In this document: in pieces, positions 1 to 64,000 of the stretch
Layout: each line of letters starts with the position of its first letter
Numbering within the stretch: position 1 is the first letter of the stretch
DNA from: Rubripirellula sp.
Lineage (GTDB): Bacteria > Planctomycetota > Planctomycetia > Pirellulales > Pirellulaceae
DNA length: 64,000 nucleotides
Direction of reading: 5' to 3'
Assembly (NCBI GenBank): GCA_965216875.1
Contig: OZ244207.1
Span: 4,896,001-4,960,000, forward strand
Program-made: the position numbers and the translations under genes
Notes under the pieces: model-generated
Database searches by the model: none
Seen by the model: only the letters and a program-made list of their open reading frames with translations
What the model was told of the DNA's origin: nothing

Positions 1-1095
1 TTGAATTTGATAACCTTCGCCGAGGTCAAAGTATTTCAACTGTTCTTCGGCGTTCATGTAGTCGAGTGAACCGAGCTTGCCACGTTTTGCATTCGGATCG
101 TCCGCTCCACCAACGTTCGTCTTGGGATTGATGAAGGGCAGAGTGTTGGAGTCATCGATCGGCCCCGAAACCGCTTCGCCTTTTGCAATCGCCCAAATGC
201 GTTGGTCGCGATTGGCTGCCATTTGATCAAGGATCGCACGTTCGCGTTCCATCACGTCGGTGTTGTTGTAGGTTCCGTCGCTACCCGCGCGGCCGCGAGC
301 GCCGTAGATCGAGTAACCGTTGACGGCGCGGTATCGATGCCACCAATGAAAGTTCTTGTCATCAACAGCAGCGACCACTGCTGGATCAACCTTGGTCGGT
401 CCACCTTTGCCAAACAGGCCTTCGTTCAAGATTGGCGCCAGCGCGGCGTAGCCTGCGGCGTTCAAGTGCGCTCCGTTGAGCGTCAACCTCGCCTCGCTCT
501 TTTCGAACAATGCCTTGGTTGGCGAAAAGATGTCGACGAACACCACGTCCGTTTCTTCGGCAACTGCCTTCAGGGCATCACTGTAGAGTGCAAGGTTGGC
601 GTTTTCTTTCACGCCGTCGGGCAAGTTTCGATCACCGGTTGCTTCAAACGCGATCGGCGAAACGAGCACGACTTGGGGATTACCCTTTCCGTAGTCGTTG
701 GCTTTGGTTTGTTCGACCAATTTCTTCAAGTCGGTCGAAAACCGCCGCAACCCTTTCTTGCCGCCAAACGATTCGTTGAAGCCAAAGAAGTAGACGACGA
801 CCGAGGCCTTGCTGTGTGACAAGTGTTTGTCGGGATCGCCAAAGTTCTGTGAACGAATTCGATTGTTTGGCTCGTCGCCAGGAAAGCAGAGATTGCGGAC
901 GGTCAGTTCCAGCTCGGGAAAACGCTGATGCAACAACGATTCCCATTGATTCTGGTGCTGCAACCGTTCGCCAAGGGCATTGCCGACCAAACAAATGTGG
1001 TCGCCCTTTTTGAGTTCCAATTCGGCTGCGTCGGTGACGGACACAGCGATAGACAACACTGTGCAAAGCGCACAGAGATAGAGTCGTAAATGCAT
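1..1095 (-). CDS. PVC-type heme-binding (CxxCH)/membrane dehydrogenase-associated protein, N-terminal SGNH/GDSL-like domain; 3' end runs off the window
   Basis: Not in the ORF track; read by hand from ATG 1095: MHLRLYLCALCTVLSIAVSVTDAAELELKKGDHICLVGNALGERLQH...VYFFGFNESF...LTLNGAHLN...WWHRYRAVNGYSIYG. Signal peptide plus SGNH-like blocks typical of planctomycete proteins of this family. Confidence 0.75.
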   Translation of the reverse strand, partial: MHLRLYLCALCTVLSIAVSVTDAAELELKKGDHICLVGNALGERLQHQNQWESLLHQRFPELELTVRNLCFPGDEPNNRIRSQNFGDPDKHLSHSKASVVVYFFGFNESFGGKKGLRRFSTDLKKLVEQTKANDYGKGNPQVVLVSPIAFEATGDRNLPDGVKENANLALYSDALKAVAEETDVVFVDIFSPTKALFEKSEARLTLNGAHLNAAGYAALAPILNEGLFGKGGPTKVDPAVVAAVDDKNFHWWHRYRAVNGYSIYGARGRAGSDGTYNNTDVMERERAILDQMAANRDQRIWAIAKGEAVSGPIDDSNTLPFINPKTNVGGADDPNAKRGKLGSLDYMNAEEQLKYFDLGEGYQIQ

Positions 1096-1355
1096 TGGTT
1101 TGCGTGACTACGAAGTTGGGGTGGGGATAGAAGGAGGGAGTACCAGCGCGATTGTGGTGGCTAATCGGACGGCCCCTCGAGCCATGTGAGTTCTCAGGAT
1201 ACCCAAAAGTCGCCGTTTGACACTGGTAGCGAACCAAGTTGTCGCAGAGAAGTTTCGAATCAGCCCCGATTCCAACGTCCCAATGCCAAAATCTTCGGCA
1301 AATCCGCAAGGATTTGCAGCGCACGCCCGGTCGCCATTGTCTAAGGGTTTTCCAC

Positions 1356-1617
1356 GTGAGCCGAACGCGCTAGCGTCGGGCCTTTCGAGTACCGGGCCTT
1401 TCGAGCGTAGCTACGCTCGCCAGAGCGTGGTGATCGTGGACGCCGGTCTGCCAATGGGAACCACCTTCTGGCGAAGGTAGCTACGGGCCGTGCCGTCCGA
1501 GTGAGCCGAACGCGCCTCGGGCCAGTTCCTCGTACCGAGCTTTAGCAGGAATCTTCTCACAAACCACCCTCAAGGCTGGACTTCAAACGCCGCTACTTTC
1601 GCGGAGCGAAAGGCGAC
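1356..1617. repeat. Cluster of REP-like palindromic elements (three families)
   Basis: GTGAGCCGAACGCGCTAGCGTCGGGCCT (1356, partial at 1501); inverted pair GTAGCTACGCTCGCCAGAGCGTGG / CCACCTTCTGGCGAAGGTAGCTAC (1407-1484); CTACTTTCGCGGAGCGAAAGGCGAC (to 1617). All recur elsewhere in the window. Confidence 0.85.
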
Positions 1618-1627
1618 ATTGGCTGGA

Positions 1628-2899
1628 TCAACGAGATTGATTGGCAATGCAGTAGAGATTCTTGTCAGACCGAATCAGCAATCGATCACCCACGATCGCA
1701 GGCGTCGCGTTAAACCGCTCTTCCTCGTCACCTAGGTGGTTGATTGCCAATTCCTTGTATTCGGGCTGATCGGCAAGCACCAGAACGCCAGCGTCTCGGG
1801 TGGTCAGAAAGAGTTTTTTGCCATCGCCAACGATCGACGCATAGACGCGTCCGCGTGTCGGCATTCGCTCACGAAACATTTCCTCGCCATCGCTCGCTCG
1901 CAAGCAAAGCGCAATCCCTTTGTCGTGAGACCAATAGAGATACCCGTTGGAAAGGAGCGGTGATGTCACGTTCGCGCCACGGGAAACAGACCAAATCAAA
2001 TGTGATTCGGAGACGTCACCGCGTCCGCCCGCTTTGACGACAAAGGTCTTGTTGCTGCGACCACCGCTGCAATAGAGCGTCTCTCCATCGACCACCACAC
2101 AGGGAACGATATAGTCCTGAATCGCATCGCAAGACCAAAGCCGATCGCCCGTGGCGGGATCGAGCCCGAGGATCGCTTCCTTTTGATTGAGAATGAGTTC
2201 CGTCGTCCCGCTGCTAAGAGTGACGAGTGTGGGCGTGGTCCAAGCACGCAGGATTTCATCGGTGCGCCAACGGATTTCGCCCGTCGCTTTCTCGATTCCA
2301 TAGACCGCGCCGTCTTCGATCGACGCGTTCATGATGACCAAGTCCTCGAAAAGAATCGGACTCGCCGCCGCACCAAACCCAGCCGTCTTGGTCCCCACCG
2401 AACGTCGCCAAACCATTTCGCCATCGTGGGTGACAGCGATCACGCCTGATGGCCCAAACGACGCATAAACTCGATCACGATCAACACAAGGCGTTGGCGA
2501 TGCGTATCCATGGTCGGCGACACGTTTACTGGCTTCTTGTTCCTCGGGTGCGGGATCGAATGCTTTGTCCCAAAGCACGTCCCCACTGGAGAGCGAAAGG
2601 CAAACGATGTGCAACTGGAGCGACGATCGATCGCCCGGCTCTTCGGCGCTCATCCCGTAACCCGAGTAGGCCGTCAAAAAGATCTTGTCGCCAAACACCA
2701 CGGGGCTGCTCGAACCTTTCCCCGGCAACGCGCTCTTCCAGGCCACGTTCTCTTTGTCGCTCCACCGCGTTGGAATGCCATGTCCGGCGACGCCCGATGC
2801 TTGGTCGCCGCGAAACCGGCTCCATCCCACGTCCGCCGCAAGACAGTTCCCTAGAGACACGAGCGCAGCGAGAGACCAGACGGCAAGAAAGCGTTGCAT
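1628..2899 (-). CDS. PQQ-like beta-propeller protein (BamB-like family)
   Basis: Signal peptide, WSRFRG, repeated SSP/SP..W propeller motifs, C-terminal LLIRSDKNLYCI. Confidence 0.85.
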   Translation of the reverse strand: MQRFLAVWSLAALVSLGNCLAADVGWSRFRGDQASGVAGHGIPTRWSDKENVAWKSALPGKGSSSPVVFGDKIFLTAYSGYGMSAEEPGDRSSLQLHIVCLSLSSGDVLWDKAFDPAPEEQEASKRVADHGYASPTPCVDRDRVYASFGPSGVIAVTHDGEMVWRRSVGTKTAGFGAAASPILFEDLVIMNASIEDGAVYGIEKATGEIRWRTDEILRAWTTPTLVTLSSGTTELILNQKEAILGLDPATGDRLWSCDAIQDYIVPCVVVDGETLYCSGGRSNKTFVVKAGGRGDVSESHLIWSVSRGANVTSPLLSNGYLYWSHDKGIALCLRASDGEEMFRERMPTRGRVYASIVGDGKKLFLTTRDAGVLVLADQPEYKELAINHLGDEEERFNATPAIVGDRLLIRSDKNLYCIANQSR

Positions 2900-3109
2900 G
2901 ACAAAGACCGGGGCAGGGCAGGGTGGTGGCGAGCGGCTGGGGCGAAGCCCCTGGTTGGGGCAAGGTCCAGAGCAAAGAGTCTATTGGAAGCACCCGGTGC
3001 AGTCCCGCTGTTCGACGGAAAAGCCAAAAAAATTTCGGCGAAAGCCCGGCGCGATGAACAGGCGACACGCCGAGAAAACGCGGGCTCTTGGCGAGCAAAG
3101 CGATCGCGA

Positions 3110-4513
3110 CTAACGCACGAGTGCTCGTTGGGCCGCTTGCGTTAAACGCGTCTTGAGTTCCATCCGTTTTTGGTGCGACGGATCGGTTGATTCCGAAACG
3201 TCGGCGACTTGCGACAACGTTTGTAGTGCCATGTTTGGATTGCGAAGTTCTTTGAGTTGGATGTGGGCGATTCGCAAACGCGCGTCATCGGCAGCTTGTC
3301 CTTGATGGGCGACGATGATGCTAAGCGGACGCAACGATTCGACCCACTTTTTCTGGGCCGACAGCATGGTGACGTACCGCATCAGTGATTTGTCGCCCAA
3401 ACCGATCGCAATCTGGATGTGGTCCATCCGCTGAAACTGTTGCATGGCAGCGGCCAAGTTTTGCGATTCAAGCGATTGTCGAAAGGCAAATGACATGCGG
3501 TTGAATTCGGGATGCGAAGAGACGTCTGGCGTCTGTGCTTCGGCTTGTTCTTCCCGTCGTCGCTGCTCCTTGACGCGTTCCGGCTCAAAAAAGTCCTGCA
3601 ATCGATTGAAGGCGGTTCTTTTTTTCTGCTTCGGCGCGTCGGCTTCCGGGGTGGCATTGGTTCCGATGGGAGCGTACGCGACCGGAATGGCTCCCTGACT
3701 TTGCGTTGGTTGCGGTCGCGCCCCCGGCGTCGAGTGGCCGAGCACGGCCGTCACCGGATCATGAACTTCGCGTTCTTTTTGCCGCAGTCGCTTTCGCTGT
3801 TTGGGGGAACAGAAGAGGTCATTGTCTTGCAGGAATTCGTTTCGCGAAACGAGATCCCATCCTTCGCAATCGACCATATCTTGTCGAAGCATGAAGAAGG
3901 CGATCGGCGCTCCAATCACCACACCCACCATGTGCAACATTTCCGACGACATCTGAAAGCCGCCGATAAACAGAAAAAAGATCTGCAGGAAGATGTAAAA
4001 GGCGCCCAGGCTGACCAGCCGGATTTCAACCGTGCCGAAGAAAAAGAGAAACCAAAAGAAACAGTCCATCTCGTTTTCGGGCGCCCAGATCACGGCCATC
4101 GTCAGGAGTGCAAAGATCACCCCCGACGCGCCAAGGGCACCCGAGTCCGAGCCAATCACAAACATTGGCAACTGAACCATCGCACCATCGATCAGTGCGA
4201 TGATCGCATAGAGTGCGACAAATCGAAGACTGCCAATCTTTCCTTCGACGACCAAGCCGAACGCCCACAGGAAGATCATGTTCCCAATCAAATGAAAAGG
4301 ATCCGCGTGCATGAATGCCGAGGTAATCCACTGCACCGGGTTGATGGTATCGAACTCGAGCATCAACCACTCGATCGATTCGATTTCCATGTTGCCCAGC
4401 AGGACTTGGAAACAGGTCAAGAAGTAGATAATGGTGTTGATCACGATGATCGCCACCGTCGCAACCGGCCAATGGTAAATTGGCGCATCGGTGTTGTACG
4501 GGACGAGCATCAT
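3110..4513 (-). CDS. Rhomboid intramembrane serine protease with long soluble C-terminal extension
   Basis: HADPFHLIGNM, GASG catalytic Ser motif, TM6 His (MLHMVG); helical, possibly TPR-like C-terminus. Confidence 0.85.
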   Translation of the reverse strand: MMLVPYNTDAPIYHWPVATVAIIVINTIIYFLTCFQVLLGNMEIESIEWLMLEFDTINPVQWITSAFMHADPFHLIGNMIFLWAFGLVVEGKIGSLRFVALYAIIALIDGAMVQLPMFVIGSDSGALGASGVIFALLTMAVIWAPENEMDCFFWFLFFFGTVEIRLVSLGAFYIFLQIFFLFIGGFQMSSEMLHMVGVVIGAPIAFFMLRQDMVDCEGWDLVSRNEFLQDNDLFCSPKQRKRLRQKEREVHDPVTAVLGHSTPGARPQPTQSQGAIPVAYAPIGTNATPEADAPKQKKRTAFNRLQDFFEPERVKEQRRREEQAEAQTPDVSSHPEFNRMSFAFRQSLESQNLAAAMQQFQRMDHIQIAIGLGDKSLMRYVTMLSAQKKWVESLRPLSIIVAHQGQAADDARLRIAHIQLKELRNPNMALQTLSQVADVSESTDPSHQKRMELKTRLTQAAQRALVR

Positions 4514-4620
4514 TGCGACCGAACCTCCAGGCCGGCACTTGCATCAATCAACGGCATCCCCTCAGGGCACCAAACTTCTCCATTTCTGTCGCGCCACCAA
4601 GCAAAAAGTTTCAACACTCG

Positions 4621-5115
4621 ATGACTTCAGCAAATATAGACACCGTCCGCGTCGATTACAGCAATCCCTCACATTGCCGCGACCTTTGCCGGCTGCTGGT
4701 CGAATACGCTCGCTACGAAACCGATGACGCCGAATCGATCGCCGATGACGCGTTTGACGATCTACCTGAACGCCTGAGCAACTTCCCGACCGCATTCAGC
4801 ATCCTCGCCTACCGAGGTCAGAAGGCTGTTGGTTTGACCAACTGCTTTTTCGGGTTTTCGACCTTCAACAAGCGGCGTCTGGTCAATATCCACGATGTGA
4901 TGGTGACCGAATCGGAACGTGGCAAAGGGGTGGCCAGCTTCCTGCTTGCCAAAGTGGAAGAGATCGCTAGAGAAAACGATTGTTGCCGATTGACCCTCGA
5001 AGTCCTCGACGACAACGCGAGGGCACGCCGAGCGTACGAAAAAGAAGGCTTCGGCCGCACCCCCTACCACCCCGACAACGAAACGTTGTTCTTGCAGAAG
5101 AAACTGGGGGCATGA
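4621..5115 (+). CDS. GNAT family N-acetyltransferase
   Basis: NIHDVMVTESERGKGVA acetyl-CoA motif, LTLEV...ARRAYEKEGF; start moved to ATG 4621. Confidence 0.85.
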   Translation: MTSANIDTVRVDYSNPSHCRDLCRLLVEYARYETDDAESIADDAFDDLPERLSNFPTAFSILAYRGQKAVGLTNCFFGFSTFNKRRLVNIHDVMVTESERGKGVASFLLAKVEEIARENDCCRLTLEVLDDNARARRAYEKEGFGRTPYHPDNETLFLQKKLGA

Positions 5116-5116
5116 G

Positions 5117-5255
5117 GTAGGTCATGATCTGCATGACACCACCTTCTAGCGAAGGTAGCTACATATCGCAATCGTCATGCGGAGCATGACCTACATTTCG
5201 CAATCGTCATGCGGAGCATGACCTACATTTCGCAATCGTCATGCGGAGCATGACC
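5117..5255. repeat. REP-like cluster with a 3 x 32-bp tandem array
   Basis: GTAGGTCATGATCTGCATGAC (5117), ACCTTCTAGCGAAGGTAGCTAC, then three copies of TCGCAATCGTCATGCGGAGCATGACC with 32-bp period, between convergent genes. Confidence 0.9.
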
Positions 5256-5259
5256 ACCG

Positions 5260-8200
5260 TTAGTCCTTGCGAACGACGGCCAACCAATCTTCGTTTGCGT
5301 CGGCTGGTGGCTGCCCAAGATCGACGCTGCCGCCACCTGAAACGCGAGCGACCGATCCGTTTTGCAAGTCGCCACCCGATCGCGGATTGAACCAGCGAAC
5401 GGAAAACTCGCCCTTGGCACCCGAAAGATCCAACTTCGACGCTCCGCCTTCGGGGAGGTAGACCAGGTAGGTGTCATCCGGTTTTGCAAAGCAGAACTTC
5501 CCAGCATGATGCTCGGGATTGCCAACCAGAGCATCCGCATTGGTCATTTCCCAGAAGGGAACTTCGTTGTCGTGGAAGAAGCCAATTGCGATTCGGCAGT
5601 AGTCCCAACTTTGATCACGACTGCGCCAGTCTTGGCAAACGATGTCGTTCTCGGCGAACTTGTAGCCAAAGTAGTACTCGTTGCCTGCACCACCGGCCAT
5701 CAACGTTCCCCACAACGTCTTCTTTCGAACATCGTGTTGCGTGTGAGCCATCTTGCCGTCGGCATCGCGACCATCAAATCCGCGGTAGCCAAGGTCAGGA
5801 CATTGCGCGTGGGCGGCGCTTCCCGATTCATCAAAGGCAACCACCCAAGGCCGGCCCGCTTCCGCGGATGCCTTGACCCATTTAAGGGTGTGAGCGTGAG
5901 TGGTGCCGAGGCTGCTGTTTTGCAACGATGCCCCGGTCAGCTTTGAACGATCGCCGAGCAACTTCGAATACACCTTGTCCTGCTGGTCCGGGTAGGTGTG
6001 AATGACGATGTTGTGCCCATACGAATCGACGTCATCGATGTAGTCGATCATTGCGATCTGTTGCTCGGTCGATTGAGTGTTCTCTTCGCCGAGGTTCCAG
6101 TTGAGCGCCAGGTTGTGGCCGAAGCGTGCGATCAGTTCGCGACAATAAAGTTTGCGTTGCGGACCAAGGTTGCCTCCATCCAAACACTCCGGCACTCCGG
6201 TAAAGCCACCCCGGTGACCTTTCTTGTGGTCGTCGTTTTCGGTCTCTTGCATTTTGAAGTGCAAGTACATTCCTTTTGCTGTGCCGTGATCAAAGACGAT
6301 GCCCCACTGATCGAGCTTGCTGCAGTCGTAGTGCATCTTGTCGTCGCGGTGAATGAACGGCCAAACGTTGTCGCCATCGCCGCCAGCGTTGTAGGTCAAG
6401 AAGGAAAACGCGTTACAACCTTTTCCTGACAGGTAGTTGATCGCGCCAATCAATCCCTTGCCTTTCCCGCCGGCCCAAGTTGGATCGCCCGATGTCCAAT
6501 CCTTGACGTGGGGCGCCCAGGTCTTGATCGGGGCTTTCTTGGGGCTGCCAGCGATCGTGTTGTCAAAGTCTTTGAACGCGAGCAACGTTTCGGGTGCATC
6601 GGCACCGACTTTCAAAAAGTACTTTTTCGTTCCGGCGAATTGCAGGTAGTGCTTACCAACATATTGAAGCCGTCCGTGGCCTCGGAAGTCACGTCCTTGT
6701 TTGTCACTTGCTGCGATTTCGATCGATCCACTCGCGCCATCGAACTTCGCCAACGGTGCCGATTTTGCATCATGATCAAGAGCAGCGTCCTTACCGGCCG
6801 CGAACGAAACTTTGTAAGACCACTTACCGGTGCGGTCAGGGGCGAAGTGAGCACGCCAAACCGTTCCCGATTCGGCACCTGAATTTCCAGCGTCGCCATC
6901 GGCGGCGAAGTAGCCAGGAATCGAGTACTCAGTCCCGTCGGAGTGTTTGAAGTTGACCGTCATCGCATAGTCGGTGAACGGGTTGGGCTTGTTGTCTTTT
7001 TCGTGGGCGTAGGGCCCGGCAAGATCAAGCGTGACTTTGTGCCATTGCTTGGTTTCACCGCTGATCGAAACCGATCCATCACCATCGGCTTGACGAGGCT
7101 GTTGGAGCGGGTCGCTACTGACCGGACGCGTGGGACTCGACTTGGGTGCAGCCGATGCACTGTGGACCGGCTCGGGCTGAGCGGCCATACGAGCCAAAAT
7201 GGGGCCGAGTGCCTTGGTGGTAGCTTGGTCAGCGGGAGCAAACGCGATGGCGCTCCAACGGGCGCGACTGTACTCCTTGCCATCCTTGCTGCCGATGCTC
7301 GACGAGACTTTGATCTGAGCTCCCTCGGTCACACTGATGTTTTTCCAAGTCTTGTGGTACTTGGCTCCTTCCTCAAACATCGCGTGTGAAAGGGGCGCGG
7401 TGTGCTCGCCAAGTTTGTCATCGTCGATCATGACGGCGTACGACGACTGACCATCGTTCTCACCGACGGCCTTGAGCGTGATGTTGTATCGTCCCGATGG
7501 GAACGGAAAGGTACGTTCGGCGAGCCCTTGGCGATGCTTGTCAGGATGCACTGCGAGCCATTTGCCTTGATCGACGTAGTAGTTGGTCAAACTGCTTTCA
7601 GCAAACATCTTGGCATTCATTTCAACCGATGCAGGAACGCCTTCGGCGGCCGGCGCCGGTGGAGCTGCGACCAACTTGAACGGCTTGGGGGCCTTGCCAC
7701 TACCAACATTCGATGCGGGGCCAACACCGTCAGGGCGAGCGAATTCTCGCTCCGTCGTCATCAGCCATTTATCGAACTCGAACCCGTCTTCACGCATCGA
7801 AAAGTGAATGACGTGACGACCGGGCTCGTCGATGTCGAGATAGATTTTGTAGGGTTCGCCACAGTGGTTCTTGTTGGTGCGTTGCTTACTTTCCCAACGC
7901 CACGTTTTCTTGCCTTGGCACCACTGCAAGCGTTGACCTGTTTCAGGCCACTGGCCGTCGATTCCAACATGCAACCCGTTGTCTTCGCTGCCGGTCGAAT
8001 AGCATCGGACCCAGACGTAATAGCGGCCCGGTGTCTTGATGTTGACGTTGTAATGCAACACCGCCATCTTGCCGGGCTCGGGCGAAAAGTTCACGCCCGT
8101 GATTAGTTTGTCGCCATGCGTGCGGCGCGTGTCGGGCAAGATTTCCACATACGCACCACCACTGGCACCACCAACGTGCGACGGATCACCATCAGGTGTC

Positions 8201-8433
8201 ACGCTCGGGGTCCGATCGGAATGAGTCAGGTAGAAGGCGCGCTTGTCAGTCTTCGTTTGCTTGAAAAAGTGCTCCGCTTCAACTGCCAACAGCCCATCCT
8301 TTTCAGCGAAGACGACATCCTCTCCAACCATCGGTTCCTTAGCAGCGATCGGTCCGGCAAGAAGGCATCCCAGCAAGAGGGATCCAAGGAGTGACGGCAA
8401 GATCCCGGTGGACCGTTGAAGCAAATGAGACAT
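5260..8433 (-). CDS. DUF5060-domain secreted putative glycoside hydrolase with C-terminal putative collagen-binding domain
   Basis: Signal peptide; W+KVTL...PNPFTDY...[14 protein letters not shown] (DUF5060-like); NWNLGEEN and FDE acid motifs; C-terminal VRWFNPRSG...DWLAVV. Confidence 0.75.
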
Positions 8434-8806
8434 CAGTTCTCTCGTGGAGGGGATGGAAAGGAGACGATTTCAGTCGTGGTGGATGGACGAGCGGAGAGGT
8501 GATCGGGCCAACACAGTAGTCTCGCCTTGACCAACGGACAAAGCCACCAAGGGTTCGCCACCAATTTTCAGCCGAAAGGCGGGCGCCGAATCGGAACCAG
8601 CGATGGGGTGGGCCATGCATGGCGGTGTCACCCTGTCGTCGGGTGACACCGCCCCACACATGAAGAGCTTTCTCAACTCGATTGTGAATTGTAACTGCGA
8701 GTGTCGTTCGATAAAATAAAACAAATCGAAAACATTGTTTCACCACACTTTACGAACATTTACCGGCCACGCCACCGCTCGCCGCAAAATCCACGCCCCG
8801 CCCGAC

Positions 8807-9697
8807 ATGCCGAGTTCTCCAGAAATCACGATCGCCCAACTCCGCACGTTCCAACAGGTCATCCAGGCTGGTGGCTATGCGGCAGCCGCAAGAACATCAC
8901 ACCTGACCGTCCCGTCGATCTGGCAACACATCCAAGCGCTCGAAAAAGCCTATGACGTGCGTCTTTTCGAGCGAGTCGGACGCCAAGTGGTCCCGACCGA
9001 AGCGGCGGTCAGGCTGCACCAGCAGATCGACCCGTTGTTGGTTCAGCTCGATTCAACCTTCGACACCGTTTCCTCCTCTGCGGGCGGCCAGACCATTCGC
9101 TTGGTCACCGGCGTGCGGATGATGTTGGAAGAACTTGCCGAGCCACTTTCTCGGTTCCGCTCGCGCCACTCCAACCGTTTAGTCATTCGAAACGGCAATG
9201 ACTATCGCGCCGAACAATTGCTGCTGGACGATGAGGCTGACCTCGCACTGACGCTGCAACCCGACCTCAAAGAAACCTCATCGCGGATCCATTACGAACC
9301 GGCCTACACCGTCGAGTTCTTAGCCGCCTGCAAGAAGAACCACCCGTTCGCCAAGTCAAAACAACAAGGCCTGCACGAACTTGCCAAGCACGAGTTAGTT
9401 GTCTCCGCCGAGGGAACGCACGGTCGCGACGCGCTCGATCAGGCGTTTCACCGTGAAGACCTGAAAGCCAATATCGTTGCAGAAACCGACAACAGTGCCT
9501 TCACGATCGCCTGCGTCCGCGCGGGAATGGGCGTCGGAATCGTCGCCGGTCGTATCGAAGGCAACCTGGCACGAAACCTGGCGGTTTGTTCGCTGAGCAA
9601 GCTGCTCGGGCAACGAAAGATCGTGCTGATGTGGCGAAAGGGAAGAACGCTCACGGCTCCCATGCGAGACCTGATCGACGAGATCAAGCGACTCTGA
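8807..9697 (+). CDS. LysR family transcriptional regulator
   Basis: N-terminal HTH QLRTF...AAARTSHLTVPSIWQHIQALEKAYDVRLFER; C-terminal VRAGMGVGIV. Confidence 0.9.
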   Translation: MPSSPEITIAQLRTFQQVIQAGGYAAAARTSHLTVPSIWQHIQALEKAYDVRLFERVGRQVVPTEAAVRLHQQIDPLLVQLDSTFDTVSSSAGGQTIRLVTGVRMMLEELAEPLSRFRSRHSNRLVIRNGNDYRAEQLLLDDEADLALTLQPDLKETSSRIHYEPAYTVEFLAACKKNHPFAKSKQQGLHELAKHELVVSAEGTHGRDALDQAFHREDLKANIVAETDNSAFTIACVRAGMGVGIVAGRIEGNLARNLAVCSLSKLLGQRKIVLMWRKGRTLTAPMRDLIDEIKRL

Positions 9698-9803
9698 GCT
9701 GTCGCATGGGAGTTTGCCGGATCCGCGTCGCGGTCACTCCTTGATCCGGCCTACCTGGGTAATTGGACGAAAACCGCATCTTTTTGTTCAAAAAGGTCGG
9801 CAG

Positions 9804-9828
9804 GCCCTATGGAGGCGGGGAATAGGGC
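9804..9828. promoter_or_regulatory. Probable LysR operator (T-N11-A inverted repeat)
   Basis: GCCCTAT-N11-ATAGGGC, 42 nt upstream of the DUF1552 start and just downstream of the LysR gene. Confidence 0.55.
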
Positions 9829-9870
9829 GGTGCAGGGACAGAACCCTTCTCTTTCACCCTAGGAATCGCG

Positions 9871-11130
9871 ATGACACCAAGCCGACGAACTGTCTTGAAA
9901 GGCTTTGGTGGCGCACTTTCGCTCCCCTTTCTCGAATCAGGCGTGACGGCGGCGGCTAGCGACTCGACAGTTCCGACTCGATTCTTGGTGGTGGGTAACC
10001 CGTTTGGAGCTCATCCCGAGCACTTCTTTCCGACCGATTTCGGAAAGGACTTCACGATCTCGCCGACGCTGCGTTCACTCGATTGGCTTAAAGATCGTCT
10101 GACGATCATCTCGCATACCGACCACAACATGGTCAGCGGTCATGGCCGAGAGATTTCCTTTCTGAGTGGTGTGCTGCCAACGCAAGCCGGCGCGTACCCT
10201 GAAAAGAACATGTCGCTTGATCAATTGATGGCGCGACATGTTGGCAGCCAAGTGCGTTACCCGTCGGTGGGCGCTGCACTCGATTCTGGCATCCGCATGA
10301 GCTGGACCGCCAACGGTGTCGAAAAGCATCCGATCACGAACCCACAAGCGCTCTACGATCACCTGTTTCTGAACCTGAGCCAAAAAGAAAAGCAAGCCAA
10401 GCACGAGATGCTGCGTCGCAACGGCAGCATCCTTGATACGGTCGGCGGCCAACTCGCCGCGCAGACAAAAACGTCGTCGCACAACGACCGCCAACGAATC
10501 GATCAATTCCAAACGTCGGTCCGCGAGCTGGAGTCGACCCTTTCGAGTCGGATGAACTGGCTGCATCGCGACAAGCCCAATTACAACTACCGCAAGAACT
10601 ACGGCTCATCGGGCGTTGCGATCGAAAACGACTATGACGCAATCTTTGACATGATCGCGTATGCGTTTCAAACCGACCTGACGCGAGTTGCCAGCGTTGA
10701 ATTTCCGGCGACCGTGAAATACGCCGAACTTGATGGCGTCAATCGTAGCTACCACGGCTGCACACATAACGGCAAAAAAGAAAACGTCACCTCCGAATTG
10801 GTTGCGATCGAGACCTTCCAGGTTGATCGCCTGTCGCGTTGCCTTAAGAAGCTCGATGCGATCAAGGAACCGGGCGGTCAAGGCAGCATGCTCGACAACA
10901 CCATCGTGCTTTTTGGTAGCGGCATGGGTTATGGCGGAACGCACTCCAACCGAAACCTTCCTGTCTTCGTGGCCGGGGGTGGGTTCAACCACCGCGGGCA
11001 CGTCGACGCCCGCGATGCGAGCGGTCGAAACATGCCGCTCTGCAATCTTTACGTTTCCTTGATGCAGCGATTCGGCATCGAAAGAGACCACTTCAACACA
11101 AGCACGGGAACATTTGAGCTGACTTCGTGA
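9871..11130 (+). CDS. DUF1552 domain protein (Tat-like RR leader)
   Basis: SRRTVLKG...LSLPFLES; SLDQLMA; AFQTDLTRV; GSGMG...HSNRNLP...GGGFNHRGH; PLCNLYVSLMQ. Confidence 0.9.
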   Translation: MTPSRRTVLKGFGGALSLPFLESGVTAAASDSTVPTRFLVVGNPFGAHPEHFFPTDFGKDFTISPTLRSLDWLKDRLTIISHTDHNMVSGHGREISFLSGVLPTQAGAYPEKNMSLDQLMARHVGSQVRYPSVGAALDSGIRMSWTANGVEKHPITNPQALYDHLFLNLSQKEKQAKHEMLRRNGSILDTVGGQLAAQTKTSSHNDRQRIDQFQTSVRELESTLSSRMNWLHRDKPNYNYRKNYGSSGVAIENDYDAIFDMIAYAFQTDLTRVASVEFPATVKYAELDGVNRSYHGCTHNGKKENVTSELVAIETFQVDRLSRCLKKLDAIKEPGGQGSMLDNTIVLFGSGMGYGGTHSNRNLPVFVAGGGFNHRGHVDARDASGRNMPLCNLYVSLMQRFGIERDHFNTSTGTFELTS

Positions 11131-11227
11131 CCAAGCCGCCACCACAGCTAGTCACGCCACCACAGCTCTGTTCCCCCCTTACATCCCTCCCGTCCGTTCC
11201 TCTCTTCGTTGGCAAACGCTTCGTCTG

Positions 11228-13702
11228 ATGCGAATCCTTTCGATTGCGTCCCTGTTGTGTGCCGCGTTGGTCGTCACATCGGCCACCGCCGATGCGAATC
11301 CGACGCTCATCAAAAAGCACTGCTCGGCATGCCATAACGACGAAGACGCGGAAGGCGATTTCGCGCTCAGCCTTCTTGGTGCTCACCCGACCGACGAAAG
11401 CCTCGAGTTTTGGCTGACTTCTCTCGATCGCGTCACCGCCGATGAAATGCCGCCCGAGGAAGAGAGCCATCTTTCGGCCAAGGAACGGCAGAAAATCATT
11501 GAGTTCTTTAAGGCGCGACTCGCAAAATTCGATGCGAGGCAAATCGAAGCGACACCGACACGGCGTCTGAACAATCGCGAGTTCGAAAACAGTGTGCGTG
11601 ATGCGTTGATGATCGAAGATGTCGGCACGCATCAACCGACCGACAATTTGCTTGGCGATTCACTGCACCACGGCTTCGACACCCACGCCGACACGCTTGG
11701 TTTCAGCAAGTTTCACCTCGAGCAATACATCCTTGCCGTTCGCAAGATTGTCGACGCAACGATTCTGTCCGGACCGCAACCCGAATCGAAACAGCTCGTC
11801 ATCAGTTCGCAAGAGATCCTTTCCGAACACACGCGAGCCAACACGACGCGTCCCGAACGCCGTGGCCTCGCAAAAGGCTTTGACTTTCTTGACCCACGGC
11901 AATTGGCCTATTTCGAGAGCTTCAAAACCGTTCCCGAGTCGGGCTGGTATCGAATCCGAATCAAGTGCACCGGCAAAGACCGCGGCCGCTACAACTGGCG
12001 TGAGACGGGAGTCTACGATGACGACCCCATTCGCATGACCGTCAAGATGGGCAATCGCCAGCGAGTCTTTGAACTACCCGATGAAGAACCGGAAACCATC
12101 GAAGTGGTCGAATGGTTGGCAGCGGGCTCGCGTTTTCGACTGCAACACCCAACCGACGGTTTGAAGATGCGAGGCAACGGCAACTTCAAATTTCAAAATT
12201 CGATCACGGGAAGCTACCTGAAAGAGCATGACCCGAAACGATACCAAACCGTCCTCGCCAAACTGTCGAAAAACAACTCCGTCCGGAAACGGCAACCACT
12301 TGATTGGCACAACTGGGTCGATCACTGGATGGGACCGAGACCACGGATCTACAGTGCCGAAATCGAAGGACCGCGGTATTCGACCTGGCCACCCAAACGA
12401 CAAGTCGAACTGATTGGCCGCGCCCCCAAAGCAGCAAATGCAAAAGCGATTTTAGAACCGATCGCCGAGCGTGCGTGGCGGCGTCCGATCGGCGAGGGCG
12501 AACTCGATCCAATCGTTACGTTGGTGCAGTCGCGTGCAGAGAGCCTCGGTGAAATCGAAGCGATCAAAGAAGGCATCGTTGCCGTGCTTGTTTCACCGCA
12601 GTTCTTGTTGCTGCATCAAGAAGACACAACCAACGGGCAGAAGTTTGCTTCGAAAATCAGCTACTTCTTCGCGAGCACGCTGCCGGACAACTCTCTTCGC
12701 AAAGCCGTCAACGATGGAGAGCTCGATTCGTTTGCCTCTATTCAACGTGAAGTTCATCGCCGTCTCAAATTGCCAGAGTCCGATGCTTTTTTGAAGGCGT
12801 TCCCACACGCCTGGCTTGAGTTGAATGACATCAACTTCATGGCCCCTGATCCGGACCAATATCGGCACTACCACCGAAAAGATGTCAGCGAAGACATGGT
12901 GGCCGAAGTGTTGCATTTCTTTAAGCACGCCGTTGAAAACAACGTCCCCATCCCCGAGCTGTTGTCTGCCGATTACAGCTTCATCAACGCCGACTTGGCC
13001 CAGGTCTACGGGCTCGAAGACGTACCGCTTGATTCGACGTTCCGCAAATACACCTTCACCAACGGTCGACGTGGGGGGCTGCTCGGAATGGGTGCGTTCT
13101 TGACGTCGACCGCTGACAGTCTTTCCACTTCGCCGATTCATCGCGCCGTCTACGTCATGGAGAACTTCCTTGGCATCCACCCCGCGCCACCACCGCCCGA
13201 TGTTGAAATCACCGAACCAGATGTTCGCGAAGCAAAGACCATCAAAGAACTCTTGAATCGGCACCGATCCGATTCAGCCTGTGCGGCTTGCCACCAAACG
13301 ATCGACCCCTTTGGCTACGCCTTTGAGAATTTTGATCCAACCGGCGCCTGGCGTGACGTCTACACCATCGAGAACGTCGCTGAGGCTCCTAGTAGCAAGT
13401 CCAAGAAAAAGCAACGCGCGCCCAAGATGGTCACCATCCCCATCGACGCCAGCGCCAGTTTTTTGAGCGGAGCGGACTACCAAGACATTACCGGCTACCG
13501 ACGCGAACTGCTAAGCGACGCCAATCGTGATCGCTTCGTCCGCTGTTTCATTTCGAAACTGTTGACCTATGCCAATGGCGACGCGCCCGATCCGTCGCAC
13601 TTCGCCGAAATCGACAAGATCGTCGCAAAGTCGAAGGAACACGAATACCGAATCGTTGACACCATCGCAGCGGTCGTCGACAGCCCACTGTTTAGAAACT
13701 AG
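11228..13702 (+). CDS. DUF1592/DUF1588/DUF1587/DUF1595/DUF1585 protein with planctomycete cytochrome c domain
   Basis: CSACH and CAACH heme motifs, RRLNNREFENSVRD, RRGGLLGMG, TSPIHRA, FENFDPTGAWR. Confidence 0.9.
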   Translation: MRILSIASLLCAALVVTSATADANPTLIKKHCSACHNDEDAEGDFALSLLGAHPTDESLEFWLTSLDRVTADEMPPEEESHLSAKERQKIIEFFKARLAKFDARQIEATPTRRLNNREFENSVRDALMIEDVGTHQPTDNLLGDSLHHGFDTHADTLGFSKFHLEQYILAVRKIVDATILSGPQPESKQLVISSQEILSEHTRANTTRPERRGLAKGFDFLDPRQLAYFESFKTVPESGWYRIRIKCTGKDRGRYNWRETGVYDDDPIRMTVKMGNRQRVFELPDEEPETIEVVEWLAAGSRFRLQHPTDGLKMRGNGNFKFQNSITGSYLKEHDPKRYQTVLAKLSKNNSVRKRQPLDWHNWVDHWMGPRPRIYSAEIEGPRYSTWPPKRQVELIGRAPKAANAKAILEPIAERAWRRPIGEGELDPIVTLVQSRAESLGEIEAIKEGIVAVLVSPQFLLLHQEDTTNGQKFASKISYFFASTLPDNSLRKAVNDGELDSFASIQREVHRRLKLPESDAFLKAFPHAWLELNDINFMAPDPDQYRHYHRKDVSEDMVAEVLHFFKHAVENNVPIPELLSADYSFINADLAQVYGLEDVPLDSTFRKYTFTNGRRGGLLGMGAFLTSTADSLSTSPIHRAVYVMENFLGIHPAPPPPDVEITEPDVREAKTIKELLNRHRSDSACAACHQTIDPFGYAFENFDPTGAWRDVYTIENVAEAPSSKSKKKQRAPKMVTIPIDASASFLSGADYQDITGYRRELLSDANRDRFVRCFISKLLTYANGDAPDPSHFAEIDKIVAKSKEHEYRIVDTIAAVVDSPLFRN

Positions 13703-13767
13703 ACACAGCAGTGCTCATTGCGCCACCACAGCTGCTGTTTTCTTTTTTCGACCGTAGGCATTCACTC

Positions 13768-15312
13768 ATGATCGATCATCGGCCACCGCGTTTCAAATCG
13801 TCTTCGCTGTTTCTCTTTGCTGCGCTCGCACTCACGATTTTTGCCTCGGCGAATCTGGTCGAAACACAGGCCGGTGAGTTCCCCAATGTTGTCATCATCT
13901 ATGCCGATGACATGGGGTTCGGTGACTTGGCCGTTCAAAACGAAGACTCGAAGATCCCGACGCCCAACCTCGATCGTCTGGCGGCTGAAGGGATGCGGTT
14001 TACAGACGCTCATAGTTCATCAGGCATTTGCACGCCAAGCCGCTATGCGTTGCTGACCGGACGTTACCACTGGCGAAAATTCCACAGCATCGTTTCTTCT
14101 TGGGGCGACTCGGTCTTTGCCGAGGAGCGATTGACGTTGCCCGAAATGTTGAAGCAGCGTGGCTATCGAACGGCCTGTATCGGTAAGTGGCACCTTGGTT
14201 TTGACTGGTCCGCGATCCGTAAGCCCGGTGCGAAACCTAAGAAAGAAGGCCGCAGGGTGGTCTGGACGGCGGACGACTTTGATTGGTCCAAGCCGATCCC
14301 AAACGGCCCGCTTGCACACGGCTTTGACGAGTACTTCGGTGACGACGTCCCCAATTTCCCGCCGTACGCGTGGATCGAAAACGATCGCATCGTCGATCCC
14401 CCAACGACCCCATACAAACCGAATCCCATTCCACCTGAAGGCAATCCCGAGGGGCGTCCTGGGCCGATGGTCCAAGGCTGGAAACAGGACGCTGTGATGC
14501 CAACGCTCACCGAGCGTGCATGCCAGTGGATCGAACAGCAAAAAGACTCACAACAACCGTTCTTTCTGTATTGGCCTTGGACGAGCCCTCACGCTCCCAT
14601 CGTGCCAGTTCGTTCATGGCAAGGCAAAACCAAAGGCGGTCCGTACGGAGACTTTGTGGCGCAAAGCGATCATCATGCCGGACAATTGCTTGACGCATTG
14701 GACAAGCATGGATTTCGTGACAACACCATCGTGATCTTCACTTCCGACAACGGCCCAGAGAAGTACGCTTTCGAACGCGTCCGTCAGCGTGACCACAACA
14801 GTTCAGGACCGCTGCGTGGACTCAAACGTGACATTTGGGAAGGCGGACACCGCGTGCCAATGCTGGTTCGTTGGCCGGGCGTGATCCAACCGCAATCGGT
14901 GACGGGTGAATTGATCAGCCAGATCGACATCATGGCAACGCTTGCCGAGGTGATTCAATTTGAACTCCCGCGAGACGCCGCGGAAGACAGTCACAGCCAA
15001 CTTGCGCTCTGGAAAGGCGGCAAGTCCGCTCGCCACTCCATCGTCCACAACACGAAAGCGAATCACTACGCCGTGCGCCAAGGTGATTGGGTTTTGATTG
15101 ATGCCCCAAGCGGAAGTGTGTCTGGCGTTCCTGAGTGGTTCCGAGAACGGAAGGGTTATCCAAAGAACAAGAGCAAGACCGCACTCTATGACCTCAGCAT
15201 AGACATCGGCCAGATGAATAACCTGGCCGATCAAGAAGCTGCAAGAGTCAAACAACTACAAGCACTGTTGGAACGAACCAGGAGCCAAGGGGAAGTGCGC
15301 GGCCGCTTGTAG
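13768..15312 (+). CDS. Arylsulfatase (S1 family)
   Basis: PNVVIIYADDMG, CTPSRYALLTG formylglycine motif, GKWHLG, SDNG. Confidence 0.93.
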   Translation: MIDHRPPRFKSSSLFLFAALALTIFASANLVETQAGEFPNVVIIYADDMGFGDLAVQNEDSKIPTPNLDRLAAEGMRFTDAHSSSGICTPSRYALLTGRYHWRKFHSIVSSWGDSVFAEERLTLPEMLKQRGYRTACIGKWHLGFDWSAIRKPGAKPKKEGRRVVWTADDFDWSKPIPNGPLAHGFDEYFGDDVPNFPPYAWIENDRIVDPPTTPYKPNPIPPEGNPEGRPGPMVQGWKQDAVMPTLTERACQWIEQQKDSQQPFFLYWPWTSPHAPIVPVRSWQGKTKGGPYGDFVAQSDHHAGQLLDALDKHGFRDNTIVIFTSDNGPEKYAFERVRQRDHNSSGPLRGLKRDIWEGGHRVPMLVRWPGVIQPQSVTGELISQIDIMATLAEVIQFELPRDAAEDSHSQLALWKGGKSARHSIVHNTKANHYAVRQGDWVLIDAPSGSVSGVPEWFRERKGYPKNKSKTALYDLSIDIGQMNNLADQEAARVKQLQALLERTRSQGEVRGRL

Positions 15313-15500
15313 TCCCGCCTTCTGGCGGAATCCGAGAAGATTCCGGCTAAAGCCGGTACTACGAACGGCAGCTTGTAGAAAACCACAGCGACTCCCGTAG
15401 CTACCTTCGCCAGAAGGTAGATCACCACGCTCTGGCGAGCGTAGCTACGGTGCGTGTAAGGCAGTGCAAGGCCCGACGCTAGCTAGCGCGTTCGGCTCAC
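15309..15500. repeat. REP-like cluster between convergent genes
   Basis: GTAGTCCCGCCTTCTGGCGG...CCGGCTAAAGCCGGTACTAC; GTAGCTACCTTCGCCAGAAGGT...ACGCTCTGGCGAGCGTAGCTAC; reverse copy AGGCCCGACGCTAG...CGCGTTCGGCTCAC. Confidence 0.85.
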
Positions 15501-15505
15501 TCAGA

Positions 15506-16732
15506 TCACCGTTCTTCGCCAACAACATCGTCTACAGCGAACGAGACGTACATGATTTTGTTGTAACCCTTGGCCGATTTGTCACCTGCTTCGAATAGCA
15601 ATCCGACGCGGTCACCGCCGAGGGGCACCAATCCGCTGTAGGCTGCGGGCCCTTCGTGGATCAGGGCACCGGTTTGCCAGGTCTTCGATTCATCGGTCGA
15701 ATAGCGAATTCGCATATCCGATCGTCCTTGACCACTTGGACCATCACTGTCGGGCCCCGAGAAGAGTAGCAATCCGCCTGGGCCGTAACTCTTCAGCTCT
15801 GGCAATCGCAACACACAGCACTGCACGACAGGTGGATCGAGCGCATCGGCGGCAGGCTTGAAGTACTTGTACTTTGCGCTGTCGGTGACCGCGAAGCTTT
15901 CTCCGCCATCGCGGCTGAACCCTTCCCCGCGAGTTCCGGGGGCGTCGCCGTTTTGATCGCGTGTGTTGAAGTAGATCGAGCCATCGGAAAGTTCGGTGCA
16001 GGTCGTCTCGTTGGCGTTCAAGCCGTCGTCGTACGTTTCGTCCAGTGCACCGATGCGCCAAGACTCGCCGTGATCGTCACTGATGATGGCGTGGGCACCA
16101 AGCTTGCCGCGGTCCTTGCCACGGTCGCCAATGCGATGGTCACACGGCACAACGATCCGCCCGCGGTACTTTGACGACTGCAGTTGAATCGATTGGCAAG
16201 GGCCGGTGGCATACCATCCCCACGCGGGCTTGCGCACATCGTCGGTCAACTCGCGAGCCTTTGACCAAGTCTTGCCGTGGTCGTCGCTGTGGGTCAGGAA
16301 CACGCGATCGTTTTCGACGGTAAAGGGCAACAGAATTCGGTCCGGATGTTCTTTGCTCAAACGATCGACGACCGGCGCAGGATTGCCGACCGAAATACTG
16401 CGTCCTTCTTCATACAAACTGACGTAGTCATCACTTTCGCAAATGATAGAAAGTGGCCCCCAAGTTTTGCCGTCATCGGCGGAGCGTTTCACGACGAGAT
16501 CGATCTCGCTCGCATCGCCACCCGAGCGTGCCTCGCAAAACGCGAGCAGGTCACCATTGCCTGCCTTGATGATCGCGGGAATGCGAAAGTGGTTGTAGCC
16601 TTCCTTGCCATTTTCGAACAACGTCACGGGTGCAAACGAGCGTTGTGCCGTGGGTTGGGCGGCGTTGGAATGCTGTAGCGACAAACTCAACGAGGAAGCA
16701 ACGATTGAAATCAGGGCGAGAGAACGCAGCAT
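15506..16732 (-). CDS. Sialidase family (GH33-like, BNR repeat) protein
   Basis: FRIP motif, Asp-boxes SADDGKTW, SDDHGKTW, SDDHGESW, SRDGGESF, STDESKTW, AAYS Tyr; signal peptide. Alternative start 16765. Confidence 0.88.
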   Translation of the reverse strand: MLRSLALISIVASSLSLSLQHSNAAQPTAQRSFAPVTLFENGKEGYNHFRIPAIIKAGNGDLLAFCEARSGGDASEIDLVVKRSADDGKTWGPLSIICESDDYVSLYEEGRSISVGNPAPVVDRLSKEHPDRILLPFTVENDRVFLTHSDDHGKTWSKARELTDDVRKPAWGWYATGPCQSIQLQSSKYRGRIVVPCDHRIGDRGKDRGKLGAHAIISDDHGESWRIGALDETYDDGLNANETTCTELSDGSIYFNTRDQNGDAPGTRGEGFSRDGGESFAVTDSAKYKYFKPAADALDPPVVQCCVLRLPELKSYGPGGLLLFSGPDSDGPSGQGRSDMRIRYSTDESKTWQTGALIHEGPAAYSGLVPLGGDRVGLLFEAGDKSAKGYNKIMYVSFAVDDVVGEER

Positions 16733-16960
16733 CACTTTGACGTCCGATGGGAAGGCGGGAGCCATTGAGGCGGGACAATTGCCAGGCAGGGCAATGGAGG
16801 GAAGCCCTAGATGATACCTGCAATGGTGCCGACATGTCCTTGCAGCAAGCGGTGGATATCGAGCAAAAATTTGACTTGCGCGCCTTGAACGAACAAGCTA
16901 GACGCCTGGTATCTGTCCACCCTCAACCAATATGCCCAAAGCAAAGCCACCACAAAGCTT

Positions 16961-18532
16961 ATGGTCACTCCGATCTTTTCCAGCCGTCTGTTGCGATGTC
17001 TCGCCTTTCTATGCTTCTTACTGTGCTTCGGCGCCGTGACAACGCCCCACGCGTTTTGTGCCGAGCCTGACACGCGCCCCAATATCGTCGTGATCATGGC
17101 CGACGACTTGGGTTACTCCGACCTGGGCTGCTACGGCAGCGAAATCGAAACACCCCATTTGGACGCGTTGGCCAAATCGGGAGTGCGGATGACTCAGTTT
17201 TACAACACGGCGAAATGCCATTCGTCGCGAGTCGCCCTCCTGACCGGTTTGTATTGCGACCAAGCCGGTTCAACCAAACTTTCTCGTTGTACCACGATCG
17301 CTCGCGAGTTAAAGAAGGCGGGGTACTTCACCGCGATGGCCGGCAAATGGCACCTCGATGATGAACCGACCGACCATGGTTTCCAGCGTTACTTCGGTCA
17401 CCTCAGTGGAGCAACCAACTTCTTTACCGGCGACAACACGTTTCGGCTTAACGGAAAACCCTTCAACGATTTCGGCGAGGGGTTTTATACAACGATCGCA
17501 AACACCGACTACGCAATGGGGTTCGTTGACGAAGCGATTGAAAAGGAAAAACCGTTCTTGCTTTACGTGGCTCACAATGCGCCGCACTATCCGTTGCATG
17601 TCCTCAAGAAGGACTACGAAAAGTACCGCGGCCAGTACGACGTCGGCTGGGATGAAATCCGACGTCGTCGATACGAAAAACAAAAGGCACTTGGCCTAGT
17701 CGATCCGGCCGTCGCCAAACTGAGTGAGCGCCCCGCACACGTGCCCGCTTGGGATTCGCTTGATGCCGAAGACCAGCGTTGGGAATCGAACCGCATGGCC
17801 GCCTACGCCGGCATGGTCGATTGCTTGGACCGCGAAATCGGGCGACTCGTCGGACACCTCAAACAAACGGGCAAGTTCGACAACACGGTCTTCCTGTTTG
17901 TCAGCGACAACGGAGCTTGTCCGTTTGAACGAACCAAGGGTAAAGAGCTCGAACCTTTCGATCCCAAGAGCTACTGGACCTACGACACCGGATGGGCGCA
18001 CGTTGGTAACACGCCGTTTCGGTATTACAAACAAAACAGTCATGAAGGCGGGATCTCGTCGCCTGCGATCTTACATTGGCCCGACGGCATGAAGGCAGCG
18101 GCCGGTTCGTTCGATTCGCAACCGGCCCATCTGATCGACATCATGGCAACCTGTCTCGATCTCGCTGGCGCAAACTATCCTGAAAAAGTTGGCAACCGAA
18201 CGATCGAACCGCTAATGGGACGTTCGCTGAAACCGATCTTGCTTGGACAAACGCGCAGCCCGCATCCCTACCTCTACTTTCAGTTTGGTCCGAACCGAGG
18301 TTTGAGAGTGGGTGACTGGAAGATCGTTTCGTATCGAAGTGGTCCTTGGGAGTTGTTCAACCTCAAAGAAGATCGCAGTGAAACAAACGACCTGGTCAAA
18401 CAGCAACCCGAACGCGCTGAACGATTGAGAAAACAATGGTTCACGATTGCCGAAGAAGTTGACCGGCTGCCCAAGAATCACCTCAAACCGGTCAAGAACA
18501 AGTCGTCAGCTAGCTCGCAGAAGTTTCGCTAG
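16961..18532 (+). CDS. Arylsulfatase (S1 family, CxSxR variant)
   Basis: PNIVVIMADDLG, CHSSRVALLTG, GKWHL, NAPHYPLH, SDNG, HEGGI. Confidence 0.92.
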   Translation: MVTPIFSSRLLRCLAFLCFLLCFGAVTTPHAFCAEPDTRPNIVVIMADDLGYSDLGCYGSEIETPHLDALAKSGVRMTQFYNTAKCHSSRVALLTGLYCDQAGSTKLSRCTTIARELKKAGYFTAMAGKWHLDDEPTDHGFQRYFGHLSGATNFFTGDNTFRLNGKPFNDFGEGFYTTIANTDYAMGFVDEAIEKEKPFLLYVAHNAPHYPLHVLKKDYEKYRGQYDVGWDEIRRRRYEKQKALGLVDPAVAKLSERPAHVPAWDSLDAEDQRWESNRMAAYAGMVDCLDREIGRLVGHLKQTGKFDNTVFLFVSDNGACPFERTKGKELEPFDPKSYWTYDTGWAHVGNTPFRYYKQNSHEGGISSPAILHWPDGMKAAAGSFDSQPAHLIDIMATCLDLAGANYPEKVGNRTIEPLMGRSLKPILLGQTRSPHPYLYFQFGPNRGLRVGDWKIVSYRSGPWELFNLKEDRSETNDLVKQQPERAERLRKQWFTIAEEVDRLPKNHLKPVKNKSSASSQKFR

Positions 18533-18613
18533 ACTGCGGACATTGCGCCGATGCGTTGGCGCGGCGACACGGCGACCGGGTTAAAACGGGGCACAACCAC
18601 AACACGAGACGCC

Positions 18614-19045
18614 ATGTCCAGCAACAATCCCTTTCCCCCAGATCCCAATCAAGGACCTTACATCGACGGACCACCCGGGCCCTACCATGGGTCGCAAGGA
18701 CCCTACCACGCCCCGACTCCACCTCCCGTCGTTCAGCCATACGGACACGGCCAAAGCCCGATCCCGAAACCGGATAGCTATTTGGGACCGGCGATCCTTG
18801 TCACGATGTTCTGCTTCTTGCCGTTTGGAATTGTCGGGATCGTCTACGCTTGTCAGGTTGATTCAAAGTGGGCCGTGGGCGATTGGGCGGGTGCTGAGAT
18901 GTCGGCCAAATCGGCTCAAACATGGACGAAGATCGGCTTTTTCTGTGGGCTGATCCCCGTTCTGATCGCGGTCTTGTTCTGGGCCTTTATCATGCTGCAG
19001 ATGTTTTTGGTGTTCTTGGGAGTGGTGGCCTCGGCCCAACAGTGA
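18614..19045 (+). CDS. CD225/dispanin family protein
   Basis: Pro-rich N-terminus then PDSYLGPAILVTMFCFLPFGIVGIVYACQVDSKW..GD..GA...A. Confidence 0.88.
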   Translation: MSSNNPFPPDPNQGPYIDGPPGPYHGSQGPYHAPTPPPVVQPYGHGQSPIPKPDSYLGPAILVTMFCFLPFGIVGIVYACQVDSKWAVGDWAGAEMSAKSAQTWTKIGFFCGLIPVLIAVLFWAFIMLQMFLVFLGVVASAQQ

Positions 19046-19244
19046 CACGCCCGTTGCCGACAAGTCGGCAGCCTCTGTTAAGATCGACGCGGAAGCCAGC
19101 CGAAACTCTCTGAAACAAAGTCGGCGAAACTACTCCCGTGCACATGCATTGCGCTTTACCCGCGCGCGCCAGGGCCGTATCCTTTTGTTGGCGTTTCGTA
19201 CGAGAGAAACCAACTTCGCCAAGACTACCTGAGGACGGATAGAC

Positions 19245-19574
19245 ATGTCGGACGCAAATCCCTTTCAAACTCCAGCGGCGGGACCACCAGCCGGTCAAAA
19301 GCCTGACAACTACTTGATTCAATCGATTCTTGTCACGCTCTGCTGCTGCTTGCCGCTGGGAATCGTCGGAATCATTTTCGCTGCACAAGTCGATTCGAAA
19401 TGGAACGCTGGCGACCAAGCGGGCGCCATCTCTGCTGCCGAAAACGCCAAAAAATGGACCATGATTGGCCTGATTTGCGGCGTCATCTTGAACCTGGTGG
19501 TGTTTGGAATTCAGATTCTGGCTGTCATGGGCGCCGCAGCCGGTGCGAACGCAGGTGGCGGCGGTGGTTTCTAA
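19245..19574 (+). CDS. CD225/dispanin family protein
   Basis: PDNYLIQSILVTLCCCLPLGIVGIIFAAQVDSKWNAGD; GAGGA SD upstream. Confidence 0.9.
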   Translation: MSDANPFQTPAAGPPAGQKPDNYLIQSILVTLCCCLPLGIVGIIFAAQVDSKWNAGDQAGAISAAENAKKWTMIGLICGVILNLVVFGIQILAVMGAAAGANAGGGGGF

Positions 19575-19621
19575 CCAAACGATCACTGCTCCTGATCTAG
19601 CGCAGTCGGTTTTCGACAGCT

Positions 19622-20068
19622 GTGACTGAAAACACCAACAAGCGAAAACGCTTTTGGTTGATGCCTACGATTGCCCTGTCCGTTCTGGCCGGGGCATTCA
19701 TCTTGTGGCGTTTTGAGCCAACAGAAACGAGTTGGCTGCCGAAGTGTATCCTTCATCACTGGACCGGGCTGCATTGCCCAGGTTGTGGCACCACGCGCGC
19801 TTTGCACAGTGTGCTGCATGGCGAATTGTTGTGGGCCATCAAGTACAACCCACTGCTCATCATTGGCGGCCCGATCATTGCCGTCATCATCTGGTACCAG
19901 CGACGACACGAACGCCTCACCCGTGAAGCGATTCCACGATTGAGCTGGATGCTCTTTATCGTCGTCACCCTCTACTTCGTCGCGAGAAACCTTCCCTCGC
20001 CAACGACCAGCCCACTGGCACCGCCAGTGAAAACTAACGAATTCCAGCAGGTCGATCGCGTGGAATGA
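19622..20068 (+). CDS. DUF2752 domain membrane protein
   Basis: PKCILHHWTGLHCPGCGTTRA...YNPL; family commonly found next to CD225 genes. Confidence 0.88.
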   Translation: MTENTNKRKRFWLMPTIALSVLAGAFILWRFEPTETSWLPKCILHHWTGLHCPGCGTTRALHSVLHGELLWAIKYNPLLIIGGPIIAVIIWYQRRHERLTREAIPRLSWMLFIVVTLYFVARNLPSPTTSPLAPPVKTNEFQQVDRVE

Positions 20069-22373
20069 GATTCCAATTCTCATTGCGAATATGCCGAACA
20101 ACTGTCTTGCGAATGTACTTATCAAGATCGACCAGTTCTTCATGTATTCCGATTAGTTTGGTTTTCGACCGCCTGTCAGCACAGGCTTTGACCGCCATCC
20201 GCATATACCCGATCGACGAACGCACAAGGCGGTGTGAATTCAGCGTGAAAAAGCCCTCCGAGTGTGAGCGATTGACACAAAATCGATTTTGATAGGTCTG
20301 CAGCCAATCTCCGTTTCCGCGCCATTGATGTCGAACATACTCGAGCACTCGAATCTCAGTCGTGATCGCGCGACGGATCCAAAGCAACACATCACTTGCC
20401 ATTTCCGGTGTCACGACGCCACGTTCAAAATGAAGGTGATCGCGGTCGGTTGATTCGTCGAAACCAACGTTGTGCTGGAGCAGTTGAGACACGAAATTGA
20501 ACATTACGCCAGTTTGCTCGAGCAGTCGCGACGCGCGGTCAGTGATCAGCACCATGTCTGAGGGCTTTGCTGATGACTTGCCCGAGTGGATCTGCCGAAA
20601 CCTTGTGATTTCCACGAATCCGCTATGGCGCACTTGCCGACCCTGGATCAACGACGTCACATACTCGGTGACATGTTGCTCGGAAAAGCCCAACATCTTG
20701 CATCGATCGCATACCAATTGAAGCTTCGCCTTGCTTCGCCAACGATACTCCAGCGAGTTCCCGCAGGCGTTGTAGATTGCGGTCAGCACGAACTGGGGCA
20801 ACAACATCTCCATGAACTGCGGGTTCACGCTGTCCAAATCAGGATTAAAGAAATACCTGCCATCTCCGTCTTCTTGCCACCCCCCTTCATCAACCCAGGC
20901 AACGGGATTGAAGAGAGTGACGTCGTAGACGCTCGGCATTGAGGCGACTACCGATTGCGACCCAAGCCACCGATAGTAGAGAGATTTGATTGCCGCCCTT
21001 CGCCGGATAGCATTGTTCCTGTCTCCACCGGTTCCGCCGAGTCGGTTCCAATCAAGCCTAAGATCCTCAACCACGTATTCCACAAAGTTAGCAATCGACG
21101 CAAGCATGTCGCGACGATTTCCATTGGCGAGCATCTGGGCGTCACGATTGACCGATTTGATCTGTCGAATCTCATGACAGGCGTTCGCGACCGTACGAAC
21201 GTCCTGAGGATCAACACCAGGAATCTGCTTGCCCTCAGCGAGGCTCGCTAGAAAATTTAGGCGTAGTTGATGGATCCGATCATCAAATGCCTCGCGGTTT
21301 CGAAGCACTTCCGAATCAGCAAATTCGTCATCGGCGATATCCTCCTCGTCGATGAATCGCCCCCTTTCAAGGCGAGCAAACTCTTCGATTGTCTCGCTGG
21401 CAACCTCGCCTGGGTCAAGCGAAAGCTTCATTGCTACAGATGCGAATTCTCCAAACAGCGGCGGCTCGTCAGCGCCAGATTCAGCATCGCCAATAACGTT
21501 GCGTGGCAGAAACGCATCTTCGTTTTCCGGTCTGAGGCACATTAAGAAAAGCACCGCCGAACTTAGAGTCTGTGACTCCGTGCTCATCCAGTGTTTGATT
21601 CCTTCACGTACGCGGATATCTTCGACACTATCGAGGTTATCAAACAGAACGACTACGCGACGTCGTGGTTTATCGTTCCTTAGTCGATTGAATTCGGTGA
21701 TCGCATACAGCTTTTCTGTGATTGACAGATGCTGCCCCAATTCGAGCATAAGGTCGACGACTCTAGGATCATGATCGTTCGACGACGGACTACCAACCGA
21801 TGCGAGCCAATCAACCAGCCCGACCTCCGTACCGCGCTGTGCGATCTTCCAGCGATCACGTATTTGACTCGCGATCCGTGTCGCTTCACCGGGAGTCAGT
21901 GCTGTCACGTTGTCGTCGGCGAGGAAGATCATCGCCATGTCAAACGCCGTCAGCGCAGAATCATTTACGAACCGGTAGATCTCCTTCTCCAACATGTTGC
22001 GTAGCCAGCGATCCAACAACTCAGGATCGTGTTCGTGGCAATCATGCGCCTTAAAATCAACCACTATGAATGGCAGATCATATTCTTGTGAGTATGCACG
22101 CAATACTTTGTATGCAATAGTCGTTTTGCCAACACCTACCGAGCCGATTAGCCAAGTCGACATCGCGTTGCTTTCTATGATCCGCCGAATCCTCTTCTCG
22201 TCATCTGGTCGGCTCACATAGAGCTTATTGAAGAACTTCTCGATATCCAAACCACAATCGTAGGCGTAGCCAGATAGCGGCCCGTTCTCAGTTGCATCAA
22301 CGCCGAAAGTCGCGACAAACGCGTAAGCACCAAATGCTTCCTTCAAACGATCCGTCGTTGTCTTCCCTGTCAT
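20034..22373 (-). CDS. Orphan P-loop NTPase (AAA+/STAND-like), about 780 aa
   Basis: Walker A GSVGVGKT, Walker B VVVLFDNLD, LFLMCLR, ANGNRRDML; start ATG 22373 (alternative 22424). Confidence 0.7.
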   Translation of the reverse strand: MTGKTTTDRLKEAFGAYAFVATFGVDATENGPLSGYAYDCGLDIEKFFNKLYVSRPDDEKRIRRIIESNAMSTWLIGSVGVGKTTIAYKVLRAYSQEYDLPFIVVDFKAHDCHEHDPELLDRWLRNMLEKEIYRFVNDSALTAFDMAMIFLADDNVTALTPGEATRIASQIRDRWKIAQRGTEVGLVDWLASVGSPSSNDHDPRVVDLMLELGQHLSITEKLYAITEFNRLRNDKPRRRVVVLFDNLDSVEDIRVREGIKHWMSTESQTLSSAVLFLMCLRPENEDAFLPRNVIGDAESGADEPPLFGEFASVAMKLSLDPGEVASETIEEFARLERGRFIDEEDIADDEFADSEVLRNREAFDDRIHQLRLNFLASLAEGKQIPGVDPQDVRTVANACHEIRQIKSVNRDAQMLANGNRRDMLASIANFVEYVVEDLRLDWNRLGGTGGDRNNAIRRRAAIKSLYYRWLGSQSVVASMPSVYDVTLFNPVAWVDEGGWQEDGDGRYFFNPDLDSVNPQFMEMLLPQFVLTAIYNACGNSLEYRWRSKAKLQLVCDRCKMLGFSEQHVTEYVTSLIQGRQVRHSGFVEITRFRQIHSGKSSAKPSDMVLITDRASRLLEQTGVMFNFVSQLLQHNVGFDESTDRDHLHFERGVVTPEMASDVLLWIRRAITTEIRVLEYVRHQWRGNGDWLQTYQNRFCVNRSHSEGFFTLNSHRLVRSSIGYMRMAVKACADRRSKTKLIGIHEELVDLDKYIRKTVVRHIRNENWNLIPRDRPAGIR

Positions 22374-22674
22374 AGAAACAATGCCCGTCTTTTTGCGTGA
22401 AACGTTTAGAGCAGATTCCGTCAAAGATATCGCGTTATGTTTTCGGAATCTTATGTGTTAGATGACCGGTGAGCAAAAGCATGTGGCTCAAGAGCTGCGA
22501 CGTGTTCACCATATCGGCGGTTGAACTTCTCGGAAAAACGTGGCGTGATTCTGCGACTCACCTCCTTTTCTGCTCGATGAATCGAGCCCAACGATTTCTT
22601 TTTTCGATCACGTAGACACATTCGCGTTACCAACACGCGACCAATGAACAAAAGTCCACAGACGGCCTCGGTAT

Positions 22675-22732
22675 CTGTGACTTTTTCACAGTTTATGATT
22701 GACACCAGCCGCGATGTGTGAAAAAACCACAG
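22675..22732. promoter_or_regulatory. Probable BlaI-type operator pair flanking a TTGACA -35
   Basis: CTGTGA-N5-TCACAG (22675-22691) and GTGTGA-N5-CCACAG (22716-22732), with TTGACA at 22699. Confidence 0.55.
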
Positions 22733-22756
22733 TTGCTTCCACTCCAGAGACCTGTG

Positions 22757-23116
22757 ATGCAACTCAAAGAAAACGAACTTGAAGTGCTGCGACTGCTGTG
22801 GCGCAAGTCGCCGCTGAAGCCGAGCGAAATCCAAGATTCCTTTGGCTGGGAAATCGACAACGGAACCCTGCGAAGCGTGCTCGTCGCGATGGTCGACGAC
22901 GGCTTGCTGCGACGACGCAAGGAGGGCAAGGCGTTTGTCTATTCGGTTCGCGTTCGTCGCGAGACACTCCTCAAACGCATGGTCGGGCGGATCGCCGAAG
23001 TCTTCTCCGAAGGGTCGACAGGGAAACTGCTCATGGAACTGGCCAGCCAAGAGCACCTCTCTGCGGATGAGATTGCCGAACTGCAACAAATTGCAACCGA
23101 ATCGGAGGACGAATGA
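22757..23116 (+). CDS. BlaI/MecI/CopY family repressor
   Basis: LKENELEVLRLLW...TLRSVL..MVDDGLLRRRKEGKAFVY; ATGA overlap with M56 gene. Confidence 0.92.
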   Translation: MQLKENELEVLRLLWRKSPLKPSEIQDSFGWEIDNGTLRSVLVAMVDDGLLRRRKEGKAFVYSVRVRRETLLKRMVGRIAEVFSEGSTGKLLMELASQEHLSADEIAELQQIATESEDE

Positions 23117-26100
23117 TGCTCGAGTCTTTCAACGCAATCGACTGGCTGCCGATTCTGTTTCGGATTACAGCCTTGCTTGCCGCCGGATGGATGGGATTGA
23201 TCATTCTCCGAAAGCGTCAACCAGCTGCCGCGATCACGATAGCGCGCGTCATGTTGATGGTCGTCTGGATCATGACGCCCGTCCTGGCGTTTGGCTGGCT
23301 GATTCCCGTGCCTGTGGTTGCCTTACGCGCGCCCGCAACATCCGCGCCGACTCCACAGCCAATTGCCGAGCCTGTTCCATCGCAACGACCATCACCACCG
23401 AGCACACTGAAACCGGAAGCTACCGACGCTGCCTCGATCAATGCGGTGCAAACGCCAATGGTCAGCCCAACGCCGCCTTCCGTATCGATGGAAGCCAAAC
23501 TCGCTCCGCTACAGGTGTCTCCGTCGCTCGAGCCCGACAACGGACCACCAACGCTAGGAGTAGCGTCCCGCCCATTTCCCGCGGCTCAACTGCTGGGGCT
23601 CACTTGGGTCTTGATCAGCAGCATCTTGTTGTTGCGGATGGTGATCGGGCAAGCACGAACGCGGCGATTGGTTGCAGGTGCAAATGACGTTGACGACGAC
23701 GTCTGTGAACTCGCCGGGTCGTTGCTGGACGAAAAATACACTCGACCACGCATGATGTTCTCCCAATCGGTTGCCGGACCGTGCACGGCAGGTTTCTTTC
23801 GCCCCACCATCTTGTTGCCTCGTGAATGGTTTTCGCAACTCACACAGGAACAACAACGGATGGTGCTCGCCCACGAACTCTCACATGCCATCGGCGCCGA
23901 CGCGCGATGGGACGTGGTTGCCCAGATCACTCGGTCCGTCTTTTGGTTCCATCCGCTGCTACTGGGAATCGTCCGCTCACACCGCTTGGCGTGCGAACAT
24001 CGTTGTGATCATGCCGCATCGCGGCAATGCGACCAGCCGCAAGACTACCGCCGCCAACTCGCCGCTTGGGCTTTAGATTTTCATCAGGGCACAAGACATC
24101 CCTCCAACGCGCTCGCGATGGCGGAACGTTCCTTGATGATCCGACGTCTGCGGTGGCTTAAGCAGACGCGGGGCAACACGCCGCTCACGAAACCCCGAAA
24201 AGCAGCACTTGCGTTGTCAATCATTGCAGCCGTCACCGTGGGACTCGTCGCGCCGACCTATGTTGCCTCGGCGAGCCCCGATGATCCGCCGAAAACGAAA
24301 CAGGAAGGAACGACCGACAAGGAAGAACCGGCCACAAAGTTCTTCCCAATCGTCTGGGGCGAGGCCCCGCTCAAGGTCGACCTGAAGGTGGCCGTCGACT
24401 TGAAGGTCAAGGTTGTCGATCAACAAAACGTTCCGGTAAAAGACGCCGAAGTCTTCTTGAGTATTGTCCGCGATAGCGCCGGAACGAGTGCATCGATGCC
24501 AATGACGTCGGGTTACCTTTCGGATGCCGATGGAATCGCTCGCGTCAAAATCCCGAAAGGGAGCGCACGGGTCAGTCTCTCAACCAAAGCCGAGGGATTC
24601 GCCAAACACAGCGGTGACTTCAGTCCGGGCGGGGCCGCCGAGATTCGACTACAGCGTGGACGCATCATCAAAGTCCGATCCGTTGATGAAGACGGCAAAC
24701 TGCTCGAGGACGCGTTCCCGATCCTGCAGAGTTCCAACATCATGGGGCGTGAATTCGTCAAACAAGACGACGGCAGCCATCATTCGCCCGTTGTCAAAGA
24801 CGAACGCACGCTGATGCAGGTCGCCGCTTCGGTACCCGATCGACCGATGTTGTTTAGTGGCTTGATCGATACTTCCGATCCTTCGCTTGCTGGCGAGGAT
24901 GACGTGATCGAATTGACCCTCAAACCAGGCGTCAAAATCGAGGGCGAACTGGACGAGAGCGTTCCGCGCCCCATCAAAGGGGGCTTTGTGGAATTGCTTG
25001 TTGTCGAAGGCAAGGACCAGAAGATTGAACGCCGTGGCATCCAGTGGCAAGACACCGTTCCCATTCGCCCCGACGGCCGGTTCGTCTTTCCTTCGGTCCC
25101 GCCGGGAGGCCACGCTCAGTTGTTCGTGCTTGGCGATGGATTTCAATCCACCAATCCAACCGAGCAAGAACTTCGCGACTATTTCAAAGAGCATGATGCG
25201 GGCGGCGAGGCGATGATTACCGGAGCGCTCAATCGGCCCGACATCTTGCCTCGATTGGTTCGGCTCACTCCCAACGATGGCGAAAACACCGTTCGCGTCA
25301 AATTGCCTTGTCGCGAAACGGCAAGCTTGGATGTTCGTGTGATCGATCCAGCGGGAAATCCGATTGCGGGCGCGGTCGGTTCCATGAATCCGAACGGCTA
25401 CTTCCTTTCCGGCGAACTCTTCATTCCTGGCACCGAATACTCAACCAGGCAAATGGTTAGTGGCAGTAATGCGTTCATGATGGTCGCAGGGCTTGTCGGA
25501 AACTCACCTCGCGATTTCGTGACCAAGAGTTTCTTGCAAGTGAAATCGGATGAAAAGGGAATCGTTCGTTTTCGCAATATCCCGTCACGACGCGACTCGT
25601 ACGAAATCGAAGCCGACGGTTACGTCATGGCTGCGCATCCAACGTCTTCGATCGACGATCCAGGACGGTACGCCCTGATCCAATTGGCCGATGGCGAACA
25701 AGCAACGCGCACCATCACCATGGAACGCGACCTGCCACGAAAATTCCGCGAAGTGACTGTGGTCTATCACGATGGACGGCCGCTAGACGACACCGAAGTC
25801 ACGGTCACCGAAATCACGACCAGCGACAACAACTCGGATTGGCAACAATGGTCGGTTCAACGTCTCGGCCCGCTTAGCAAAGGCAAGACCGACGAAAACG
25901 GTCGAATCGTCCTTTCGTATCCGGAAAAGCTCGAAGGCCAGCCCGTCAATGCACTCCGACTGCACCTGCGAGGACATCCAGAGCGAGACGTTTCGTATCG
26001 CACTTATGTTTCGATTCCAGCGGAATCAGATTCGCGCGTCGTGAAGATTCAACCCGCCAAGGCGCCGCGTTCTCCTGGAGCGTTGCGAATCGCCAGCGCG

Positions 26101-27279
26101 GTCTACGAAGCACTCAAGAGTGATGCGCCACCCTCGGAGCTCCTTAAAAGACTGACAAAAAAGCCGAGTGTCGTCGGGCTGCAGGAACTTCTCAATCTGA
26201 ATGAGTACGATGCCGCGACGGTGCTTGAACTCAAGGCCGAACGCAACATTGTACGGATGGAGGAGTCGGCGGCGGTCGAAGCGATCGAGACGTCGGATGG
26301 AAACCGAACGGTCGTTCTAGCTTCGGTTCGCCCCAAGGGTGCGACTTGGATCGATCGACCTGAATTGCGTTTCCCGCCGGAGGTTGGTTTCATCTTTGAT
26401 GAGGACGGAAAACTGGTATCGGTCGTCGGCGGGAACAAATCGGCATCCGGCGACCTGGAAGACATCATGTTGACGGACCTTGGAGGCACACGTGATTACT
26501 TTTTGGTTTCTACGGCATTCGAATCGCATCCGCCCTACAAGTACTACAGCAAGTGGTATCACATCGGGTCGGAATCCAAACCGGCGCTGACGGTTCATCA
26601 CTTTGCGAATTCGCGAGCGTGGTCGGGACGTAACGGCCGGAGCGTTCCACGATCGGAATTCGGGTACATGGAATACGAATTCAACGGCCGCGATATCGAT
26701 CACCAATTGCCGGGCACCATGCCCAACGGTGTCGATGTCCCGCGCAAAATCATGTGGGACCGCGCTCGCCAAACCTTTGTGGGGGCGACGACCCAGGCGT
26801 TCAACGGAGAATCGCTCTACAGGGTTGTCGAAGCAGAGTCGTCTGAATTTGAAGGGATTGCCCCCGAAAAGAATTCGATCATTTCGATGGGTGGGCGACG
26901 TGATTTCGACAACTGGCATCATTGGCTTGTCATGATTCCCGACGACAAGCAATACGCGCTTCGCCTTTTCATTCGAGAGGACTCTGGCGAAATCATTCGG
27001 GAATTTGATGAGCGTGACATTTCAGCGGGCATGCATAGCCTGCAACTGCATTTCGCCGACACTCAAAACGACAAAGTTAGCAAGCTGAAGATCACCGTCG
27101 ATGTTGCGGCCAACAAGAAGACGGACGAGCATTTGTCGTCCCATATTCCCGTCGATGCTTCGCCAACGGTGAAAGGGCAGGGTGTTGTCGCGATTGCCGA
27201 AGGAACGTTGCGACTGTTTGACAAGAAGCTCGATTACGAACAGCAATCGTTGGTTTGGATGGTGGAAGCGAAGAAGTAG
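23113..27279 (+). CDS. BlaR1-like M56 metallopeptidase with large periplasmic beta-sandwich (carboxypeptidase-regulatory-like) region
   Basis: PTILLP, HELSH zinc motif, FWFHPL, CEHRCD; repeated VVD..G.PV..A.V and SD.DG motifs. Confidence 0.9.
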   Translation: MMLESFNAIDWLPILFRITALLAAGWMGLIILRKRQPAAAITIARVMLMVVWIMTPVLAFGWLIPVPVVALRAPATSAPTPQPIAEPVPSQRPSPPSTLKPEATDAASINAVQTPMVSPTPPSVSMEAKLAPLQVSPSLEPDNGPPTLGVASRPFPAAQLLGLTWVLISSILLLRMVIGQARTRRLVAGANDVDDDVCELAGSLLDEKYTRPRMMFSQSVAGPCTAGFFRPTILLPREWFSQLTQEQQRMVLAHELSHAIGADARWDVVAQITRSVFWFHPLLLGIVRSHRLACEHRCDHAASRQCDQPQDYRRQLAAWALDFHQGTRHPSNALAMAERSLMIRRLRWLKQTRGNTPLTKPRKAALALSIIAAVTVGLVAPTYVASASPDDPPKTKQEGTTDKEEPATKFFPIVWGEAPLKVDLKVAVDLKVKVVDQQNVPVKDAEVFLSIVRDSAGTSASMPMTSGYLSDADGIARVKIPKGSARVSLSTKAEGFAKHSGDFSPGGAAEIRLQRGRIIKVRSVDEDGKLLEDAFPILQSSNIMGREFVKQDDGSHHSPVVKDERTLMQVAASVPDRPMLFSGLIDTSDPSLAGEDDVIELTLKPGVKIEGELDESVPRPIKGGFVELLVVEGKDQKIERRGIQWQDTVPIRPDGRFVFPSVPPGGHAQLFVLGDGFQSTNPTEQELRDYFKEHDAGGEAMITGALNRPDILPRLVRLTPNDGENTVRVKLPCRETASLDVRVIDPAGNPIAGAVGSMNPNGYFLSGELFIPGTEYSTRQMVSGSNAFMMVAGLVGNSPRDFVTKSFLQVKSDEKGIVRFRNIPSRRDSYEIEADGYVMAAHPTSSIDDPGRYALIQLADGEQATRTITMERDLPRKFREVTVVYHDGRPLDDTEVTVTEITTSDNNSDWQQWSVQRLGPLSKGKTDENGRIVLSYPEKLEGQPVNALRLHLRGHPERDVSYRTYVSIPAESDSRVVKIQPAKAPRSPGALRIASAVYEALKSDAPPSELLKRLTKKPSVVGLQELLNLNEYDAATVLELKAERNIVRMEESAAVEAIETSDGNRTVVLASVRPKGATWIDRPELRFPPEVGFIFDEDGKLVSVVGGNKSASGDLEDIMLTDLGGTRDYFLVSTAFESHPPYKYYSKWYHIGSESKPALTVHHFANSRAWSGRNGRSVPRSEFGYMEYEFNGRDIDHQLPGTMPNGVDVPRKIMWDRARQTFVGATTQAFNGESLYRVVEAESSEFEGIAPEKNSIISMGGRRDFDNWHHWLVMIPDDKQYALRLFIREDSGEIIREFDERDISAGMHSLQLHFADTQNDKVSKLKITVDVAANKKTDEHLSSHIPVDASPTVKGQGVVAIAEGTLRLFDKKLDYEQQSLVWMVEAKK

Positions 27280-27424
27280 GTCATGCTCCGCATGACACAT
27301 TTCTATCTTCGTGATCGCCCGTGAGCCGTACGCGCTAGCGTCGGGCCTTATCACTCCCTTAAGTCTCGCAAAACCCGACGCTAGCGCGTTCGGCTCAGGA
27401 CTTGTCATGCACAGCATGACCTAC
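27276..27424. repeat. Nested REP-like inverted pairs
   Basis: GTAGGTCATGCTCCGCATGAC ... GTCATGCACAGCATGACCTAC enclosing GTGAGCCGTACGCGCTAGCGTCGGG ... CCCGACGCTAGCGCGTTCGGCTCA. Confidence 0.85.
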
Positions 27425-27465
27425 AAAAAAAATCGCTCTCACGTGCGATTCACGCGAGAGCGATT
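27425..27465 (-). terminator. Intrinsic terminator of the ECF sigma gene
   Basis: Minus strand AATCGCTCTCGCGTG-AATCG-CACGTGAGAGCGATT followed by a T run, directly after the stop. Confidence 0.8.
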
Positions 27466-27467
27466 CG

Positions 27468-28049
27468 TTAGACGGCTTGCGTCATGTCCATTTCCTTGGC
27501 CAGTCGCTTACGAGCAACGTGCAAACGTCGCTTGATCGTACCGACAGGAGCGTCGAATTCGTCGCTCATTTCGACCAACGTCTTGCTGTGCAAGTAGAAC
27601 GCCTTGAGCGTTTGCTGGTCGAGTGCACCGAGTCGATCGATGCTATCGCGGATCGCAGCGGCTTGCTCTCGATCCTCGGCAACCGTCTCCGGGTTACCCT
27701 CAGCCAGGCAAGTTGCCTCGAGGGTTTCCGGATCGCATGCCAACGCGTTTCGCGTTCGGGTCATGCGGTTGATTGCCATGCGATGAACGATTCGTCGCAA
27801 CCAACCACCGAATGCCTCAGGAACTCGAAGCTGGTCAATCTTCTGCATCGCTTGGATGAAGACGTCTTGAGCCAGTTCTTCGGCTTCGTCAGCGTTTCGG
27901 ACGCGTCGCATTGCCAGTGCAACGATGCTTGGTCGGTATCGCTCGAACAGTTCGCCAAAAGCTTCTTGGTTTCCAGCTTGTGCAGCTCGAACCAATTCAG
28001 CAACGGTCAAAGATTCGAAGTTCAGGATGTTGTTTTCGGTGAAGTTCAT
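27468..28049 (-). CDS. ECF RNA polymerase sigma factor
   Basis: AQAGNQEAFGELFERY, AEELAQDVF, FGGWLRRI, PVGTIKRRLHVARKRL; start moved to ATG 28049 (GAGGA SD). Confidence 0.92.
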   Translation of the reverse strand: MNFTENNILNFESLTVAELVRAAQAGNQEAFGELFERYRPSIVALAMRRVRNADEAEELAQDVFIQAMQKIDQLRVPEAFGGWLRRIVHRMAINRMTRTRNALACDPETLEATCLAEGNPETVAEDREQAAAIRDSIDRLGALDQQTLKAFYLHSKTLVEMSDEFDAPVGTIKRRLHVARKRLAKEMDMTQAV

Positions 28050-28433
28050 TTTTCGGTTCCTCTTCGTTTGAGGTCCAACCTGAAATCGCATCTCCGTGCG
28101 TCTCTGTTCAGATTGGTATGACCGCTGCGTGACACTTTCGGTCGCGCGATCAATGGTTTTTGTTTCGTGAGATTCAGGTCTTTGGGTTGGCTTGCAACAG
28201 ACCCCGCGAAGGGGAAACCACATAAGGAACCACGAAGGGTTACTTGGGTTGGGTGCAGGCCAAAATCAACGAGTCGCGAAAAACTTGGCAAACGTATGCA
28301 TCAACACATGCAAAGTTGATGCTGGGCTTGCAGTCACGCGGGTCGTCAGCTTTACCGGTCGATGCTCTCGTTCTGCTCAGCCAATTTTTTGGCTTCGCTC
28401 GGGAGCGGCTCGACCGTGGGAGTCACTAAGGCT

Positions 28434-28709
28434 TTATGAACTAGTGAGTCCCGCTGGCGTGCCAGCGGTCACCATTGCGAGTGGTGACGGCTTGCTTCTG
28501 CCGCGTTTACAGCCGGGCCCTGGATTACTTGGACCCGCATCACTTAATGACAGCAGGGCTGAATCCGGATAGCTCGACATTCCCAGAGACGTCCGTAGCT
28601 GCCAACAATGGAGGTGCATTGCGGTGGCGAACGACTCGACGACCTTAATCTCACGTGCGACGGCAACTGCCAAACGTGCGACGGTAGCGATTGTTTGTTC
28701 GATACGCAT
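28434..28709 (-). CDS. Small protein or leader ORF upstream of ECF sigma (91 aa)
   Basis: GGGAGG SD 5 nt before ATG 28709; MRIEQTIATVARLAVAV...AGTPAGLTSS; no recognised family. Confidence 0.45.
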   Translation of the reverse strand: MRIEQTIATVARLAVAVAREIKVVESFATAMHLHCWQLRTSLGMSSYPDSALLSLSDAGPSNPGPGCKRGRSKPSPLAMVTAGTPAGLTSS

Positions 28710-29030
28710 TTCAACCTCCCGGGCGCCTTCAAAAGCGACGCAGCTACGGGTGTAAGAAAAAACCAAAAATTGAACTGGGACACGTGACCGGCCAACGAAT
28801 GGGCAAGTCAGGTGTCTACTCTCCGCTTCAAAGGTATACCAGAAGCGGCCATGAGGCCAGTGAAAACACCCACCTCATGGGTTATTGATCGTATAGACGG
28901 TCTCGATAATCCAAGGTTCGCCGAGATTTAGGTTTTATTTGCAAATATTCCCTGACCACGCCCAAAATGAGCCTCACCGCACCCGGGCAATGGTGCGTTT
29001 TCGCGGCAAAACAGGCAGGGTTTTAGCGAA

Positions 29031-29822
29031 ATGCCTTCAAAGACAGTTCTTTTTCTAGGCGACCAGGGGCTGATGGTTTGTCAGTCCTTGGCCGACCTTT
29101 TGTTTCCACCGGTCTGTTGCCTGTGCAACGAACCGGTCGCCGAGCCGGGCTTTTGCGTCCCCTGTTTGACCCGGCTGACTCTTAGCCAAACTCAGATGGA
29201 ATCCGCCTGCCGACGGTGCGGAATCCCTCGGCCGGTCGCCGCTGGGGTCGATCCGAACGCCAGTCCAAGGTGCGTCCATTGTCGTGACAAGGACTATCAG
29301 TTTGATGAGGTGATTCCTCTGTGGTCTTACCAGGATTCGGTTTGCGACGCGGTGGTGGCGGCCAAATTCGCAAGCCGGGCATCCCTGGGCGACGAGCTTG
29401 GCAGGCGGCTGGCCGAGCGTGTGAGGATGCGACTTGGCAAGGAATCCCCCGATGTCGTCACCTACATCCCGAGTCATTTCACTCGCCAGATCCACCGAGG
29501 GGGTTCGGGCAACCAGGTGATCGCGACGCGTCTGGCGAGAGTGTTGGGAAGCCGATGTTTGTCAGCGCTGCGACTGACGCGGCGAATCGCCAAGCAGGCC
29601 TGGCTCGATGACCAGCAACGTCTCGAAAATGTACGCGGTGCGTTTTCGCTTAAAAAGAGCTATGCTTTGCTGAGACCACAAAGAATCGCCAACCAGCACA
29701 TCTTGCTGGTTGATGACGTTCTAACGACAGGAGCGACCGCAAACGAGGTGGCTCGTGTACTTCGGGAAAATGGCGCCCGACGTGTGACTTTGGCGGTAGT
29801 TGCCAGAGCGTTGCGTTCGTGA
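29031..29822 (+). CDS. comF: ComF family protein (double zinc ribbon + phosphoribosyltransferase)
   Basis: LLFPPVCCLC, CVPC, CRRC, CVHC; ILLVDDVLTTGAT. Confidence 0.88.
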   Translation: MPSKTVLFLGDQGLMVCQSLADLLFPPVCCLCNEPVAEPGFCVPCLTRLTLSQTQMESACRRCGIPRPVAAGVDPNASPRCVHCRDKDYQFDEVIPLWSYQDSVCDAVVAAKFASRASLGDELGRRLAERVRMRLGKESPDVVTYIPSHFTRQIHRGGSGNQVIATRLARVLGSRCLSALRLTRRIAKQAWLDDQQRLENVRGAFSLKKSYALLRPQRIANQHILLVDDVLTTGATANEVARVLRENGARRVTLAVVARALRS

Positions 29823-29977
29823 CGGTCTTTTGCATTCGGCACATGCTGGCCGGAAACCATTTTGACGGTCGTTGCGTCTGTATCAAATGCAGAAGCTGAA
29901 ACGGTCAGGCCAAGTGTGGTGTTCCAGAAAGGTTGAGGCTGTGTCGCGTCGTTGCGCGTCCGAATTCGATAGATACG

Positions 29978-30943
29978 ATGAACTCGAACTCAGATACCCC
30001 TTCAAACGAACCTTCGCGGGTCGCTGGATTCCGGCGAGCCGTCTTGCGTGGGCTGGGTGTTGTCCTGCCGCCGCTGCTGACGATTGTCGTGCTGCTTTGG
30101 GCATGGAACACGATCGAGAGCTACGTTCTGCGGCCGATCGAAACCATGATCCGCCATGCGATCGTCTTGAGTATCGAAGAGACCTACGCCGAAGTGCCCG
30201 ATGGCGCAACTCGCGTGCCCGGAGCTCGGCGCCTTGATGGGTTCACCTACGACGGTACGCGGTTTGTCCCCGATCCGACCGGTCGACGATTCATTCCCGA
30301 ATACGTCAAGAAGATCGTCGACGAAAAGGCTGACTACTTTGGCCCCAATGCGCCCGCACCCGCCAGTGCCAAAGCGTATTGGCATCGTTATGTCGAAGTG
30401 GAGTACATGCCACGTTCGATCGTGCTGCCAGTCTTTTTGATTGTCTTCACCACCGCTCTCTATTTCCTTGGACGACTCTTTACCTTTGGACTCGGTCGCT
30501 GGTTCGTCCGCAGCTTCGATGCCGCGATCCTTCGGATCCCCGTCGTCAACAAGGTCTACGGGAGCGTCAAACAGGTAACCGACTTTGCGTTCAGCGAACG
30601 CGAGATCGAGTTCAATCGCGTCGTTGCCATTCAATACCCGCGTGAAGGGATTTGGTCACTCGGGTTCGTTACCGGTAACAGCATGAAAGAGATCACCGAA
30701 GCGACCGGTGAACCAATGCTGAGCGTCTTGATGCCAACCAGCCCGATGCCGATGACCGGCTTTACCGTGACTGTCAAAAAGAGCGAAGCGATCGACTTGA
30801 ACCTGACGATCGACGAGGCGATTCAGTTTGTCGTCAGCTGCGGTGTCGTCGTTCCTGCGCATCAGAGGATGGAGCTGACCATTGATGCATCGCCCAAAAG
30901 CACTCCGCCGCCCGCCCTCTCAACCGGCGAAGGCAAAGCGTGA
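29978..30943 (+). CDS. DUF502 domain membrane protein
   Basis: GLGVVLPPLLT, RIPVVNKVYGSVKQ, QYPREG.W.LGFVT, PTSPMPMTGF, VSCG. Confidence 0.9.
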   Translation: MNSNSDTPSNEPSRVAGFRRAVLRGLGVVLPPLLTIVVLLWAWNTIESYVLRPIETMIRHAIVLSIEETYAEVPDGATRVPGARRLDGFTYDGTRFVPDPTGRRFIPEYVKKIVDEKADYFGPNAPAPASAKAYWHRYVEVEYMPRSIVLPVFLIVFTTALYFLGRLFTFGLGRWFVRSFDAAILRIPVVNKVYGSVKQVTDFAFSEREIEFNRVVAIQYPREGIWSLGFVTGNSMKEITEATGEPMLSVLMPTSPMPMTGFTVTVKKSEAIDLNLTIDEAIQFVVSCGVVVPAHQRMELTIDASPKSTPPPALSTGEGKA

Positions 30944-31031
30944 CTGATCGAACGTAAGTAACGTCGTGCCGTTCGATGTTTTGAGCCGCGATCGCGGAAG
31001 CGGCCGCGCCTTGCAAACAGGCTGTGACTTT

Positions 31032-31256
31032 CCTGAGCCGAACGCGTTAGCGTCGGGCCTTACAAACAGGTTGTCACTTTCCTGAGCCGAACCCGCTAGC
31101 TTCGGGCCTTACACTCGCCCGACGCGTATGCGCACGACTGTCATGCGGAGCATGACCTACGAAGAGGACGCGGAGCGTCCAAGAGTGCGTTACCACGCGG
31201 AGCGGGGTAACGAGGGAGGTTCCGCGTAGGGGCGGGACGACAAACGCATGACCTAC
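31032..31256. repeat. REP-like cluster between DUF502 and rpoN
   Basis: Two tandem CCTGAGCCGAAC.CG.TAGC.TCGGGCCTT copies, GTCATGCGGAGCATGACCTAC, and a partial GCATGACCTAC overlapping the rpoN stop. Confidence 0.8.
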
Positions 31257-32746
31257 TTCTTGACCAGCGACCAGTCGCGGCGTTGACGACTGCTGGGGAT
31301 TCCCATCCGCTTGCGGTACTTGGTGACCGTTCGACGGGCGACAGCCATGCCCGCTTTTTTGAGCTCATCGACGAGTTTTTCGTCGCTGTGTGGGTCGCTC
31401 TTGTCTTCCTTGTCGATCAACTCTTGCAGCTTCAATCGAATGGTGTCCCAAGCGACGTCTTCGCCATCTTCGGTTTGCGTCCCGCCAACAAAGAAACGTT
31501 TCAGAGGCAGAATACCCCGAGGGGTTTGAATCCACTTGTCATCGACCGCGCGAGAGACCGTGGTGACGTGAACACCAACCTTGTCAGCGATCTGTTGCAT
31601 CTTCAATGGCTCGATCGCCTCGGGGCCTTCGTCAAGGAACCGCTTTTGGTGTTCGACAATCGCCTGTGCCACTTTGGTCAATGTACTGCGTCGCTGTTCG
31701 ATCGAATCGATCAACCACTGAGCGCTGTTGATTTTGTTTTTGATGAACTCGCGTTCTTCCGGCGTGCTGTTCGGATCTTGTAGCCGGCGGCGGTAATAGT
31801 CGCTGATGAAAAGCGTGGGCACGCGATCGTCATCAAGTCGAACGCTGTACTGACCCGTTTCATCCTGCTCGAGAATGATGTCGGGGGTGACATTGGGCAC
31901 GTACGTTTCCATGAACGCGGCACCCGGCCATGGATTCAACGCTCGCATTTCATCGCGAACCGTTTGTATCAGTTCAATGGAGTAGCCGGTCTTTTTCGCG
32001 ATCTGTGGCAAACGGTTTTCGGCCAAGTCGTCCATATGCGACTTGATCAACGTCCGCATCTCTTCAAAGTGCGGGAAGTCAGGCTTCATCTGCTTGAGCA
32101 AACACTCGCTCAGGTCACGCGCCGCGATCCCGGCTGGCTCGAGCGATTGGACGACGTCCAATGCGACCTTTGCAAGTTCGAGGTCTTCATCGGTGCTGCC
32201 GGCGGGCAACAGGTCGGCCAGTGGCGTTCGCAAGCGGCCGCCATCACGTGCATCGAGCGTGCTGATGATTCGCTCGGCGATCTGTTCGACGCGATCGTCG
32301 ATGTCCATCTCGGAGAGTTGGTGCAACAGAAAATCGTTCAGCGATTCGGGCCGCGACTGGGCATTAGCCATCAGGTCGTGGCGTCGGTCAGCATCTTCTT
32401 GGATGCGGTTGGCCGATCGACGAAACGAATCGTCAAAGGTGTTGGGCATCTCCGAGAGCATGTTTTGCAAACGCTCGAAGTCCTCTTGGTTGTCATGGTC
32501 GTTGTCGACAACCAATTCCTTTTCGTCTTCGCTGCGGGTGTCCTTGGTCGCTTCTTCGGTTCGCTCTTCGGGCGCCAGCGGATCGACGTCCTGCTGTTCC
32601 AGCAACGGGTTCTCGTTCATCTCCTGTTCGATGCGTTCCTGCAGCGCAAGCATGGGCAGCTGCAAAATCTCCATCGACTGGATCATTCGCGGCGCAAGCT
32701 TTTGCGTTTGGATTTGTCGGGCCTGGAGGCCCATCGACATTCGCAT
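31253..32746 (-). CDS. rpoN: RNA polymerase sigma-54 factor
   Basis: Q-rich region I (MIQSMEILQLP), HVTTVSRAV HTH, RpoN box ARRTVTKYR. Confidence 0.97.
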   Translation of the reverse strand: MRMSMGLQARQIQTQKLAPRMIQSMEILQLPMLALQERIEQEMNENPLLEQQDVDPLAPEERTEEATKDTRSEDEKELVVDNDHDNQEDFERLQNMLSEMPNTFDDSFRRSANRIQEDADRRHDLMANAQSRPESLNDFLLHQLSEMDIDDRVEQIAERIISTLDARDGGRLRTPLADLLPAGSTDEDLELAKVALDVVQSLEPAGIAARDLSECLLKQMKPDFPHFEEMRTLIKSHMDDLAENRLPQIAKKTGYSIELIQTVRDEMRALNPWPGAAFMETYVPNVTPDIILEQDETGQYSVRLDDDRVPTLFISDYYRRRLQDPNSTPEEREFIKNKINSAQWLIDSIEQRRSTLTKVAQAIVEHQKRFLDEGPEAIEPLKMQQIADKVGVHVTTVSRAVDDKWIQTPRGILPLKRFFVGGTQTEDGEDVAWDTIRLKLQELIDKEDKSDPHSDEKLVDELKKAGMAVARRTVTKYRKRMGIPSSRQRRDWSLVKK

Positions 32747-32923
32747 GACAGCGATCTCGTGAAAAAGCGAAACTTCCTTGACGTCTAGACACCCTTTAGA
32801 AGCGTCTAGTGAATCATAGGTCGCAGTCGGGTCGGAAATAGGTGCGAAAAACACCGCGTTTCACGGAAAAACTGGCATTCTCCCGGCTGACCCGCAACGA
32901 CTCTGCGAATTCCGTTCCATTTA

Positions 32924-33523
32924 TTATAGTTTTTGCCGCCCCGTCAATGCGTCCGCGATCATTTCGCGGTTGGCATACTCCAGAACACTGCCGGCGGTGA
33001 TTCCCCGGGCCAGCCGGGTGATTTCGACCGGAAACTCGCTCAAAAGGTTGCTGATATAGAGCGAAGTGCCGTCGCCTTCGACCGTCGGATTGGTCGCCAT
33101 AATGACTTCGACAAAATTTCCGGTTCTGACCCGATCGACCAGCGGATCGATGGTCAGTTGGTCAGGGCCGATGCCATCGAGGGGTGCAATTCGGCCAAGC
33201 AGGACGTGGTAAAGCCCCTTGAAAACGCCAGCCTGCTCGAGGCTCATCAGATCGCGCGGCTGTTCGACCACACACAACCGGGTGGTGTCCCGCGCCGGGT
33301 CCGAGCAGATCGCACAGGTTTCGCTCTCGGACAGATTGAAACAGCTGGCGCAGTAGCGAACGTCCTGGCGGACACGGCGGATCGACTCGGCAAGCGCCAA
33401 CGCTTCCTGTTCGCTCACACGAAGAATGTGAAACGCGAGACGCTCGGCACTTTTGCGCCCGATCCCAGGCAGCCGCCCAAGCTGTTCGACTAATTCAGCA
33501 ACCGCCCCGGCATGTTCGCTCAT
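32924..33523 (-). CDS. recR: Recombination mediator RecR
   Basis: LPGIGRKSAERLAF, C4 zinc finger CASC...CAIC, Toprim YHVLLG / ATNPTVEGDGT; TGATG coupling with ybaB. Confidence 0.97.
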   Translation of the reverse strand: MSEHAGAVAELVEQLGRLPGIGRKSAERLAFHILRVSEQEALALAESIRRVRQDVRYCASCFNLSESETCAICSDPARDTTRLCVVEQPRDLMSLEQAGVFKGLYHVLLGRIAPLDGIGPDQLTIDPLVDRVRTGNFVEVIMATNPTVEGDGTSLYISNLLSEFPVEITRLARGITAGSVLEYANREMIADALTGRQKL

Positions 33524-33879
33524 CAACCGCCACCAGTCAGGTTGGTCAACATCTTGTCGATGCCGGGCATGTTCAAATCCATGTCGGCAACCATTTGACG
33601 AATCGATTCGGCATAGAGCGCCTTGGCCGCAGCACCTGCCGCGTTGGTCGCTTCCAAAACCGCTTGTTCCAATTCGTGGCCTTCGATTCCTTCGGAAATG
33701 GTCACCGACTCGACATGCCCTACGCCATTCATGACGATCTGAACACGGCTGCATCCCGAGCTGGCACTGACCGTTTCGCCTTTCATGCGGTCGTTAAGCT
33801 CTTGCAGCTTTTCCGGCATTGCCTGAACTTGGCCCATGATCGAAGCGATATTGCCAAGGTTACCCAATCCTTTGAACAT
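33523..33879 (-). CDS. ybaB: YbaB/EbfC nucleoid-associated protein
   Basis: Conserved dnaX-ybaB-recR synteny; V.ASSG...V.IVMNG...LEQAVLEATNAA. Confidence 0.9.
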   Translation of the reverse strand: MFKGLGNLGNIASIMGQVQAMPEKLQELNDRMKGETVSASSGCSRVQIVMNGVGHVESVTISEGIEGHELEQAVLEATNAAGAAAKALYAESIRQMVADMDLNMPGIDKMLTNLTGGG

Positions 33880-33956
33880 TGGATCGATTCCTATTCCGTG
33901 TCAATTGTTTGTGAGGAACGTGTCTGGTTTATCGTAGCGATGAGGGCTTCAAATCA

Positions 33957-35828
33957 CTATCGCGGCTTGTCGATCCGCACAATCTCAGCTTCGAAGATCT
34001 CGATGCAAGATCGCACCGCCGGGTTGGATTCAATCTCACGCATCCGCTGCATGCGTGATGGCCGCTGAGCGGTCGGTTCTTTGGCCACAGCCTTGGCCTT
34101 GGGCGCGGCCATGTCGAGCTCCAAGGTGATTGCTCGACCTGCGACCTGAGAGACCGAATTGGCGATCGCCGTACGATGCTCCGGCAAATCACAACGACTC
34201 ATCGCCAGCTTCGACTCGGCCGGAAAAACCAACTTCAACTTGTCACTGCCAACGGGCACAACCGACTCGACTGAAAGTGCCAACGATTCGGTGATCGCTT
34301 CCAGTTGGCTGATTGCACTCTTCCAAACCTTTTGCACCGTCGGCGGATCCCAACGGTCGATCGAACGGCCAGAGGAGGGTGGAGCAAGCGTAGCAACAGA
34401 CGCGGACTGTGTTGCAACGGGCGCGGACTGTGTTGCGGCAGGCTGCGGTGTGGATTGCGACGGAGGGTGTGTTGATCCCGAAGTGGCTGGCGCTGAACTG
34501 GCTGCCCCAGCCGAAGGTTGCGGGTGGGCGGGGACAGACGCCGAGGAAACAGGCGAGGTCGGTGCAGATATGACCGGCGCTGATTGGGTTGGCGCGGTTG
34601 AGCCCGATTCAGACGCAGGCTTAGGCGCTACCCTGTTTTTTTTTTCGCCCGACGCTGCCGAGCCTGCTGCGGCCGCCAAGTCGGCGATGTTTTGCAAATC
34701 GGGGAGATTGCAGATTTGAATCAGCGTCGCTTCCAACAGCACTCGGCCGTAAACACTGTGTCGAATGCGGACGAGCGTTTGGTCCACCAACCCGACAACG
34801 GCCAACACCGTTTGTAATCCCCACTGATCACCGAGCGTCTTGAGTTCTTCGGCCAACGAAGCGGAGGTGTGCCGCTGCATCGATGCATCGCATCCGACGG
34901 TCACCGCCATCAAGTCTCGAAAGTACCCGAGCAATTGTTCGGCCAATCGTCCCGCATCGACTCCGGCATCGATCGCGGCGTCGAGTTGTTTCATTGCAGC
35001 CGATGCGTCGCGACCGGCCATTGATTTGGCAAGTGCATGAAGCCGTTCGTCGTCGGCGGTTCCCAACATTTGGTGAACCTGATCCGACGTCAGTTTGCCG
35101 TCACTAAAACTGAGGACCTGTTCGAGCAGCGATTGGCTGTCTCGCATGGAACCGGCGGCGCGACGTGCGATCAATTCAAGCGCGGCGTCTTCTGCTTCGG
35201 CCGATTCCGCCGTCACGATCTCGCGCAATCGCCCGACGATCTTTGTCACCTCGACGGGAGCGAAATCGAATCGCTGACAACGACTCAGCACGGTGATCGG
35301 AATCTTTTCCGGATCGGTCGTGCAGAAGATGAACTTCACATGTTCGGGTGGTTCTTCAAGCGTCTTCAAAAGCGCGTTGAAGGCCGGCGCGGTCAACATG
35401 TGGACTTCGTCGATGATGTAAATCTTGAACCGCGATCGACTCGGCCGAACACCAACGTTGGCGCGAAGACTTCGAATCTCGTCGATACCCCGATTACTGG
35501 CACCGTCGATTTCGATCACATCAACGTCTTCGCCCGCGTCGATCGCCTGGGCGACGTCGCTGCTGCCGTCCGGATCGGCCGTTGGCCCGCCTGGATCATT
35601 GAGCGCTTTGGCAAAGATCCGCGCCGTGCTTGTCTTGCCGACTCCGCGAGCACCGGTGAAGAGATAGGCGTGCCCGACGCGACTGGTTTCAATCGCGTTC
35701 TTGAGTGCGCGGCCGACGTGCTCTTGTCCAACCAGTTCATCGAAACCGCGCGGACGATAACGCCGCGCGACGACAACGTAGTTGCCATCTTTGGAGGAGG
35801 GATCGGGAGTGCCAGGAGAGTCAGTCAT
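33957..35828 (-). CDS. dnaX: DNA polymerase III subunit gamma/tau
   Basis: ARRYRP, GARGVGKT, EIDGASN, IIDEVHML, LLKTLEEPP, SRCQ, GSMRD. Confidence 0.97.
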   Translation of the reverse strand: MTDSPGTPDPSSKDGNYVVVARRYRPRGFDELVGQEHVGRALKNAIETSRVGHAYLFTGARGVGKTSTARIFAKALNDPGGPTADPDGSSDVAQAIDAGEDVDVIEIDGASNRGIDEIRSLRANVGVRPSRSRFKIYIIDEVHMLTAPAFNALLKTLEEPPEHVKFIFCTTDPEKIPITVLSRCQRFDFAPVEVTKIVGRLREIVTAESAEAEDAALELIARRAAGSMRDSQSLLEQVLSFSDGKLTSDQVHQMLGTADDERLHALAKSMAGRDASAAMKQLDAAIDAGVDAGRLAEQLLGYFRDLMAVTVGCDASMQRHTSASLAEELKTLGDQWGLQTVLAVVGLVDQTLVRIRHSVYGRVLLEATLIQICNLPDLQNIADLAAAAGSAASGEKKNRVAPKPASESGSTAPTQSAPVISAPTSPVSSASVPAHPQPSAGAASSAPATSGSTHPPSQSTPQPAATQSAPVATQSASVATLAPPSSGRSIDRWDPPTVQKVWKSAISQLEAITESLALSVESVVPVGSDKLKLVFPAESKLAMSRCDLPEHRTAIANSVSQVAGRAITLELDMAAPKAKAVAKEPTAQRPSRMQRMREIESNPAVRSCIEIFEAEIVRIDKPR

Positions 35829-35874
35829 CAGACGGGCCGTATCACTCCGATCTCACAAAATCGGCAATCTCCGT

Positions 35875-35986
35875 CTTGTTCGGGGGTGGTACCCCTTACA
35901 CAAAGCTACGCCGCTTATGGCTGCTCCAGTTAAGGCCTGACCAGGTTCACGACTCACAGTCGCAAGAGGCACCACCTCCGAACAAG
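35875..35986 (-). ncRNA. ffs: Bacterial small SRP (4.5S) RNA
   Basis: Minus strand long hairpin GGAGGTGGTGCCTCTTGC...GAACCTGGTCAGGCCTTAACTGGAGCAGCCATAAGC...GTAAGGGGTACCACCCCC with conserved TCAGG/AGCAG; lies upstream of dnaX as in many bacteria. Confidence 0.9.
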
Positions 35987-36164
35987 CGGGGGGCGGGAGA
36001 ATTTCCGCGGAGATTTCCCCCCTGTCGTTTCATTGGGACCGAACAGTCTACGGCAATCGTCGCTTGCCGAAAAGCCTCTGGTCCCGATTGAATCGCCGAG
36101 ACGATTCACTGGCAGTTTTGGCCCAGGAATGCTGGGCCAAAACAACCGAAAAGTCTCGTCGGGT

Positions 36165-37925
36165 CTACGATCGGCGTTTACCGCCGCGACCGCGTCCGCC
36201 ACCTTTTGACTTCTTGTGGTTCTCGATGTTGTTGTCGACCAACATCGAAACCGTGTCGAGCCAAGTGGGAACGTTGCCACGTTTGGAATCGTCGCCATCG
36301 CGGCTATCACGTCCACGCCGACCTCGACGCGAACGCGAGCGTGGTTCGTCATCATCGTCGTCGTCACGTGAGCGTCGCGAACGATCTTCGGCATAGCCGC
36401 GATCGTCGTCATCACGATCGCGATCACGCCCTCGCGATCGACCGCGTCGTCCGCGGCGAATCACTTCGGCTTCGACATCATCTTCATGGTCATCATCGAA
36501 CGCAGACGAATCGTCGTAGCTCTTTTCTGAATCGGAATCCGAATCGCGGCGTGCGTCCGAGTCACCTCGGCCTCGCCCGCGTCCGCCACGGCGTCCGCGT
36601 CGGCGCGAACGTCGCGGTTGCTCTTCGTCTTGCGAGTCGTCGCCGTCATCGTCGCGGCGCGAAACCAAGACTTCGTCATCAACCTCGTCGGCGCGATCCT
36701 CGTCATCGCGTCGATCGCGGTCATCCCGACGACCTCGACGACGTCCGCGCGGTTGTTCGTCGCGATCACGCTCAGCTCGCGCTTCGCCGCGTCGCGAACG
36801 ACCTCGTCCACGCGACTCTTCACCCGAATTGTCTTCATCGCGATCAGCGGAAGCTCGCGCCGACCGGTCACGCTCGGGCGATCGTTCTCGGTCAGATCGT
36901 GCACGATCGCCGGAACGTCCTCGACCGCGTCCATCACGGTCCGCGCGTTCTTTGCGTGGACGACGTTCCTCTTCCCGATCACCACTTTCTTGATCACCAC
37001 TTTCGGCGCGATCGAGATCTTCTTCGCTCATGCGTTGACGCTGACCACGTCGGCCGCGTCGGCTTCGGCCGCCACGCGAATCACGATCTTCGTCCCCTTC
37101 CTCACGTGAACGACGTCGGCGAGGTTGCTCTTCTTTGTCTTCCTCGCCTGAATCGCTTCGATCGCGAGAGCGTCCGCTTGGCTTGTCATCGCGCGAACGA
37201 TCGTCGTCGCGTGAGCGTCGTTCATCGCGGCGGCCACGGCGTCGTCGCGGTCGCTCTTTGGCATCGTCATCGCTACGGGAAACCGCTTCGGCAGCGGAAC
37301 CTGATTCGTCCTCACCCGACGGTTCTAGGGTAGCCGCCTCTTCGATCACTTCCGCGTCGTCGCTTTCGTCCACTGGTTCGGGGCCAAGGTCCAAACCCAA
37401 ACCGTCGCCAAAGCCTGAAGCTTTGCGTTTCTTGGTGGGCTTGGCCGATTTTTCCTGCTTCGACTTTGCGGGCTTCTTGAGAGCCTCGGTCACGACTGGA
37501 GATTCGCTTCGCGCCGGTGGCGCCGCAGGCTCAACGCCCAACTCGGCAGCCAAACCACCCCAAGCAGCATCAAGCTCGGAATCGTCTTCGGCGTTTTCCT
37601 CAGCAACCGGCTCGGCCTCTTCAGCCGGCTGAAAACCGGGCAACAACTTCTTGGGCACAACCGTCTTGAGAGCATCAAGAACGCTGCTTTCGGACTTCAC
37701 CTCGCCGTCGCTGGCTTCCGCTTCATCAGATGCTGCGGCTTCGACAGGTTCGGCAGTTTGTTTGGGATCGTTATCCTCGGTCGCTTCAGGCGGCGTGTCG
37801 TCTTGCTCGGCTGATTCGGACGCTTTGGCTTGGGCGTTGGCTTCTTTCGAATCTTCCTTAGGCGGATCTGCCGGGCCTGGGGTGCCCAGCAAATTGGCCA
37901 GGAAGTTCCAGTGGTCGGATTTCAT
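36165..37925 (-). CDS. Large low-complexity disordered protein (acidic N-half, R/D/E/S/G mixed-charge C-half)
   Basis: 586-aa ORF; short ordered-looking motifs DHWNFLANLLG, AWGGLAAELG, GFGDGL and NVPTWLDTVSMLVDNNIENH. Confidence 0.75.
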   Translation of the reverse strand: MKSDHWNFLANLLGTPGPADPPKEDSKEANAQAKASESAEQDDTPPEATEDNDPKQTAEPVEAAASDEAEASDGEVKSESSVLDALKTVVPKKLLPGFQPAEEAEPVAEENAEDDSELDAAWGGLAAELGVEPAAPPARSESPVVTEALKKPAKSKQEKSAKPTKKRKASGFGDGLGLDLGPEPVDESDDAEVIEEAATLEPSGEDESGSAAEAVSRSDDDAKERPRRRRGRRDERRSRDDDRSRDDKPSGRSRDRSDSGEEDKEEQPRRRRSREEGDEDRDSRGGRSRRGRRGQRQRMSEEDLDRAESGDQESGDREEERRPRKERADRDGRGRGRSGDRARSDRERSPERDRSARASADRDEDNSGEESRGRGRSRRGEARAERDRDEQPRGRRRGRRDDRDRRDDEDRADEVDDEVLVSRRDDDGDDSQDEEQPRRSRRRGRRGGRGRGRGDSDARRDSDSDSEKSYDDSSAFDDDHEDDVEAEVIRRGRRGRSRGRDRDRDDDDRGYAEDRSRRSRDDDDDDEPRSRSRRGRRGRDSRDGDDSKRGNVPTWLDTVSMLVDNNIENHKKSKGGGRGRGGKRRS

Positions 37926-38406
37926 AAATGTCGTGTGGATGAGAGGGTGGTTACGCGGGACCCGATCGCGAAAGCGTAGGGGCGTCTAGCGAGGGAGCGA
38001 CGTGCGAAGGGGGATGCAAAAGGGCATCACAACCGGAAACATCGCCGTCGTGTCATCAAATTGGTCGCGTAGAAATTCGTCCAACCGGTGCCGTCGCGTC
38101 AGGTCAGTATTTAATAGGATCAGAGCTGTCTTTTTTGCTCTGTGGGCTCTCGTGCTTTGACTATATGTATAGCTCGCGACGTTTTTTCCCCCAAGGCCAA
38201 GCAGCTTTTCTCAGCAGGGGCAAACGCGGATTCGGCCCCCCGTCCTGCTCGCAGAGAGCCACCTGATTGTGGCTTCGCTTGCGTCAGCCCCAGCGAATCG
38301 GGGACTTTCGGCCGGTTTTGGCGTTTCGAGTCGGCCCACTCCGACAAGCAACTTCGCGGCAAAGTTTTTTCACCTTCTTCATCTTTTTGTGACCCGTTCT
38401 GCCCCC

Positions 38407-39558
38407 ATGGCTGATTCCGCTGCTCGTCCCGTTCGACCTCTGATTGTTTTGGGCACCCGCCCCGAAGCGGTCAAACTTTCGCCAGTCATCCTTGAATGCC
38501 AAAAGCGAGCGGGAATTGCCCCGATTGTCTGTAGCACCGGCCAGCACCGCGAAATGCTCGCTCAGGTCCTGGGGTATTTCGGAATCGAACCTGAAATCGA
38601 CCTTGGTTTGATGAAGCCTGGGCAGACGCTCGCGGGCTTGACCGCCAGTTGTATGACGGCGGTCGATCACGTGATTTCCGAGCAACAACCCGATTGCGTT
38701 GTCGTCCAAGGTGACACGACCACCGTGATGGTCGCTGCCATGGCCGCGTTCTACCACCAGCTTCCGGTCGTCCATGTCGAGGCCGGACTGCGAACCGGCG
38801 ACTTGCTTGCTCCTTGGCCCGAGGAATTTAATCGCCGAGTGGCGGGGATCGTGACGGACCTGCACTGCGCCCCGACACAACGGGCAGCGGACGCGTTGCT
38901 AGCCGAGTCGGTCGATCCGGCTCACGTTCGCGTCACTGGAAACACCGTCATCGACGCTCTCCTGTTTACCGTCGAAAAGGAGAGGCAAGATGACTCGAGG
39001 TGGCGAGAGAAATACCCCATGGCCACCGGCGACTCGGTCGTCTTGATCACGGGACATCGTCGCGAGAATTTCGGTGGCGGCCTGCAGCAGACTTGTGGGG
39101 CGATTGCCGACCTTGCTCGTCTGCACTCGGACACCGAGTTCATCTACCCGGTCCACCTCAACCCGAACGTCAAAGGCCCCGTTCACGAGTTGCTCTCTGG
39201 GCTGGCCAACGTCCACCTCGTGCCACCGGCGGACTACAACGAATTCGTTTGGCTGATGGACCGCGCGGACGTTGTTCTGACTGATAGCGGAGGCGTCCAG
39301 GAAGAGGCTCCTTCACTCGGAAGCGCCGTGCTCGTGACTCGCGAAAAGACCGAACGACCCGAAGCGCTCGAAGCCGGCTTGGCTGAATTGGTAGGCACCG
39401 ACCGCGAATTGATCGTCAAGCGAGTCAGTGAGTCGCTTGCTGCAAAGGCTGACAAAACTGATGAGCAAGCATCAGTCGTCAACAACCCCTACGGCGACGG
39501 AAAAGCGTCTCAGCGGATCGCCGACTGGATCATCGAAGCTTACCGAACACAGACCTAA
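38407..39558 (+). CDS. wecB: UDP-N-acetylglucosamine 2-epimerase (non-hydrolysing)
   Basis: GTRPEAVKL, TGQHREML, VQGDT, HVEAGLR, TDSGGVQEEA, NPYGDG. Confidence 0.95.
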   Translation: MADSAARPVRPLIVLGTRPEAVKLSPVILECQKRAGIAPIVCSTGQHREMLAQVLGYFGIEPEIDLGLMKPGQTLAGLTASCMTAVDHVISEQQPDCVVVQGDTTTVMVAAMAAFYHQLPVVHVEAGLRTGDLLAPWPEEFNRRVAGIVTDLHCAPTQRAADALLAESVDPAHVRVTGNTVIDALLFTVEKERQDDSRWREKYPMATGDSVVLITGHRRENFGGGLQQTCGAIADLARLHSDTEFIYPVHLNPNVKGPVHELLSGLANVHLVPPADYNEFVWLMDRADVVLTDSGGVQEEAPSLGSAVLVTREKTERPEALEAGLAELVGTDRELIVKRVSESLAAKADKTDEQASVVNNPYGDGKASQRIADWIIEAYRTQT

Positions 39559-39608
39559 CAGCGTCGCGAGCATTTGCCTCCAACAAACTGGCGGTTGAAA
39601 GCAAAACT

Positions 39609-40792
39609 GGTGCTCTGTCCCCGCCAGCGTCAGCCAGGGGACAGGCACTCGATGGGGGCAGCCAAAATGTCCGCGTTGGGTGCGCTATCCGCTCAAGCGT
39701 TCGTGGTGCTCTGTCCCCGCCAAGAGCATTCGCAGACAGAGGACAGGCATAGGCAATGTGGCAGAAGGTGGTCTGTCCCTGTGTCGAGGCGGGCCAAGAC
39801 TCGATGGCACCTACCGTTTCGGCCAGAGAGACTCTGAGCTCGGGTTCTTCGATTCGGCGGGCGGGCTCGAAAGCGAAAAGGGCTCAAACCGCGGCTGGGT
39901 ATCGGACCGACATTCGCTCACGGTCGCCGAATCGGCTTCGGGCAAACGCGGAGCAACGCTGCTGGGCGCGTAGGGATCCACAGCGATCTGCGGTGAAGCA
40001 ACTTTGTGCGACACCCTTTTGATCACAGACTCATCTTGGTGCTCTGTCCCCGCGGCCACACGTGGGTGCTCTGTCCCCGCGGCTTGGTGCTCTGTCCCCA
40101 CATCGGGGCTTGGCCCCACATCGGGGCTCGAAGGTTGTTCGAGCACACCGCCAGCCTGGCGATTCCAACCGAGACCGCTGCAACCAGCCACCGCGATGGT
40201 CGTCGCAGCGGCGATCAAGAGTGTGCATGAACGAGCTTGCATGGTCGTTTCATCGGCGCCCTACCAGGCTCAAGACCCGAATGTTTGATTCCAGCCGAAC
40301 GACCGTTGTGACCCGACAGACCGGCAAAACGCGAACAATTGGAAGGACCGAATCGACCACTACAACCGGTAATCTTTGCCATCAACCTTCCAATAGGGGA
40401 CAGGCACTCAAAAGGGGACAGGCACCTTCAAATTCATGACCCAACGACGGAAACCTGCATTGTTCCTGTGCTCTGTCCCCGGCGACGAGATATTGGCGCT
40501 CTGTCCCCAGGCGAAGCTCGAGCAAATGGACGGGTACCAAGGGGACAGGCACCTACAAATGCATGCCCCATCCCCGGAAGCCTGTTGCTTTGTTTCACGA
40601 ACGTTCCAAGGCGAGGAGACTGGGCAAACCGCGGATGAACACTGATCGACGCAGATGCCAGCACCGCTGATCTGCGTTCATGGGCGTTCATCTGCGGTTT
40701 CCTTGCCTGTCCCCGGGCGAGGCTCGGTGCCCGGGCGAAGCTCGGTGAGATGTGCTCTGTCCCCGAGATGACAATTGGTGCTCTGTCCCCGG
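39609..40792. repeat. Dense dispersed array of GGTGCTCTGTCCCC / GGGGACAGGCAC short repeats
   Basis: Roughly 15 copies in both orientations counted by eye (near 39609, 39637, 39704, 40037, 40065, 40086, 40395, 40412, 40468, 40495, 40540, 40704, 40752, 40777). Confidence 0.85.
39811..40242 (-). CDS. Putative small lipoprotein or truncated remnant
   Basis: Lipoprotein-type signal MQARSCTLLIAAATTIAVAG-C; the rest is low complexity with 3 x GTEH encoded by the repeat. Confidence 0.4.
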   Translation of the reverse strand: MQARSCTLLIAAATTIAVAGCSGLGWNRQAGGVLEQPSSPDVGPSPDVGTEHQAAGTEHPRVAAGTEHQDESVIKRVSHKVASPQIAVDPYAPSSVAPRLPEADSATVSECRSDTQPRFEPFSLSSPPAESKNPSSESLWPKR

Positions 40793-41092
40793 GCTGTGAG
40801 ATTGGGTGGTTGCTAGCAAAAAACCGGCGGAAAAATCGGCTTCAACTGCGGCTGCTACGTTTGACAAGCCTGCGACAATCAATACGATTTCGCCCCAGGG
40901 AATTCAAACATCAAGGATTCCCCATCTTCGCTGATCCGGATGACCCGTATTAGCGAACGATGCGATTCGGCAATGTCAAAGGGAAAAGACCTGTTTCGGT
41001 GACGCGGGTATCCAACACCAGCTCTCATCGATTTCGGGAAGCCGGATCAACGACCACGGGACCAAGATCACCAGGGAAAGAAGGAGTTTGGT

Positions 41093-41362
41093 ATGACCCG
41101 CATTCCACTGAGCCGCGCGGAAGAAGAAGCTCGCTTGCGTCGTGAGCGTCTCGACTTGAGCATCGCCGAAATGGGCTTGAGCGTTCGCACCACAAACTGC
41201 TTGGAAGAAACAGGCATTTTGACCGTCCGCGACCTGCTCAACGCGACGCCACGCCGCCTCTTGGCAATCTCGAACTTCGGCGAAAAGACGCTCGAGGAAG
41301 TCTACATCGCCCTGGAAAAGCTGGGCTTCTACCGCCCTAGTCGCGAGGCAGTTGCCTCCTAG
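41093..41362 (+). CDS. Stand-alone RNA polymerase alpha C-terminal-domain-like protein
   Basis: LDLSIAEMGLSVRTTNCLEETGILTVRDLL...LLAISNFGEKTLEEV matches the alpha-CTD pattern; AAGGAG SD. Confidence 0.88.
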   Translation: MTRIPLSRAEEEARLRRERLDLSIAEMGLSVRTTNCLEETGILTVRDLLNATPRRLLAISNFGEKTLEEVYIALEKLGFYRPSREAVAS

Positions 41363-41568
41363 TCCAGACGGCAATTGCCTTCCATCTGCCACCGCCAGCA
41401 ATTGGCATCGTTCCTGCGGGCGCTGTCGGGCTGACCGTACCGACGTGACTCGGTTATGGCCAGTCGATTGCTTGCGTTAAGATGTCCCTTTGCCCACGCC
41501 GCGGCGGCTGACGACGCGGGAATTGTCGATGGGCGACGGTTTCAGTCCAACTCCGCTCGAAAGCATCG

Positions 41569-42630
41569 ATGCCTCGTTTTCCAAGACCATGGAGCAAGAA
41601 ACGGGGCGAGCGAATCGCTGCCGGAGCGCTGAGTGGAATCGCGGGTGAATTCGCTTTTTACGCGAGTCTGTTAATGGCTGGCGTCTTTGGCATCTCGCTG
41701 ATCATCATCAACCAGCTCGCACCCGAACGGGCCCTCAGTGTCGCGTCAGGTGCTCTCGAAACGAGCTTGAGCAGCTGGATTTTCGGTGTTTTGTCGGTCG
41801 CCTCCATCGCGACTGGCTGCGGTGGCCTGATTTTCCGATTGGTTCGAGCCGGCGCCAGCAGCGAACGGCGCAGTGTGCTGGCCAGTCGCGCTGGTTCGAT
41901 CGAAATCGTTGGCCCCATCCCGGAAGACAACCCAAAACTGCCTTCCGTTCCCCGTGGCCGGTCGCTGACCGATAGCCCGGGCGAACACCAAACTTATCGG
42001 CTCGCCCCCGAAACGGGAGCGGCCGGCGGATTGGTTGGCCCCGCCGTCCTGGCGCTGCTGTGGAACGCGGTTTGGTTCGTTCTGTTGGCGGTTGCCGTGT
42101 CAGGATTCTGGTACGGTCGCCCCCGCTACATCCTCGCCGGGCTGCTCGTTCCATTCGGCTGCATAGGAATTTGGTCGTTCCGCTATTTCCTGTCCCAGCT
42201 GCGTCAACACGCCGGTGTGGGACCGAGCATCGTCGAAATCAGCGCCCATCCACTTTGCCCAGGCGGAACCTACCAAGTCCACGTCGCCCAAATGGGGCGG
42301 TTGAAGCTAAAGCGGCTGAAAGTCCAGCTGACATGCGAAGAAGAGACGTTTTATCGCCAAGGAACGGACGTTCGCGTCGAAAGGTATGTGGCCTTTACCC
42401 AGGTTCTGCACAAAGAACGCGATGTAGACGTTGACCCGCAGCAGCCTTGGGAACAACAATTAACCTTCGATCTCCCCGAAAACGTGATGCATTCGTTTGT
42501 CGGTTCACACAATGCGATTCGGTGGAAGATTGAAGTGATCGGAGAGTCCCGTCCGTGGCCATCGTTCTGCCGAAGTTTTCCCGTCGTCGTCCATCCACCG
42601 GGCTTGCCGCTGAAACGCAGCCTGCGGTGA
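41569..42630 (+). CDS. Membrane protein (4 TM) with C-terminal arrestin/SpoOM-like beta-sandwich
   Basis: Hydrophobic segments, LLWNAVW motif; C-terminal LTCEEETFYRQGTD...LPENVMHSF...IRWKIEV. Confidence 0.6.
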   Translation: MPRFPRPWSKKRGERIAAGALSGIAGEFAFYASLLMAGVFGISLIIINQLAPERALSVASGALETSLSSWIFGVLSVASIATGCGGLIFRLVRAGASSERRSVLASRAGSIEIVGPIPEDNPKLPSVPRGRSLTDSPGEHQTYRLAPETGAAGGLVGPAVLALLWNAVWFVLLAVAVSGFWYGRPRYILAGLLVPFGCIGIWSFRYFLSQLRQHAGVGPSIVEISAHPLCPGGTYQVHVAQMGRLKLKRLKVQLTCEEETFYRQGTDVRVERYVAFTQVLHKERDVDVDPQQPWEQQLTFDLPENVMHSFVGSHNAIRWKIEVIGESRPWPSFCRSFPVVVHPPGLPLKRSLR

Positions 42631-43076
42631 ATGTATCGCTATGCCGTGACGATGGGCTTTACGAAGCTGGCGGCGAGATGACGGTCAAGTGGCGCGTGTC
42701 TCGTGTTCCCATCGACGAACTTCAGGGAATTGAGATCTCGGTGCTCTGGCACACCGAAGGCAAAGGGGACGAAGACCTTCACGTCCACCACTTCCATCGC
42801 CTGGTCGAAAACCAGATTCGGCGCGCCGGTTTGGCTGACGAGCAATCCTTTTCCTGCGACCTGCCCGTCACCCCACTCAGCTATCACGGCCGTTTGATCA
42901 GCGTCCTGTGGTGCATTCGTCTTCGCCTGTTCCTCGGTGGATCACGCGAAATCGTTGCTGAACAACCCTTCCACCTGGTCGCCCCAGGGTCTCGGCGACA
43001 CGTCACGGTTGCAGCCACCGCAACCGAAGCCGCTGGCAGTCCCGGCACATCGACCAACGTGGCGTCGGCCAGCTAG
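42627..43076 (+). CDS. Small arrestin-N/SpoOM-like protein
   Basis: GTGA overlap start; IEISVLWHTEGKGDED...LPVTPLSYHGRLISVLWCIRL. Confidence 0.6.
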   Translation: MNVSLCRDDGLYEAGGEMTVKWRVSRVPIDELQGIEISVLWHTEGKGDEDLHVHHFHRLVENQIRRAGLADEQSFSCDLPVTPLSYHGRLISVLWCIRLRLFLGGSREIVAEQPFHLVAPGSRRHVTVAATATEAAGSPGTSTNVASAS

Positions 43077-43765
43077 TGTCGGCGATCCCATCCAATCCGT
43101 TCAGCACGCGGTTTGTTGCTCCCGGCGCGATCCCCTTCCGCTTTCACGCCAACGCCAATCCTCTTGGTGCCCACAGTGCCGAAACCATTGTCGATCAACT
43201 CACACGCGTCCGCTTTGGTGTGATTGTCGGTCCACATGGCTCGGGCAAATCGACCCTCCTCAAGTCAATGGAGCCGCTCGCCCGCAGTCGATTCAAGCAG
43301 CTCTCCCAAATCCAAACACATGCCTGTGAGTCATCGGGCTGGCGAGCATCGAGTCGACATCGGGCGACCGTTTGGCGAAGCGTGCGCCACAAACTCAACC
43401 AACTTGGCGACGGCGGATTGCTGATTGTTGACGGCCTGGAACAGTTGTCGCGTTTTGATCGATGGCGTTTGGTCGCGCGTGCGAAAGCCCGCGGCCTTTC
43501 GATTCTTGCTACCAGCCACAGTGAATCGGTCCACTTTGCGACACTCTACCGAACCGAGATCACCCGCGAGTTGGTTCAATCGCTTGCGGAAGAGCTCCTT
43601 GAGGATGCACCGCCAAAGATCCGCCAAGCGGTGGCCGAAGAATTAGATGCACGAGACTTGGCGAGCATCAACGATGTTCGCCAATTATGGTTTGACCTCT
43701 ACGATAGCGTGCAAAGCGAATTGATCGCCGCCAACGATTCGTCGTCCAAGGCCCTACGCGTCTGA
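43076..43765 (+). CDS. Small P-loop ATPase-like protein
   Basis: Walker A GPHGSGKST, Walker B LLIVDGLEQ, LATSH; N-terminal SNPFSTR. Confidence 0.75.
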   Translation: MSAIPSNPFSTRFVAPGAIPFRFHANANPLGAHSAETIVDQLTRVRFGVIVGPHGSGKSTLLKSMEPLARSRFKQLSQIQTHACESSGWRASSRHRATVWRSVRHKLNQLGDGGLLIVDGLEQLSRFDRWRLVARAKARGLSILATSHSESVHFATLYRTEITRELVQSLAEELLEDAPPKIRQAVAEELDARDLASINDVRQLWFDLYDSVQSELIAANDSSSKALRV

Positions 43766-43849
43766 CAACTCTGCTCCGCTGAAACGTGCTTGGCCGAATT
43801 AATACTTGGCCGAGAAACCTGCCCACCGCACTTCGTTAAAGAACACCCA

Positions 43850-44611
43850 ATGGCTCAACGCTTGTCTGTCGTGATGGTGCATTCGCCGCCTGCTTCGCTT
43901 GCCGCCAGCCAATTGGCCGAAGCGATCGTCGGTGAGCTGATTGGATTGCGCGAAATCGACCTGACGCTCATCGGACCGATCGACCAACTAGCGGAGGGAT
44001 CGAGTGATCGGCTGTCGCTCGAGTCACTCTCTGGAGACGTAGCGCTTTTGGATTGGCAACCACCGTCGGCAATCATCAAGTCACTCGCAACGCTCAACTT
44101 CGTCGGCAGCCGCTCTCCTCATGCCAGCGATCCTCATGCTGGCGAAGCCGCCTCATCGCAGAAACACGCACCGCCCCAACCGTCAACGCGTCGTATTTAT
44201 GCGTTCGACCTTTCTCAGTTTTCACAACCCAAGGCGGTTTGCGATGCGCTCGTTCGACTCAAAGGGACCCGTCAGGTGCGCACCTTTGACTTGGCGCCAA
44301 CGCTGGGCGGAAAGACGTCGCCCATTGGAGGAAACGAAGGCTCGCAGCGTCCCGGGGCGTTGCCGGTAACCCAAGCTCCAACTTCCCAAGCTTCAACATC
44401 CGGAGCCCAGTCTCCTCCGACCGGGGCGTCACAAAACCAGTCTCCCCCTGAAGCTGGGAACGAAATGGCGGAACCGAAGTCGGCAACCCGATTCCAGCAG
44501 AAACCCGGCCAAAAGAGTGAAACGCCCGCTGGCTCCGATTCGCCTTCACAGGTCAAGCAACCGGATCAACTGGACGCCCTGATTGACCAACTCGATCAAC
44601 TCGACCCTTAA
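43850..44611 (+). CDS. Hypothetical protein
   Basis: Long ORF in operon orientation; ordered N-domain, P/S/Q linker, C-terminal LDALIDQLDQLD helix. Confidence 0.6.
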   Translation: MAQRLSVVMVHSPPASLAASQLAEAIVGELIGLREIDLTLIGPIDQLAEGSSDRLSLESLSGDVALLDWQPPSAIIKSLATLNFVGSRSPHASDPHAGEAASSQKHAPPQPSTRRIYAFDLSQFSQPKAVCDALVRLKGTRQVRTFDLAPTLGGKTSPIGGNEGSQRPGALPVTQAPTSQASTSGAQSPPTGASQNQSPPEAGNEMAEPKSATRFQQKPGQKSETPAGSDSPSQVKQPDQLDALIDQLDQLDP

Positions 44612-44719
44612 TCTCGGGCAACGAATTGCCATCGCAGGCTGGGGGTGATAATCTAGGATCGTGCGCCGAGCGATGCGGATGAACCGCCTCGGGACCTTTT
44701 TTATTTTCGGAACTTATTT

Positions 44720-45085
44720 ATGGCGGCCATCACCACACAAACAACTGGCGAGATTTTGGTCGTAGGCTTCACCGACAGCAAAATCCTCGATAGCCAACGC
44801 ATCGAGCAGGTGGGCAAGGAACTGCAAGACGCGGTGCCACAAGCGATTCACAAAAAGATGCTCCTCAACTTCCGTGGCGTCTCGTTCATGTCATCGGCGA
44901 TGATCACCAAGTTGGTCATGCTCAACAAAGGCTGTACGGCTCAAGGTGTTGCCCTCAAATTCTGTGAGGTTTCGCCGAACGTTTTGGAAGTCTTCAAAAT
45001 CACCAAGCTGAACAAGTTGTTCGATATTCAAGAAGGTGAAGAAAAAGCCGTCGCGAGTTTCGACAAGAAGGGCTGGTTCGGCTGA
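44720..45085 (+). CDS. STAS-domain anti-sigma factor antagonist
   Basis: LLNFRGVSFMSSAMITKLV, VLEVFKITKLNKLF. Confidence 0.92.
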   Translation: MAAITTQTTGEILVVGFTDSKILDSQRIEQVGKELQDAVPQAIHKKMLLNFRGVSFMSSAMITKLVMLNKGCTAQGVALKFCEVSPNVLEVFKITKLNKLFDIQEGEEKAVASFDKKGWFG

Positions 45086-45114
45086 TTCGCAACTCGGACG
45101 ACGAGCGGCTTACA

Positions 45115-45777
45115 GTGGACCCACGACATGACCAAACCGCTCGTTTGATCGAAAATGAACGTGCGCAGATTGGGCACGAGATTCATGATGGCCTGCTGCC
45201 TTTGATCTTTGCAGCCTCCGCAGGCCTCGGCGCTTTGATCGATGATCTCGCCACCGGTGGCGAAGAAGAAACGCCGCGATTGCAAAGGGCTCGCCAAGTC
45301 GCCGGATGGCTGGACGAAGCGATGCAATCGGGACGCCGCATTCTGACCGGCGTCTATCCACCAGAACTCAGCGATGGTTCGTGGACACACGCCGCGACCG
45401 CCTGTGTCGAACGACTGCTCGGTGACAAAGCGTCCTGTGTTCAGTGGAACCTCGACCCCGCGGTCAACGAACTCGATGCCGGCGATGCGTTGGCTGCGTA
45501 TCGCATCGTGATCGAAGCGATCCGAAATGCCATCAGCCACGGTGGTGCAACCCTAGTCGACGTGGTTGCTGCCAAGAGCGAAGCGGATGATTGGGTCATC
45601 TCAATCACCGACAACGGCTCGGGGTTTGAGCCGAGTGAGATCCCGAAAGACCGGTTCGGTTGCCGAGCGATGGCAGGTCGCGCCGAACTCGTCGGCGGTA
45701 CATTTGATCTGGAGTCTCGGCCAGGCGGTCCCACCAAAGTGACACTCACCCTGATCCCAGTGAGCGACACGCGTTAG
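45115..45777 (+). CDS. Histidine kinase (HisKA_3 + HATPase), no sensor domain
   Basis: ERAQIGHEIHDG, YRIVIEAIRNAISHG, ITDNGSGF, GG...S.PGGPT. Confidence 0.88.
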   Translation: MDPRHDQTARLIENERAQIGHEIHDGLLPLIFAASAGLGALIDDLATGGEEETPRLQRARQVAGWLDEAMQSGRRILTGVYPPELSDGSWTHAATACVERLLGDKASCVQWNLDPAVNELDAGDALAAYRIVIEAIRNAISHGGATLVDVVAAKSEADDWVISITDNGSGFEPSEIPKDRFGCRAMAGRAELVGGTFDLESRPGGPTKVTLTLIPVSDTR

Positions 45778-45905
45778 CGTCGGGCCTTGTGATTGTCGCC
45801 TTTCGCTCCGCGAAAGCAGCGCCATCAAACGCAACTTTTGCGGAGCAAAAGGCGACGATGCCAGAAGGCGGTTTCAATCACCACGCTCAGGCGAGCGTAG
45901 CGACG
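45760..45905. repeat. REP-like cluster
   Basis: GTGAGCGACACGCGTTAGCGTCGGGCCT; inverted pair GTCGCCTTTCGCTCCGCGAAAG / CTTTTGCGGAGCAAAAGGCGAC; CCACGCTCAGGCGAGCGTAGC. Confidence 0.8.
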
Positions 45906-45975
45906 TTGAGTTCATGGCCCGAGTTCATGGCCCGGCCGCTTATGCGATCGCGGCTCACGAGATTCGGCTGGCGAA

Positions 45976-46218
45976 TCAGGAGGTCGTCGTGTCCATTTCC
46001 TTGAGCGACTTGCCCAAGCGTTTGCGTCCGCCGGTGTTCTTGCGCGACTTGGATTTGGTTCCTGTGTCACCCATGATCAACGCGGCGACATTGGGATGAA
46101 GCTCATCGGAATCGGCTGGCGTGCCAATCTGCTCGATCGCATCGCTGACGCCCAACAAAACGGATTGCCGTACGCCGTCGCGAAGCCACTCAAAGAAATT
46201 CACGTTCACGGGATCCAT
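45976..46218 (-). CDS. Small hypothetical protein
   Basis: NFFEWLRDGVRQSVLLGVSDAIEQIG...RKRLGKSLKE; protein-like composition. Confidence 0.65.
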   Translation of the reverse strand: MDPVNVNFFEWLRDGVRQSVLLGVSDAIEQIGTPADSDELHPNVAALIMGDTGTKSKSRKNTGGRKRLGKSLKEMDTTTS

Positions 46219-46361
46219 CCCTCATCGTGTATTGGTTCGACGCTTGCCCCAACACTGCGCTGTTTGGCAAACCTAAAACTAGCCTAATAGTCATCGGTTC
46301 GCTGACGCGTCTAGATTGACTTTTATTCCGTCGCAGGAAAACGGTCGCATTCCAGCAAACA

Positions 46362-46405
46362 CCCTCCCGCTTGCGGGAGGGTCGGACGCTAAAGTCCGGG
46401 GAGGG
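46362..46405. repeat. CCCTCCC...GGGAGGG palindromic REP-like element
   Basis: CCCTCCCGCTTGCGGGAGGGTCGGACGCTAAAGTCCGGGGAGGG downstream of apbE. Confidence 0.6.
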
Positions 46406-46432
46406 AAGGAGCAAGGGAGAGTGTTTTTGACA

Positions 46433-47458
46433 CTAGCTTGGATCACGCTTCGTTGTACCCATCCGTGAAACAGCAGCAAACTCATCGGAAGACTCGTCGA
46501 CCCAATCGATTTGCTCGCTCGATTCGACCTGAGTTTCATCCTGACGCTGCCCCTCGGCGACGGCAATCGTGGCTGGCCGCTCCCAATCGGCATCCTCAAA
46601 ATTTGAGTCCTCGCCAGCAACGAACATCCCTGTCGAACAGGCATCCGCATCGCCAGCCGATGACATGATCACGGTCAACGACAATAGGTCGCCAGCAGGA
46701 TACCCCGTCCTTGGGTCAATCACGTGACCGTAGCGTTTGCCGCGATAGTGAAAAAACTGCTTTCCACTTCCGCTCGTCGCCAGAGCCGCGTCGCGCAGCC
46801 ATATCCCACCAAGACGGCGGTTGGGCTTGGTCGGATGCCCGATCCCCACGGCCCAACCTTTGCCAGACCCAGCCACTTGATCGCCTGCCGCAATCACACT
46901 GCTGGCCCCACCGTGAAACAGAAAGTCGGTCACACCAGCATCATGCAGCCGACGGGCAACCCGATCGATCGCATCCCCTTTGCCGATGCCACCCATATTC
47001 AACGACATTCCTGGGGTGGTGAACGCAATGGTCGAAGCGCCCGCGTCGAGCGACAGTTTGTGCGATCCCACCCGCTGTCGAGCCGCTTCGATTTCTTCCG
47101 AAGTCGGCTTTCGTCCACTGCGACTGAGAAAGCCCCAAACCTCGACGAGCGGACCGGCGGTGATATCAAACGCGCCGTCGGTCCGTTGGCTCCACAAGAC
47201 CGCCCGCTCGATCAACTCGAAGGTCGACCGTGACACGCGAACCGGTTGCTCATCGGCGACGAGATTGACGCGCGAGATTTCGCTGGCTGCATCGTAGACG
47301 GTGAGGCGTTTTTCGATTTCGTCGAGCTCGTCCATTGCTGCCACCGCCGCCTCGACCGCGCCGGCATGCTGTGGTGGAAGCAGCACGACAAACTCCGTTG
47401 CCATCGCCCGGTGGGTGACCTGAGTCACCATGTCGTTTTGTGGCGGAGTTGGTGTCAT
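46433..47458 (-). CDS. apbE: FAD:protein FMN transferase
   Basis: AMAT, SEISRVN, GAFDITAGPL, GGIGKG, ATSGS, HVIDPRTGYP, ADACST. Confidence 0.92.
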   Translation of the reverse strand: MTPTPPQNDMVTQVTHRAMATEFVVLLPPQHAGAVEAAVAAMDELDEIEKRLTVYDAASEISRVNLVADEQPVRVSRSTFELIERAVLWSQRTDGAFDITAGPLVEVWGFLSRSGRKPTSEEIEAARQRVGSHKLSLDAGASTIAFTTPGMSLNMGGIGKGDAIDRVARRLHDAGVTDFLFHGGASSVIAAGDQVAGSGKGWAVGIGHPTKPNRRLGGIWLRDAALATSGSGKQFFHYRGKRYGHVIDPRTGYPAGDLLSLTVIMSSAGDADACSTGMFVAGEDSNFEDADWERPATIAVAEGQRQDETQVESSEQIDWVDESSDEFAAVSRMGTTKRDPS

Positions 47459-47856
47459 GAAATCGCGGGCTGCTTCCGATAAATAGGATTCTGGTCAACA
47501 GAGACGATGTGGAAAGCCAGCCTAACTCATGGTCGCGGTTCCCCCAATCGGCGAACCCGACGGGGCGATCCCGAGTCCATGATGTCGTTCCCATGACTTG
47601 CCAAATCACAGAACTGGCTGGTACCCGTTTTTGGCATGATGGGCCACGGCAGGGGGGTGCCGCCCAAATGAGGGCTACGGATCCAACGCCAACAGACCAG
47701 AGACGAGCAAAAAAGCCCCGAAACGAGGTTTTGGACCTGAAACGGGGCAAAATAGGGTGCTCATGTGCGGATTGGGTTGCGTGAATCAGTACGATCCCAC
47801 ACAATCTTCGCTTCGGCGTCGACAGGTAACTGTCGCCCACCGAGGTTGAAGCAAAA

Positions 47857-47945
47857 GGAGCGGTGGCTGAGTGGTCGAAAGCGCCGGTTTGCTAAATCGG
47901 TGAACCGGGAAACCGGTTCCGCAGGTTCGAATCCTGTCCGCTCCG
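47857..47945 (+). tRNA. tRNA-Ser(GCT)
   Basis: GGAGCGG/CCGCTCC acceptor, anticodon loop TT-GCT-AA, long variable arm, GGTTCGAATCC; CCA not encoded. Confidence 0.95.
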
Positions 47946-48103
47946 CTTTGACAACCTACTACGCTTGGATAAGCAAAACAAAAGACAACACCATCGCGAA
48001 TTAGATCCCGATCCAGACAACACCTGAGCCGCTCGCCAAGCTTCACCCGGCGACACATTCGACGGTGTTACAAATCCAATCTGGTTTCGGTTACCGCATG
48101 GTC

Positions 48104-48176
<73 letters not shown>

Positions 48177-48369
48177 CTTCTTTTCTTTCTCGCGGTCGCG
48201 AGTCACCTTCACCATCAAAGTGTCGGTTATCAAAGGCATGCAGAGCGACAAACCGATCCAGTCGCTATAACCGGAACCGACTTTGCGGGCTGCCTTTGCC
48301 CGCTTCAACTTCCACTTGGCAGCGTTCGATTTCCAGAGGTGTGTTCCTCCCTCTCAAGGCGCTGGCTCA

Positions 48370-49692
48370 ATGGGTTTCCTGCATCGCGTTCGACAGCTCG
48401 CTATCGCGATTGCTTTCTGCGCGGTGATCGCTGGGAAAGGCGTCTCGCTGGCCCAATCACCGGCAACAAACGATGCCGGGAACGTCGCTACCAACAACCA
48501 AATGGGTAGCAACTCAAATGGCAACAAGGTACGACAACTCGGCAATGTCCCCGAAGATGTTGGCTACCAACTTCAAGAATCCAACCAGCGGATCGACGCT
48601 CTCTTTCAGCGCGCCCCGCTCGATCCCTTGCACGAGATTTGGGACCGCTTGAACGAGCGAACCAAAACGGGCTGCAACCTCGATATGGGTGTCAACTACA
48701 CCGCAATCTATCAATGGGCCGACACGACCGTTTCAGGGCCGAAGAGTGCCGGAGATGGAGACCTCGATTTCTTTGGCCGTTGGACACCCTTTGGATGCGA
48801 TCGCTGCTCCAATCAAGCAATCGTCTTCACAAGCGAATGGCGTCACAAATACTCACGCATCGCGCCAGACCAGTTGAATACGGGAACGGTTGGTGGAACG
48901 ATCGTCGGCTTTGACGTCCAAGACTTTTCACTTATCCAACTCTACTGGGAATCAGGCAAATACGAGGATGGCTTCATCACGCGCGCGGGCAAGATGGATC
49001 CTGCGTTGATCTACGATGGCGGCCGCTTCGTCAGTTCCAACTACGCGTTTTTCAGCCCCGCCTTTTCCGACACACTTACTGCGGCCTTGCCCGATGCGGG
49101 ACTTGGTATTGCGGGGGCAATCTACCCTACGGACGCCACCTACGTGCTCGGTGGGATCCACGATGCCAACGCCAAACGCAGCACGACTGGCTTCAATACG
49201 TTCTTCGGCGAAGGTGAACTGTTCAGCGCCTTGGAGTTGGGTTGGTATCCCAACGAGGGGAAAGTCGACGAAGGGATGTACCACATCACGTTCTGGCATT
49301 CCGACCCGCGCCGCAAAGCGAACCGCCGTGGCGATCGTGGCATCGCGTTGACAGCCGAACAACAGATCGGATGCGATGGCAAGATTGTTCCATTTCTGCG
49401 TTACTCATACGCCCATCGTGGACTCAACAACGTTCGCCAGAACCTTTCACTTGGCGTTGGCGTCGAAGAGGTCTTTGGCCAGAACTTTGACATCGCTGGC
49501 GTTGCCTGGTCGTGGCAAGAGCCCTCCAACAAAACGCTTCGCGATCAATATGTCTTTGAAACGTTCTATCGCTTTCACCTCACGCCGCACACGCACCTCT
49601 CGCCCGACATCCAAGTGATCATCGACCCTGCTAATGCACCCACCAAGGACTCGGTGACCGTCCTTGGCCTGCGGTTAAGAACGCTCTACTAG
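48370..49692 (+). CDS. Carbohydrate-selective porin (OprB family)
   Basis: Signal peptide; QYVFETFYRFHLT...SPDIQVIIDPA...VLGLRLRTLY beta-barrel terminus. Confidence 0.82.
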   Translation: MGFLHRVRQLAIAIAFCAVIAGKGVSLAQSPATNDAGNVATNNQMGSNSNGNKVRQLGNVPEDVGYQLQESNQRIDALFQRAPLDPLHEIWDRLNERTKTGCNLDMGVNYTAIYQWADTTVSGPKSAGDGDLDFFGRWTPFGCDRCSNQAIVFTSEWRHKYSRIAPDQLNTGTVGGTIVGFDVQDFSLIQLYWESGKYEDGFITRAGKMDPALIYDGGRFVSSNYAFFSPAFSDTLTAALPDAGLGIAGAIYPTDATYVLGGIHDANAKRSTTGFNTFFGEGELFSALELGWYPNEGKVDEGMYHITFWHSDPRRKANRRGDRGIALTAEQQIGCDGKIVPFLRYSYAHRGLNNVRQNLSLGVGVEEVFGQNFDIAGVAWSWQEPSNKTLRDQYVFETFYRFHLTPHTHLSPDIQVIIDPANAPTKDSVTVLGLRLRTLY

Positions 49693-49899
49693 AGACTTTG
49701 CTCGTGCAGTTCCTTACCAGTCGAAAGAGAGACCGAAAGATGAGGGACAGAGAATCGCGAGGGGCCGACGCGTGAAACCAATGAAAGGGACGAAAGTTTC
49801 ACCCAATCGGGTTGAGCGTTCGGAAACTCCGAACGCTTGCCCAAAGCCTTAGAATGGAATTCTCTTCAGCACCAATCGCCCCTCCAGGAGAAACGCAAC

Positions 49900-51144
49900 A
49901 TGCTCCGCAAACTCTTCGCACTCTCCTTGGTCTTGTTTGTCGCCGCTCCGCAATCCTTCGGAGGTGAAGAAAGCAAGACTTGGCCTGCTTCTGACAAAGC
50001 CAAACAGTTTGTTGATGACACGATTGTGATCGGGTTCTTCGCGAGCCCGTGGGGAACGGGCTGGACGAAAGACGAACACTTTCACGATTACCTCAAGCGT
50101 TCGCGTGCCGCTGGCATCACTGGGCATGACATGACGCTGGCCGCTGGCGGTTACACGTTCGATCAGTTTCTAAAAGAGCACCAAAAGTACCGCAACACGA
50201 TGGCTCAAACGCCAGGCAAGTATGCCTTCGTTCGTAATATCCGCGACATCGAACATGCTCACGTGACTGGCAAGACGGCCGTCATTTGGAACTCGCAGAC
50301 CGCGACGATCATCGATGGCGACTTGAACAAGATCGCGACCCTCAAAGAAATGGGCATCGCGAGCATCATCTTGGCTTACAACGATCTGTTCCGCACCGGC
50401 TCGGGTAGTCTTGCCGAATTCAATGGATCAACCGTCGGTGTGACGCCTTGGGGAATCTCGGTCATCGACGAAATGGTCAAGCACCAAATCATCGTGGACC
50501 TCAGCCACATGGGTCCAAAGATGACCATGGGAATCATGGATCACATGGAGAAAAACCATCCTGGCGTACCCGTCATCTTTTCGCATTCACTACCCGCAGG
50601 GCTTTATGGCGAAACCGCCGAAGCGACCGAGCGGGGATGCTATCGCAACATCAGTGATGAAGAAGCCGTTCGCTGTGCCAAGAGTGGCGGGTTTGTCTCA
50701 CCCACATTCACCGAATGGATGTTGGACGGCATCTGGCCGGACGACATCACGCCCCAGCAATGTGCGGACATGATTCACTATTACGTCAAACTGGTCGGGG
50801 TCGATCACGTGGGGATCGCGTCGGACGACATGTTCACAACCAAGCCAACGATGAACTTCGTCAAGGCCAACCCCAACCTCTACGCCGATGGCGGCTACAT
50901 GGTCAACGCCTTCAATCGAGGCGCCGATGGCTGCGGTGAACTTGCAAAGATTCTCCCCGCCGTGACCGACGAACTTTGGAAACGAGGGTACAGCAACGAA
51001 GATCTGGAAAAGATCTACGGAGGCAACAAGATGCGCGTCTATCGAATGGTTTGGGAGAACGTCGCTCCGAAAGACGAGCTGATCGATGTGAAGAAGCGTC
51101 GAGAGATGGTCAACGAGCTGCGTCAAAAGTGGCAAAGCCGGTAA
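49900..51144 (+). CDS. Secreted membrane-dipeptidase (M19)-like amidohydrolase
   Basis: GVTPWG..VIDEM...[40 protein letters not shown]. Confidence 0.82.
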
Positions 51145-51317
51145 GGATGACGCATTCGGTCATTTCATTCGACGAGAATCGCATCACCCGTATCAATCTG
51201 CGACGGCCGTGACCTGGCCCCGCCGAGCGTGCTGGTAAGTGGCCTCGCAATATCGACACAACTAGGTTGCGCAACTGAAAACTCAACCGACCGTCGCTTG
51301 TTTCCGACACCAGAAAT

Positions 51318-52604
51318 ATGAAAGTGTCGATTGGATTTCGGAAACTCATAATCGCTTGGGCGATCATCGCCTTGGCATCGCTGCTGCCTGAGCAATCGGC
51401 TTGGTCGCAAACAGTCGCTGCTCCGACCGACACACAAACATCAATCTACGACGACGTTTTGCAGTTCGGTGGTCCCAGCAGTGTCGCTGGCCAGCTTGCT
51501 GAAGACACCACCGGCGCCCCCGAGTTTCGTCTGCAGCGACTTCAAGACCTTGCCGCACCGTGGTACGACTTCAAAGAGCGACTTAATCAACGCGCGGGAC
51601 TGCAGTTTGGAATCGACGACTCGATTCTGTATCAAGTTGCAACCGATAGCCTCGGCGAGACGGACGCCGCAAGTGGGTTGGTACGCGTTTTTGGTCAATG
51701 GGAACTTGTCGGACGCGGCAGTGGCAATCCTGGCTTGCTCGTGTTCAAAGGTGAAGACCGACATCGAATCGGCACCTCGTTGACTCCTTTTGATCTCGGC
51801 TTCGAAGCAGGGTCGGTGGTTCCAACGGGCACGTTCTTTTCCCAATTCAATTTCTCTGTGACGAACCTGTTTTGGAAGCAGTACCTTTTTGATCGCCAAA
51901 TGGCCATCATCGTCGGCCGCATCGATGTGACCGACTTCATCGACATCTATGCGATGACCAACCCGTTGACCCACTTTTTGAATCTCTCGTTCTCGCTCAA
52001 TCCAACGATCGCCGCACCGAACCAGGGGCTCGGGGTGGCCGCCGGTGCGATGTTGACCGAGCACCTCTACGCGCAAGGTGGGTTTAGCGATGCCAACGGC
52101 CAACCAACACGAGCCGGCTTTGACACCTTCTTTGACGATGCCGAGTTCTTTAGCTACGTCGAGTTCGGTGTGACTTCGGCGCAAGATCGGATCCACCTCG
52201 ACAACGTTCACTTGACGCTTTGGCACACCGATGCGCGAACGGATGCCGGAACACCGTCAAGCTGGGGCGTCGCCTTCACAGCCCAAGAATTCGTTTGCGA
52301 CAAGTGGTTGCCGTTTTTCCGAGCCGGGTACAGCGACGGCGGCGCCGCGCTCATGCAAGCCACGGTGTCGACGGGATTGGGCTACCAACGCGAAAATCGA
52401 GATGTCGCCGCGTTCGGATTCAGCTGGGGAAAACCGGCCACCGGAGCGCTGCGAGATCAATACACGCTCGAGACCTTTTATCGGTTTCAGATGACGGAGT
52501 ACCTGGCGGTCACGCCCGACGTTCAACTGGTCATCGACCCAGCTCTCAATTCAAGCGTCGATGCGTTAGCCTTCTTCGGTCTCCGACTTCGCACCGCGTT
52601 CTAG
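51318..52604 (+). CDS. Carbohydrate-selective porin (OprB family)
   Basis: Paralog of 48370..49692; LRDQYTLETFYRFQ...TPDVQLVIDPA...FGLRLRTAF. Confidence 0.82.
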   Translation: MKVSIGFRKLIIAWAIIALASLLPEQSAWSQTVAAPTDTQTSIYDDVLQFGGPSSVAGQLAEDTTGAPEFRLQRLQDLAAPWYDFKERLNQRAGLQFGIDDSILYQVATDSLGETDAASGLVRVFGQWELVGRGSGNPGLLVFKGEDRHRIGTSLTPFDLGFEAGSVVPTGTFFSQFNFSVTNLFWKQYLFDRQMAIIVGRIDVTDFIDIYAMTNPLTHFLNLSFSLNPTIAAPNQGLGVAAGAMLTEHLYAQGGFSDANGQPTRAGFDTFFDDAEFFSYVEFGVTSAQDRIHLDNVHLTLWHTDARTDAGTPSSWGVAFTAQEFVCDKWLPFFRAGYSDGGAALMQATVSTGLGYQRENRDVAAFGFSWGKPATGALRDQYTLETFYRFQMTEYLAVTPDVQLVIDPALNSSVDALAFFGLRLRTAF

Positions 52605-52847
52605 CTCACCCCATCACTCGAGCAACGCTTCATCCCTGCTGCCTCCTCTCACACACCTCTTCTCTCACGCATCCTCTTACGCCCGCTTTTTTCTGTCCCC
52701 CATCTTTCTGTCCCTCTTCCATCCTTCTTTCTGCCCACCTTTTTTCTGCCATTCTTTTCTCCTCCTAGTCCTGCGGACTGATTGCCGTCGTGTCGCTATC
52801 CCATTGGAAACGGGTTTCAACACTCTGATGGAAAGGGGAAATGGGCG

Positions 52848-53246
52848 ATGGCTTACGTGTTCTTGGCGACCACGTTGCTTTTTGCTGGCTCGACCACTTT
52901 CCTTGCCATTGCGTTGTGTCGTCGCTCAACCGGGCTGAGAAAGACGAGCCAGAAGCAAGAGATGGCCGACCGGCAACTTCGTGCAACTCGACTTGAGTAC
53001 GAGAAATACGCGGCTCATACCGGACGGCTGAAATCGATCACCGAGCTCGACCGCTACATCGCTTCGCTGAAGGAGCTGGTCGGTCGGTTTGAATCCATTC
53101 AGTCTCTCGACCATCTCCTCGTTCAGCGGAAGTCGGACCTACAGCAAGCGGAAAAGCTACTGGACGAGCTTCGTGGAGATGCGATTTGTTGCAATGATCA
53201 CACAAAGGGGCTGCCAAATGGCGGAGTTCGATCGCATTCAGACTGA
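52848..53246 (+). CDS. Small membrane-anchored coiled-coil protein
   Basis: N-terminal TM then an imperfect internal duplication GRLKSITELDRYI / GRFESIQSLDHLL. Confidence 0.5.
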   Translation: MAYVFLATTLLFAGSTTFLAIALCRRSTGLRKTSQKQEMADRQLRATRLEYEKYAAHTGRLKSITELDRYIASLKELVGRFESIQSLDHLLVQRKSDLQQAEKLLDELRGDAICCNDHTKGLPNGGVRSHSD

Positions 53247-53417
53247 TGACAAACTTGCCGATCCGACTCCCGACTGGGAGGGGTTTCGTCGGTCGAATTG
53301 GGTTGGTCTGCAAAGAAGTTTTTTGACTTGACGAACCGGTATAAACCGACCAACGTATACCTCAGCTGTCCTTGATTGGACAAAAGGCCACCTTCCCCAC
53401 TTGCTTTTAGCGTCTTC

Positions 53418-53843
53418 ATGGCCCCGGCAGCCCGCCACATTATTGTCAGCCTCCTGTGCGGCATGATCGCTTTCGGTCATGCTCCCGCTTGGCTGCATGT
53501 TGCAGGTTGTGAGCACGGAAATCACCTCGTCGAGGCTTCGACCTATCGCCCACAAGACGACGCTTGCTGTTGCCACCATGGCCATGACCACCAAGCCTCG
53601 GAAGCGGAAGAGGGTGAGCCGAATCCAGCGTCCCGGGGTCATCAACATCCTCATGGGCACGATTCAGACACCTGCGCAATTTGCCAATCGCTTGTAGCTC
53701 CGACTGGCGTCAAGCTTGATCTTGATCCCGTCGTGCATGATGAAGGCTTGGTTGCGGTTGCTGCGATTGCTGAACTTTCAGCACCGGCCCCAACACTTCG
53801 CTCCATCCCTCAGCCTCGTGGACCGCCTGCGCTCAACGCGTAG
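53418..53843 (+). CDS. DUF2946-like His/Cys-rich protein with CxxC and C-terminal RGPP
   Basis: TM segment, CCCHHGHDH, HQHPHGHDSDTCAICQ, ...PQPRGPPALNA-stop. Confidence 0.75.
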   Translation: MAPAARHIIVSLLCGMIAFGHAPAWLHVAGCEHGNHLVEASTYRPQDDACCCHHGHDHQASEAEEGEPNPASRGHQHPHGHDSDTCAICQSLVAPTGVKLDLDPVVHDEGLVAVAAIAELSAPAPTLRSIPQPRGPPALNA

Positions 53844-54260
53844 AGCCTCTGGTCACGATCGATGAGCTCCCTTGATGCGTTAAAGCGAAAGGGTGCTCAC
53901 CGACTTTGCCTGGACTATTGAACCAATTGGTCCCGCCTCGCGCGGTTCTGTTGGTCACGGTCCGACCAAACCCGATCAGCTGTTCCCGCGTGGCGGGGCT
54001 CTTTTGCCAACCTGAAGCTTGAATCACACGCTTCAGTTCGGTGTTGTGGGGCGTGCGATCCGTCGGATGAGACGTTCGCAAAAAGAAGGAAACAATTCGA
54101 GGGTGGGTGATCAATGTGTCATAGCTTGTTGCTTCGACATGGCGAATCATCCGAATCGCTTTCGACTTCGCGCAGTCTTTGCTGGCCGCTGCTGCGTGGG
54201 GAACTTGGTCAGGCGGCTAATTCAACTCCAACTCGTTTTTCCCATAAGTGAGAAACAACT

Positions 54261-54608
54261 ATGCGTAAGATGCTTCGCAACAAGAAGGGTCAAGGTCTTG
54301 TCGAGTACGGTCTGATCATCGCCGGTGTTGCACTGATTTGTGCAGCTGCCGTTTCGGTTTTCGGACACAAAACCAGCGATTTGATCGGTGCCGTCGCAAC
54401 GATCCTGCCTGGTGCCCATGCAGATGACAACGGCCCAGTTGTTAGCGGCAAGCTGATCGAAACCACCGGTGCTGACACCGGCGCAATCGCTCTGGACGCT
54501 GCGACCATCCTTGCAAACACCGACACCGGTCGTTTGGACAACAACGTCTTCGGTGCAGCAACTGCTGCTGGTGGCGACGGATTCGGCGGCTTGATCCTCG
54601 AGCCGTAA
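54261..54608 (+). CDS. flp: Flp family type IVb/c pilin (extended, 115 aa)
   Basis: KKG|QGLVEYGLIIAGVALI prepilin motif with E+5/Y+6. Confidence 0.9.
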   Translation: MRKMLRNKKGQGLVEYGLIIAGVALICAAAVSVFGHKTSDLIGAVATILPGAHADDNGPVVSGKLIETTGADTGAIALDAATILANTDTGRLDNNVFGAATAAGGDGFGGLILEP

Positions 54609-54630
54609 GCCTGACCCATTTGCCAAGATT

Positions 54631-54674
54631 CGCAAGCCACGCACGGGGGACAACCACCGTGCGTGGCGATTGCG
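54631..54674 (+). terminator. Stable hairpin after flp (mRNA stabiliser or partial terminator)
   Basis: GCCACGCACGG-N10-CCGTGCGTGGC perfect 11-bp stem, no strong U-tract. Confidence 0.6.
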
Positions 54675-54698
54675 TTTCTGGCGAAGCGTTTTCAGTCA

Positions 54699-55124
54699 AT
54701 GATGTTCTACGCGATTTCGGTCATCGTTCTGCTACTTCTTGCGTTTGCCACCTTCTGTGACTTTCGCACGAGGGAGATCCCGGATTGGATCTCGATTGCG
54801 ATCGCATTGGTCGCGATCGTCAGCTCCGCGATGGGGTACCTCGGGCTCTCCTTGCCATTGGCCCTCACCGGTGGCGTTCTTGGGCTCCTGGTCGGCTATC
54901 TCCTGTTTCGATATGCCCAACTTGGCGGGGGTGACGCGAAACTGATTGCAGCACTTGGACTGGTTGTAGGGCCCGTCGGGATCCTCATTGTCCTGTTTGG
55001 AATGGCCCTTGCTGGCGGCGTTTTGTCGTTGGTTGCGATGCTTCGCGGTCAACGTGACTACGCCTATGTCCCAGCCATCACCGTCGGTTTTGTAGGATAC
55101 ATCGGTCTGGTTTCCCAGATATGA
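54699..55124 (+). CDS. cpaA: Prepilin peptidase A24 (CpaA/TadV)
   Basis: CDFRTREIPD and LGGGDAKL aspartate motifs; YVPAI. Confidence 0.9.
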   Translation: MMFYAISVIVLLLLAFATFCDFRTREIPDWISIAIALVAIVSSAMGYLGLSLPLALTGGVLGLLVGYLLFRYAQLGGGDAKLIAALGLVVGPVGILIVLFGMALAGGVLSLVAMLRGQRDYAYVPAITVGFVGYIGLVSQI

Positions 55125-55630
55125 ATTCGCTTCCGTTCTCCAGATGGATGACTAAGATGTCAAAGAACCTCATTGCTTTGCCGATCGCCTGCATCACCCT
55201 CGTCGCAACCGCCTTGGCTCCGACCGCCAACGCGGACGACCACGCTGGCATGAAAAAGGAGCACCAAGCGGCTCATCGGCAACACGATCAGTGGGCTGCC
55301 GAGCATGCCAAATGGCGTGCTGAACATATGCGTGCCCTGGCACTGATTGCAAAATTACAGGCACGTATCTACGAGCATGAGGCAGAGCTGATTGAGCATG
55401 ACGAAGAGATTCGCGCTCATGAAGATCATGCCATGCACCATGGCGAAGAGATCGAAGCTCACGAAAAGCACGGCCACGATCACGATCACAACGCGCTCGA
55501 GAAAGAGCACGCTGATTTTAAGGCGAAGCATAAGGCAATGGCTCAAAAACATGACTCCGTCAAATCGGGTCACGAAGAGCTACACCAGTTGCTAAGCAAG
55601 TTGACGAAGTTCTTGAAGGCCGAGAAATGA
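55121..55630 (+). CDS. Secreted His-rich helical protein
   Basis: Signal peptide ending ANA|DD (likely start 55157); 22 His; ATGA overlaps with neighbours. Confidence 0.8.
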   Translation: MNSLPFSRWMTKMSKNLIALPIACITLVATALAPTANADDHAGMKKEHQAAHRQHDQWAAEHAKWRAEHMRALALIAKLQARIYEHEAELIEHDEEIRAHEDHAMHHGEEIEAHEKHGHDHDHNALEKEHADFKAKHKAMAQKHDSVKSGHEELHQLLSKLTKFLKAEK

Positions 55631-55911
55631 ACCCCCGCTTTGGACGCATCCGTCGCGGTCAATCGCTTGTCGAATTCGCCGTCGTTGCTCTCGTCTTGTA
55701 CATGATCCTGGCAGCGATCTTGACATTCGGACATGCGATCTATGCCGCGCAAGGCTTACAAACCGCGGCGGATCTGGCGGCCAAAGAAGACACACATGCT
55801 CCGCTGCCTACGGATGATTCAATCGAATCGGCGGCAAGCTCTCAGGGCAACGCGACGGCGTCTTATGTCACAACGATGGTCGCCGCGAAACACCAACGCT
55901 CCTATCACTAA
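55627..55911 (+). CDS. TadE-like minor pilin (short, possibly truncated)
   Basis: RRG|QSLVEFAVVALVLYMILAAILTFG...LQTAADLAAKE. Confidence 0.75.
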   Translation: MNPRFGRIRRGQSLVEFAVVALVLYMILAAILTFGHAIYAAQGLQTAADLAAKEDTHAPLPTDDSIESAASSQGNATASYVTTMVAAKHQRSYH

Positions 55912-55982
55912 CGATTCAATTCACGCGGCATGGAGGCGAGCACCGTTCACAAGGAAGTAGTCAAACAAAAACGATCAGTACG

Positions 55983-58508
55983 ATGGCACAACGAAACTAC
56001 CGCAACTCTCGTCGCTCGCGATTGCCAGGTCTGCTACTTGCCGGCGGCGGCTTGTTTGCGCTAACCCTGTTCGGAATTGTCGGAACACTCTGGCTTGCGG
56101 GCGTTCCCCTAAACCCATTCGCTGCATCGCAAAAGGAAGATCCGTACATGGTTCGGATCCCAATCAATGCGCGACCGATTCCCGCTTACAGTCGCGTCGA
56201 TCGAACGCACTTGCTCAATCCCGCAGACCGAAGCTTGATGTTCCAACGTATTCCACCGCGGGCAGCCCTGGGGATGGCAGTCGTTGGTGTCGACCAAAGC
56301 GGATCTCATGTCGAAGATCGTGTTGTTGATGTAAAAAACGTCAATGACGAAGTGGTCTTTGTCGTTGCTGGCGGTCGCGAAGTGCGTCAAGCACAAACCT
56401 TCACCCTTGGTGGCGCCATTCTGAACATCAATGCGATCATTGGTCGAGTTGTAAAAGCAGACAAACGTGCCGGTCTCGGATTCCAAGAAAGCACGTTCTT
56501 TCCGCAAGGCACACCCGAGGGACTCGCCGGTGCGACCCCAGAAGGAATGCGCGCGATCACGCTCGATGCAACTCGCTTGACCGGTGTCCACTCACTCAAC
56601 GCGGGCGACATGATCGACTTGTTGGCCAGTGTTCCAACAGATGACGTTGATAACGACGACGAGTCAAACGAAAGCGAAGTCGAACTGCTCGCCCAAAACG
56701 CTCACGTGCTACGTCCGGTCTATGTACGCAACGAAGTGACTTCATCGGCATCGCTGATGAACGGACAAACAACGCAAAACCTGCCCAAGTACGAAGTGGC
56801 GATTGCCGTGGCGGCAGACGATGTGATTCGATTGCAGACGGCATTGAACCAAAGTTTGTCGATCACTTGTGTCGCCCACTCCATGAAACCAACGGACGGC
56901 AGCGAACAAAAGCCACCAGCCCCGGATCATCTCGTTCGTGTACCTGTCACGGTGCGCCCGATTCTGGCTTATCAAGTTGTCTCGCGCGATGCGTTTGTGA
57001 GCCCTGCCACTCGTTCACTAAAGACTGCAACGATTCCGCGTCAATTGGCCGATCGACTCGGTGCGATCACATCCGTCGATCAGGCGATTGGTGCGATCAC
57101 CCGCCAAGACATCCCCGCCGGTCGCTATCTCCGCCAATCGGACCTGCTCAAAGGGCCTCCCACAAACCAGCAATCGGCCGACAACATGGTTGAATCCAGC
57201 TTGGACGGATTCAACCAATCTGCCGACGGCAAACGATTTGTCGCAATGGTCCAGCAACCACAACAGCCGGCACCGGCAGCCACGGCGGTTGGCGACCGAC
57301 CTGCGATCAGCCGCTTCATCCCCGCCGGTCGCACCGCGTTTGCGATCCCACTCAATCGTGTTTACGGCGCCGAGCATCTTCAAATCGGCGATTCGATCGA
57401 TCTTCTGGCGAGCTTTTCTCTCGAACGACTACGAGATGAAGAAGAAACGGAAACGCGCCCCGACGGGACGGTCATCGTTCGCAAGTCCGAATCACTGACT
57501 CCCCGCACGACGCGTCGTAGCTGGGAAGAATCCTTTGGCAATCGAGCCGAACCTTGGTTTGTGGCAACCGGCGCGATCGTCGTCGCACCCGTCGGTTTTC
57601 CGGCACCGGCGGCCGCACTTCGTGCGATCGAGTCGGATACGGAAGTGTCGCGACCCTCCCAGCGAGACAAAACCTTTGAAGGCCCACCCGTCATCATTGC
57701 GGTAGAAAACCGCGATGTTGAAACCGTCGCCACCGCACTGGCGACGCGTGATGCACTGTTCACGGTTGCGTTCCATGCGGACGAGAACAACGTCGCGAGG
57801 CCGCAAGACAAGACCATCGCCATCGCCTCGGAACCGATGGATGCGTACAGCCCACTCAGTGAAACCTCGTGGCAAGGTAACCGCCGCCGTGTCGCAACGC
57901 GCGTCGTCTCGTCAGGCAACCCGCGATTCCAAGACGCTTTGACGCCCCAACAGTTGCAGAGCTATTTCGGCCGCACGTTGAGTGTCGAAAAGAACAACGG
58001 CGACTTCTTTACACCCGCTGACTTTATGCCTGAAGGGGCAGGGCAGGGGATCGGAGCCTCCGTTCGCCAAGGGTACACCTTGCTACCCGTAGCAGATCGC
58101 GATATTGAAGGAATTGATTCGTTCATAAGAAACGACACCGTCACGATCATGATCCGTGCCGTTTTCAAATCGCAACTCGCCCGCCAAGTCAATGCCGAAG
58201 ATGGCGTCGCCGCCTCTTTTGTGGTCGCCGAAACGGTCCGAGTCGTTCGTGAATCGGTTGGTGGCCAATCGATCATCGAAGTTCAAAACAAAGACCTCGC
58301 AAAACTTCAAGCTGCGATGGCACGATCGCTCACCGATCGAGAAGAAATGCGAGATCGATCGCACTTGGTCGCCGTCGGTTCCGTTCCCACCAACGACACC
58401 ACAAGTTCCGATTCGAAGATCGCTCCGTTTGACCCACTGACTGGCGTCAAAACGACTCAGATCATCATCGGTGGCGAGCGGAGCGTGAAGGTCTTTGGAG
58501 GTCAATGA
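55983..58508 (+). CDS. cpaB: CpaB/RcpC-like pilus assembly protein with three tandem SAF-RcpC units
   Basis: N-terminal TM; ARPIPAY/VRPILAY/SEPMDAY and PEGMRAITL..GDMIDLL / PAGRTAFAI..GDSIDLL / RQGYTLLPV..NDTVTIM repeats. Confidence 0.75.
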   Translation: MAQRNYRNSRRSRLPGLLLAGGGLFALTLFGIVGTLWLAGVPLNPFAASQKEDPYMVRIPINARPIPAYSRVDRTHLLNPADRSLMFQRIPPRAALGMAVVGVDQSGSHVEDRVVDVKNVNDEVVFVVAGGREVRQAQTFTLGGAILNINAIIGRVVKADKRAGLGFQESTFFPQGTPEGLAGATPEGMRAITLDATRLTGVHSLNAGDMIDLLASVPTDDVDNDDESNESEVELLAQNAHVLRPVYVRNEVTSSASLMNGQTTQNLPKYEVAIAVAADDVIRLQTALNQSLSITCVAHSMKPTDGSEQKPPAPDHLVRVPVTVRPILAYQVVSRDAFVSPATRSLKTATIPRQLADRLGAITSVDQAIGAITRQDIPAGRYLRQSDLLKGPPTNQQSADNMVESSLDGFNQSADGKRFVAMVQQPQQPAPAATAVGDRPAISRFIPAGRTAFAIPLNRVYGAEHLQIGDSIDLLASFSLERLRDEEETETRPDGTVIVRKSESLTPRTTRRSWEESFGNRAEPWFVATGAIVVAPVGFPAPAAALRAIESDTEVSRPSQRDKTFEGPPVIIAVENRDVETVATALATRDALFTVAFHADENNVARPQDKTIAIASEPMDAYSPLSETSWQGNRRRVATRVVSSGNPRFQDALTPQQLQSYFGRTLSVEKNNGDFFTPADFMPEGAGQGIGASVRQGYTLLPVADRDIEGIDSFIRNDTVTIMIRAVFKSQLARQVNAEDGVAASFVVAETVRVVRESVGGQSIIEVQNKDLAKLQAAMARSLTDREEMRDRSHLVAVGSVPTNDTTSSDSKIAPFDPLTGVKTTQIIIGGERSVKVFGGQ

Positions 58509-58631
58509 TGATGAGTGCATCGAATCATCCGAGACGCATTCACCAGTCTGTGATCGAACTCCGAATTCGGCGGGCAACACCGAATCCACTTTTTGATTTC
58601 CGCCACGTGAACGTTCTTGAAGGAGCAGAGA

Positions 58632-59447
58632 ATGAATAAGCGCCGCAAAGGCCAAGCTTTGGTTGAGTTCGCTCTTGTTGGTTTTGCGTTAACGGCTCTC
58701 CTAATGGGCATTATCGGTATCGGTACGATGCTGATTCAGTCGACGGCTACCGCGTCGGCTTCGATTTCGGCGAGCATGATTTTTGACCTTCAGGTGGAAA
58801 AAGAAGACGTCAACAACGTCGAAGAGGTCTATGCCGCACTTCGAACGCTCAACCTCTACAACGATGCTCACTTGATTCTGGAGCCAGCCGATTACTTTGC
58901 CGAGACGTTCAACGGTGGTCCACTGGCAAGCCTTAACCGGCGGATGTTGCCGCTGTACCAATTCGATCGAGACCGAAACGTCTACCGGTACCCTGGGGCA
59001 CCTGCGTCGTACAACAACGGAAATGCAGTTTTAATCCCCCGCACGGCTCGTGACACAAGCGAGACCATCACGGCTTGGTATCGACCCGTTGAAATTGAAT
59101 TCGATCCGAACGTCACCGATCAGACCGTTTTGAACGTAACACTCAACATGGCGTCGCAACCCGCGACCCTGCTTTCCTATCCGACCGACGCACTGGGCAG
59201 GACGGTTGGGCTCCCACTGGTTGCCGATGATGGGACGGTCAACGTTCAAGCCAACCTCCCGGATGGATTTAATTTGCAGGGAGCGGGCGTGGTGAACTCG
59301 CCCTTCGCATCGACCAATCGGGGGCAATTCGGACTTGGCGAAATGAAGAACTTCGGCACGAATGTTCGGCCGTTTCGACGTGTTTTCTTTCACCGAGGGA
59401 CGTTCCGACTGAAGCCTGTTGAGGAACAAAATGGAACTCAACCTTAG
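58632..59447 (+). CDS. TadE-like minor pilin
   Basis: RRKG|QALVEFALVGFALTALLMG; AAGGAG SD. Confidence 0.8.
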   Translation: MNKRRKGQALVEFALVGFALTALLMGIIGIGTMLIQSTATASASISASMIFDLQVEKEDVNNVEEVYAALRTLNLYNDAHLILEPADYFAETFNGGPLASLNRRMLPLYQFDRDRNVYRYPGAPASYNNGNAVLIPRTARDTSETITAWYRPVEIEFDPNVTDQTVLNVTLNMASQPATLLSYPTDALGRTVGLPLVADDGTVNVQANLPDGFNLQGAGVVNSPFASTNRGQFGLGEMKNFGTNVRPFRRVFFHRGTFRLKPVEEQNGTQP

Positions 59448-59559
59448 CGGTCATTCACCCTTTTTGCGGGCACCGCATCCATCGCTCCGAGATCAGGCGC
59501 GAGCTCAAAACAACGATATCGACGGTGGCCTCTTGGTTGCCGTGAACAGGTGAAGAGAG

Positions 59560-60816
59560 ATGTCAATCACGGCAAACATTTTGGTCTTTAGTGCGGACGC
59601 GAAGATCGCCGAAGAAGCGAACTTGGCGTTCAACGCGCTGCCTCAAACATCGGCTCGCTATCGAATCGTTGAAAACACAACGGCCTTGTTCGAAGCCCTT
59701 CGCAACCGACCTGTGTCACTGGTGCTTGCGGAGTTTCCCGAGGATCCGCGTGAGCTTCTTGAATGGGTACGACAGATTCAATCAGTCTCACCCAAAACGA
59801 AGATCGCCGCGATCTTGCCGCAAGAGGGCTTTTCCGAACAAAACAACGAATCGGCGCTGTTGATCGATGCGATGCGGTGTGGCGTTTGCGACTTCCTGAA
59901 ACGCCCCTTCTCGACAGCAGATCTGCAGCGGCTAATTCAGATCGACGCGGACAATCAAACCACCGCCGCACAGGCGGGCTCACCTGGCGCTGGCCGCGTG
60001 GTTTCGTTCATCAGCAATAAAGGAGGCGTCGGCAAATCGACCCTGGCAACGAACACGGGTGTCGCGATTGCAAGACGCGGTCAACAAAGTGTTCTGTTGA
60101 TCGACGGCTCGATTCAAATGGGCGTCGCCGCAGCGCTACTTGACCTGCAACCCGAAGCCACTCTGACCGACGTCGCGCGCGAAGTCGATCGGCTTGACCC
60201 CACGATGATTCGACAAACGGCCGCCGTCCATTCAAGCGGGCTGCACTTGATTGCCGCGCCCGCCGATGCCGTCGAAGCGATGGAAATCGACGACCTGTTG
60301 ATGGCTCGCATTTTGACAGTCGCACGGCAAACCTATGACGTCGTGATTGTCGACACCTTTCCAATGTTCGACCGCGTCGTGATCGCGGCTCTCGACCTAA
60401 GCGATCGTGTGTACGTGGTCCTCGAAAACGTCGTCCCCACTTTGCTTGGTGGCGTCAAGCTGCTTAGCGTTCTCGATCGAATCGGCTATCCGGCTGCCCG
60501 ACAATCGATCGTGCTGAACCGTCAACAACGTGTCACCGGAAGCTTGTCGGTCGATGATGTTGCCGATCGGATGGGACGCGACATTGATCATGTCTTGCCT
60601 TTTGACAAAAAGGTGGTCGCTGCTGCCAACTGTGGCGTCCCCATCGCGATGGCTCCGATCCGCCTGGGCGGGTTCAGCCGAGCGCTTGCGGGACTCGCCG
60701 ATGATGTTGCAGGCACGGTCGATTCCACGGCATCGCGCGTGGAAATGAACGAATCGAGCCTGCTTGCACCGGACGAATCGCCATTGGAAGCCACCTCGTT
60801 GGAGGACAACCAGTGA
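59560..60816 (+). CDS. cpaE: CpaE/TadZ (receiver-like + MinD-like ATPase)
   Basis: AMRCGVCDFL receiver-like region; NKGGVGKST; YDVVIVDT; AANCGVP. Confidence 0.9.
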   Translation: MSITANILVFSADAKIAEEANLAFNALPQTSARYRIVENTTALFEALRNRPVSLVLAEFPEDPRELLEWVRQIQSVSPKTKIAAILPQEGFSEQNNESALLIDAMRCGVCDFLKRPFSTADLQRLIQIDADNQTTAAQAGSPGAGRVVSFISNKGGVGKSTLATNTGVAIARRGQQSVLLIDGSIQMGVAAALLDLQPEATLTDVAREVDRLDPTMIRQTAAVHSSGLHLIAAPADAVEAMEIDDLLMARILTVARQTYDVVIVDTFPMFDRVVIAALDLSDRVYVVLENVVPTLLGGVKLLSVLDRIGYPAARQSIVLNRQQRVTGSLSVDDVADRMGRDIDHVLPFDKKVVAAANCGVPIAMAPIRLGGFSRALAGLADDVAGTVDSTASRVEMNESSLLAPDESPLEATSLEDNQ

Positions 60817-62306
60817 CCGATTCGAATCGTGATCCCAAATCAACTCGCTCGGCTCGCGAACTGTTTGCACACGCAAGTTTGCGTTTGCCAGAAAACCGAG
60901 TCCGACGAGAAACGAGTCGCTCGGGAAGCAAACCGTTTTCAGACTCCTCGTCGCTTGACGCGCGACCAGGCAGCGCATCGTTTGCATCGGTCAAAACGGC
61001 GATGCACACGCAACTGCTTGAAGATCTCGACCGTCGCGATCGCATCACCGCAACCGAAGAAGAATTGACGGACCTGGTGCGTGACTTTGTTGCGGATGCT
61101 CTTGAAACTCAAGACTGGCCGCTCAACGACCTTGAACGTCGACAACTCGTTGACGATTTGATCGAAGAAACAATCGGCGTCGGTCCGCTCGCTCCACTGC
61201 TTGCCGACCCGGCCGTGACCGACATTTTGGTCAATGGCCCCTACACAGTATTCGTCGAACGGTTCGGACAACTCGAAGAAACCGATGTGCGTTTTCGGGA
61301 TGACGAACACCTTGTGCGCATCATTGGCCGCATCGCCGCTCGCGTCGGTCGCCGAGTCGATGAAAGCTCGCCGATGGTCGACGCTCGATTGCCCGATGGC
61401 AGCCGCGTCAACGCCACGCTTCCGCCGGTCACAATTGATGGGCCAACACTTTCGATTCGGCGTTTTGGTCGACGGCGATTGCGCTGCGATGACCTGATGC
61501 GATTGGGAATGTTCTCGCCTGCCATGCACACGTTCTTGCAGCTCGCCATTCGCGGCCGCGTGAACATGATCGTATCGGGCGGAACGGGCTCCGGAAAATC
61601 GACTCTCTTGGGCGCCATCGCGGAAGCCATCTCGGATAGCGAACGGATCATCACGATCGAAGACGCTGCCGAATTGCAACTCGACCAGCGTCATGTCGTA
61701 CGAATGGAAACGCGTCCCCCCAACATCGAAGGGCAAGGGCAAATCGTTGCGCGCGACCTCGTCGTCAACGCGCTTCGGATGCGACCGGACCGGATCATCG
61801 TGGGTGAAGTTCGCGCCGCCGAAGCACTCGACATGATGCAAGCGATGAACACTGGACATGACGGGTCGCTGACGACGATTCATGCCAACAGCCCTCGCGA
61901 TGCGGTCTCGCGACTCGAAACCATGGTGCTGATGGCTGGGCTGGAACTTCCCAGCCGCGCGATTCGCGAACAAGCTGTTTCGGCGATCGACATCATTGTG
62001 CAAGTTCGCCGCTACGAAGATGGCGTTCGACGCGTCCAATCGGTCTCGGAACTCGTCGGCATGGAAGGCGACACTCCGCAACTTCAAGAGATCTTTCGCT
62101 TTGTCTCGACGGGCAAGACCAAGCGACGTATCTCTGGTGAATACGTGGCAACGGGCGTGGTCCCGCGAATCGCTACACGGCTGCGTGAAAACCATGTCGA
62201 TGTGCCCATGGAATTGTTCCAGTCCGGTCCACGGTCCTTAGCTGGCACAGGTTTCGACCCAGACGATCGAGGCGTCGATGATTCGGAGCGCGACGTTCGA
62301 TGGTGA
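60813..62306 (+). CDS. cpaF: CpaF/TadA pilus ATPase
   Basis: [61 protein letters not shown]. Confidence 0.96.
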
Positions 62307-63190
62307 TCCTAAGTGTGATCGCACTCTGGTCTGTCATCGGATTGGTTGCGATCGGAACCTACCGACTGCACGTCAGTCGCCAACAAACGCTCGATCGATT
62401 CGTCGAAGCGACAGAGAGTTGGGCCGGCGGCGCTGGCACAAACGCGACCGCAAGAGAAGAGGAAGCGCCAACAGCATATTCCGCGCGTCGGCTATCTCGG
62501 CCCTGGATCTGGGCCCCTTGGGCAATCGGCGTCGGCATCGGTGTTTCCGCGTGGTGGATCTTTGGCTGGCCAGGCCAATACGTCTTGGCCATCGGCGCGG
62601 TCGTATCACTTCTGCTTAGCCAGGTTGAAGGTTTCTTATACATCCGTCACATCGCCAAACTCGAACGGCAGCTCGCCGACGCAATCGATATCATGGTCGG
62701 CGCGGTCAGTGCGGGTGCGGCTGTAGGACCAGCGATCGATTCAGCAACCGTTGAAACCGACAAACCTCTGAAACCTTACCTGCAAGAACTCTCGGGTAGG
62801 ATCCGCTTAGGCGATGACCCGATTGCTGTCTTCCGTTCGCTTGCCGATCGCGTCCCACTCGAAACGTTCATGCTCTTTTCGGCGTCGATGTCCGTTCACT
62901 ATGAAGTGGGCGGACGCTTGGCGCCAACGCTCGCCACGGTCGGGCGCACAATTCGCGACCGAATTGAAATCGCAAGACGCATCCAATCGAACATCGCGCA
63001 GTCACAATTCAGCACCATTGCCATCTTGGGTTTGATCTATCTGATCGCCGTGATCGTCTGGCGCAACGGCCCCGAGCCGATGGAGGATTTTGTGACGTCG
63101 ACGGTCGGTAGCTGGGCTGTTGCCGGATCGATCGTGTTTCAAGCGGTAGGAATCGTTTGGATGAACCTCATTTCGAAACCAAAGTTCTAG
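62300..63190 (+). CDS. tadB: TadB (T2SSF family)
   Basis: QLADAIDIMVGAVSAG, EVGGRLAPTL...IRDR; follows cpaF. Confidence 0.9.
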   Translation: MVILSVIALWSVIGLVAIGTYRLHVSRQQTLDRFVEATESWAGGAGTNATAREEEAPTAYSARRLSRPWIWAPWAIGVGIGVSAWWIFGWPGQYVLAIGAVVSLLLSQVEGFLYIRHIAKLERQLADAIDIMVGAVSAGAAVGPAIDSATVETDKPLKPYLQELSGRIRLGDDPIAVFRSLADRVPLETFMLFSASMSVHYEVGGRLAPTLATVGRTIRDRIEIARRIQSNIAQSQFSTIAILGLIYLIAVIVWRNGPEPMEDFVTSTVGSWAVAGSIVFQAVGIVWMNLISKPKF

Positions 63191-63205
63191 ATCGGATCCG
63201 TTTCG

Positions 63206-64000
63206 GTGACACTCCTGACCCAGTTATTGCTATTCGCCGCAGTGATGATCACGCTGCTGTGCCTTGCGGCATGGGCGGTGATTCATTTACTGGGGCAACA
63301 ACGCACTTTGGACCGTTGGTTTCGCGACCACGACTCAAATCCGTCCGACAACGGAAACGAATCACCTCGTGGCTGGATCGGCAGATGGCTTTTTCTAGCT
63401 GGATACCGAACACAAATAGCACCGATCGTCTTCGTGATCACAACGATCGCGTGCATTGTCATCGGCATCGGATCGGCATCGCTTTTTGTCGCCTCAGGAC
63501 TGCAATCGGTGATGGAAGAGACCGTCGTGCTCGTACCAGGTGGTGTGGGCGAGACCTTCTTGCCCGTCGTCTGGGTCGCGCCTTGGATCATCGCCATCTT
63601 GCTGATTTGCTTGCCGCTGACGATCGTGCGTTCAGCGCGACGTCGACGCGTCGCAATGATCGAACAAGACCTGCCGCTGGCGATGGAATTGATGGCGACC
63701 TTGAGCGAAGCGGGACTCAGTTTCGATTCGGCTTTGCTGCGGGTTTTGAAAACGCGTTTGTCAGGCCGACCACTGGCTGACGAACTTCAGATCTATCAGG
63801 CCGATCTGCTTTCGGGCAGACCACGAATTGAATCCCTTCGCCGCTTGAGTAGTCGCATTCGCGTCGGCTCCGTATCGATTCTTGTCTCAGCGCTCGTGCA
63901 AGCGGAACAAATGGGGATGGGTATCTCTCGTGTCTTGCGAACACAAGCCGATGATATTCGTGCCCGCCGAAGAGAAAAGGCGATCGCGTTTGCCAACTCG
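63206..64000 (+). CDS. tadC: TadC (T2SSF family), runs off the window
   Basis: Read by hand from GTG 63206: ...IEQDLPLAMELMATLSEAGLSFDSAL...ALVQAEQMGMGISRVLRTQADDIRARRREKA. Confidence 0.88.
   Translation, partial: MTLLTQLLLFAAVMITLLCLAAWAVIHLLGQQRTLDRWFRDHDSNPSDNGNESPRGWIGRWLFLAGYRTQIAPIVFVITTIACIVIGIGSASLFVASGLQSVMEETVVLVPGGVGETFLPVVWVAPWIIAILLICLPLTIVRSARRRRVAMIEQDLPLAMELMATLSEAGLSFDSALLRVLKTRLSGRPLADELQIYQADLLSGRPRIESLRRLSSRIRVGSVSILVSALVQAEQMGMGISRVLRTQADDIRARRREKAIAFANS

Follow-up and report, generated by a model that had tools for sequence, protein, structure and literature searches.

What governs a Tad pilus operon that begins 417 nt (counted to the flp ATG) behind a co-oriented leader ORF, as it does at the end of the 64,000-nt stretch of the Rubripirellula sp. 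genome analyzed here (hereafter, the window), and to which signal would it respond? An earlier note had described a DUF2946-like ORF with CAIC and RGPP motifs ahead of a Tad operon, a description borne out by the ORF coordinates, the motifs, and the gap (table 1).

Table 1. Features at the 5′ end and along the Tad operon (positions in the window).
Feature	Position	Strand	Remarks
Predicted sigma70-like promoter (−35 TTGACG, 17 nt, −10 CAACGT)	53328..53356	+	Spacing kept before relatives' uORFs
L1, promoter-proximal 5-bp hairpin	53367..53382	+	Fold −8.3 kcal/mol; loop is a degenerate complement of the L2 loop
Leader ORF, DUF2946-like, with TM/signal segment, His/Cys region, CxxC, and an arrest-type motif (RGPP)	53418..53843	+	141 aa
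CxxC (CAIC) in leader ORF	53673..53684	+	44 residues before RGPP
RGPP motif in leader ORF	53817..53828	+	Four codons ahead of stop
L2, long irregular hairpin	53929..54006	+	~26 bp, ~78 nt; no Rfam family
Near-invariant apical sequence of L2, GGUCCGACCA	53959..53968	+	Apical loop
L3, smaller hairpin with partial complement of the L2 loop	54185..54217	+	~45 nt before flp
Flp-type pilin, long (about 103 aa mature), conserved His/Asp	54261..54608	+	Class III signal
CpaA/TadV prepilin peptidase (A24)	54663..55124	+	Pfam/NCBIfam
Exported His-rich helical-hairpin protein	55148..55630	+	22 His in 160 aa; no Pfam family
TadE pseudopilin, truncated (N-terminal ~70 aa only)	55627..55911	+	94 aa
CpaB/RcpC with SAF repeats	55983..58508	+	Pfam/NCBIfam
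Divergent TadE-like protein at TadG position	58617..59447	+	Pfam/NCBIfam and comparison with orthologue
CpaE/TadZ	59560..60816	+	Pfam/NCBIfam
CpaF/TadA ATPase	60813..62306	+	Pfam/NCBIfam
TadB (T2SSF)	62300..63190	+	Pfam/NCBIfam
TadC (T2SSF)	63206..64000	+	Extends beyond window

The operon goes on past the window with genes for a DUF192 protein, a secretin, a lipoprotein, and a TPR protein, and thus holds the full set of a Tad (type IVc) pilus (cpaA–F/tadBC): Flp, A24 peptidase, CpaB, secretin, CpaE, CpaF, TadB, and TadC are all present. The gene calls made earlier from flp to tadC agree with Pfam/NCBIfam, except that the first TadE aligns only to residues 5–72 of a 307-aa orthologue (family median 351 aa), and that the second "tadE" occupies what in relatives is the place of TadG/Tad, the TadG of the orthologue giving no match to it by tblastn. 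Two DNA runs and two contig sets guessed to be RNA revealed no sequence differences and yielded no information on transcription. A second, orphan flp lies elsewhere in the genome. In the mature pilin, H26 is conserved in 41/41 sequences, D30 in 40/41, H43 in 38/41, and D46 in 37/41, and the operon type occurs in zinc-starvation islands; the solved Flp pilins that the pilin (about 103 aa) matched (E 0.05–0.16) are only 45 aa long. The predicted pilin model was unusable (pLDDT 55).

The earlier note had also linked the operon to metal through its His-rich gene. This gene is present in only 5 of 60 related loci, as an occasional passenger, and that part of the argument falls away, whereas a metal link does emerge from neighborhood genes and Zur-like control in relatives (see below). 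The predicted model of the His-rich protein consists of two long helices (pLDDT 82.5), for which a fold search returned generic coiled coils only and no match at E ≤ 0.001. Word search yielded one relative and profile search 266, matches in the atlas stayed below 0.9, about 14 His are invariant in seven sequences, and five weak homologues in other families have unrelated gene contexts.

The leader ORF (alternative start, TTG at 53376) contains 14 His and 7 Cys, and the hydropathy of residues 8–24 (mean KD 1.85) predicts an export signal or TM segment. Pfam DUF2946 (PF11162) matched it at E 0.005 and 18 bits, under the 23.7-bit gathering score, which leaves it outside the family as defined; 16 of 18 aligned leader relatives gave a match at E ≤ 0.1, and one relative (locus L175, 23.9 bits) passed the gathering score. 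G20, H27, C86, C89, R134, P136, and P137 are invariant across the 18 leaders. CruR (Bp2923), the DUF2946 leader of bfrG in Bordetella pertussis, has 45 residues between CxxC and R[AG]PP (Roy et al. 2022, PMC9426467); the 44 residues here, and the 43–44 in 25 flp loci, fall within 45 ± 2. Only four ORFs of at least 60 aa in the 8.26-Mb genome carry CxxC(41–47)R[AG]PP near the stop, two of them ahead of an flp. As far as the available parts of the CruR paper go, the likeness extends to the export signal, the head position in the operon, the long intergenic region, a C>G stretch (C38/G23 at the end of our uORF), and Rho, which this genome encodes. The conserved upstream promoter, the shared orientation, and the long gap fit a leader ORF at the head of the operon, presumably co-transcribed with flp. 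These features support a CruR-like uORF with the family spacing, at whose RGPP ribosomes would stall.

Conservation in relatives, which the earlier note had proposed to examine, proved extensive. The uORF lies 187–531 nt ahead of this Flp type, with a CxxC-to-R distance of 47–48, in 25 of 60 related loci (25/54 among those with at least 900 nt upstream), which are kin and hence not independent counts, versus 0 of 20 distant flp loci. None of 12 ordinary planctomycete Tad operons is headed by a uORF, the sole regex match in that set (locus L183) heading a DUF1559 gene instead. By these comparisons, the uORF–flp–Tad gene order is kept far beyond chance. DUF1559 prepilin genes, too, are found behind the cassette; nearly all of its targets are prepilin-type proteins of the type IV class or a gene resembling those for prepilin peptidases. 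This recalls a survey of RAPP/RGPP uORFs, in the available part of which DUF1559 genes are enriched behind RAPP uORFs (112 vs. 68 for AAPP) and neither a 30-row RAPP table nor the available portion of the Fig. 4 source data contains Flp or pilin (EMBO J 2025, PMC12992588).

The metal is best approached through relatives without the leader, in which flp is accompanied by zinc-starvation genes (COG0523, FolE2, ZnuA, Cys-less S14/S18) and by TGCAA-N5-TTGCA boxes, which we take to be Zur-like from their context, the motif itself not being printed in two papers searched for it. Exact boxes were found in 14/60 related loci versus 0/20 and 0/12 controls, and within 300 nt of flp in 8/30 relatives without uORF versus 1.4% of genes genome-wide, the box pattern and marker queries having been picked after viewing these same loci. 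COG0523 occurs in 8/60 loci, all eight without uORF before flp. Of 16 exact boxes in the present genome, two adjoin the Fur genes, of which there are two, within islands holding COG0523 and FolE2/NicO; none with up to one mismatch lies in 52600–54300, which places this promoter outside a Zur regulon so defined. Because leaderless relatives combine these boxes and genes, zinc limitation, and not copper, is indicated; zinc is thus most likely the metal sensed, and the operon is probably induced when it is scarce. Copper as the likely signal is not upheld. The same architecture might still answer to copper, as in CruR and CutF, or to nickel or cobalt, perhaps with reversed polarity, so that metal would induce stalling as it does in CutF. 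Its CxxC and spacing match CruR, described in the available text as Cu-specific with only a moderate Zn effect (PMC9426467), not every CutF-like protein is specific for Cu according to the part of the preprint available (bioRxiv 2022.11.11.516240), and NicO, MerC-like, and ArsP_1 permease genes also lie nearby. However, the multicopper oxidase, PCuAC, SCO, and CopC families are absent from 132 neighbors (one Cu2_monoox_C domain only), whereas the markers present are classic zinc-starvation genes, which makes this alternative unlikely.

The region between the uORF and flp contains a second conserved element, the hairpin L2, which starts 85 nt past the uORF stop and ~255 nt ahead of flp (fold z −4.2; 83.7 bits in this genome's copy). 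Of its 26 pairs, 22 changed on both sides (0/500 shuffles); the alignment used for this count had been adjusted to the structure and contained one chance hit. RNAalifold did not find the long stem on a plain MAFFT alignment of 24 hairpins; it recovered it on 14 close sequences and after model alignment. When the hairpin model alone was used for searching, a uORF lay upstream in 21 of 24 matches, one of which (L107) duplicates a training locus; three weak matches (L125, L129, L130) were put down to chance, as was L041. L2 is undetectable in 6/25 uORF–flp loci. Rfam 15 models gave nothing above chance in the window (best E 1.1), hence no known cis-regulatory RNA, and in six related loci only one tRNA and one IRES match at E 0.08. 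The U-tract of L2 is weak or absent, and across cassettes L2 starts 38–416 nt after the stop, too distant for direct unfolding by a stalled ribosome. Terminator-like sites numbered five, versus 3.9 expected.

A complement of the L2 loop, L1, is found just downstream of the promoter in 32 of 50 cassettes, versus a mean of 0.13 (maximum 1) for shuffled loops and 4 in a same-orientation control; a strong L1 is absent in the other 18. A strict promoter scan of 52600–56100 returned no sites, so the predicted promoter stands on conservation. Compensatory L1/L2 changes occur at locus L121 (core G-C to A-U), L114/L120, L112, and position 11 (15 U-A vs. 11 C-G), and the flanks of L1 are paired around the core (5.07 vs. 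3.00 ± 0.36 pairs). The GGCC leader variant (L026/L033/L048/L110) was ruled out as a G-U wobble and is a mismatch. A test of cognate against foreign duplexes is biased because leaders were chosen by the match to their own loop. From the complementarity and its compensation we infer that the L1 and L2 loops pair as RNA. Tentatively, L3 may be a third loop-complement element: TGGTCAG occurs within 130 nt of flp in 12/22 hairpin loci versus 2/36 others (duplex −18 kcal/mol), a comparison confounded by kinship. A broad trans regulon did not emerge from the promoter + L1 pattern (44/150 genomes vs. 28/150 in the opposite orientation); seven of eight distinct sites in five chosen genomes were a cassette or an adjoining divergent uORF, and a one-mismatch scan of this genome gave 31 vs. 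30 intergenic sites.

In this genome's copy, L1–L2 loop pairing includes one A-C mismatch and one G-U pair (score 13), the loop duplex being at −10.2 versus about −21 in intact relatives. Given the mismatched leader loop and the truncated TadE, the copy looks partly decayed. The cassette could then be active in relatives and this copy, with its replaced TadG and orphan second flp, be neither a functional switch nor part of a functional pilus; we give this a low probability, as the uORF motifs, L2, L3, and the whole core set of Tad genes remain intact and L1 retains its 5-bp stem. Neither the signs of decay nor the two RNA hairpins around the uORF figured in the earlier note.

The conserved 10-mer could also serve a transcription factor as its DNA operator, the L2 stem being an unrelated pause or processing hairpin. 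It is a near-palindrome presumably resembling GntR/FadR-type sites, L1 lies 2–15 nt past the −10 box, which is typical for a repressor, and L1 occurs at promoters without a cis hairpin (divergent uORF operons L134 and L138; L155/L156; cpaC leaders); joint changes at both sites could track altered factor specificity. Nevertheless, context fixes how it is oriented, the hairpin loop holding the sense and leaders the antisense form; just 9/32 leaders and 7/50 loops have the dyad partner of the invariant base, the center base being C in 49/50; its place is without exception the apex of a G-U-rich covarying stem; L1 arms differ in sequence yet stay paired; and no GntR gene was found among 132 neighbors scanned (a subset of 274 picked genes). 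We thus regard an operator as quite unlikely. A secretion or insertion monitor tuning prepilin supply (ApdA/ApdP-like), with Cys and His as disulfides or structural residues, would suit the prepilin-type targets and the RAPP/RGPP peptides known ahead of sec genes from the available part of the survey (PMC12992588), but is very improbable given the fixed CxxC spacing, the DUF2946 similarity, and the Zur-like boxes that take the place of the uORF in sister loci.

We consider the chances even that the 5′ end of the operon is a portable metal-limitation switch with L1/L2 pairing and that the pilus belongs to low-zinc conditions. Promoter, L1, CxxC/RGPP leader ORF, L2, and target gene would follow each other in this order. 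When metal is scarce, ribosomes would stall at RGPP, as in CruR, and transcription or translation would run on into flp–tad. Metal bound by the nascent His/Cys2 site would release the ribosome; on the naked leader, the L2 loop would pair with L1 as a kissing loop growing to an 11–14-bp duplex, and Rho or an RNase would turn the operon off. The pilus, with its long His/Asp-conserved pilin, would form part of the low-zinc program. In a wider version, which we find rather unlikely, planctomycetes, together with a few further lineages, would possess a dedicated Tad pilus for zinc scavenging, metal being caught by a pilin lined with His/Asp and by an exported His-rich helper. In its new two-part switch, the metal-sensing arrest peptide would gate the long-range L1/L2 kissing loop, and the released attenuator RNA would act in trans on targets whose leaders carry the complementary loop, namely the separately transcribed secretin operon, the divergent operon of permease and DUF1559 genes, and a periplasmic gene with a Zur box.

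Among known systems, as described in the parts of the sources available, CruR differs in that its target is a TonB receptor rather than a Tad pilus operon and no complementary hairpin pair is described (PMC9426467), whereas the context here points to Zn and not Cu, and our leader has an additional His-rich region and invariant His. CutF–cutO of Rhodobacter capsulatus shares an exported DUF2946-type leader, a Cys motif, a Pro-rich tail, and a subsequent stem-loop, which masks the next ribosome-binding site across a short gap, whereas L2 is distant from flp and presents a conserved loop (bioRxiv 2022.11.11.516240, 2025.02.05.636593). The leader-peptide attenuator RNA rnTrpL of Sinorhizobium meliloti pairs with a second operon of its pathway, in the way that L2 might act on the separate cpaC or the divergent leaders, but senses an amino acid through a 14-aa peptide, with no arrest motif or loop-loop pair (PMC6614838). 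No description of the cassette was apparent among the titles searched, and no paper was found on Tad or type IV pili and zinc limitation or the Zur regulon, most subscription papers lying beyond the scope of the search.

These data suggest that the locus is a variant of the CruR/CutF-type switches with an RNA switch not described before, and that the pilus is used in metal scavenging. Metal-sensing arrest peptides would thereby no longer be confined to transporters but would also serve an entire surface-filament machine, and a structured RNA pair outside Rfam may explain how leaders act across long gaps. Zinc limitation would be tied to a widespread planctomycete Tad subfamily and to DUF1559 prepilin genes, which could offer a first way into the function of this kind of pilus and of a protein family that is very large and still unexplained.

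The window sequence and family searches bear out the first description of the leader ORF and its motifs, of the 417-nt gap that follows it and of the downstream gene order. CxxC and RGPP lie 44 residues apart; in CruR, the copper-responsive DUF2946 leader of Bordetella pertussis, the distance is 45 residues, and according to the accessible text on that leader the spacing varies by no more than one or two residues and is needed for regulation (PMC9426467). The match of the ORF to Pfam DUF2946 falls under the cut-off, and 16 of its 18 aligned relatives match that family at E<=0.1. By searching an Flp alignment against records holding one genome per species, we confirmed 236 loci, of which 80 were returned: 60 close ones, mostly titled Planctomycetota with three Nitrospira among them, and 20 distant ones. 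The earlier note had proposed that the order uORF-flp-Tad be sought in relatives, and it is indeed kept, among these 80, in 25/60 close loci (25/54 with at least 900 nt upstream) versus 0/20 distant ones, with an ORF of the form CxxC(47-48)R[AG]PP ending 187-531 nt before flp. No leader of this type heads the operon in 12 ordinary planctomycete Tad loci (control set), where the sole pattern match heads a DUF1559 gene. An ECF-promoter-like element, GGAAC-N16/17-CGGCA(C), is common to L025, L032, L034, L044, L045 and L060 upstream of flp, with no uORF there; in L032 an ECF sigma gene adjoins flp.

The gap contains a hairpin, L2 (53929-54006), which the first reading overlooked. Nine copies folded one by one gave z of -2.2 to -7.0 with an identical apical sequence in each, and a covariance model built on 14 close copies had 27 matches across 71 sources, one of them by chance. 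In an alignment fitted to the structure, and hence favouring it, 22/26 pairs are altered on both sides, 87.8% of cells can pair (36-46% in slid controls) and the covariation level is reached by 0/500 shuffles; a plain alignment did not recover the structure, and L2 has no Rfam match. A second model matched 7/150 genomes of the class, 18/150 of the order and 2/150 of the phylum, each count including the genome of the window. The leader ORF lies upstream in 21 of 24 loci found through the RNA alone, a set that includes one repeat of a training locus and three weak matches put down to chance; the cassettes are followed by flp (2), genes with a DUF1559-type prepilin N-terminus (13, judged by eye) or genes without clear assignment (6). 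Among the 25 loci with a uORF before flp, 6 showed no L2.

The reverse complement of the L2 loop, L1, sits upstream of the ORF, just downstream of a sigma70-like promoter. Its complement score is at least 16 in 32/50 cassettes (mean 0.13 for shuffled loops, 4 for a same-orientation control), and at a laxer threshold the six core positions are paired in 34-36 of 36 leaders. Compensatory changes affect the core in one locus (L121), loop position 3 in two (L114, L120), position 12 in L112 and position 11, split into 15 U-A and 11 C-G; mismatches occur at position 3 in 7/36 leaders and at position 1 in 8/36. L1 forms a small hairpin whose stem encloses the core with 5.07 pairs, vs 3.00 +/- 0.36. 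Duplexes between cognate partners are stronger than permuted ones (-22.1 vs -19.5 +/- 0.4 kcal/mol; 0/1000), the leaders having been selected against their own loop. L1 of the window is degenerate (-10 kcal/mol); values of -23 to -29 are reached by three other leaders of the genome, which belong to cpaC, to the second cassette and to a periplasmic gene with a box (C1:2487063). Genome-wide pattern counts revealed no broad regulon for L1.

While the anatomy and conservation of the cassette are firm, the whole switch model (stalling, release, pairing, shut-off) has roughly even chances. We favour the polarity of CruR: stalling during metal limitation would keep the operon on, and ribosome release would allow L1-L2 pairing, which together with Rho or an RNase would close it. 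Rho is encoded in the genome, and the uORF ends in a C-rich stretch. L2 would be a scaffold presenting the loop rather than an intrinsic terminator, because its distance from the stalling position is too great for direct unfolding and it shows no consistent U-tract. A DNA-binding factor acting at L1, or action in trans, is a possible alternative since L1 is also present at promoters without any hairpin in cis; the asymmetric conservation of the element opposes a palindromic operator.

Arrest-type leaders ahead of DUF1559 genes are already tabulated in the consulted part of a 2025 survey (PMC12992588). The searchable texts and supplements contain no Flp/Tad target or loop-loop RNA for such leaders; outside them, such genes may be listed in the RGPP table of that survey, in its four large supplements or in the data file of the paper on CutF, the Rhodobacter capsulatus counterpart. 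The leader cassette includes an RNA element undescribed so far.

Related loci in the genome of the window (G000, contig C1)
Feature	Locus	Coordinates	Strand	Remark
Second cassette	L091	G000:C1:6184661-6187963	-	L1 and L2 intact
uORF-headed operon	L093	G000:C1:1132854-1141802	-	
Exported protein gene	L092	G000:C1:2485732-2487172	-	443 aa, no Pfam family
Likely zinc-starvation islands (two)	L193, L194, L094	G000:C1:8260577-8264335 and 4026371-4034868		

The second cassette runs uORF, hairpin, A24_N membrane protein, second uORF without hairpin and an orphan flp with 88% identity to that of the window. In L093 the uORF precedes DUF58, transglutaminase, MoxR, a His-rich lipoprotein, an ArsP_1 permease and DUF1559; this same operon is found in divergent orientation next to the Tad cassette of L013, L017, L018, L025 and L037. 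The L092 promoter holds an exact TGCAA-N5-TTGCA box, a putative Zur site, plus a perfect L1 element.

Past the window end, the Tad operon continues with DUF192, secretin, lipoprotein and TPR genes; a 204-aa ORF between DUF192 and secretin (L001:5660-6274), presumably transposase-like, has no Pfam match at E<=0.001. The first TadE is reduced to its first ~70 residues and a divergent TadE-like protein holds the TadG position, which appear to be two defects of this copy; two DNA contig sets, possibly the source of this sequence, match it letter for letter. The His-rich gene, found in 5/60 close loci, is a passenger rather than a core part and, when outside the operon, adjoins COG0523 (L032 and the independently found L175). 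Pilin residues H26, D30, H43 and D46, retained in 37-41 of 41 sequences, fit metal binding without proving it. Elsewhere in the window, an exported M19 dipeptidase lies between two OprB porin genes (48283-52604), with a tRNA-like stretch ahead of them near 47900-48000.

As to the metal, a Pfam scan of 132 neighbours (118 out of a selection of 274 non-core genes, and a further 14 that were core or from the window's own genome) identified COG0523, DUF1826, FolE2, ZnuA/ABC-3, S14/S18, Fur, carbonic anhydrase, NicO and MerC-like families, and no copper-handling family apart from one monooxygenase domain. COG0523, FolE2, ZnuA and S14/S18-type genes are established markers of zinc starvation. The accessible parts of two papers describe COG0523 and FolE2 induction (PMC10563805) and ribosomal paralogues (PMC6103462) in this role. 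The three loci titled Nitrospira (L029-L031) carry this Tad subfamily beside S14 and S18 devoid of CxxC pairs; COG0523, DUF1826 and a two-component pair of LytTR type are also adjacent, and a box precedes the ribosomal genes. In L038 and L046 a Fur-family gene lies directly upstream of flp and, by ORF calling, in frame with it, with carbonic anhydrase close by. With queries derived from the loci in which they were counted, and kin that are not independent, zinc markers occur in 13/60 close loci vs 0/20 distant and 1/12 control ones, and exact boxes in 14/60 vs 0/20 and 0/12. Each likely zinc-starvation island has an exact box; one comprises Fur and COG0523, the other FolE2, NicO, MerC-like, DUF1559, ArsR and Fur, and exact boxes flank both Fur genes of the genome. 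None of the 8/60 close loci with COG0523 has a uORF before flp. Boxes with at most one mismatch lie less than 300 nt from flp in 8/30 loci without a uORF and 1/26 with one (background, upstream of 81/5688 genes in the Rubripirellula genome). On the simplest reading of these sequence patterns, Zur-type repression and the leader cassette would be alternative ways of tying the same pilus to low zinc.
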